This document shows positions 1 through 32,000 of a stretch of 32,000 bases of DNA, piece after piece; position 1 is the stretch's first letter; every line of letters begins with the position of its first letter. A program made the position numbers and the translations under genes. Source of the DNA: Synechocystis sp. PCC 6803 substr. PCC-P. GTDB lineage: Bacteria; Cyanobacteriota; Cyanobacteriia; Cyanobacteriales; Microcystaceae. Below the pieces are notes generated by a model. The model saw nothing but the letters and a program-made list of their open reading frames with translations, did no database searches and had not been told where the DNA came from. The stretch covers positions 2,880,001-2,912,000 of the forward strand of contig NC_017039.1 in the NCBI RefSeq assembly GCF_000284455.1, written 5' to 3'.

Positions 1-1647
1 CACATTGACCCCCAGGATAATCGGGTGCTGGTGCAGATTCGTCAGGGTGGTAATCTCCGGATGTTGCTTGAACCCCTGCCTAGGGAGTTAGGCCCCAAAT
101 TGGTCGCCAGGGTGAAAACCATGGCCCATTTGGACACCAGCCAGACCAACATCCCCCAAAAGGCCCGCATCCGCAAAAGTTATAATGGCCAGTCAGTATT
201 TTTCTACGTCAATATTCTGCCCAGTTTTTACGGTGAAAAAATACTGGTACGGGTGGTTCCTCACCTAGAAAAATTACCTGATTTTGCCCAACTTTGTGGC
301 GATCGCCAGAGCCAGGAAAGTTTACAAAGATTAGCCCAGGAATCCCAAGGTTTAGTGGTGGTAATTGGGGCGGCCTATGGCGGCAAAACCACTACCATGG
401 AAGCTTTTTTGGGACAGCAGTTGGACCAGAATCGCTCCGTTGCCTTGGTGTCCGATCCCCTTGTCCATGTTTATGAAAACATTAATCAGCTAGAAGTAAA
501 CCCCCAAAAGGACTTTACCAGCGAAAAGGCAGTGCAGTCCCTCCAGGATCAATGGCCCGCAGTGATGGCAGTGGATCCCTTGGAGGATCAGGAAACAGCC
601 CAAATTTTGACCCAAGTCCTCAACCAAGGCCATTTAGTTTTCACCTCTGTCATTGCCAAAGATGTGCCCTCGGCGATCGCCCAACTGCAGCAATGGTTTG
701 AACCAGCGGTATTGGGGCAACACCTGAAGGGCATTGTTTCCCAGCGGCCAGTGCGACGGGTCTGTCCAGCCTGTCGTTTGAGGGGGGAAGTGACACCGGA
801 AGAGCAACAACGTTTTGGTCTGCCTCCGGGAACTATTTATCGGGCTAACAGTTTGAGTATGGAGTTGATGGCCCAACCCATGATCAAAAGTCGTCTCTGT
901 CGTCAGTGCCATGGCCTTGGTTACTCTGGCATGACGGGGATATTTGAGGTCGTGGCCATTACTCCTGAGCTCCAACAGTTAGTCAGTAGCCCCTGTTCCC
1001 ACGCAGAAATTATCAATGGTTTAAGTCAAGCTGGCATTGCTAGTCCCGCTCGCCAGGCGATCACCCTAGTGAGTCAGGGAGTCACCACCCTCGAAGAAGT
1101 GACCAGACTTTTTCCCCAATTGCCCCGGCAACTATCGCCCCGATCGTCCCCCCCTGAAGCTATTAGTGCACAATCATCACCAATGACTCCCCCCGCAACT
1201 CAAACCATCCCAGGGGAAACTATGTTCTCCGATGACCAATGGTGGCAACGTCTGCAACAACTGGAAAAATCTGTGCAGGAGCTTAACCGTGCCCTGGCGG
1301 ATTTGAAAAAAATGGCTGGCGATCGCCCTTCTGCTCACCGTACCCGGGCTGGCGATCATCATTCCCCATCGGCTGCTGGCCCCAACTTAGACCTCATGGC
1401 AGAATTGCAGGCCCTGGAGGATTTATCTGCCCACAAAAGGCCCAAGGCTAGGGACAGACATGAACAAGCCGTAACCGTTATGGAAGGTTTTGATCAAATT
1501 GAAGAATTATTAATTGACGATCAATTGGGCCAACCTGCCGCTGCCCCCTTCAATGCCGGGGAGGAAACCTTTATTGCAGAAGAAGAAGCTAACGTCCCGG
1601 AGGGGAAAAAATTTAATCCGTTTAAATCTGTGATTGACCCCTGGTAA
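1..1647 (+). CDS. GspE/PilB-family secretion-ATPase-like protein, 5' end outside the window, with a ~175-aa low-complexity C-terminal extension
   Basis: Frame 1 is open from base 1 (HIDPQDNRVLVQIR, resembling the DIHIEP motif of the GspE/PilB core), so the GTG at 25 is probably not the real start. It has a Walker A-like GAAYGGKTTT and a GspE-type tetracysteine cluster (CPACRL...CRQCHGLGYSG). The family core ends near TTLEEVTRLF (~nt 1113). A Pro/Ser/Gln/Glu-rich tail then runs to the stop at 1645-1647. Confidence 0.8.
   Translation, partial: HIDPQDNRVLVQIRQGGNLRMLLEPLPRELGPKLVARVKTMAHLDTSQTNIPQKARIRKSYNGQSVFFYVNILPSFYGEKILVRVVPHLEKLPDFAQLCGDRQSQESLQRLAQESQGLVVVIGAAYGGKTTTMEAFLGQQLDQNRSVALVSDPLVHVYENINQLEVNPQKDFTSEKAVQSLQDQWPAVMAVDPLEDQETAQILTQVLNQGHLVFTSVIAKDVPSAIAQLQQWFEPAVLGQHLKGIVSQRPVRRVCPACRLRGEVTPEEQQRFGLPPGTIYRANSLSMELMAQPMIKSRLCRQCHGLGYSGMTGIFEVVAITPELQQLVSSPCSHAEIINGLSQAGIASPARQAITLVSQGVTTLEEVTRLFPQLPRQLSPRSSPPEAISAQSSPMTPPATQTIPGETMFSDDQWWQRLQQLEKSVQELNRALADLKKMAGDRPSAHRTRAGDHHSPSAAGPNLDLMAELQALEDLSAHKRPKARDRHEQAVTVMEGFDQIEELLIDDQLGQPAAAPFNAGEETFIAEEEANVPEGKKFNPFKSVIDPW
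673..680. repeat. HIP1 (GCGATCGC) highly iterated palindrome, representative copy
   Basis: Exact copies located by hand include 299-306, 673-680, 1319-1326, 2350-2357, 2597-2604, 4439-4446 and 5067-5074. By eye there are roughly three dozen perfect copies across the window, mostly inside genes. Confidence 0.9.
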
Positions 1648-1747
1648 CCCAAAAACCATTGCTTTGTTCGGCTCATAGAACACAGAACAGCCAAGACTAG
1701 ATAAACCCGGTGAAGCAGAAATCCCAAGCCCTTGAACGAGGGAACTC

Positions 1748-2104
1748 TCAATTCTTAGTGGATGGCAAAGGCTGGAAAAAAATTCTGCCCATCCACAGCA
1801 AACACACCAGGAAATAACCGGTGGTGATCAGACCATTTAGGTACATTAGTCTAAATGCGGCCAATTCCCCCGCGCCCTGGCCAGTCCCCCAGAGTAATAG
1901 GTACAGGCAGAGCCAACCTAGGGTTAATTGCAATGACCGACGACTTAAACGGCGACGTTGACGGTGATGCTGATTGTCGCCCCAGTTAGGTTGGTCTGGT
2001 TGGCGTAACTGCCAGAGGGACGGTAATATGCCCACTACGGGAAGCAGGTATAAACAAAGTTGTAGGCGCATTAGTTTCGTGTCGGCAAAACGCTCTTCGT
2101 TCAC
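1748..2104 (-). CDS. hypothetical small membrane protein (about 3 predicted TM segments)
   Basis: 118-codon ORF with a GTG start at 2104; an alternative ATG at 2071 gives MRLQLCLYLL. Hydrophobic stretches are LCLYLLPVVGILPSLW, LTLGWLCLYLLLWG and ITTGYFLVCLLWMG, with a basic loop RQRRRLSRR. I recognise no family. It sits in a gap that no other plausible gene explains. Confidence 0.4.
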   Translation of the reverse strand: MNEERFADTKLMRLQLCLYLLPVVGILPSLWQLRQPDQPNWGDNQHHRQRRRLSRRSLQLTLGWLCLYLLLWGTGQGAGELAAFRLMYLNGLITTGYFLVCLLWMGRIFFQPLPSTKN

Positions 2105-2184
2105 TCTGATTTTCCATCCTGCTTATGATCCCAGCTTGACCAGCGCTGATTTTCCCATTAACCCTAACCTTGCTGAATTTGTCC

Positions 2185-2667
2185 ATGGCCTCTACCCCCA
2201 ATTCCGTAACTCTCTACACCGATGGTGCCTGCTCCATGAATCCTGGCCCTGGTGGCTATGGCGCAGTGATTCTCTACGGTGATGGTCGTCGGGAGGAATT
2301 GTCCGCCGGTTATAAAATGACCACCAATAATCGCATGGAAATTATGGGGGCGATCGCCGCCTTGAGTCATTTACAAGAACCGTCCCAAGTGTTGCTCTAT
2401 ACCGATTCCCGCTATATGGTCGATGCCATGAGCAAGGGTTGGGCCAAGAAATGGAAAGCCAACGGATGGCAAAGGAATGCCAAGGAAAAGGCCAAAAACC
2501 CCGACCTGTGGGAAACGATGTTAACGCTGTGCGAAAAACATCAAGTTACATTCCAGTGGGTCAAAGCCCACGCTGGCAATAAGGAAAATGAGCGGTGCGA
2601 TCGCCTAGCGGTGGCCGCCTATCAAAATAATCCCAACTTAGTAGATGAAGGCTTCGGCAAATTCTAG
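2185..2667 (+). CDS. rnhA: ribonuclease HI
   Basis: YTDGACSMNPGPGGYG, TTNNRMEIMGAI, LYTDSRYM and WVKAHAGNKENERCDRLA match the RNase H1 catalytic DEDD core. The ORF track starts at TTG 2170; the first ATG is 2185 (MASTPNS...). Confidence 0.9.
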   Translation: MASTPNSVTLYTDGACSMNPGPGGYGAVILYGDGRREELSAGYKMTTNNRMEIMGAIAALSHLQEPSQVLLYTDSRYMVDAMSKGWAKKWKANGWQRNAKEKAKNPDLWETMLTLCEKHQVTFQWVKAHAGNKENERCDRLAVAAYQNNPNLVDEGFGKF

Positions 2668-2721
2668 GGGGCAAAACTTAACCAATTTCCATTTCCTATC
2701 TAGGCTTTGCCAATTCAACGA

Positions 2722-2754
2722 TTTTCCCTCAATAGCAAACGGGGGAATTTTTTT
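2722..2754 (+). terminator. candidate intrinsic terminator downstream of rnhA
   Basis: UUUUCCC (2722-2728) pairs with GGGGGAA (2741-2747), giving 7 bp including 2 G-U pairs and a 12-nt loop. A run of 7 T follows (2748-2754). Confidence 0.45.
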
Positions 2755-2849
2755 CGTGCCCAATTTCCAGCCCTAGCGGAGATTAGCTTTTTTCACCATG
2801 TCATTATTTTGCCAAAAAGTTTGCTGTTAACATCAATGTTCTGTGTTAT

Positions 2850-3638
2850 ATGTTGGTTAAATACCATCTAGTAGGTTTCCCAATGGCAACGCTAGAAGCC
2901 CCCCCCCATAGTCTGCAACACCAGGAAATTCCCCCCAGCCATCGTATTTTGGTCGTTGAAGACGAGGTTTCCATTCGTGAAACCATTGTCCTATCACTGC
3001 AGGAAGAAGGTTATGAAGTTTATGCGGTGGACGATGGACGTGATGCCTTAGCTCTGTTGCAAGAATTTAGCGAAGACCCCGGTCAGGCCGCCGTAGACCT
3101 GATCATTCTGGACATCATGCTTCCCCAGGTAAACGGCTTAGATGTATGTCGTAGTTTGCGCTTTGGTGGCGATAATACCCCGATTTTAATTGTCAGTGCC
3201 AAAGGCAGTGAAATGGAAAAAGTAACTGGCTTGGAAGTGGGGGCCGATGACTACATCACTAAGCCCTTTAGCCTGAAGGAATTGGTGGCCCGTTGCCGCG
3301 CCATGATCCGTCGCCAGGGCTTGGCTGGTAATAACATTGCCCCATTCCGCAAATTTAGGGATTTGGTGCTTTATCCCCAGGAGTGTCGGGTGTTAATGCG
3401 GGGAGAAGAAGTGAGTTTGGCCCCGAAGGAATTTCGCCTATTGGAATTGTTCATGAGCTATCCCCGTCGAGTCTGGTCTAGGGAACAGTTAATTGAACAT
3501 ATTTGGGGCATTGATTTTATGGGAGACAGCAAAACGGTGGATGTCCATATCCGCTGGCTACGGGAAAAGCTGGAACAGGACCCCAGTCAGCCGGAATATT
3601 TAGTCACAGTGCGGGGCTTTGGCTATCGTTTTGGTTAG
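2850..3638 (+). CDS. sphR: OmpR/PhoB-family two-component response regulator (phosphate-regulon regulator SphR as I recall the locus)
   Basis: Receiver domain: ILVVEDE, LIILDIMLP, ILIVSAKG, GADDYITKPF. Winged-helix output domain: EFRLLELFM, REQLIEHIWG, TVDVHIRWLREKL, TVRGFGYRF. It aligns along its full length with E. coli PhoB. An alternative ATG lies at 2883. No histidine kinase gene is adjacent. Confidence 0.88.
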   Translation: MLVKYHLVGFPMATLEAPPHSLQHQEIPPSHRILVVEDEVSIRETIVLSLQEEGYEVYAVDDGRDALALLQEFSEDPGQAAVDLIILDIMLPQVNGLDVCRSLRFGGDNTPILIVSAKGSEMEKVTGLEVGADDYITKPFSLKELVARCRAMIRRQGLAGNNIAPFRKFRDLVLYPQECRVLMRGEEVSLAPKEFRLLELFMSYPRRVWSREQLIEHIWGIDFMGDSKTVDVHIRWLREKLEQDPSQPEYLVTVRGFGYRFG

Positions 3639-3681
3639 AAAATTATTATTTATTTAAACTTTTTTGCTCAGAACCTCCTCC

Positions 3682-3713
3682 ATTTCCTCAATGGGACTAA
3701 TGGGGGAATTTTT
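3682..3713 (+). terminator. candidate intrinsic terminator downstream of sphR
   Basis: AUUUCCUC (3682-3689) pairs with GGGGGAAU (3702-3709), giving 8 bp including G-U pairs and a 12-nt loop, followed by TTTT. The sequence closely resembles the rnhA terminator. Confidence 0.4.
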
Positions 3714-3851
3714 CGCCATATTTCTATCTATTGCTGGATTAAGGCGACTTTTCTGTGGGCATTTTCAACGTCAGAGTAGGAGAATATTGGGAGTAATGTC
3801 AGGAAATGTATAACATTACACCAAACGACCTCAGGTTTTCTGGTGTAAATC

Positions 3852-3860
3852 TGTTACAAT
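3852..3860 (+). promoter_or_regulatory. candidate extended -10 element (TGtTACAAT) for the rimO-crhR transcript
   Basis: TG-n-TACAAT lies ~150 nt upstream of the rimO ATG, just 3' of an 8-bp inverted repeat (TTACACCA 3816-3823 / TGGTGTAA 3841-3848). There is no convincing -35. This is a motif match only. Confidence 0.3.
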
Positions 3861-4009
3861 GTCTTTACAAATAAAAAGGGTCTGACCACCGTTCCCCATC
3901 CGCAGGCTGTATTTACAGAATTTGCTGATCATTGCCTGGTTTAGTCCCTACCCTACATCCCTTGGACTCGAACTCAGTCAATAGTCAGTTAATCCCTAGT
4001 AATTAATTT

Positions 4010-5341
4010 ATGGGCCAAACGCCAACGATCGCCATCAACCATTTGGGTTGCGAAAAAAACCGCATTGATTCTGAACATATGTTAGGCCTGCTGGTGGAAG
4101 CGGGTTACCAAGTCGATGCCAATGAAGAATTAGCAGATTACGTCATTGTTAATACCTGTAGTTTTATCCAGGATGCTCGCCAGGAGTCGGTGAGAACCTT
4201 AGTAGAACTAGCGGAAGCAAAGAAGAAAATCGTTATTTCCGGTTGCCTGGCCCAGCATTTCCAGGAGCAACTTTTAGAAGAAATTCCCGAAGCGGTGGCC
4301 GTGGTGGGCACCGGGGATTACCAAAATATTGTTGATATTATTCGACGCACGGAACAGGGTCAGCGAGTTAAAGCCATTTCCCCCAATCCCAGTTTCATAG
4401 CCGACGAAAATTTGCCACGTTATCGCACCACCAACGAGGCGATCGCCTATCTGCGGGTGGCGGAAGGCTGTGATTATCGCTGTGCTTTTTGCATCATCCC
4501 TCAACTACGGGGCAAACAACGGTCTCGCCCGATTGAATCTATTGTGGCGGAAGCCGAACAACTGGCTAGCCAAGGGGTAAAGGAATTAATTCTCATCTCC
4601 CAAATCACCACCAATTATGGATTGGATCTGTATGGGGAGCCGAAACTGGCAGAACTATTACAGGCCCTGGGTAAAGTCGATATTCCTTGGATTCGTATTC
4701 ACTACGCCTATCCCACCGGATTGACCCCCAAAGTAATTGAGGCAATTCGGGATACTCCCAACGTCCTCCCCTATTTGGATTTACCCCTGCAACATTCCCA
4801 TCCCGACATTCTCAGAGCCATGAATCGCCCCTGGCAGGGCCAAGTCAACGACGACATCATCACTAGACTAAAAACTGCCCTTCCCGACGCTGTGCTACGT
4901 ACCACCTTCATTGTTGGTTTTCCTGGGGAAACCGAGGAACATTTTGGGCATTTGCTAGACTTTGTCCAACGCCATCAATTTGACCATGTGGGAGTGTTTA
5001 CTTTTTCCCCAGAGGAAGGCACCGCCGCCTTTGATCTGCCCAATGCTGTGCCCGAAGAAGTAATGGGCGATCGCCGGGATCGGTTAATGGCTCTGCAACA
5101 GCCCATTTCCGCCCAGAAAAATGCCGCTTGTTTGGGGCAGACCCTGGATGTGCTGATCGAGCAGGAAAATCCCAGCACTGGGGAATTCATCGGCCGATCA
5201 ACCCGCTTTGCTCCAGAGGTGGACGGATTAGTCTATGTCAAGGGCAATGCCAATTTGAATGAAATCGTCCCGGTCGTGATCACTGCCACCGACGATTATG
5301 ACCTGTACGGTATGACCGCCGAGGAGGCTAAGGTTTTTTAG
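4010..5341 (+). CDS. rimO: radical-SAM methylthiotransferase, RimO type (ribosomal protein uS12 Asp methylthiotransferase)
   Basis: The N-terminal MTTase domain ([11 protein letters not shown]...VNTCSFI...SGCLAQ) aligns with E. coli RimO. The radical-SAM CxxxCxxC motif is present ([12 protein letters not shown]), as is a C-terminal TRAM-like domain. Confidence 0.9.
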
Positions 5342-5353
5342 CTATTGAACTAA

Positions 5354-5400
5354 GGGGATGGACTGGCTGTGTTATTGACGGTTGGTTCCCAGCCATTCCC
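5354..5400 (+). promoter_or_regulatory. strong RNA stem-loop in the rimO-crhR intergenic spacer
   Basis: GGGGATGGACTGG (5354-5366) pairs with CCAGCCATTCCC (5389-5400): 12 bp, one G-U, one bulged A, 22-nt loop. A T-rich stretch (CTTTTTAA) starts a few nt downstream. Confidence 0.45.
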
Positions 5401-5471
5401 GCAAACTTTTTAATCCTTAATTATTTGCCCACTAAACCGTCTTTTGTTATCCGAAATTATTTAACTTTTCC

Positions 5472-6950
5472 ATGACTAATACTTTGACTAGTACCTTCGC
5501 TGACCTTGGTCTTTCTGAAAAACGTTGTCAACTCTTGGCCGACATTGGCTTTGAGGCTCCCACCCAAATTCAAACTGAAGCCATTCCCCTGCTTTTGAGC
5601 GGCCGGGACATGCTGGCCCAATCCCAAACCGGCACGGGGAAAACCGCCGCCTTTGCCCTACCTTTGATGGACCGCATTGACCCAGAGGGGGACTTGCAAG
5701 CCTTAATTTTGACCCCCACCCGGGAATTGGCCCAGCAGGTGGCGGAAGCAATGAAGGACTTTTCCCACGAGCGCCGTCTATTTATTTTGAATGTGTACGG
5801 TGGTCAATCCATCGAGCGGCAAATTCGCAGCCTAGAACGGGGTGTGCAAATTGTGGTGGGCACCCCTGGACGGGTGATTGACCTAATTGACCGCAAAAAA
5901 CTTAAATTAGAAACCATCCAATGGGTGGTGCTGGATGAAGCGGACGAAATGCTGAGCATGGGCTTCATTGACGATGTGAAAACCATTCTGCGTAAAACTC
6001 CCCCCACCAGGCAGACCGCTTGTTTTTCTGCCACCATGCCCCGGGAAATCAAAGAATTGGTCAACCAATTTTTAAATGATCCCGCCCTGGTGACCGTTAA
6101 ACAGACCCAATCCACCCCCACCCGCATTGAGCAGCAGCTTTATCACGTGCCCCGCGGTTGGTCTAAGGCTAAAGCGCTACAACCGATTCTGGAAATGGAA
6201 GATCCCGAATCCGCCATTATTTTTGTTCGTACTAAACAAACCGCCGCAGACCTCACCAGTCGTTTGCAAGAAGCGGGCCATAGCGTGGATGAGTACCACG
6301 GCAACCTGAGCCAATCCCAACGGGAGCGTTTGGTGCACCGTTTCCGGGATGGCAAAATTAAGCTGGTGGTGGCCACGGACATCGCCGCCCGGGGTTTAGA
6401 TGTGAATAACCTCAGCCATGTGGTCAACTTTGATTTACCCGATAACGCTGAAACCTACATTCACCGCATTGGCCGCACCGGTCGGGCTGGTAAGACTGGT
6501 AAGGCGATCGCCTTGGTGGAACCCATTGACCGTCGTTTACTGCGATCCATCGAAAACCGTCTGAAACAACAAATTGAAGTTTGTACCATTCCTAACCGTT
6601 CGCAGGTGGAAGCCAAGCGGATTGAAAAACTGCAGGAACAACTCAAGGAAGCCCTGACCGGTGAGCGGATGGCCTCCTTCCTTCCTTTAGTGCGGGAATT
6701 GAGCGATGAGTACGATGCCCAGGCGATCGCCGCTGCTGCTTTACAGATGATCTATGACCAGAGCTGTCCCCATTGGATGAAATCCGATTGGGAAGTGCCG
6801 GAAGTTGATTTCAACAAGCCCGTTCTCCGTCGTGGCCGCAATGCTGGCGGTGGCCAGAACAAAAGTGGGGGTGGTTACCAAGGTAAACCGGGCAAACCCC
6901 GTCGCTCCAGCGGTGGCCGTCGTCCTGCCTATAGTGATCGCCAACAGTAA
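5472..6950 (+). CDS. crhR: DEAD-box ATP-dependent RNA helicase (cyanobacterial CrhR)
   Basis: Q motif (FEAPTQIQ), motif I AQSQTGTGKT, PTRELA, DEAD (VLDEADEM), SAT, HRIGRTGRAG, and a Gly/Arg-rich C-terminal tail. It lies immediately downstream of rimO, as in the known rimO-crhR operon. Confidence 0.93.
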   Translation: MTNTLTSTFADLGLSEKRCQLLADIGFEAPTQIQTEAIPLLLSGRDMLAQSQTGTGKTAAFALPLMDRIDPEGDLQALILTPTRELAQQVAEAMKDFSHERRLFILNVYGGQSIERQIRSLERGVQIVVGTPGRVIDLIDRKKLKLETIQWVVLDEADEMLSMGFIDDVKTILRKTPPTRQTACFSATMPREIKELVNQFLNDPALVTVKQTQSTPTRIEQQLYHVPRGWSKAKALQPILEMEDPESAIIFVRTKQTAADLTSRLQEAGHSVDEYHGNLSQSQRERLVHRFRDGKIKLVVATDIAARGLDVNNLSHVVNFDLPDNAETYIHRIGRTGRAGKTGKAIALVEPIDRRLLRSIENRLKQQIEVCTIPNRSQVEAKRIEKLQEQLKEALTGERMASFLPLVRELSDEYDAQAIAAAALQMIYDQSCPHWMKSDWEVPEVDFNKPVLRRGRNAGGGQNKSGGGYQGKPGKPRRSSGGRRPAYSDRQQ

Positions 6951-7010
6951 ACATTGATTCAGATAGCCTGTTTGAAAAAATAAAGCCGGGTTAATGACTC
7001 GGAAAAAAAT

Positions 7011-7050
7011 AACTCCTCCAGAACTAAGACCCTGGGGGAGTTTTACTTTG
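7011..7050. terminator. bidirectional intrinsic terminator between convergent crhR and argC
   Basis: AACTCCTCCAG (7011-7021) pairs with CTGGGGGAGTT (7032-7042): an 11-bp stem with a 10-nt loop. A T-rich tract (TTACTTTG) follows on the + strand. An A-run (AAAAAAAT, 7003-7010) precedes it, which becomes a U-tract for the minus-strand transcript. Confidence 0.6.
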
Positions 7051-7092
7051 ATGGCAATTGGCTCAGATTGGGATGTTTTTCCAACCGAATAA

Positions 7093-8157
7093 CTAGGGAT
7101 AAAAAGCCAGTTGGGGCAAGCCTAAGGATTCTTCCCAACCCATCATGAGGTTTAAGCATTGCACTGCCTGCCCTGCCTGGCCTTTGACCAGATTATCAAT
7201 GGCGGAAAGGACAATTACCCGCCCAGTGCGGGGGTCCACTTCGATGCCAATGTAGCAAAGATTCGTCCCCCAAGCCCATTTCGTTTGGGGGTAAACCCCG
7301 TGGGGCAGAATTTTCACAAAGGGGGAAGCCCGGTAAAAAGCACTGTAAATGGTGATCAGATCATCCCGCACCAAACCCGGATCCCGCAGGGTGGCATAAA
7401 CGGTGGCTAGGATACCGCGCACCATGGGGATCAAGTGAGGCGTGAACTGTACCCTTAGCTCCGTACCGGCCAAATCACTGGCAATCTGTTCAATTTCAGG
7501 GGTATGGCGGTGTTTAGCTACTCCGTAGGCCCCCAAAGATCCTTCTGCTTCTGCTAGGAGCATGTTAACTTTTGCCTCTCTACCTCCCCCGGAAGTACCG
7601 GACTTAGCGTCAATAATGGCAGTTTCGGGCACAATGAAACCCTGTTTCAGCAACGGGGAAAGGGCTAGTAAACTGGCGGTGGGATAACAGCCGGGGCAAC
7701 CAATTAGTTGGGCATCCCTAATAGCATCCCGGTACAATTCCGGCAGGCCGTAAACAGCTTGGTTATTGGTGGCTTGGTCCTGACGATCCTTTTTGTACCA
7801 TTCCGTGTAGGTGTTAAGATTGCGGAAACGATAGTCCGCCGACAGATCTAAAACTTTACAACCTTTGGCCAATAATGCCGGGGCCATGTCACAGGCTAAA
7901 CCATTGGGCAGACCAAGGAACACCGCATCACAACGGCTGGCGATCGCCTCTAGGTCAATGGGTTCGATGGTGAGGTTTACCCGGTGGGTTAAATGGGGAT
8001 AAAGATCACTGTAGGGCTTGCCTGCACTGCTGTGCCCCGCTAGGTAGGTCAATTCCACCTGGGGATGTTCCAACAATAAACGTACTAGCTGAATGCCGCC
8101 ATAGCCCGACGCGCCAATGATACCGACTCTAGCTTTTTCATTCCCCATGGTTCTCAA
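7093..8157 (-). CDS. argC: N-acetyl-gamma-glutamyl-phosphate reductase
   Basis: N-terminal NAD(P)-binding motif [10 protein letters not shown], active-site GCPGCYPTA, and the C-terminal [18 protein letters not shown] signature of ArgC. Confidence 0.93.
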
Positions 8158-8393
8158 ATCTCAAATAATGCCAACAGATTAGTGAAATTGGTGTGTTGGC
8201 TGAATTCTAATATCAAAATTGCCCAATGGCGAACTTGATCCCCGGTTTAGCAAAGATTTTTTCCGGGATCCTTCTGCCCAGAGATATTGCTAGTCCGTCC
8301 TGGGGAGCGGTCAACTTTGCGTACAATGGCTAGACGGGGGTTAGGTCCGATCATCAATGGTCTAACTCTGTCCTACTTTGCGTCTTTTTTCCC

Positions 8394-9026
8394 ATGGGTT
8401 ACATCGCCGTCGTTGATTATGATATGGGCAATCTCCACTCCGTCTGTAAGGGTTTGGAGAAAGTGGGAGGCAATCCCCTGGTAACGGACCAGGCCCACGT
8501 TATCGACGGTGCTACGGCTATTGTCCTGCCGGGGGTAGGTTCCTTTGATCCAGCGGTGCAGCATTTGCGGGCCAGGGGTTTGGAAGAGGTGCTCAAAACG
8601 GCGATCGCCAAGGGAATTCCTTTTTTGGGCATTTGTTTAGGTTCCCAACTGCTATTTGACAGTTCTGAAGAAGGCCAGGAAACGGGGCTGGGCATTATTC
8701 CCGGACAAGTGAAACATTTCCGTTCCGAGCCGGGACTGACCATTCCCCACATGGGCTGGAATGGATTGCAGTTTAACCAACCGGATTTATGTCTCTGGCA
8801 AGATTTACCCCCGGAACCCCAAGTTTACTTCGTCCACTCCTACTACATGGCTCCCCTTGATCCCCAGGTAATTGCCGCTAGTACCACCCACGGCAGTCAA
8901 ACCATCGCAGCGGCGATCGCCAAGGATAATGTGATGGCGGTGCAATTCCACCCGGAAAAATCCTCCACCCTGGGGCTAAAAATTTTGGCTAACTTTGTCA
9001 AAAAAGTTGCTTTGAGCGATATTTAA
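8394..9026 (+). CDS. hisH: imidazole glycerol phosphate synthase, glutamine amidotransferase subunit
   Basis: IAVVDYDMGNLHSV, LPGVGSF, the catalytic-Cys motif GICLGSQLLF, VHSYY and QFHPEKS match the class I GATase HisH. Confidence 0.92.
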   Translation: MGYIAVVDYDMGNLHSVCKGLEKVGGNPLVTDQAHVIDGATAIVLPGVGSFDPAVQHLRARGLEEVLKTAIAKGIPFLGICLGSQLLFDSSEEGQETGLGIIPGQVKHFRSEPGLTIPHMGWNGLQFNQPDLCLWQDLPPEPQVYFVHSYYMAPLDPQVIAASTTHGSQTIAAAIAKDNVMAVQFHPEKSSTLGLKILANFVKKVALSDI

Positions 9027-9028
9027 CC

Positions 9029-10840
9029 CTACCAAGTATCGTGATTGGTGACCGTTGCTTGCAATTTTTCCAACACTTCCGTTACAGGAATTTCCCCCAA
9101 TTCCCCCGAAGCCCTGGTGCGGATATTGAGGGCATTAGCTTCCACTTCCTTCGCTCCAATTACCGCCATAACCGGGATTTTTTGCTTCTCCGCATTGCGG
9201 ATCATTTTTCCTAGGCGATCGCCACTGGTATCCACTTCGGCCCGTAAACCCAAAGATTGCATTTGTTGGACAATGGATTGGGCAAAGGGTAAAAACTCAT
9301 CACTCACCGCCAGTAAGCGAACTTGAATGGGAGCTAACCAGAGGGGAAAATCCCCCGCATACTCTTCAATTAAAATGCCGATTAACCTTTCCAAGGAACC
9401 GAAGGGGGCCCGGTGAATCATTACAGGGCGTTGGCGGGAACCATCGGCGGCAATGTACTCCAAATCAAACCTTTCTGGTAAGTTGTAATCCACCTGCACG
9501 GTGCCCAGTTGCCATTCCCGTTCCAGGGCGTCTTGGAAAATGAAATCTAGTTTGGGGCCGTAGAAAGCCGCTTCCCCTGGGGCTTCAAAATAATCCATCT
9601 CTAATTCCTGCACCGCCCGACGGATAGCTCCCTGGGCCTTTTCCCAAGCTTCATCGGAGCCAATGTATTTGTCGGATTCTGGATCCCGGAAAGAGAGGCG
9701 GGCTTTAAAGTTTTTCAGTTGCAAACTTTTAAACACGGTCAGAATCAGATCCACTACGCTCAAAAATTCCTCGTCTAACTGATCTGGAGTAACGAATAAA
9801 TGGGAATCGTCCACCGTAAAGCCCCGCACCCTGGTTAATCCCCCCAGTTCCCCCGATTGCTCGTAGCGATAAACAGTACCAAATTCCGCTAACCGTAGGG
9901 GCAAATCCCGATAGGAGCGCAGTTCACTCTTGTAAATTTGAATGTGGAAAGGGCAGTTCATCGGTTTAAGCACAAAGCCCATTTCCTGCGCCGCTTCCTC
10001 GGGAGATTCCGCCATCATGGGGAACATATCTTCCTGGTATTTCTGCCAATGCCCCGATTGTTTAAATAGATCTACCCGGGCGATGTGGGGGGTAACCACG
10101 GGCAAATAACCCCTTTTAATTTGTTCTTGCTTGAGAAAATCCTCCAAAATGGTGCGGATAATGGTCCCCTTGGGAGTCCAGAGGGGTAAACCGGGGCCCA
10201 CTGGGTCAGCAAAAATAAATAGCCCCAATTCTTTGCCTAATTTACGGTGATCTCTTTTGAGAGCTTCTTCCTTGCGCCGTTGGTATTCCGCCAATTGTTC
10301 CGGGGTTTCCCAAGCAGTACCGTAAATCCGTTGGAGCTGAGCTTTGTTGGCATCCCCCCGCCAGTAGGCCCCGGCCACACTTTCTAAGGCGATCGCCTTG
10401 GGATTAATGTCCGCCGTGGATTCCAAATGGGGCCCAGCACAAAGATCCCACCATTGATCCCCCAGATGGTAAACGGTGATGGGTTCGTGGATGCTGTCGA
10501 GGATTTCTAATTTGTAGGGTTCTTGGATGGATTCAATTCTTTGTTTAGCCTCTTCCCGACTAATTTCTTCTCGAATTACTGGCAATTTTTTATTGATGAT
10601 TTTCACCATCTCTTTTTTGATGGCCTTTAAATCTGCCTCTGTAAACGGTTCTGCCACATCAAAATCGTAGTAAAACCCCGTTTCCGTCCAGGGACCAATG
10701 GTCACTTGGGCTTTGGGAAAAAGTTTCTGCACCGCCATGGCCATGACGTGGGAAGTGGTGTGGCGGATTTTTTTTAGTTGCTCCGACTCACTGGTACGGG
10801 GAAGGGCAATGGTATCGGGGGAAACTACGGTTTTGGCCAT
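9029..10840 (-). CDS. thrS: threonine--tRNA ligase (lacks the N-terminal TGS domain)
   Basis: Editing-domain HxxxH (IRHTTSHVMAMAVQKLFP), AGAYWRGD, RDHRKLGKELGLF, class II core motifs (FRDPESD..., HRAPFGSLERLIGILIE) and an anticodon-binding C-terminus. It aligns with E. coli ThrRS from about residue 70 onward. Confidence 0.95.
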   Translation of the reverse strand: MAKTVVSPDTIALPRTSESEQLKKIRHTTSHVMAMAVQKLFPKAQVTIGPWTETGFYYDFDVAEPFTEADLKAIKKEMVKIINKKLPVIREEISREEAKQRIESIQEPYKLEILDSIHEPITVYHLGDQWWDLCAGPHLESTADINPKAIALESVAGAYWRGDANKAQLQRIYGTAWETPEQLAEYQRRKEEALKRDHRKLGKELGLFIFADPVGPGLPLWTPKGTIIRTILEDFLKQEQIKRGYLPVVTPHIARVDLFKQSGHWQKYQEDMFPMMAESPEEAAQEMGFVLKPMNCPFHIQIYKSELRSYRDLPLRLAEFGTVYRYEQSGELGGLTRVRGFTVDDSHLFVTPDQLDEEFLSVVDLILTVFKSLQLKNFKARLSFRDPESDKYIGSDEAWEKAQGAIRRAVQELEMDYFEAPGEAAFYGPKLDFIFQDALEREWQLGTVQVDYNLPERFDLEYIAADGSRQRPVMIHRAPFGSLERLIGILIEEYAGDFPLWLAPIQVRLLAVSDEFLPFAQSIVQQMQSLGLRAEVDTSGDRLGKMIRNAEKQKIPVMAVIGAKEVEANALNIRTRASGELGEIPVTEVLEKLQATVTNHDTW

Positions 10841-11011
10841 GGATTGTGTTTACAAAAAGTTTTCAGACGAAGGAATTCAGCCCTTTCCCATGATACTTGA
10901 TCCGCTCCCGCCCCCCACTGGGTTGAAGGTTAGACCCATGCTGCTGGTCGAAATCTGGCCCATGGGAACAGGTTATAATCCAAGGCGTTTTCCTTCATCT
11001 CTGGTTTTGTC

Positions 11012-12607
11012 GTGCCCTACGCCATTGATTTTGGTACTACCAATACCGTCATTGCTCGCTGGAATGAAGCAACCCGTCAGGGAAATTTAATTGACCTCCC
11101 CTCCCTGAGCCATCCCCTGGGGGATAGTGGCCCTTTGGTTCCCAGTTTGCTATATGTGGAAAATGCCGCCCTCGGCCAAGTGGCGATCGCCAGGGAAGTG
11201 CTGGATCGGGGCAGGGATATTTCTACGGATACCAGGTTTTTTAAGAACTTTAAGCGGGGCATTGGGGTGGCAGTGCAGGGATTTTTGCCCCAATTGGATG
11301 GCCATACCTTGTCCTTAGAGACATTGGGGCAGTGGTATTTAGATAAATTGATCCGAATATTGACAGAGCAGGAGGGTCAAGGGCCGGATTGTTTGGCTTT
11401 AACGGTGCCGGTGGATAGCTTTGAATCCTATCGCCATTGGCTGAGTCACACCTGTCGCAGTTGGGGAGTGGAAGAAGTACGCCTGGTGGATGAACCGACC
11501 GCCGCCGCATTGGGTTACGGAGTGGGGGATGCCAGTCAAATCTTGGTGTTGGATTTTGGTGGGGGAACGGTGGATTTTTCCTGGGTGCAATTGGGGGACA
11601 GAGGACAAAAGGGTCGTTCGGGATTTTTGCTCAAATGGGGCGGTATTCTTGGGGGTTCTAAAGCGGAGGAAAAATCAGCCCTGGCCAAGGTATTGGCGAA
11701 AGCGGGGGCCAATTTGGGCGGGAGTGACATCGATTATTGGATTAGTGAATATTTCACCGAGGCTCAGGGTTTACAGGTTTCCCCCTGGATTAGACGATTA
11801 GCGGAAAGATTGAAAATTGCCCTAGGGGAAGCGGAAGAAGCCACAGAGGTTTACTTCGACGATCAAGCCCTGGAATCCTATGAATTTCAACTACGGCGAT
11901 CGGACTTAACAGAAATTTTGCAACAACGGCAATTTTTTGAACGATTAACAGCCCTGTGGGAACAGGTTCAGCAAACGGCCCAACGGCGAGGTTTGACTCC
12001 CGCTAACCTGGATGCAGTGTTGGTGGTGGGGGGCACCAGTCAATTGCCCATGGTGCAGGATTGGATTAACGCCCAATTTCCCGCCGGTAAAATTCGCAAT
12101 CAACAACCCTTTGGGGCGATCGCCTTGGGAGCGTTGCAAATTTACCAAGGCCGTGAGGTGCAGGATTATCTCTACCATAGCTACGGAGTTAGGTATTGGA
12201 ATCGGCGTAAAAATAGCCATAATTGGCACCCAATTATTAAAAATGGGCAAACCTACCCCATGGCCGAACCCATTGAATTAACCCTAGGCGCTTCCTTGGA
12301 TAATCAGCCCAGCATTGAATTAATTGTGGGGGAACTAGGTTCCAGCATTGGGGCTACGGAAGTTTACTTTGACGGTAATCAGTTAATTACCAGGGTTTTA
12401 GAAAATCAAGCATTCACGGTCCAACCCCTCAATGACCGCAATGGGGCCCGACAAATTGCCCAACTTTCTCCCCCTGGGGTGCCCGGTGGCGATCGCATCA
12501 AGGTCAAATTTTGGGTAGATGACCAGCGCTACCTGCGTCTGACGGTGGAGGATTTGTTGCAGCAAAAGCTGTTACTGGAAAATCAAGTGGTAGCCCAGTT
12601 GCGTTAG
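11012..12607 (+). CDS. Hsp70/DnaK-like ATPase, short form without the helical lid
   Basis: GTG start. Actin-fold phosphate motifs are YAIDFGTTNTVIA, LVDEPTAAALGYG, VLDFGGGTVDFS and VLVVGGTSQLPMV. The C-terminal beta-rich segment (IKVKFWVDDQRYLRLTVEDL) resembles the end of an Hsp70 substrate-binding beta-sandwich. Confidence 0.85.
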   Translation: MPYAIDFGTTNTVIARWNEATRQGNLIDLPSLSHPLGDSGPLVPSLLYVENAALGQVAIAREVLDRGRDISTDTRFFKNFKRGIGVAVQGFLPQLDGHTLSLETLGQWYLDKLIRILTEQEGQGPDCLALTVPVDSFESYRHWLSHTCRSWGVEEVRLVDEPTAAALGYGVGDASQILVLDFGGGTVDFSWVQLGDRGQKGRSGFLLKWGGILGGSKAEEKSALAKVLAKAGANLGGSDIDYWISEYFTEAQGLQVSPWIRRLAERLKIALGEAEEATEVYFDDQALESYEFQLRRSDLTEILQQRQFFERLTALWEQVQQTAQRRGLTPANLDAVLVVGGTSQLPMVQDWINAQFPAGKIRNQQPFGAIALGALQIYQGREVQDYLYHSYGVRYWNRRKNSHNWHPIIKNGQTYPMAEPIELTLGASLDNQPSIELIVGELGSSIGATEVYFDGNQLITRVLENQAFTVQPLNDRNGARQIAQLSPPGVPGGDRIKVKFWVDDQRYLRLTVEDLLQQKLLLENQVVAQLR

Positions 12608-12773
12608 TTTTTCTACCAAAAAGAATATTTACCGGGAAGTATTAATTAACTTCCATCGCCGGGGATTAGTGGAGCACGATCCTCATCAATACCTTGCCCA
12701 GGGAAAAATTCATTCCAGGCGATCGCCACGGTCAGGATAAAATGTTCTACCCGAAGTCGAGGCCAATTTTTTT

Positions 12774-14402
12774 ATGATCACCACCGATGTTGTCATTATT
12801 GGGGCGGGGCACAATGGCTTAGTCTGTGCAGCCTATTTGCTCCAACGGGGCTTGGGGGTGACGTTACTAGAAAAGCGGGAAGTACCAGGGGGGGCGGCCA
12901 CCACAGAAGCTCTCATGCCGGAGCTATCCCCCCAGTTTCGCTTTAACCGCTGTGCCATTGACCACGAATTTATCTTTCTGGGGCCGGTGTTGCAGGAGCT
13001 AAATTTAGCCCAGTATGGTTTGGAATATTTATTTTGTGACCCCAGTGTTTTTTGTCCGGGGCTGGATGGCCAAGCTTTTATGAGCTACCGTTCCCTAGAA
13101 AAAACCTGTGCCCACATTGCCACCTATAGCCCCCGAGATGCGGAAAAATATCGGCAATTTGTCAATTATTGGACGGATTTGCTCAACGCTGTCCAGCCTG
13201 CTTTTAATGCTCCGCCCCAGGCTTTACTAGATTTAGCCCTGAACTATGGTTGGGAAAACTTAAAATCCGTGCTGGCGATCGCCGGGTCGAAAACCAAGGC
13301 GTTGGATTTTATCCGCACTATGATCGGCTCCCCGGAAGATGTGCTCAATGAATGGTTCGACAGCGAACGGGTTAAAGCTCCTTTAGCTAGACTATGTTCG
13401 GAAATTGGCGCTCCCCCATCCCAAAAGGGTAGTAGCTCCGGCATGATGATGGTGGCCATGCGGCATTTGGAGGGAATTGCCAGACCAAAAGGAGGCACTG
13501 GAGCCCTCACAGAAGCCTTGGTGAAGTTAGTGCAAGCCCAAGGGGGAAAAATCCTCACTGACCAAACCGTCAAACGGGTATTGGTGGAAAACAACCAGGC
13601 GATCGGGGTGGAGGTAGCTAACGGAGAACAGTACCGGGCCAAAAAAGGCGTGATTTCTAACATCGATGCCCGCCGTTTATTTTTGCAATTGGTGGAACCG
13701 GGGGCCCTAGCCAAGGTGAATCAAAACCTAGGGGAACGACTGGAACGGCGCACTGTGAACAATAACGAAGCCATTTTAAAAATCGATTGTGCCCTCTCCG
13801 GTTTACCCCACTTCACTGCCATGGCCGGGCCGGAGGATCTAACGGGAACTATTTTGATTGCCGACTCGGTACGCCATGTCGAGGAAGCCCACGCCCTCAT
13901 TGCCTTGGGGCAAATTCCCGATGCTAATCCGTCTTTATATTTGGATATTCCCACTGTATTGGACCCCACCATGGCCCCCCCTGGGCAGCACACCCTCTGG
14001 ATCGAATTTTTTGCCCCCTACCGCATCGCCGGGTTGGAAGGGACAGGGTTAATGGGCACAGGTTGGACCGATGAGTTAAAGGAAAAAGTGGCGGATCGGG
14101 TGATTGATAAATTAACGGACTATGCCCCTAACCTAAAATCTCTGATCATTGGTCGCCGAGTGGAAAGTCCCGCCGAACTGGCCCAACGGCTGGGAAGTTA
14201 CAACGGCAATGTCTATCATCTGGATATGAGTTTGGACCAAATGATGTTCCTCCGGCCTCTACCGGAAATTGCCAACTACCAAACCCCCATCAAAAATCTT
14301 TACTTAACAGGGGCGGGTACCCATCCCGGTGGCTCCATATCAGGTATGCCCGGTAGAAATTGCGCTCGGGTCTTTTTAAAACAACAACGTCGTTTTTGGT
14401 AA
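12774..14402 (+). CDS. crtO: CrtI-family FAD-dependent carotenoid oxidoreductase (beta-carotene ketolase CrtO as I recall the locus)
   Basis: N-terminal dinucleotide-binding fold VVIIGAGHNGLVCAAYL...LEKREVPGGA. It has the length and architecture of the phytoene-desaturase superfamily and the C-terminal LYLTGAGTHPGGSISG motif. The specific CrtO call rests on recognising the locus, not on diagnostic residues. Confidence 0.8.
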   Translation: MITTDVVIIGAGHNGLVCAAYLLQRGLGVTLLEKREVPGGAATTEALMPELSPQFRFNRCAIDHEFIFLGPVLQELNLAQYGLEYLFCDPSVFCPGLDGQAFMSYRSLEKTCAHIATYSPRDAEKYRQFVNYWTDLLNAVQPAFNAPPQALLDLALNYGWENLKSVLAIAGSKTKALDFIRTMIGSPEDVLNEWFDSERVKAPLARLCSEIGAPPSQKGSSSGMMMVAMRHLEGIARPKGGTGALTEALVKLVQAQGGKILTDQTVKRVLVENNQAIGVEVANGEQYRAKKGVISNIDARRLFLQLVEPGALAKVNQNLGERLERRTVNNNEAILKIDCALSGLPHFTAMAGPEDLTGTILIADSVRHVEEAHALIALGQIPDANPSLYLDIPTVLDPTMAPPGQHTLWIEFFAPYRIAGLEGTGLMGTGWTDELKEKVADRVIDKLTDYAPNLKSLIIGRRVESPAELAQRLGSYNGNVYHLDMSLDQMMFLRPLPEIANYQTPIKNLYLTGAGTHPGGSISGMPGRNCARVFLKQQRRFW

Positions 14403-14484
14403 AGCAGAAAGCCTAAATCAACATACTAAAAAATGCCTATGGTTCATCATCGGGGTGTATGGCAAGTGAAGCTCAAAATGATAA

Positions 14485-15438
14485 ATGGTTTACCATGTTA
14501 GGCCTAAGCACGCCCTGTTCTTAGCATTCTATTGTTATTTCTCTTTGCTTACCATGGCCAGCGCCACCATTGCCAGTGCAGACCTCTACGAAAAAATTAA
14601 AAATTTCTACGACGACTCCAGCGGTCTCTGGGAAGACGTTTGGGGTGAGCATATGCACCACGGCTACTACGGTCCCCACGGCACCTATCGGATCGATCGC
14701 CGCCAGGCTCAAATTGATCTGATCAAAGAACTATTGGCCTGGGCAGTGCCCCAAAATAGCGCCAAACCACGAAAAATTCTCGATTTAGGCTGTGGCATTG
14801 GCGGCAGTAGTTTGTACTTGGCCCAGCAACACCAAGCAGAAGTGATGGGGGCTAGTCTTTCCCCAGTGCAGGTGGAACGGGCGGGGGAAAGGGCCAGGGC
14901 CCTGGGGTTGGGCTCAACCTGCCAGTTTCAGGTGGCCAATGCCTTGGATTTGCCCTTTGCTTCCGATTCCTTTGACTGGGTTTGGTCGTTGGAAAGTGGG
15001 GAGCACATGCCCAACAAAGCTCAGTTTTTACAAGAAGCTTGGCGGGTACTTAAACCAGGTGGCCGTCTGATTTTAGCGACCTGGTGTCATCGTCCCATTG
15101 ATCCCGGCAATGGCCCCCTGACTGCCGATGAACGTCGCCATCTCCAAGCCATCTATGACGTTTACTGTTTGCCCTATGTGGTTTCCCTGCCGGACTACGA
15201 GGCGATCGCCAGGGAATGTGGGTTTGGGGAAATTAAGACTGCCGATTGGTCAGTGGCGGTGGCACCTTTTTGGGACCGGGTGATTGAGTCTGCGTTCGAT
15301 CCCCGGGTGTTGTGGGCCTTGGGGCAAGCGGGGCCAAAAATTATCAATGCCGCCCTGTGTTTACGATTAATGAAATGGGGCTATGAACGGGGATTAGTGC
15401 GTTTTGGCTTATTAACGGGGATAAAGCCTTTAGTTTGA
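14485..15438 (+). CDS. gamma-tocopherol methyltransferase (class I SAM-dependent)
   Basis: SAM motif I is ILDLGCGIGGSSLYLA. WSLESGEHMPNK and LKPGGRLILATWCHR match plant and cyanobacterial gamma-TMT (VTE4 type). It lies directly upstream of HPPD. An alternative internal start is the ATG at 14554. Confidence 0.85.
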   Translation: MVYHVRPKHALFLAFYCYFSLLTMASATIASADLYEKIKNFYDDSSGLWEDVWGEHMHHGYYGPHGTYRIDRRQAQIDLIKELLAWAVPQNSAKPRKILDLGCGIGGSSLYLAQQHQAEVMGASLSPVQVERAGERARALGLGSTCQFQVANALDLPFASDSFDWVWSLESGEHMPNKAQFLQEAWRVLKPGGRLILATWCHRPIDPGNGPLTADERRHLQAIYDVYCLPYVVSLPDYEAIARECGFGEIKTADWSVAVAPFWDRVIESAFDPRVLWALGQAGPKIINAALCLRLMKWGYERGLVRFGLLTGIKPLV

Positions 15439-15461
15439 AGTCCACAATCTCCTAGGTAATT

Positions 15462-16481
15462 ATGGAATTCGACTATCTTCATTTATACGTTGACGATTAT
15501 CAGTCAGCTCATCGTTGTTATCAACGTCAATGGGGTTTCACTTGCGTAAATAAAATTATTACTGACCAAGGAATTACTGGCATCTACCAACAGGGGCAAA
15601 TACTTCTGCTAATTTCGGCATCGGAATCTAGTTTGAGTAGATATGCCGACTATCTCCAGAAACATCCCCCCGGCGTAGGTGAAGTCGCTTGGCAGGTGGC
15701 CAATTGGCAAAAAATTCAGCATCAATTATCAGAATTACAGATAGAAACCACACCAGTTATTCATCCTCTGACTAAAGCAGAAGGATTAACTTTTTTGCTC
15801 TGGGGAGATGTGCACCATAGCATTTATCCTGTTCGTTCTGAGCTAAATCAGAATAAAACATTGCATGGTGTTGGTTTAACGACCATCGACCATGTGGTGC
15901 TAAACATTGCCGCCGATCAATTTACCCAGGCTTCCCAATGGTATCAACAGGTGTTTGGCTGGTCGGTGCAGCAGAGTTTTACTGTCAATACGCCCCATTC
16001 TGGTCTGTATAGCGAAGCCCTGGCCAGTGCCAATGGGAAAGTCCAATTTAACCTCAATTGTCCCACCAATAACAGTTCCCAAATTCAAACTTTTTTAGCC
16101 AATAACCATGGGGCTGGTATTCAACATGTCGCTTTTTCCACTACGAGTATTACGCGAACTGTGGCTCATCTGCGGGAAAGGGGCGTAAATTTTTTAAAAA
16201 TCCCCACTGGCTATTATCAACAGCAAAGAAACAGTAGCTATTTTAATTATGCAAGTTTGGATTGGGATACCTTACAGTGCCTAGAAATTTTGCTGGATGA
16301 TCAAGATAATACGGGGGAGCGATTACTGCTACAAATTTTTAGTCAGCCTTGCTATGGAGTAGGCACTCTATTTTGGGAAATTATTGAACGCCGCCACCGG
16401 GCAAAAGGATTTGGTCAAGGAAACTTTCAAGCTCTCTATGAAGCGGTGGAGACTTTAGAAAAACAGTTAGAAGTGCCATAA
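15462..16481 (+). CDS. hppD: 4-hydroxyphenylpyruvate dioxygenase
   Basis: Two vicinal-oxygen-chelate modules (IDHVVLNI..., GIQHVAF) and the C-terminal HPPD signature LLLQIFSQP...FWEIIERR...GFGQGNFQALYEAVE. Confidence 0.87.
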   Translation: MEFDYLHLYVDDYQSAHRCYQRQWGFTCVNKIITDQGITGIYQQGQILLLISASESSLSRYADYLQKHPPGVGEVAWQVANWQKIQHQLSELQIETTPVIHPLTKAEGLTFLLWGDVHHSIYPVRSELNQNKTLHGVGLTTIDHVVLNIAADQFTQASQWYQQVFGWSVQQSFTVNTPHSGLYSEALASANGKVQFNLNCPTNNSSQIQTFLANNHGAGIQHVAFSTTSITRTVAHLRERGVNFLKIPTGYYQQQRNSSYFNYASLDWDTLQCLEILLDDQDNTGERLLLQIFSQPCYGVGTLFWEIIERRHRAKGFGQGNFQALYEAVETLEKQLEVP

Positions 16482-16537
16482 TAACTTGGGTTAGGTTATC
16501 AATAACTTGTGTGCGTTACTAAAGCATAATTAACATT

Positions 16538-17908
16538 ATGAATACTGCTAAAACTGTTGTTGCTGAGCAAAGGGACTTTTTTCGTCAGGGCAAAACTAAA
16601 TCAGTCCAAGATAGATTAACAGCTCTAGCAAAATTAAAAACGCAAATTCAAGCCCAGGAAGAGGAAATTATTAAGGCCCTTAAGCAAGATTTTGGTAAGC
16701 CCACCTTTGAAAGCTATGTAAACGAAATTTTGGGGGTAATTAGGGAAATTAATTATTATCAAAAACATCTTCAGCAATGGTCTAAGCCCCAACGGGTAGG
16801 TACGAATCTGATGGTTTTTCCTGCCAGTGCCCAGTTAAGACCAGAACCCCTTGGTGTAGTGCTAATTATTAGCCCCTGGAATTATCCTTTTTATCTTTGT
16901 TTAATGCCCTTGATCGGGGCGATCGCCGCTGGAAATTGTGTGGTGGTAAAGCCGTCGGAATATACTCCAGCTATTAGTGGGGTAATTACCAGATTAATCC
17001 AAAATGTATTTTCCCCGGCTTGGGCAACAGTGGTGGAGGGAGATGAAACCATTAGCCAACAATTGTTACAGGAAAAATTTGACCATATTTTCTTTACCGG
17101 CAGCCCTAGGGTGGGTCGGTTAATTATGGCAGCTGCGGCAGAGCAATTAACCCCAGTTACGTTGGAATTGGGGGGTAAATCTCCCTGTGTGGTGGATAGG
17201 GAAATCAACCTCCAGGAAACAGCCAAACGCATTATGTGGGGCAAGCTAGTCAATGCTGGCCAAACCTGTGTGGCACCGGATTATTTATTGGTGGAGCAAT
17301 CCTGCTTAGAACAACTTTTACCAGCTTTACAACAGGCAATTCAGATGCTTTTCGGGGAAAATCCAGCCCATAGCCCTGACTACACTCGCATTGTTAACCA
17401 ACAACAATGGTCACGGTTAGTTAGTTTATTAAGCCATGGCAAAGTAATTACAAGGGGAGATCATAACGAAGGCGATCGCTACATTGCCCCAACTTTAATC
17501 ATCGATCCAGATTTAAATTCTCCCTTAATGCAAGAGGAAATATTTGGCCCAATTTTGCCAATTTTAACTTATCAGAGTTTGTCAGAAGCAATAGATTTTA
17601 TTAACATCAAACCTAAACCATTGGCACTTTATTTTTTTAGCAATAATCGGCAAAAACAGGAGGAAATTTTGCAATCTACCAGTTCCGGTAGTGTTTGTTT
17701 GAACGATATTTTGCTTCATTTAACTGTGACAGACTTACCCTTTGGTGGGGTGGGAGAAAGTGGTATGGGACGCTACCATGGCAAGGCTACTTTTGACACA
17801 TTGAGCAATTATAAAAGCATTTTACGACGACCCTTTTGGGGGGAAACTAATTTACGCTATTCTCCCTATGGCAAAAAAATGAATTTAATCAAAAAGTTGT
17901 TCTCCTAG
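16538..17908 (+). CDS. class-3-type NAD(P)+ aldehyde dehydrogenase
   Basis: ISPWNYPF, FTGSPRVG, catalytic Glu in LELGGKSP, catalytic Cys in GQTCVAPDY, and EEIFGPILP. The length (456 aa) is typical of ALDH3/fatty-aldehyde dehydrogenases. Confidence 0.9.
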   Translation: MNTAKTVVAEQRDFFRQGKTKSVQDRLTALAKLKTQIQAQEEEIIKALKQDFGKPTFESYVNEILGVIREINYYQKHLQQWSKPQRVGTNLMVFPASAQLRPEPLGVVLIISPWNYPFYLCLMPLIGAIAAGNCVVVKPSEYTPAISGVITRLIQNVFSPAWATVVEGDETISQQLLQEKFDHIFFTGSPRVGRLIMAAAAEQLTPVTLELGGKSPCVVDREINLQETAKRIMWGKLVNAGQTCVAPDYLLVEQSCLEQLLPALQQAIQMLFGENPAHSPDYTRIVNQQQWSRLVSLLSHGKVITRGDHNEGDRYIAPTLIIDPDLNSPLMQEEIFGPILPILTYQSLSEAIDFINIKPKPLALYFFSNNRQKQEEILQSTSSGSVCLNDILLHLTVTDLPFGGVGESGMGRYHGKATFDTLSNYKSILRRPFWGETNLRYSPYGKKMNLIKKLFS

Positions 17909-17916
17909 GATTATTC

Positions 17917-18690
17917 ATGGCCGACCGTCCCCAGTTGAGTATTATTATTCCCGTGTTTAATGAAGCAAAAATTTTACAAAAGTCTCCGACTGAAAATACC
18001 AGACAATATTTGGGACAATTTACCGAGGATCAACGGATAGAAATTTTAATTATTGATGGGGGCAGTCAGGATAGCACAGTGGAGTTATGCCAGACCTATG
18101 CTGATTCTTTACCTTTACACGTTTTTATTAGTCCCCAAACAGGGCGGGCTAACCAAATGAATTATGGTGCTAGTTTATCTAGGAGTGAATGGTTATTATT
18201 TTTACATTTAGATAGTATTTTGCCCCATGACTTTTTTACTCAAATTGCTGAGATATTAACCAATTCTAGTTACATAGCCGGAGCTTTTGGTTTAACTATT
18301 GATCTCCCCGGTAGACCCTATCGTTGGCTAGAAAAATTAATTCTTTGGCGCTCCATTTACGCCCAAAAACCCTATGGCGATCAAGGTTTATTTATCCAAC
18401 GGCAAGATTTTCAACAGTTGGGAGGGTTTGCTGATTTGCCCATTATGGAAGATTACCAATTTATGCAAAAACTGGGAAAACAACGGGGCAAGGTGGCGAT
18501 CGCCGGGGGCAAAGTGATTACATCTGGACGGCGGTGGCAAAAGCTGGGGCTACTGCGGACTACGGCCATTAACCAGCTGGTGGTGGCGGGCTATCATCTG
18601 GGGGTTTCTCCCCAAACCTTGGTCCATTGGTATCGGGGGGCAAAACCGAATCGGGGGAACCGGCCAAACTCCGACGGGACTTCTTGTTAG
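17917..18690 (+). CDS. family-2 glycosyltransferase-like protein
   Basis: LSIIIPVFNE, IIDGGSQDST and LFLHLDS (a DxD-like motif) fit the GT-A fold. It starts 8 nt after the ALDH stop. The substrate is unknown. Confidence 0.75.
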   Translation: MADRPQLSIIIPVFNEAKILQKSPTENTRQYLGQFTEDQRIEILIIDGGSQDSTVELCQTYADSLPLHVFISPQTGRANQMNYGASLSRSEWLLFLHLDSILPHDFFTQIAEILTNSSYIAGAFGLTIDLPGRPYRWLEKLILWRSIYAQKPYGDQGLFIQRQDFQQLGGFADLPIMEDYQFMQKLGKQRGKVAIAGGKVITSGRRWQKLGLLRTTAINQLVVAGYHLGVSPQTLVHWYRGAKPNRGNRPNSDGTSC

Positions 18691-18807
18691 AGTAAGTTAG
18701 TTAGGGGTAAGGCTGGGGCAGTTTGATCAACTCCATAGCCGGTTTGGATAAACTTTTCCTGGCTTTGCTCCAGGGCGGCAGTTTCAGGTCACAGGAGGGA
18801 CACTTGT

Positions 18808-19806
18808 ATGGCATCAACAGATTTCAAAGACTATTACCAAATTTTGGGAGTGACCAAAACCGCTTCAGAAGCTGAAATCAAAAAGCAGTTTCGTAAATTA
18901 GCACTGAAATATCATCCTGACAAAAATCCTGGGGATAAGGCGGCGGAGGAAAAATTTAAGGAAATTAGCGAAGCCTATGAGGTGCTTTCTGACCCCGAAA
19001 AACGCCAGAAATATGACCAATTTGGCCGCTATTGGCAACAGGCTGGCACGGCAGGACAACCCAGTGGCAGCTACGGCCCTGGAGTCGGCGTGGATTTTGG
19101 TGGCTTTGACTTTAGCCAGTACGGCAATTTTGACGAATTTATTAATGAACTGTTGGGACGCTTCAATACCCCCGGTGGCGGCGGTCAGAGAACTTCCTAC
19201 AGCTATTCCACCGGCGGCCCTGGCTTTAATGACTTTGGTGGTTTTGGCAATGCCCAGGCCCCCGCAGGCGATCGGGAAGCAACCCTACAGTTAACTTTGG
19301 CGGAAGCTTTTCGGGGAGTGGAAAAACGTCTCAACTTAGGGGAAGAAATGGTCACTGTGCGGATTCCCGCCGGAGCGAAAAATGGCAGTCGAGTACGGGT
19401 GAGGGGCAAAGGTATGGCCAGTCCTTACGGTCAAAGGGGGGATTTGTATCTCAACTTGCAACTGACCCCCCATCCATTTTTCCAATTTGAAGGGGATAAC
19501 CTGGTCTGTGAATTGGCGATCGCCCCGGACGAAGCGGTGTTGGGGGCCGATATTAGTGTACCGACCCCCGATGGCATGGTGCGAATGAAAGTCCCGGCAG
19601 GAGTCAAATCCGGCCAATCCCTGCGGTTAAAAGGGAAAGGTTGGCCGAACCCTAAACAGGGCCGTGGTGACCAGTTAGTACGCCTAATCATCACTGCTCC
19701 GAAAAATCCCAGCGCCATTGAACGGGAATGCTATGAAAAAATTCAGGCGCAACGGACAGAAAATCCCCGCCAAGCGGTGGAAAAATACGCCAATTTGTTG
19801 GCATAG
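18808..19806 (+). CDS. DnaJ/CbpA-type (class II) J-domain co-chaperone without the zinc-finger domain
   Basis: J domain DYYQILGV...[10 protein letters not shown], a Gly/Phe-rich linker, and two C-terminal beta-domains. There are no CxxCxGxG repeats. A strong SD (GGAGGG) lies ~8 nt upstream of the ATG. Confidence 0.9.
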
Positions 19807-19816
19807 GTTGCCATAG

Positions 19817-20497
<681 letters not shown>

Positions 20498-20658
20498 CCA
20501 TTATCCAATTCTCGATTAATCGAATTTAGTAATGGGGGACGTGGACGGGGGTAGAACTTAATTCCTGTCCGGAAATGCTGATGGTTGTGGGTTCCAGATT
20601 CATAACCCTGGTCTATGCTGACGATTAGCAATCTTGATGCAATTCCCCTTCCTTTTCC

Positions 20659-22329
20659 ATGGCTACTACCCTGCTTTCCCCCACCCGTTTTGTCCATGGA
20701 CTTCGTTTCGATAATCTGCGGGGGGATATTTTCGGTGGCATCACAGCGGCGATCGTAGCCCTACCTTTAGCCCTGGCTTTTGGGGTTGCCTCGGGAGCTG
20801 GGCCCATTGCGGGACTGTACGGAGCTATTTGTACGGGATTTTTCGCTGCTCTATTTGGGGGAACGCCAGCCCAAATTAGCGGCCCCACGGGGCCCATGAC
20901 GGTGGTGATGGCTTCCACTTTTGCTAATTTAACCGCTAGTAATCCAGAAAATGGCTGGGCCATGGCTCTCACGGTGGTGATGTTTGGCGGGATTTTTCAA
21001 GTAGTTTTAGGCTTACTCGGTTTGGGTAAATACATCACCTTTATGCCCTACACCGTCATTTCCGGTTTTATGTCCGGCATTGGCGTGATCATTGTGATTT
21101 TGCAAATTGCACCCCTGTTGGGCCACCAAACAGCCCCTGGGGTAGTGCCTTCCCTGCAAGCAATTCCCACTTATCTCAACGATGTTAATTTTGCCGCCCT
21201 GGGTTTGGGCTTGATTGCCCTGGCGATCGTCTTTTTTTCTCCGCCCCGCCTTAACCGGATTTTGCCCGCTCCCCTGATCGCCCTGGTGCTGGGAACGATA
21301 ATTTCAATGATTTTTTTCGGGAATGTATCTCTACCCCGCATTGGGGAAATTCCCTCTGGTTTGCCCAGCCTTCATTTGCCCTATCTCAGTTGGGGTAGTT
21401 TGCAACAAATGTTGCTTTACAGCATCATGTTGGCGGTGCTGGGTTCCCTAGACTCTTTGCTGACTTCCCTGGTGGCAGATAACATTAGTCGCAGTCATCA
21501 CGATTCCGATCGCGAATTAGTAGGGCAGGGCATTGGCAATCTTGTTTCGGGCCTATGCGGTGGTTTGCCAGGGGCTGGGGCCACTATGCGGACGGTGATT
21601 AATATCAATTCCGGTGGCAAAACTCCGATCGCCGGGATGATCCATGCGTTGATTTTGTTAATGATTGTCCTTAAAGCGGGACAGTTGACAGAACCCATTC
21701 CCCACGCTGTTTTGGCCGGCATTCTCATCAAAGTGGGTATTGACATTGTCGATTGGAGTTTTCTCAAGCGGGCCCACCAACTTTCCACCAAAGGAGCGGG
21801 GTTAATGTACTTGGTGCTGGGATTGACCGTCTTTGTGGATTTGATTACGGCGGTGGCGGTGGGGGTCTTTGTGGCCAATCTGTTCACTGTGAAAAATTTG
21901 ACCGATCTTCAACTCGAATCGATTAAAAGCGTAACCAGGGCCGATGGGGAGGACTGGCTACTAGAGGAAGAACAACAAATTTTGCGGGCAGCCAATGGTC
22001 GCATTTTTATGTTCCATCTCAGTGGGCCCATGAGTTTTGGGGCGGCGAAATCCATTGCCCGCAGGTTAGCCATTGTGGAAAATTACGATGTGCTCATCCT
22101 CGATTTGGCCACGGTACCCCGCTTGGGCGTCACTGCCCTACTGGCGATCGAAACCATGCTCAAAGATGCGTTGGCCAAACAAAGGGAAGTTTTTTTGGTG
22201 GGGGCCAAGGGGCAAGTCCAGGCTCGTTTGCAAAGGTTGCCGGTATTGGCCCAATTATCTCCCCACCATCGCTTGGAAAGCCGTTTATTAGCTTTACAAA
22301 TGGCCGCCGTCTGCATCAATGTTGATTAG
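20659..22329 (+). CDS. SulP-family anion (sulfate/bicarbonate-type) permease with a C-terminal STAS domain
   Basis: DIFGGITAAIVALPLALAFGVASG, multiple TM helices, and a C-terminal STAS-like segment (IFMFHLSGPMSFGAA...VLILDL...LGVTALLAIE). Confidence 0.9.
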   Translation: MATTLLSPTRFVHGLRFDNLRGDIFGGITAAIVALPLALAFGVASGAGPIAGLYGAICTGFFAALFGGTPAQISGPTGPMTVVMASTFANLTASNPENGWAMALTVVMFGGIFQVVLGLLGLGKYITFMPYTVISGFMSGIGVIIVILQIAPLLGHQTAPGVVPSLQAIPTYLNDVNFAALGLGLIALAIVFFSPPRLNRILPAPLIALVLGTIISMIFFGNVSLPRIGEIPSGLPSLHLPYLSWGSLQQMLLYSIMLAVLGSLDSLLTSLVADNISRSHHDSDRELVGQGIGNLVSGLCGGLPGAGATMRTVININSGGKTPIAGMIHALILLMIVLKAGQLTEPIPHAVLAGILIKVGIDIVDWSFLKRAHQLSTKGAGLMYLVLGLTVFVDLITAVAVGVFVANLFTVKNLTDLQLESIKSVTRADGEDWLLEEEQQILRAANGRIFMFHLSGPMSFGAAKSIARRLAIVENYDVLILDLATVPRLGVTALLAIETMLKDALAKQREVFLVGAKGQVQARLQRLPVLAQLSPHHRLESRLLALQMAAVCINVD

Positions 22330-22358
22330 ATGCTTGATGGCCACGGAGCCAGGGATTT

Positions 22359-23063
22359 ATGTTTGGCAAATATCGACAGAAAAATCTTGATAACTGGCAT
22401 TACCGCAATCTGTTTTGGTCAATTGTTTTATTACTATTTTTTACCATGTTTGTGAAAACGAGAATGGGGGGAACTATTACTTCCATCTTGTTCACGGTGA
22501 CTATTTTGGTAATGGTAAAAAATATGGCCATCAGCTCTCTTTGGAAAACTTTTCTACGGGGACTAGTGGCGATCGCCTTGGGCTGTGATTTATTAACTTT
22601 GTTGATTAGTAATCCCACCATTTCCCAAAGACTCTTTACTTGGGCGGATATAGTCTATGCGGTGTTCTTCGGGGCGGCAGTGATTACCATTAGCCAACAA
22701 TTGAATAAGGTCCAGAAAGTAGACCAAAATGCTTTATTAGGAGCTATCAGTGTCTATTTACTGATTGGAGTCTTTTGGTTTTTACTCTACCGGATATCCT
22801 ATATTATTTCCCCCACTAATTTTAACGAATTACAAAGTGATGGGATTAATAATTTCATCTTGCTCTATTTTAGCTTTACGACCTTGACCACCCTGGGCTA
22901 CGGTGACATAACTCCTACGGATTCCATTGCCATGGGATTGTCCAACATGGAAGCCATTGTCGGTCAAATGTACTCGGTTATTTTTGTTGCTCGCCTGGTT
23001 AGTCTTTACACGACTGACCTCAATTGCCACAGTCAGATCCGGGAAGAACAGGAATCTGATTAG
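22359..23063 (+). CDS. synK: six-TM potassium channel (possibly the thylakoid channel SynK, from locus memory)
   Basis: Canonical K+ selectivity filter TTLTTLGYGDITP, preceded by a pore helix and five hydrophobic segments and followed by one more. There is no Arg-repeat S4 and no RCK/CNB domain. Confidence 0.85.
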   Translation: MFGKYRQKNLDNWHYRNLFWSIVLLLFFTMFVKTRMGGTITSILFTVTILVMVKNMAISSLWKTFLRGLVAIALGCDLLTLLISNPTISQRLFTWADIVYAVFFGAAVITISQQLNKVQKVDQNALLGAISVYLLIGVFWFLLYRISYIISPTNFNELQSDGINNFILLYFSFTTLTTLGYGDITPTDSIAMGLSNMEAIVGQMYSVIFVARLVSLYTTDLNCHSQIREEQESD

Positions 23064-23142
23064 AGCCCATGCGAGAAAATTCATCCCTTGGCACAATGGT
23101 AAAAGCGAAACCAAGCCCAAACAGTATTACTTAACTTATTTC

Positions 23143-23316
23143 ATGGTTGTCTCCGCCACCGATCATTCCGACAGAACCACTTCCCAAACTGGCGATCGCC
23201 AAGGATCATCACCTTCCTCGTCGGATTCGGAACCCATTCTTTGTCCCCATTGTCGCCGCACCGCCAGTAATGGTATTAAATGCAAGGGAATTTGCGTTGC
23301 TGACAGCGATTACTGA
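23143..23316 (+). CDS. candidate 57-aa Cys4 (zinc-ribbon-like) mini-protein
   Basis: This is the ATG-initiated part of the 129-aa track ORF that lies outside the K+ channel gene: MVVSATDHSD...EPILCPHCRRTASNGIKCKGICVADSDY. The cysteines form CxxC-N10-CxxxC. Third codon positions are C/T-rich like the neighbouring genes, and a HIP1 copy is read as Gly-Asp-Arg. There is no obvious SD, and the 3' end overlaps the convergent ABC gene by 7 nt. Confidence 0.35.
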   Translation: MVVSATDHSDRTTSQTGDRQGSSPSSSDSEPILCPHCRRTASNGIKCKGICVADSDY

Positions 23317-24338
23317 GCATTTTCTGAATTTTTATTGCTTTCTTCTGGATTTTCGGGTTTTTCTTCGGGCAATTCCACGGCCATTTCTTCGTCCACCGCC
23401 TCGCTAGTAATCAGATTTAAAAACACATCTTCCAAAGTGGGGCGTAGCCGTTGCATTTCGTATAAATCCCAACCCTGGGTGACGATCGCCTGGGCTAATT
23501 GTTGCCCCAGTTCTTCCAGTTGATTACTCCGCACCAAAATTTGTTGGCGTTCCTGCTGTTGGGGGTGGGTTTTAGTTTGCACCTCTTCCACACCGGGCAA
23601 GGACTGTAAACAATGGGCGATCGCCATTCCTTCTGCCCCAGCTACTTCCAACTGATAACTGAGATTTCCTTTTAGCTCCGCCAGTAAATTGTCCGGGGTA
23701 TTGGTGGCCACCACCCGCCCTTGATTGATGATGGTCACCCGGTCACAGGTCATGCTCACCTCCGGCAAAATATGGGTGGAAAGGATAATAGTATGGTCCT
23801 CTGCCAAACTTTTAATTAAATTACGCACCTCAATAATTTGCTTCGGGTCTAGACCCACGGTGGGTTCATCCAAAATAATCACCGCTGGATCATGGACAAT
23901 GGCCTGGGCAATGCCCACCCGTTGCTTAAAACCCTTGGACAGCTTGCGAATTAGGACTTTGCGTTTTTCCGTTAACTGGCACCGTTCCATGGCCCAGATC
24001 ACCCTTTGCCGGCGATCGCCTGGTTTAACGCCCTTAATGCTAGCCACAAAGTTTAAAAAGCTGGCCACAGTCATATCCCCATAGAGGGGAGGATTTTCCG
24101 GTAGGTAACCAATGCGCTTTCGTACCGCCAGGGATTGTTCATGGACATCAAACCCTGCCACCCGCACTGTCCCGGTAGTGGCCGGAATGTAACCAGCCAA
24201 AATCCGCATGGTGGTGGTTTTCCCCGCTCCATTGGGCCCCAAAAAACCGAGAATTTCGCCTTTTTGCACCGAAAAGTCCACATTCTGGATGGCAGTGGTG
24301 GAACCGTAAACTTTGCTGAGATGTTCAACCTCAATCAT
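23310..24338 (-). CDS. ABC-2-type transporter ATP-binding protein (no permease gene adjacent)
   Basis: Walker A GPNGAGKTTT, Q-loop, signature LSKGFKQRVGIAQA, Walker B VIILDEPTVGLD, H-loop STHIL, and a C-terminal accessory domain with an acidic tail. Confidence 0.9.
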   Translation of the reverse strand: MIEVEHLSKVYGSTTAIQNVDFSVQKGEILGFLGPNGAGKTTTMRILAGYIPATTGTVRVAGFDVHEQSLAVRKRIGYLPENPPLYGDMTVASFLNFVASIKGVKPGDRRQRVIWAMERCQLTEKRKVLIRKLSKGFKQRVGIAQAIVHDPAVIILDEPTVGLDPKQIIEVRNLIKSLAEDHTIILSTHILPEVSMTCDRVTIINQGRVVATNTPDNLLAELKGNLSYQLEVAGAEGMAIAHCLQSLPGVEEVQTKTHPQQQERQQILVRSNQLEELGQQLAQAIVTQGWDLYEMQRLRPTLEDVFLNLITSEAVDEEMAVELPEEKPENPEESNKNSENAQ

Positions 24339-24624
24339 GGCAGGGGAAATTAGTGAGTAAACAACCTGGGCACATTATGCCCCTTTCTCGGCCGGCCGCT
24401 CAAACGGATGAGTCACTCAGAATAGCTTCTAGATTTGCTCATTTTTTCAATAATCTGTTAGCCAGATCTGATCAGCCCTGTAAACTGACCCAATCAAGCG
24501 ACCGCAATACTGGAGTTTTGGGAAAACAGACTCTAACTTTTGGCAATCTTCTCTTTACCTTTAAAATGGATTAAGGCTGTTCTGAAAAAAGCCATTGCCA
24601 CTCAATTTCACCAATCTTTTCCCC

Positions 24625-25257
24625 ATGCCGGAGTCATCCACCCCTTCCCTGCTGATCCCCAACTTTCCCCCCCGGGCGGCGGCGGTACATCGAGTTACCA
24701 AAGAAACTGATGTGCGGGTGAGTTTGAATTTGATGGGCAGTGGTTTGTGCCATGTGGCTACGGGGGTGCCTTTTTTGGATCATATGTTGCACCAGATTGC
24801 CTCCCACGGCTTGATTGACCTGGAAGTGAACGCCACCGGAGATATTGAAATTGACGACCACCACACTAACGAGGATGTGGGCATTACCCTTGGTCAAGCC
24901 TTAGCTGAAGCCCTTGGCGATCGCCGGGGCATTAATCGTTTTGGTCATTTCATTGCTCCCTTGGATGAAGCTTTGGTGCAGGTGACCTTAGACTTTTCCG
25001 GGCGGCCCCACCTCAGCTATGGCCTACAAATTCCCACGGAACGGGTGGGTACCTACGACACCCAATTGGTTCGGGAATTTTTTGTGGCCGTGGTGAACCA
25101 CAGTCAAATGACCCTCCACATCCGCCAGCTTGACGGCATTAATTCCCATCACATTATCGAAGCGACCTTTAAAGCCTTTGCTCGGGCCATGCGTATGGCG
25201 ATCGAGGTTGACCCCCGTCGGGCTGATACCATTCCCAGTTCCAAAGGGGTTTTATAG
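24625..25257 (+). CDS. hisB: imidazoleglycerol-phosphate dehydratase
   Basis: [31 protein letters not shown] and [18 protein letters not shown] match the IGPD metal-binding motifs. The track ORF starts at TTG 24595; the first ATG is 24625. Confidence 0.92.
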
Positions 25258-25274
25258 ATTAAAGTTGGCCAGTA

Positions 25275-25886
25275 TTAACTGGAAAAAATTCTTTGCAGAG
25301 ATAGGGTAAACCCTGGCAAAATAGTTTCTCCGGATAGGTTGCTGGGATTTTCTAATATTTCTACTGGCTGTCCAGAGCGGTAAATTTCCACCTTTTTATT
25401 TTGGGGGTCAATCAGCCAGCCCAACTGAGCGCCGTTTTCCATATATTCCTGCATCTTTTCCTGCAATTTTTTGAGGCTGTCGGTTTTAGAACGCAATTCC
25501 ACTACAAAATCGGGACAAAGGGGCATAAATCCTTGTCGTTGTTCCTGGGTGAGGGATTCCCAGCGCGCCTTAGTAACCCAAGATGCATCCGGCGATCGAT
25601 TGGCCCCATTGGGCAACTCAAACCCCGTGGAGGAATCAAACCCTTCCCCAAGGCGATCGTTAGCTTCACACCAGATACCGAGTTGAGTAGTCAAATGAAA
25701 ATTACGATTACCCGATTCGCCACCAGTGGGGGGATTCACAATTAATATTCCTGTTGCTGTACGTTCAAGCCTTAAATCTCGATTTTCCGCCGCTAAAATG
25801 GCAAATTGGGCCGGCGTGACCTGTAGGGCCAGTTCTTCGGGAATATTCAACGGCAGTGATTTCGGATCATCAACGACCTGAACCAT
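25275..25886 (-). CDS. Uma2-family (DUF820) PD-(D/E)xK nuclease-like protein
   Basis: The family-typical core is PDASWV...PDFVVELRS...K...EY...GAQLGWLIDP. The ATG at 25886 is preceded by GAGGAA (SD). The track ORF extends 12 codons further, to 25922. Confidence 0.8.
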   Translation of the reverse strand: MVQVVDDPKSLPLNIPEELALQVTPAQFAILAAENRDLRLERTATGILIVNPPTGGESGNRNFHLTTQLGIWCEANDRLGEGFDSSTGFELPNGANRSPDASWVTKARWESLTQEQRQGFMPLCPDFVVELRSKTDSLKKLQEKMQEYMENGAQLGWLIDPQNKKVEIYRSGQPVEILENPSNLSGETILPGFTLSLQRIFSS

Positions 25887-26002
25887 GGCAATTTCCTCTG
25901 TGCAACCAGGGGGACTTTTCAATTTTAGTCCTTAGCCCCCGTCTGCGAAGTTTCAGTTTATCTTCCCAATTTCAGGGCATCGAGAAGTCGTAAAAGCAGC
26001 CC

Positions 26003-27211
26003 CTATGAGTTGCCGAGGGTCAGTAGTTGCCGAGTTTGCAGGCTCCGCACCAATGCCAAGTCGATGGATCGATCGCCTAGGTCGGTTAGAACTTTTTCCA
26101 CGTTTGCTTGAATTTCTGTCTGAGCTTCTACTGCCTGGAGAAACTTAAATTCCTCTTCGGTTAACTCTAAGGGCTGATAGTTATAGTCAAATAAACTGCG
26201 GCTCGGCCAACCAGTCAGGCAAGGATGAAGATTGGGCAGGGCTTTGAGTAAGGTTTGATCGTCCGTCCAATCACTAATTTGTATGGGGGGTTTAGCCAAG
26301 AAAAATTCGTAGTGGGTAATTTCGGGGTCTAATAATTCAATTAGACGATATCGTTCCTTTTCGCTTAAATCTTTAGCCCGTTCCATTAAATCCGGTGCTT
26401 TGCCTAACAGGCGATCTAGTTGCCAATAATCAGGGTTGGAAAAGCCCAAAAATTCCAGTCCAGCCGAGTCGATTAATTCAAATAACGTATCAATGTTATA
26501 GTCCGTTTCTTGGGGATGGACATACATATCCGCAAAGGATTCATCCCGATGATTTTCCAGGGACCAACGCTCTTTTTCCCTTTTCACTAAACGGTTATAT
26601 TCCGGCAAACTCGCAAAAATTTCTCGACCCACCGCAACCCCATCCTGGTAATCGCCCCGTTTTTTCCCCTGTAGGATGGCGATCGCCTTTTGCATGAGTT
26701 GAATTTCCCAGCGGCCGATTTCAGCGTAAACAAAAATGTGGAATAAACCACCGGGGGCCAATTTTTCCGCTACGGCCTGAATTCCAGCCACTGGATCGGG
26801 CAAATGATGCAGTACACCGACGGAATTGATGTAATCAAATTGTCCGGGAAGATGGGCCAGATTTTCCAGGGATAAATGGTGGAAATGCACCCGATCACAA
26901 ACCACACCGGACTTTTGCAACCTTGTTTGGGCAACGGCTAAAGCCCCTTCACTGATGTCCACGGCATGAACTTCCGCTTCCGGGTTGAGGTGGACTAAAT
27001 ATTCCGTGCCGACTCCAGTGCCACAACCCGCATCCAAAATGCGAACCTTTTGATTAGCCGGCCGCCGTCCTAAACAAAAATTATGGGCCGCAGTCCATTG
27101 CCAGCGCCAGTTGTAACCCGGAGGTGGTTCCTGTAGCAGGGGTTCGGGGGGGAAGGGATAGGTGTTGTAGAGGGCCTGAACTGCGCGGTGCTGGTCGGAG
27201 TTGGACAACAT
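26003..27211 (-). CDS. class I SAM-dependent methyltransferase with a ~200-aa C-terminal domain of unknown function
   Basis: Motif I is RILDAGCGTGVGTEYL, followed by VDISEGAL, YINSVGVLHHLPDP and LAPGGLFHIFVY. I do not recognise the C-terminal half. Confidence 0.8.
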   Translation of the reverse strand: MLSNSDQHRAVQALYNTYPFPPEPLLQEPPPGYNWRWQWTAAHNFCLGRRPANQKVRILDAGCGTGVGTEYLVHLNPEAEVHAVDISEGALAVAQTRLQKSGVVCDRVHFHHLSLENLAHLPGQFDYINSVGVLHHLPDPVAGIQAVAEKLAPGGLFHIFVYAEIGRWEIQLMQKAIAILQGKKRGDYQDGVAVGREIFASLPEYNRLVKREKERWSLENHRDESFADMYVHPQETDYNIDTLFELIDSAGLEFLGFSNPDYWQLDRLLGKAPDLMERAKDLSEKERYRLIELLDPEITHYEFFLAKPPIQISDWTDDQTLLKALPNLHPCLTGWPSRSLFDYNYQPLELTEEEFKFLQAVEAQTEIQANVEKVLTDLGDRSIDLALVRSLQTRQLLTLGNS

Positions 27212-27320
27212 AATTGGGAAAAAACTGGAGCTTTGGCGATCGCCAGAGGAATGGGGGCAAAATTTTCGCCCTGGTTTTTAATAATCACCTAATATCGGCC
27301 CACCGCCTAGGGGATAGCGG

Positions 27321-27629
27321 TTAATCCTCCGGCAAACGAACCTGCAAACCTTCGGGCACAATATCTAATCCCAGCAAAACTTTTTCCGTATTGGACATAT
27401 CGCCGATAATCCGCTGTAGGGGAGGGGGCAATTGTTTGATCAAGGTGGGGGTGACCATGATTTTTTCCTCTTCCGCCCGTTGAGGCTGTTCCAACACGTC
27501 AATGATTTCAACATTGTACTGATCCCCTAGATCTTCTTGGCAAATGCGGTAAATATTGGCGATCGCCTGCTGAGAACGCACCGAATTACCCGTGATATAA
27601 AGTCTTAACACAATCCTATTCATATCCAT
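27321..27629 (-). CDS. kaiB3: KaiB-family circadian clock protein homolog (kaiB3 by locus memory)
   Basis: LRLYITGNSVRSQQAI, IDVLEQPQRAEEEKIMVTPTLIK, LPPPLQRIIGDMSNTEKVLLGLDI align nearly end-to-end with S. elongatus KaiB (LKLYVAGNTPNSVRAL ... [49 protein letters not shown]). The start is ambiguous: TTG 27641, ATG 27629 or ATG 27623. Confidence 0.9.
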   Translation of the reverse strand: MDMNRIVLRLYITGNSVRSQQAIANIYRICQEDLGDQYNVEIIDVLEQPQRAEEEKIMVTPTLIKQLPPPLQRIIGDMSNTEKVLLGLDIVPEGLQVRLPED

Positions 27630-27802
27630 CGCTGATAACAAATAAAGCCAATGCTTAAATCTAGCTCAATTAATCTGGGGTCAGTAACCTGAATTAAAGG
27701 AAATTTAAATAAAACAATCAAATAATGGATTATTAATCTAGTTAAAACAAAGTGTAATAGGTTATAGTTAAACAACTAAACAATCAAGCAAAGATAATTA
27801 AT

Positions 27803-28702
27803 TTAAGAACTATCTTTGGGGGGAAATCGTGGTGAAATACGCGAGGAAATATTTAAGTTATTCAAGCTGACATAGTATTTGCGATAGAAGCTTGCTAAAT
27901 AGCCCATTAATTCTAATACTATCAATCTGCCCTCGGTGGCGTAGGCTTGGGATTTAATTACATTAATATTGTGATTCTTTTCCTTTAGGACGGTGGTGTG
28001 GATTTCGATAATATCCCTGGGGCTGGCTTTCATAAAACCTAGGCGATCGGCTAAATTTCTCAAGCGCTCAGAAAGATTATGGTCTACCCTAAAAGCGCGT
28101 TGATCCAATGCTAATTCTAACAACTCTCCATAGGTTTGTTTCAACTCCCCAAATAATTCTGGAAAGGAATCTTTGATGGTATCAGAACCAAACATCCGGG
28201 CAGTGACGCTGGTGGTGGAGCTAATTAAGGTTTCCAGGGCGCTGTATTCCTTCTGTTGGCTGGCTAAGTTTCGTTGATTTTCACTCTTGCGACGATAAAT
28301 ATTTCTTTCTAAAACCGATAGTAATTCATAATAAAGCAAATAACTGTCGAGATTTTTCAGTCGTAAATAGCCATCGGCCCCATGCTGGAACGCTTGAATA
28401 ACTAAATGCTCATCTTCACTTTGGCTATAGACAATGATGGATTGGTCGGGGAAAATTGTGCGGGCTTTAATTAGGGTATCAATGCCTTGGAGTTCCGATA
28501 GAAATAGATCTAATAAAACCACGGCAAACTCTCGATCTTGGCAAATGTCCACCGCCTCAGCCAAATTTGACACCGTCGTAATTTGTACCGGTAGACGTTC
28601 CACCAAAGGGGATACAATCGACGGTCCGAAGCAATGGTCAACCATGGCTGCCGTTGCTGAATCATCTTCAATCAGTAGAATTTGGTAGGGCTCCTGGGTC
28701 AT
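27803..28702 (-). CDS. kaiA3: chimeric response-regulator receiver fused to a KaiA-like C-terminal domain (KaiA3 by locus memory)
   Basis: The N-terminal CheY-like receiver has ILLIEDD, VVLLDLFL, IIVYSQS and GADGYLRLK. The C-terminal segment PRDIIEIHTTVLKEK...EGRLIVLELMGYLASFYRKY aligns by eye with the S. elongatus KaiA C-terminus VVEIHMELMDEF...LDYRLTLIDVIAHLCEMYRR. The ATG at 28702 gives 299 aa; the track ORF starts at TTG 28723. Confidence 0.75.
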   Translation of the reverse strand: MTQEPYQILLIEDDSATAAMVDHCFGPSIVSPLVERLPVQITTVSNLAEAVDICQDREFAVVLLDLFLSELQGIDTLIKARTIFPDQSIIVYSQSEDEHLVIQAFQHGADGYLRLKNLDSYLLYYELLSVLERNIYRRKSENQRNLASQQKEYSALETLISSTTSVTARMFGSDTIKDSFPELFGELKQTYGELLELALDQRAFRVDHNLSERLRNLADRLGFMKASPRDIIEIHTTVLKEKNHNINVIKSQAYATEGRLIVLELMGYLASFYRKYYVSLNNLNISSRISPRFPPKDSS

Positions 28703-28949
28703 GTAATCACGGCTAAGTTCCAAGGTGAGGGGTTTATGGGTTAGTTAAGTTTAATGCTATGCCTTTGCCTCTCTGGGGTTTACCTGGTAATGTCCCTATG
28801 CCCGCAGTTTTGAGACAAATTAAAGCACAATTAAAACTTGGCAAATAAGCTTTGACTAATCCTAAATATTTCTATGATTTAATTTGGGATTTAGCCACAC
28901 TTATTATATGGAGCTTTTAACTAAGTTTTTAATGTCGGTTAATTAATCT

Positions 28950-29687
28950 TCACTCCCCTGGGTCGGCACAAAGTTGCCCATCTTCGAGTTGAATAATCCT
29001 GTCTGCCACGTCCAAAATGCGGTTGTCATGGGTGACAATCAAAATAGTAGACCCCTGCTCTCGGGCTAATTTTCGCATCAACTCCACCACGTCATGGCCC
29101 GATTTACTGTCCAAGGCCGCCGTTGGTTCATCGGCCAAAATCATTTTGGGATGACTTACTAATGCCCTGGCGATCGCCACCCGTTGTTTTTGTCCACCGG
29201 AAAGATTGTGGGGATTGTAGTTAATGTGAGCTCCTAGTCCCACCGCCTCCAGCATGGCAATGGACAACTCTTTCGCCTGTTGAGCATTGTATTGGGGGTG
29301 TAGTTCGATGGCCATCTGTACATTTTGCCTAGCAGTGAGGGATTCGAGCAAATTGTGGGCTTGGAAAATATAGCCAATGTGACGGCGGACCTGAACCAAA
29401 TCCTGTTTTTTTGCTCCATTTAACTCTTGACCAAACACCCGCAAACTACCGCTCTGGGCCGACCGTAACCCCCCCATCAGGGTCAACAATGTTGTTTTTC
29501 CCGAACCGGAAGGCCCCTTGAGGATCACCACCTCCCCTTCGTCCAATCGGAGATTGATATCAAATAAAATTTGTTTGCGGAGATTGCCAGTGCCGTAGAA
29601 ATGACTGAGATTTTCCATGGCCACCACTGGTTCCGCTGGTGTCATGGTGACTAGGTCACTGGAGGGGGAGGAAAGAAGCATTGCCAT
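28950..29687 (-). CDS. ABC transporter ATP-binding protein, DevA/LolD/MacB-type (no permease gene adjacent)
   Basis: Walker A GPSGSGKTTLL, signature LSGGQKQRVAIARAL, Walker B ILADEPTAALD, H-loop VTHD. The start is uncertain: TTG 29693, or ATG 29687, 29681 or 29645. Confidence 0.88.
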   Translation of the reverse strand: MAMLLSSPSSDLVTMTPAEPVVAMENLSHFYGTGNLRKQILFDINLRLDEGEVVILKGPSGSGKTTLLTLMGGLRSAQSGSLRVFGQELNGAKKQDLVQVRRHIGYIFQAHNLLESLTARQNVQMAIELHPQYNAQQAKELSIAMLEAVGLGAHINYNPHNLSGGQKQRVAIARALVSHPKMILADEPTAALDSKSGHDVVELMRKLAREQGSTILIVTHDNRILDVADRIIQLEDGQLCADPGE

Positions 29688-29791
29688 GGGCAAATAGATA
29701 GTGGGAAAAAGAGCTTGTATCCATCATGACCTTTTGTCGAGGGGAAAACCACGGCTAAACTTAAAGATCCGCCCCTAGATAGCCACCATTT

Positions 29792-29810
29792 AATTTTTAC
29801 AAATTTTTAC
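29792..29810 (+). repeat. tandem direct repeat AATTTTTAC-A-AATTTTTAC, 8 nt upstream of the COG0523 start codon
   Basis: AATTTTTAC occurs at 29792-29800 and again at 29802-29810, a 10-bp period (one helical turn), in the divergent promoter region between the ABC ATPase and the CobW-like gene. Confidence 0.5.
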
Positions 29811-29817
29811 GAAATCC

Positions 29818-30876
29818 ATGCACAAAATCCCCGTTACCGTAGTCACTGGCTTCCTCGGCTCTGGCAAAACCACCTTGGTTAGGAACCTATTACAAAACAA
29901 CCAAGGGCGACGCATTGCAGTGTTAGTCAACGAGTTTGGGGAAGTGGGCATTGATGGGGATATTCTCCGCAGTTGCGGGGTATGTGACGAGGACGGCAAT
30001 CAAATCTTTCCGGCAAGCAATGAAGCCCCCAAGATTGTTGAATTGGCCAATGGCTGTCTCTGTTGCACTGTGCAGGAGGAATTTTTGCCCACCATGCAGG
30101 CTTTGTTGGAGCGGCGAGAGGAAATTGACTGCATTGTGGTGGAAACTTCCGGCTTAGCCCTGCCCAAACCTCTCATTCAAGCTTTTCGTTGGCCAGAAAT
30201 TCGCACTGGGGCCACGGTGGATGGAGTAATTACTGTGGTAGATGGGGATGCCCTCGCCAGGGGGGCCATGGTAGGGGATTTGGAAGCTTTGGAAGCCCAA
30301 CGGCAGGCCGATGATAGCCTCGACCACGAAACTCCCATTGAAGAATTGTTTGAAGACCAGTTGGCCTGTGCGGATATGGTGCTGTTGACCAAAACCGATT
30401 TGTTGGGGGATGGGGATCAACAACGGCTGGAAAATTGGTTAGGTGACCAGTTACCCACAGGAGTCAAAGTGGTGCCCTGTCACCAAGGGCAAATTAGTCC
30501 AGAAATTCTCCTCGGCTTTAATGCGGCGGTGGAAGACAACCTGGACAGTCGCCCCAGTCACCATGACCATGAAGAAGACCACGACCACGATGAGGATATT
30601 AATGCGGTGTATGTGGCCCTAGACCAGGAATTTGACCCGGCGCATTTGGTTCAAGGTTTAACTGATTTGGTGCAAGACCATGAGATTTATCGCATTAAGG
30701 GTTTTGTCGCCGTGCCCAAAAAAGCAATGCGCCTAGTACTCCAGGGAGTTGGGCAACGATTTGATTATTTTTATGATCGCCTCTGGACAGAAGAAGATAG
30801 CAGGCAAACCCGCTTGGTGGTCATTGGCCAGGGCTTGGAATCGGAAAAGATCAAAATGGCGATCGCCAACATTTAG
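29818..30876 (+). CDS. COG0523 (CobW/YjiA/ZNG1-like) G3E-family metallochaperone GTPase with a His/Asp-rich insert
   Basis: Walker A VTGFLGSGKTTL, metal-binding GCLCC (CxCC), ETSGLALP, LTKTDL (NKxD-like), the His-rich stretch HHDHEEDHDHDED (nt 30559-30597), and a C-terminal CobW_C-like domain. Confidence 0.9.
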   Translation: MHKIPVTVVTGFLGSGKTTLVRNLLQNNQGRRIAVLVNEFGEVGIDGDILRSCGVCDEDGNQIFPASNEAPKIVELANGCLCCTVQEEFLPTMQALLERREEIDCIVVETSGLALPKPLIQAFRWPEIRTGATVDGVITVVDGDALARGAMVGDLEALEAQRQADDSLDHETPIEELFEDQLACADMVLLTKTDLLGDGDQQRLENWLGDQLPTGVKVVPCHQGQISPEILLGFNAAVEDNLDSRPSHHDHEEDHDHDEDINAVYVALDQEFDPAHLVQGLTDLVQDHEIYRIKGFVAVPKKAMRLVLQGVGQRFDYFYDRLWTEEDSRQTRLVVIGQGLESEKIKMAIANI

Positions 30877-30938
30877 ACCCCTTCGGCCATCAACAGAATC
30901 GGCTACCATGGAGCAGAGAAACACAAGCTTTCAAGGTA

Positions 30939-31952
30939 ATGGTAAATTTCGGGCTTAATTCAGCTAGCATCCTTGGTATTTTTCTTGCAGTGGCCGGGGC
31001 CGGGCTCTATTTCCTGCGCTCAGTGCGGCCGGAGGTGTCCCGGGATTACGACATCTTTTTCTCCGCTGTGGGCTTACTGTGTGGACTAATTTTGCTATTC
31101 CAAGGTTGGCGGCTCGACCCGATTTTACAATTTGGACAACTTCTATTAAGTGGTTCCACCGTGTTTTTTGCCGCTGAAACCATTCGTTTGCGGGGCATCA
31201 CCACCGAACAGGCCCGGCGCAGTGCCCCCTACGCAGACGATCGCCGGGTGAGCAAAACCAGGGTCTATACGGAAGCGGAATTGGATCAGTTGGAACCGGA
31301 AGATGAACCCGTGGCCCGCAATAATCGCCGCCTGAGGGGTTATGACGATGATGCCCGCAGTGGCCGTCCCGATGGCTATGGAGAAGCGGAAGCCCGCCCC
31401 AGACCCCGTTCCCAAGGCCGTAACGCTCCCCCCACTAACCCCAACCCCAGACCAACCCGTTCCCGTCCCTCCGCTGGCCGCAGTGCCCCCCAAAGACCCG
31501 GCCCCGCCCCTGGTTACAACGATAACTACGGTTACGAAGACGATTATTCCGGTTGGGAGAGTGGTGCCAATGATGTGTGGGATGATCCCACCCCTAGCCG
31601 TCGGCCGCCTACCCGTCGTCCCCGTCCCGAAGCTGGTAATGATCCGGCCCCTTCCCGTCGTCCCCGTCCTAGTAATAATCCCCCCAATGATTCCTTTGGC
31701 GATCGCCCGGAGAGAAATGCCCCCCGCAATGCCCGTCCCTACGAAGATGAACCGCCCGCGGCCTATGTGGACTATCAACCCATTGACGAAGCCGATTTAA
31801 CTCCCCGCCCCACCACTCCCGAGGACCCTGCCGATAGGAACCAGGAACAGAGTCGCAGTGGTAATCCCCGCAGTCAACGCCCTAGTCGCTCCCCCGTCGA
31901 TGGCGAAGAGCCCCCCATCGGAGCTGATGACCAAGAACGGTTTGATTATTAG
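30939..31952 (+). CDS. ycf66: Ycf66-family membrane protein with a long Pro/Arg/Asp-rich disordered C-terminal region
   Basis: The N-terminal ~90 aa (ILGIFLAVAGAGLYFLRSVRPEVSRDYDIFFSAVGLLCGLILLFQGWRLDPILQFGQLLL) match my memory of the Ycf66 N-terminal domain. The remaining ~240 aa are low-complexity (RPRP, PSRRP repeats). Confidence 0.8.
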   Translation: MVNFGLNSASILGIFLAVAGAGLYFLRSVRPEVSRDYDIFFSAVGLLCGLILLFQGWRLDPILQFGQLLLSGSTVFFAAETIRLRGITTEQARRSAPYADDRRVSKTRVYTEAELDQLEPEDEPVARNNRRLRGYDDDARSGRPDGYGEAEARPRPRSQGRNAPPTNPNPRPTRSRPSAGRSAPQRPGPAPGYNDNYGYEDDYSGWESGANDVWDDPTPSRRPPTRRPRPEAGNDPAPSRRPRPSNNPPNDSFGDRPERNAPRNARPYEDEPPAAYVDYQPIDEADLTPRPTTPEDPADRNQEQSRSGNPRSQRPSRSPVDGEEPPIGADDQERFDY

Positions 31953-32000
31953 TTTTTCCCAGTGAACAGGGTGAGAATTTGGAGTAGTTTAGGGCGGACT

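Follow-up and report, generated by a model that had tools for sequence, protein, structure and literature searches.

The kaiA3–kaiB3 Locus

The stretch of DNA analysed here (32 kb; hereafter, the window) carries on its minus strand kaiA3 and kaiB3 of Synechocystis sp. PCC 6803, an already published pair of genes, with the following features:

27803..28702, minus strand: kaiA3 (sll0485), encoding 299 aa, with its stop codon (ORF list; exact match to BAA10575.1/Q55820_SYNY3; named KaiA3 in PMC11372060)
28343..28690, minus strand: receiver (REC) domain, residues ~5–120 (PF00072, NarL 1a04, AF2, Foldseek)
28508..28510, minus strand: codon for the Asp D65, which closes strand 3 and is the predicted phospho-acceptor (translation check; family acceptor column; D65 named in PMC11372060)
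28220..28345, minus strand: predicted long linker helix, residues ~120–161, leading from the receiver to the C-terminal domain (AF2 full-length model)
27839..28162, minus strand: KaiA-like C-terminal helical bundle, residues ~181–288 (PF07688, hhalign, AF2, Foldseek)
27624..27802, minus strand: AT-rich kaiA3–kaiB3 spacer of 161–179 nt, unusually long for the family (sequence)
27321..27623, minus strand: kaiB3 (sll0486), read from the conserved ATG and encoding 100 aa, with its stop codon (PF07689, PDB KaiB, translation check)

The kaiA3 ORF is read from an ATG codon to give 299 aa, an alternative upstream TTG at 28723 yielding 306 aa. Its product is identical to Sll0485 of Synechocystis sp. 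PCC 6803 (BAA10575.1; Q55820, Q55820_SYNY3), the protein that Köbler et al. named KaiA3 in Nat Commun in 2024, after a preprint in 2021 (PMC11372060). The same chimera, its D65, the synteny and the stimulation of KaiC3 were described for Sll0485 in that work; therefore, the object considered here is KaiA3 itself without any difference (the same sequence and length of 299 aa, the same D65, a kaiB3 gene downstream, and kaiC3 at another place). The initial annotation, made from the sequence of the window, had listed this minus-strand 299-aa ORF at 28702–27803 and assigned it to sll0485/sll0486, an assignment borne out by the sequence identity with Sll0485 and by the pairing of the names sll0486 and kaiB3 in the literature. 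It had also noted that the protein was long annotated as a NarL-type regulator, in agreement with the database names ‘NarL subfamily’ and ‘DNA-binding NarL/FixJ family response regulator’, and that it had recently been proposed as KaiA3 acting together with KaiB3 and with a KaiC3 encoded far away, as PMC11372060 indeed reports. Its remark that the locus was recently described rather than unknown is decisive for novelty: since KaiA3 has been in print from 2021 (preprint) and 2024 (paper), flagging the locus is a correct finding but not a discovery, and the comparison of 80 loci presented below adds only increments to the published work.

The longest ORF of kaiB3 spans 27321–27641 on the minus strand and opens with a TTG at 27641, while the start shared with S. 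salina is the ATG at 27623; the first in-frame ATG of kaiB3 reads ATA in that species. The product belongs to the KaiB family, with PF07689 scoring 111.2 bits against a threshold of 27 (E = 2e-32) and KaiB chains in the PDB matching at 1e-25. It falls under the NCBIfam KaiB equivalog cut-offs (95.9 vs. 110; 90.3 vs. 145.3), in line with KaiB3 being a diverged paralog. A clear KaiB homolog had been announced about 160–175 nt downstream on the same strand; the distance is 161 nt to the start of the longest ORF and 179 nt to the ATG, and the median gap in the family is 2 nt. The spacer shows no terminator-like site, no Rfam match, and no conserved motif, and is 67% identical to that of S. salina, compared with 89% for the coding sequence. 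Co-transcription of kaiA3 and kaiB3 is proposed on the basis of a spacer free of terminator-like sites; against this, kaiB3 may possess an internal promoter, since the length of the spacer far exceeds the family median.

KaiC was found neither in a Pfam scan of every non-shadow member of the 29 ORFs listed with 150 aa or more (the three outside the scan are overlapping shadow ORFs of 210 aa or less) nor by tblastn with a verified KaiC against the 32-kb window (best E = 0.58), in keeping with the earlier claim that no KaiC-like ORF lies within it. For comparison, 80 species-level loci were drawn from 256 positive genomes. A kaiB gene is located directly downstream of the kaiA3 homolog in 79 of the 80, and a kaiC gene follows kaiB in 47 of the 70 loci with room for it (KaiC verified at E = 3e-221). 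A-B-C linkage is found in the family, whereas only kaiB is linked in the PCC 6803 window.

Domain Architecture of KaiA3

The N-terminal domain of KaiA3 is a member of the receiver family. PF00072 matches it at 43.5 bits (cut-off 30.2; E = 3.9e-11), the AF2 full-length model (pLDDT 89.5) presents an alternation of five strands with helices, and Foldseek matches to receivers reach a target-normalised TM of 0.81. Among receivers, that of the response regulator NarL from E. coli matches best (1a04; E = 3.6e-7, residues 4–119). A translation check places the motif residues exactly where they had been read at the outset, namely the acidic pocket E12-D13-D14, D65 in VVLLDLFL, S93 in IIVYSQS, and K116 in YLRLK. 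Four of the five residues of the active-site quintet (E12, D13, D65, and S93) are canonical, but K116 lies one residue past the canonical column, which is occupied by L115. This one-residue shift is a feature of the Synechocystis clade; the alignment with NarL opens a one-residue gap at the receiver Lys, the Pfam match ends at residue 113, and deep-branching family members read YLxK. In the description of this domain as an apparently phosphorylatable CheY-type receiver, the fold is borne out, and ‘apparently phosphorylatable’ is the one weak point, given the offset Lys.

Could KaiA3 be an ordinary NarL/FixJ-type transcriptional regulator that controls kaiB3 or other genes through DNA binding, its resemblance to KaiA being coincidental? 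The database names, the receiver match to NarL, and an NCBIfam NarL model as top match would suggest so. However, that model reaches 45 bits against a cut-off of 250, the likeness to NarL is restricted to the receiver, and KaiA3 has no LuxR/GerE helix-turn-helix DNA-binding domain, for which Pfam returned no match even at E values up to 1. The C-terminal domain is instead modelled as a long helical bundle matching KaiA, the linkage to kaiB and kaiC is near-universal in the family, and the output of KaiA3 is the protein–protein regulation of KaiC3, on which it acts directly according to published biochemistry (PMC11372060). This explanation is extremely improbable and can be considered as already effectively refuted.

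Between both domains, residues ~120–161 match no family in the Pfam scan and are predicted to form a long helix, unlike the linker of canonical KaiA. This segment has been called enigmatic (PMC11372060). Since a long helix replaces the canonical linker, the geometry of the dimer may differ from that of KaiA.

In the C-terminal part, PF07688 (KaiA) is the sole non-receiver Pfam match of KaiA3. It scores 17.4 bits (18.5 for the domain alone), below the gathering score of 22.2, with library-wide E values of 0.005 and 0.0023, respectively. The same model is matched individually by 13 of 27 diverse family members (E ≤ 0.1; best 2e-4), and no unrelated family recurs among them. Comparison of KaiA3 with the KaiA family profile by hhalign gave a P of 0.0092 and a probability of 4.4% over 93 aligned columns, in the register found by HMMER, a result that is suggestive without being decisive. 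Both programs reproduce the alignment to KaiA that had been made by eye, with IIEIHTTVL at residues 231–239 and RLIVLELMGYLASFYRKY at 259–276, and the aligned positions include the EIH, the Arg of YRL, and the YR of EMYRR that are invariant or near-invariant in KaiA. A search of the PDB with the profile of the KaiA3 C-terminal family returned four matches, of which three were KaiA in the same register; their E of ~0.8, behind that of a SHERP match (0.13), is not significant and is used for register consistency only.

The AF2 model of the C-terminal domain (pLDDT 88; pTM 0.79) adopts a KaiA-type helical-bundle fold, as KaiA C-domains occupy ranks 1, 2, 4, 6, 7, 9, 10, and 23 among the Foldseek matches in the PDB. 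They match with probabilities of 0.96–1.0, TM values of 0.52–0.72 normalised to the target, and, for the isolated domains, rmsd values of 3.5–4.8 Å. The structural comparison suggested in the initial annotation, thus, yields KaiA C-domains as the best PDB matches, although at E values of only 0.03–0.75 and with generic designed helical bundles interleaved among them. Moreover, full-length KaiA (4g86) aligns with the full-length model over 310 columns across both domains. Taken individually, none of the sequence or structure tests reaches the usual significance thresholds for KaiA homology; nevertheless, sequence, profile, and predicted fold all have the KaiA C-terminal domain as their best match, and these signals, each weak alone, agree in register and together support the assignment.

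The weak Foldseek E values and the designed bundles among the matches could also be expected if the domain were an RsbU-N-like or generic four-helix dimerisation module whose action on KaiC3 arose by convergence. The N-terminal domain of RsbU (PF08673) shares a related small helical dimerisation fold with the KaiA3 C-domain, the KaiA fold being common to both KaiA and RsbU (PMC11372060). Furthermore, RsbU_N is a weak second match in 5 of the 27 members (best E = 0.036), and Pfam co-annotates some true KaiA proteins with it. However, KaiA stands above RsbU_N in every test (13 vs. 5 members; best E of 2e-4 vs. 0.036), and eight KaiA entries but zero RsbU structures appear in the top 50 Foldseek matches. 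In addition, KaiA-conserved residues are found at the aligned positions, as indicated above, the gene order A-B-C mirrors kaiABC, and KaiA3, unlike RsbU, contains no phosphatase domain. Convergence from such a module is, consequently, improbable, and a diverged KaiA C-terminal domain is the preferred assignment.

KaiA3 in a Second Circadian Oscillator

The best explanation of these data, with a probability of about 0.9, is that the locus is kaiA3–kaiB3 and encodes a KaiA3 with a diverged KaiA C-terminal domain and a modulatory receiver, operating with KaiB3 and KaiC3 in a second oscillator. In the mechanism proposed, KaiA3 is a two-domain protein, with a true receiver at the N-terminus, where canonical KaiA has a pseudo-receiver, and a C-terminal four-helix bundle probably derived from that of KaiA. 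Through this bundle, KaiA3 would form homo-oligomers (at least dimers), bind KaiC3, and stimulate its autophosphorylation, and binding may take place via the C-terminal region of KaiC3, by analogy with canonical KaiA. In turn, KaiB3, putatively co-transcribed just downstream, opposes KaiA3 and promotes dephosphorylation, and the three proteins constitute a second post-translational circadian oscillator. The location of kaiC3 elsewhere on the chromosome would be due to the splitting of an ancestral kaiA3–kaiB3–kaiC3 cluster in the Synechocystis lineage.

The interaction between KaiA3 and KaiC3, the stimulation of KaiC3 autophosphorylation, the antagonism by KaiB3, the oscillation of KaiA3/KaiB3/KaiC3 in vitro and in vivo, and the phenotypes of mutants have all been published (PMC11372060), whereas the present analysis contributes the identity of the protein, the assignment of its domains, the similarity in fold, the synteny, and the finding that the acceptor Asp is dispensable in evolution. 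The initial proposal of a receiver fused to a KaiA-like domain beside KaiB, with KaiC encoded elsewhere, is upheld on both sides, since our own tests converge on KaiA and the same description is given in PMC11372060. The importance of KaiA3 lies in having shown that two coupled KaiABC oscillators can operate in one cyanobacterium, and that activators of the KaiA type also occur beyond the canonical family and beyond the cyanobacteria.

Canonical KaiA from Synechococcus elongatus and Thermosynechococcus (4g86, 1q6a, 1v2z, and 5jwr) has the same succession of a CheY-like fold and a C-terminal helical bundle. Both proteins are alike in C-domain fold and alignment register, both genes are located upstream of kaiB, and each protein stimulates the autophosphorylation of its own KaiC partner (PMC11372060). 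However, identity between the C-domains is ~17–22%, under the Pfam cut-off, and the partners are not interchangeable, as Synechococcus KaiA does not act on KaiC3 (PMC11372060). As had been noted at the outset, the acceptor Asp is missing from canonical KaiA, which has a pseudo-receiver instead; this pseudo-receiver senses quinones (PMC11372060). KaiA3 of PCC 6803, in contrast, retains this residue as D65.

The Acceptor Asp and Flanking Kinases across the Family

The acceptor column contains Asp, the ancestral state of the family, in 53 of the 80 loci. In the remaining 27 the residue has been replaced, in at least 10 separate events, and the acceptor Asp is, thus, evolutionarily dispensable; loss had previously been reported in two genera (PMC11372060). 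Besides these losses, the wider sample adds to PMC11372060 the displaced Lys, the REC-PAS-KaiA variants in which some Chloroflexaceae homologs have a PAS domain inserted, and the flanking kinases. Since the Asp has been replaced so many times in a family whose C-terminal domain has remained strongly conserved, and since recombinant KaiA3 is active in vitro without added kinase (PMC11372060), the receiver is most likely a modulatory input that the core activator function can do without.

D65 was considered a potential phosphorylation site in the 2024 paper (PMC11372060), and, according to a review of July 2026, the input signal and any cognate kinase of KaiA3 are still to be identified. We infer a regulatory role for a putative phosphorylation of D65. 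An extension of the best explanation, rather than a replacement for it, is that the receiver works as a live phospho-switch, with a histidine kinase phosphorylating D65 to gate KaiA3 and the KaiA3B3C3 oscillator being entrained via two-component signalling. This idea, voiced both in PMC11372060 and in the July 2026 review, is consistent with the intact E12, D13, D65, and S93 in PCC 6803 and with the ancestral state of the Asp. It must be set against the repeated replacement of the Asp, which implies a core function without need of this residue, the displaced Lys of the Synechocystis clade, the kinase-free operation of the oscillator in vitro (PMC11372060), and a window in which the Pfam scan of ORFs found no kinase. 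On balance, a live switch is a real possibility but not the expected outcome.

In lineages that branch deeply (Chloroflexota, Verrucomicrobiota, and such cyanobacteria as branch deeply), the cluster has histidine kinases as neighbours. Same-strand kinases lie directly beside it in 18 of the 80 loci, 17 of which retain the Asp, a distribution that would favour the switch. However, flanking kinases are equally compatible with clock outputs, and their apparent tracking of Asp retention (raw Fisher p = 0.004) vanished after collapse to independent lineages (6/20 vs. 1/10, p = 0.37); therefore, this association was rejected as evidence. Seven flanking kinases were scanned, and most of them are PAS-containing HisKA/HATPase_c proteins, several also with a receiver. 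For the kinases beside kaiA3–kaiB in two loci (L042 and L065), searches of the PDB gave no match to SasA of the kind that a SasA-like output kinase should give; these kinases may serve as inputs or as outputs.

A more specific proposal is that the KaiA3 receiver is a working phospho-input whose partner is among the kinases flanking kaiA3B3C3 in the deep-branching lineages, and that each independent loss of the Asp turned a true receiver into a pseudo-receiver. We regard this proposal as rather unlikely; if true, the repeated losses would offer a living model for the origin of the pseudo-receiver of canonical KaiA. In any case, the comparative data narrow the question of the input: many lineages can do without the Asp, and deep-branching ones have candidate partner kinases in synteny with the cluster. 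Apart from kaiB and kaiC, no conserved neighbour spans the taxa of the 80 loci. Only subsets of these loci share Kdp-type ATPase genes or a GGDEF-EAL gene as neighbours of the kaiA3 homologs.

Genomic setting of kaiA3 and kaiB3

The initial annotation had flagged a receiver joined to a KaiA-like domain upstream of a KaiB homolog and recognized it as the recently described KaiA3–KaiB3 pair. This finding is real, and both its location and its interpretation are correct. The system is already known, with experimental proof, since Köbler et al. (Nat Commun 2024, PMC11372060; preprint 2021) studied exactly this protein and named it KaiA3, a NarL-type receiver carrying D65 followed by a KaiA-like C-terminus. 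According to the same paper, kaiA3 is co-transcribed with kaiB3, KaiA3 binds KaiC3 and stimulates its autophosphorylation, KaiB3 antagonises this effect, and Synechococcus KaiA and KaiB1 do not cross-react; phosphorylation rhythms occur in vitro and in vivo, and mutants exhibit growth and rhythm phenotypes. The names sll0486 and kaiB3 appear together in earlier papers as well. A review of July 2026 states that no signal or partner kinase has yet been assigned to the KaiA3 receiver. The residual value lies in the question of the receiver's input and in comparative increments concerning synteny, Asp losses, the Lys shift, variants, and kinases. The two genes are as follows:

27803-28702, minus strand, kaiA3 (sll0485), 299 aa from the ATG at 28702
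27321-27641, minus strand, KaiB ORF (kaiB3, sll0486), 106 aa from a TTG

The 299-aa product matches BAA10575.1 / Q55820_SYNY3 of Synechocystis sp. PCC 6803 exactly. An upstream TTG at 28723 yields 306 aa, and public annotation uses both starts (28702 ATG, 299 aa, BAA10575.1; 28723 TTG, 306 aa, WP_223211295.1), the D65 numbering of the literature being that of the 299-aa form. The downstream ORF on the minus strand is indeed a KaiB homolog (Pfam KaiB at E=2e-32, PDB KaiB chains at 1e-25). Since its first in-frame ATG is ATA in S. salina, the conserved start is the ATG at 27623 (MNRIV..., 100 aa). The resulting KaiB3 (27321-27623, minus strand) scores under both NCBIfam KaiB equivalog cut-offs (95.9 vs 110 and 90.3 vs 145.3) and is a diverged KaiB paralog, which automated naming may overlook. 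The AT-rich spacer between both genes (161-179 nt in PCC 6803) is 67% identical to that of S. salina, compared with 89% for the kaiA3 coding sequence, and neither a terminator-like site nor an Rfam match was found in it; therefore, no element in it stands out as conserved, and its features agree with co-transcription.

The window contains no KaiC, as originally claimed: of the 29 ORFs listed for the 32 kb with a length of 150 aa or more, none encodes one, all being scanned with Pfam except three overlapping shadow ORFs no longer than 210 aa, and tblastn with a verified KaiC gave a best E=0.58. Histidine kinase genes are likewise absent from the 32 kb. The sole further receiver-domain gene is an OmpR-type response regulator (receiver and Trans_reg_C, 2850-3638, plus strand), which is also a weak tblastn match of the KaiA3 query.

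Family synteny

A scan with one genome per species returned 256 genomes encoding a relative of the KaiA3 C-terminal domain, and the best 80 loci, belonging to Cyanobacteria, Chloroflexota, one Blastocatellia MAG, and one verrucomicrobial MAG, were examined. In 79 of these 80, kaiB is the immediate downstream neighbour in the same orientation, and the contig ends in the remaining one. The gap between the two genes has a median of 2 nt and is at most 12 nt in 65 of the 79, so that the spacers of PCC 6803 and S. salina (182 nt) are outliers. Of the 70 loci with room for it, 47 have a verified KaiC (E=3e-221) after kaiB, and the missing kaiC in the window is therefore a lineage-specific split, common to Synechocystis and its Merismopediaceae relatives, Microcystis, Pannus, Geminocystis, and others. 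The published account likewise places kaiC3 elsewhere in the genome in Synechocystis and Microcystis and adjacent in most others (PMC11372060).

Several loci depart from the simple arrangement. An Anaerolineae MAG (comparison locus L060, 4563-10151; coordinates within each locus) carries two tandem sets:

4563-5432 and 7685-8515, kaiA3-like genes
5771-6061 and 8587-8880, kaiB genes
6135-7646 and 8877-10151, kaiC genes

Three Crocosphaera loci (L011 3-1196, L015 1090-3094, L027 210-2214) have a further kaiB and kaiC pair, located 7-9 kb upstream of kaiA3 on the other strand, and thus two Kai clusters in close proximity. In three Rivularia assemblies (L069, L070, L076, ~10830-12350), the kaiC that comes after kaiB is broken into two overlapping ORFs (415 and 115 aa), which reflects either a frameshift common to all three or an error in assembly. 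Moreover, an E1-E2 (P-type) ATPase gene of ~716 aa lies divergently upstream of kaiA3, on the opposite strand, in 12 loci spread over several groups of cyanobacteria (L030, L039-L041, L046, L047, L065, L067, L069, L070, L072, L076), six of which have two more conserved upstream ORFs (~560 and ~200 aa) resembling the other Kdp subunits.

The KaiA-like C-terminal domain

The C-terminal motifs quoted initially are in place (IIEIHTTVL at 231-239, RLIVLELMGYLASFYRKY at 259-276), and their by-eye alignment with KaiA has the same register as the KaiA matches of the family C-terminal profile in the PDB, where three of the four sequences at E<=10 are KaiA (E about 0.8). KaiA (PF07688) is the sole non-receiver Pfam family matched by KaiA3 (library-wide E=0.005). 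When 27 diverse family members were scanned singly, 13 matched KaiA (best E=2e-4) and five matched RsbU_N, a related fold, with no further recurrent family among them. A profile-profile comparison with true KaiA proteins, based on an alignment seeded from a T. elongatus segment in which all sequences found carry PF07688, gave P=0.009 over 93 columns.

An AlphaFold2 model of residues 150-299 (pLDDT 88, pTM 0.79) was also compared with the whole PDB by the Foldseek-type search initially proposed, and KaiA C-terminal domains were the best matches, at ranks 1, 2, 4, 6, 7, 9, 10, and 23 (probability 0.96-1.0, TM 0.52-0.72 normalised to target, E 0.03-0.75). Weak structure-search E-values are usual for helical bundles. 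In the full-length model (pLDDT 89.5), a CheY-like receiver is connected to the bundle by a long helix at 120-161, and full-length KaiA 4g86 aligns with this model over 310 columns at E=3.8e-6. KaiA is far better supported than an RsbU_N-like or generic bundle, given the lower number of RsbU_N matches and the KaiA C-domains among the top fold matches. Each single test is not strong and all are concordant, and we regard the domain as a diverged KaiA C-domain, with the fold and context of KaiA and a score below the Pfam threshold (17.4 bits vs a gathering score of 22.2). That KaiA3 is instead a NarL-type DNA-binding regulator is excluded by the lack of a detectable helix-turn-helix domain, the NCBIfam NarL score (45 bits vs a cut-off of 250), the synteny with kaiB and kaiC, and the published biochemistry (PMC11372060).

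The receiver and its variants

The receiver is recognized by Pfam (43.5 bits vs a threshold of 30.2), and all motifs quoted for it occur as described (E12-D13-D14, D65 in VVLLDLFL, S93 in IIVYSQS, K116 in YLRLK). Its description as apparently phosphorylatable fits four of the five catalytic residues, which are in place, and is less sure for the Lys, which is displaced. Deep-branching members have the β5 Lys at its canonical place (YLxK), the Synechocystis clade has it one residue further on (YLRLK), and Microcystis has lost it; in agreement with the shift, the Pfam match stops at residue 113 and the NarL alignment is gapped by one residue there. Phosphorylation of D65 in Synechocystis is accordingly possible and somewhat doubtful. 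Of the best 80 loci, 53 keep the acceptor Asp, and the other 27 have S, N, G, E, or F at this position. A neighbour-joining tree with Fitch parsimony over these loci reconstructs Asp as the ancestral state, with at least 10 independent replacements; PMC11372060 names the replacement for two genera only.

Four Chloroflexaceae homologs are longer (528-542 aa):

L059, 720-2321
L077, 5140-6726
L079, 5042-6628
L080, 5411-7039

The one scanned (L077) contains an inserted PAS domain, which follows the receiver and precedes the KaiA-like domain (REC-PAS-KaiA-C), a variant of which no mention was found in the available text of PMC11372060.

Proposed mechanism

The reading that we favour, at a probability of about 0.9, is that KaiA3 would oligomerise and act on KaiC3 through its KaiA-like domain, promoting autophosphorylation, while KaiB3 would counteract this effect, the three proteins forming a second oscillator coupled to KaiA1B1C1. 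The receiver would be an add-on input, with core activity independent of it. Its dispensability for core activity is suggested by the repeated loss of the acceptor Asp beside a nearly invariant C-terminal domain, and by the in vitro activity of recombinant KaiA3 without any kinase (PMC11372060).

Flanking histidine kinases

Same-strand histidine kinases lie directly beside the cluster in 18 of the best 80 loci, and the Asp is kept in 17 of these 18. Collapsed to independent lineages, the comparison of kinases with Asp retention (6/20 vs 1/10, p=0.37) is not significant. The seven kinases scanned are mostly PAS-containing HisKA/HATPase_c proteins, several with a receiver too. Three loci, from Chloroflexota, the verrucomicrobial MAG, and Rivularia-type cyanobacteria, have such genes on the same strand immediately upstream of kaiA3 and/or downstream of kaiC:

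L063, 8017-9528 and 12386-13972
L078, 12297-13967 and 14703-16613
L065, 7906-9090 and 12553-14556

Five of these six are REC-PAS-HisKA-HATPase_c hybrids, one of them (L065, 12553-14556) with two receivers, and the sixth is PAS-HisKA-HATPase_c. The flanking kinases could be outputs of the clock just as well as inputs; by sequence they do not resemble SasA, PDB searches with those of L042 and L065 having returned no SasA match.

Other features of the window

A Uma2-family putative restriction endonuclease ORF (25275-25922, minus strand) lies ~1.4 kb downstream of kaiB3, past a methyltransferase gene. GC content drops to 0.41 at 16001-18000, compared with 0.45-0.55 elsewhere in the window, and this dip, which may be horizontally acquired DNA, includes two ORFs:

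16538-17908, aldehyde dehydrogenase
17917-18690, family-2 glycosyltransferase
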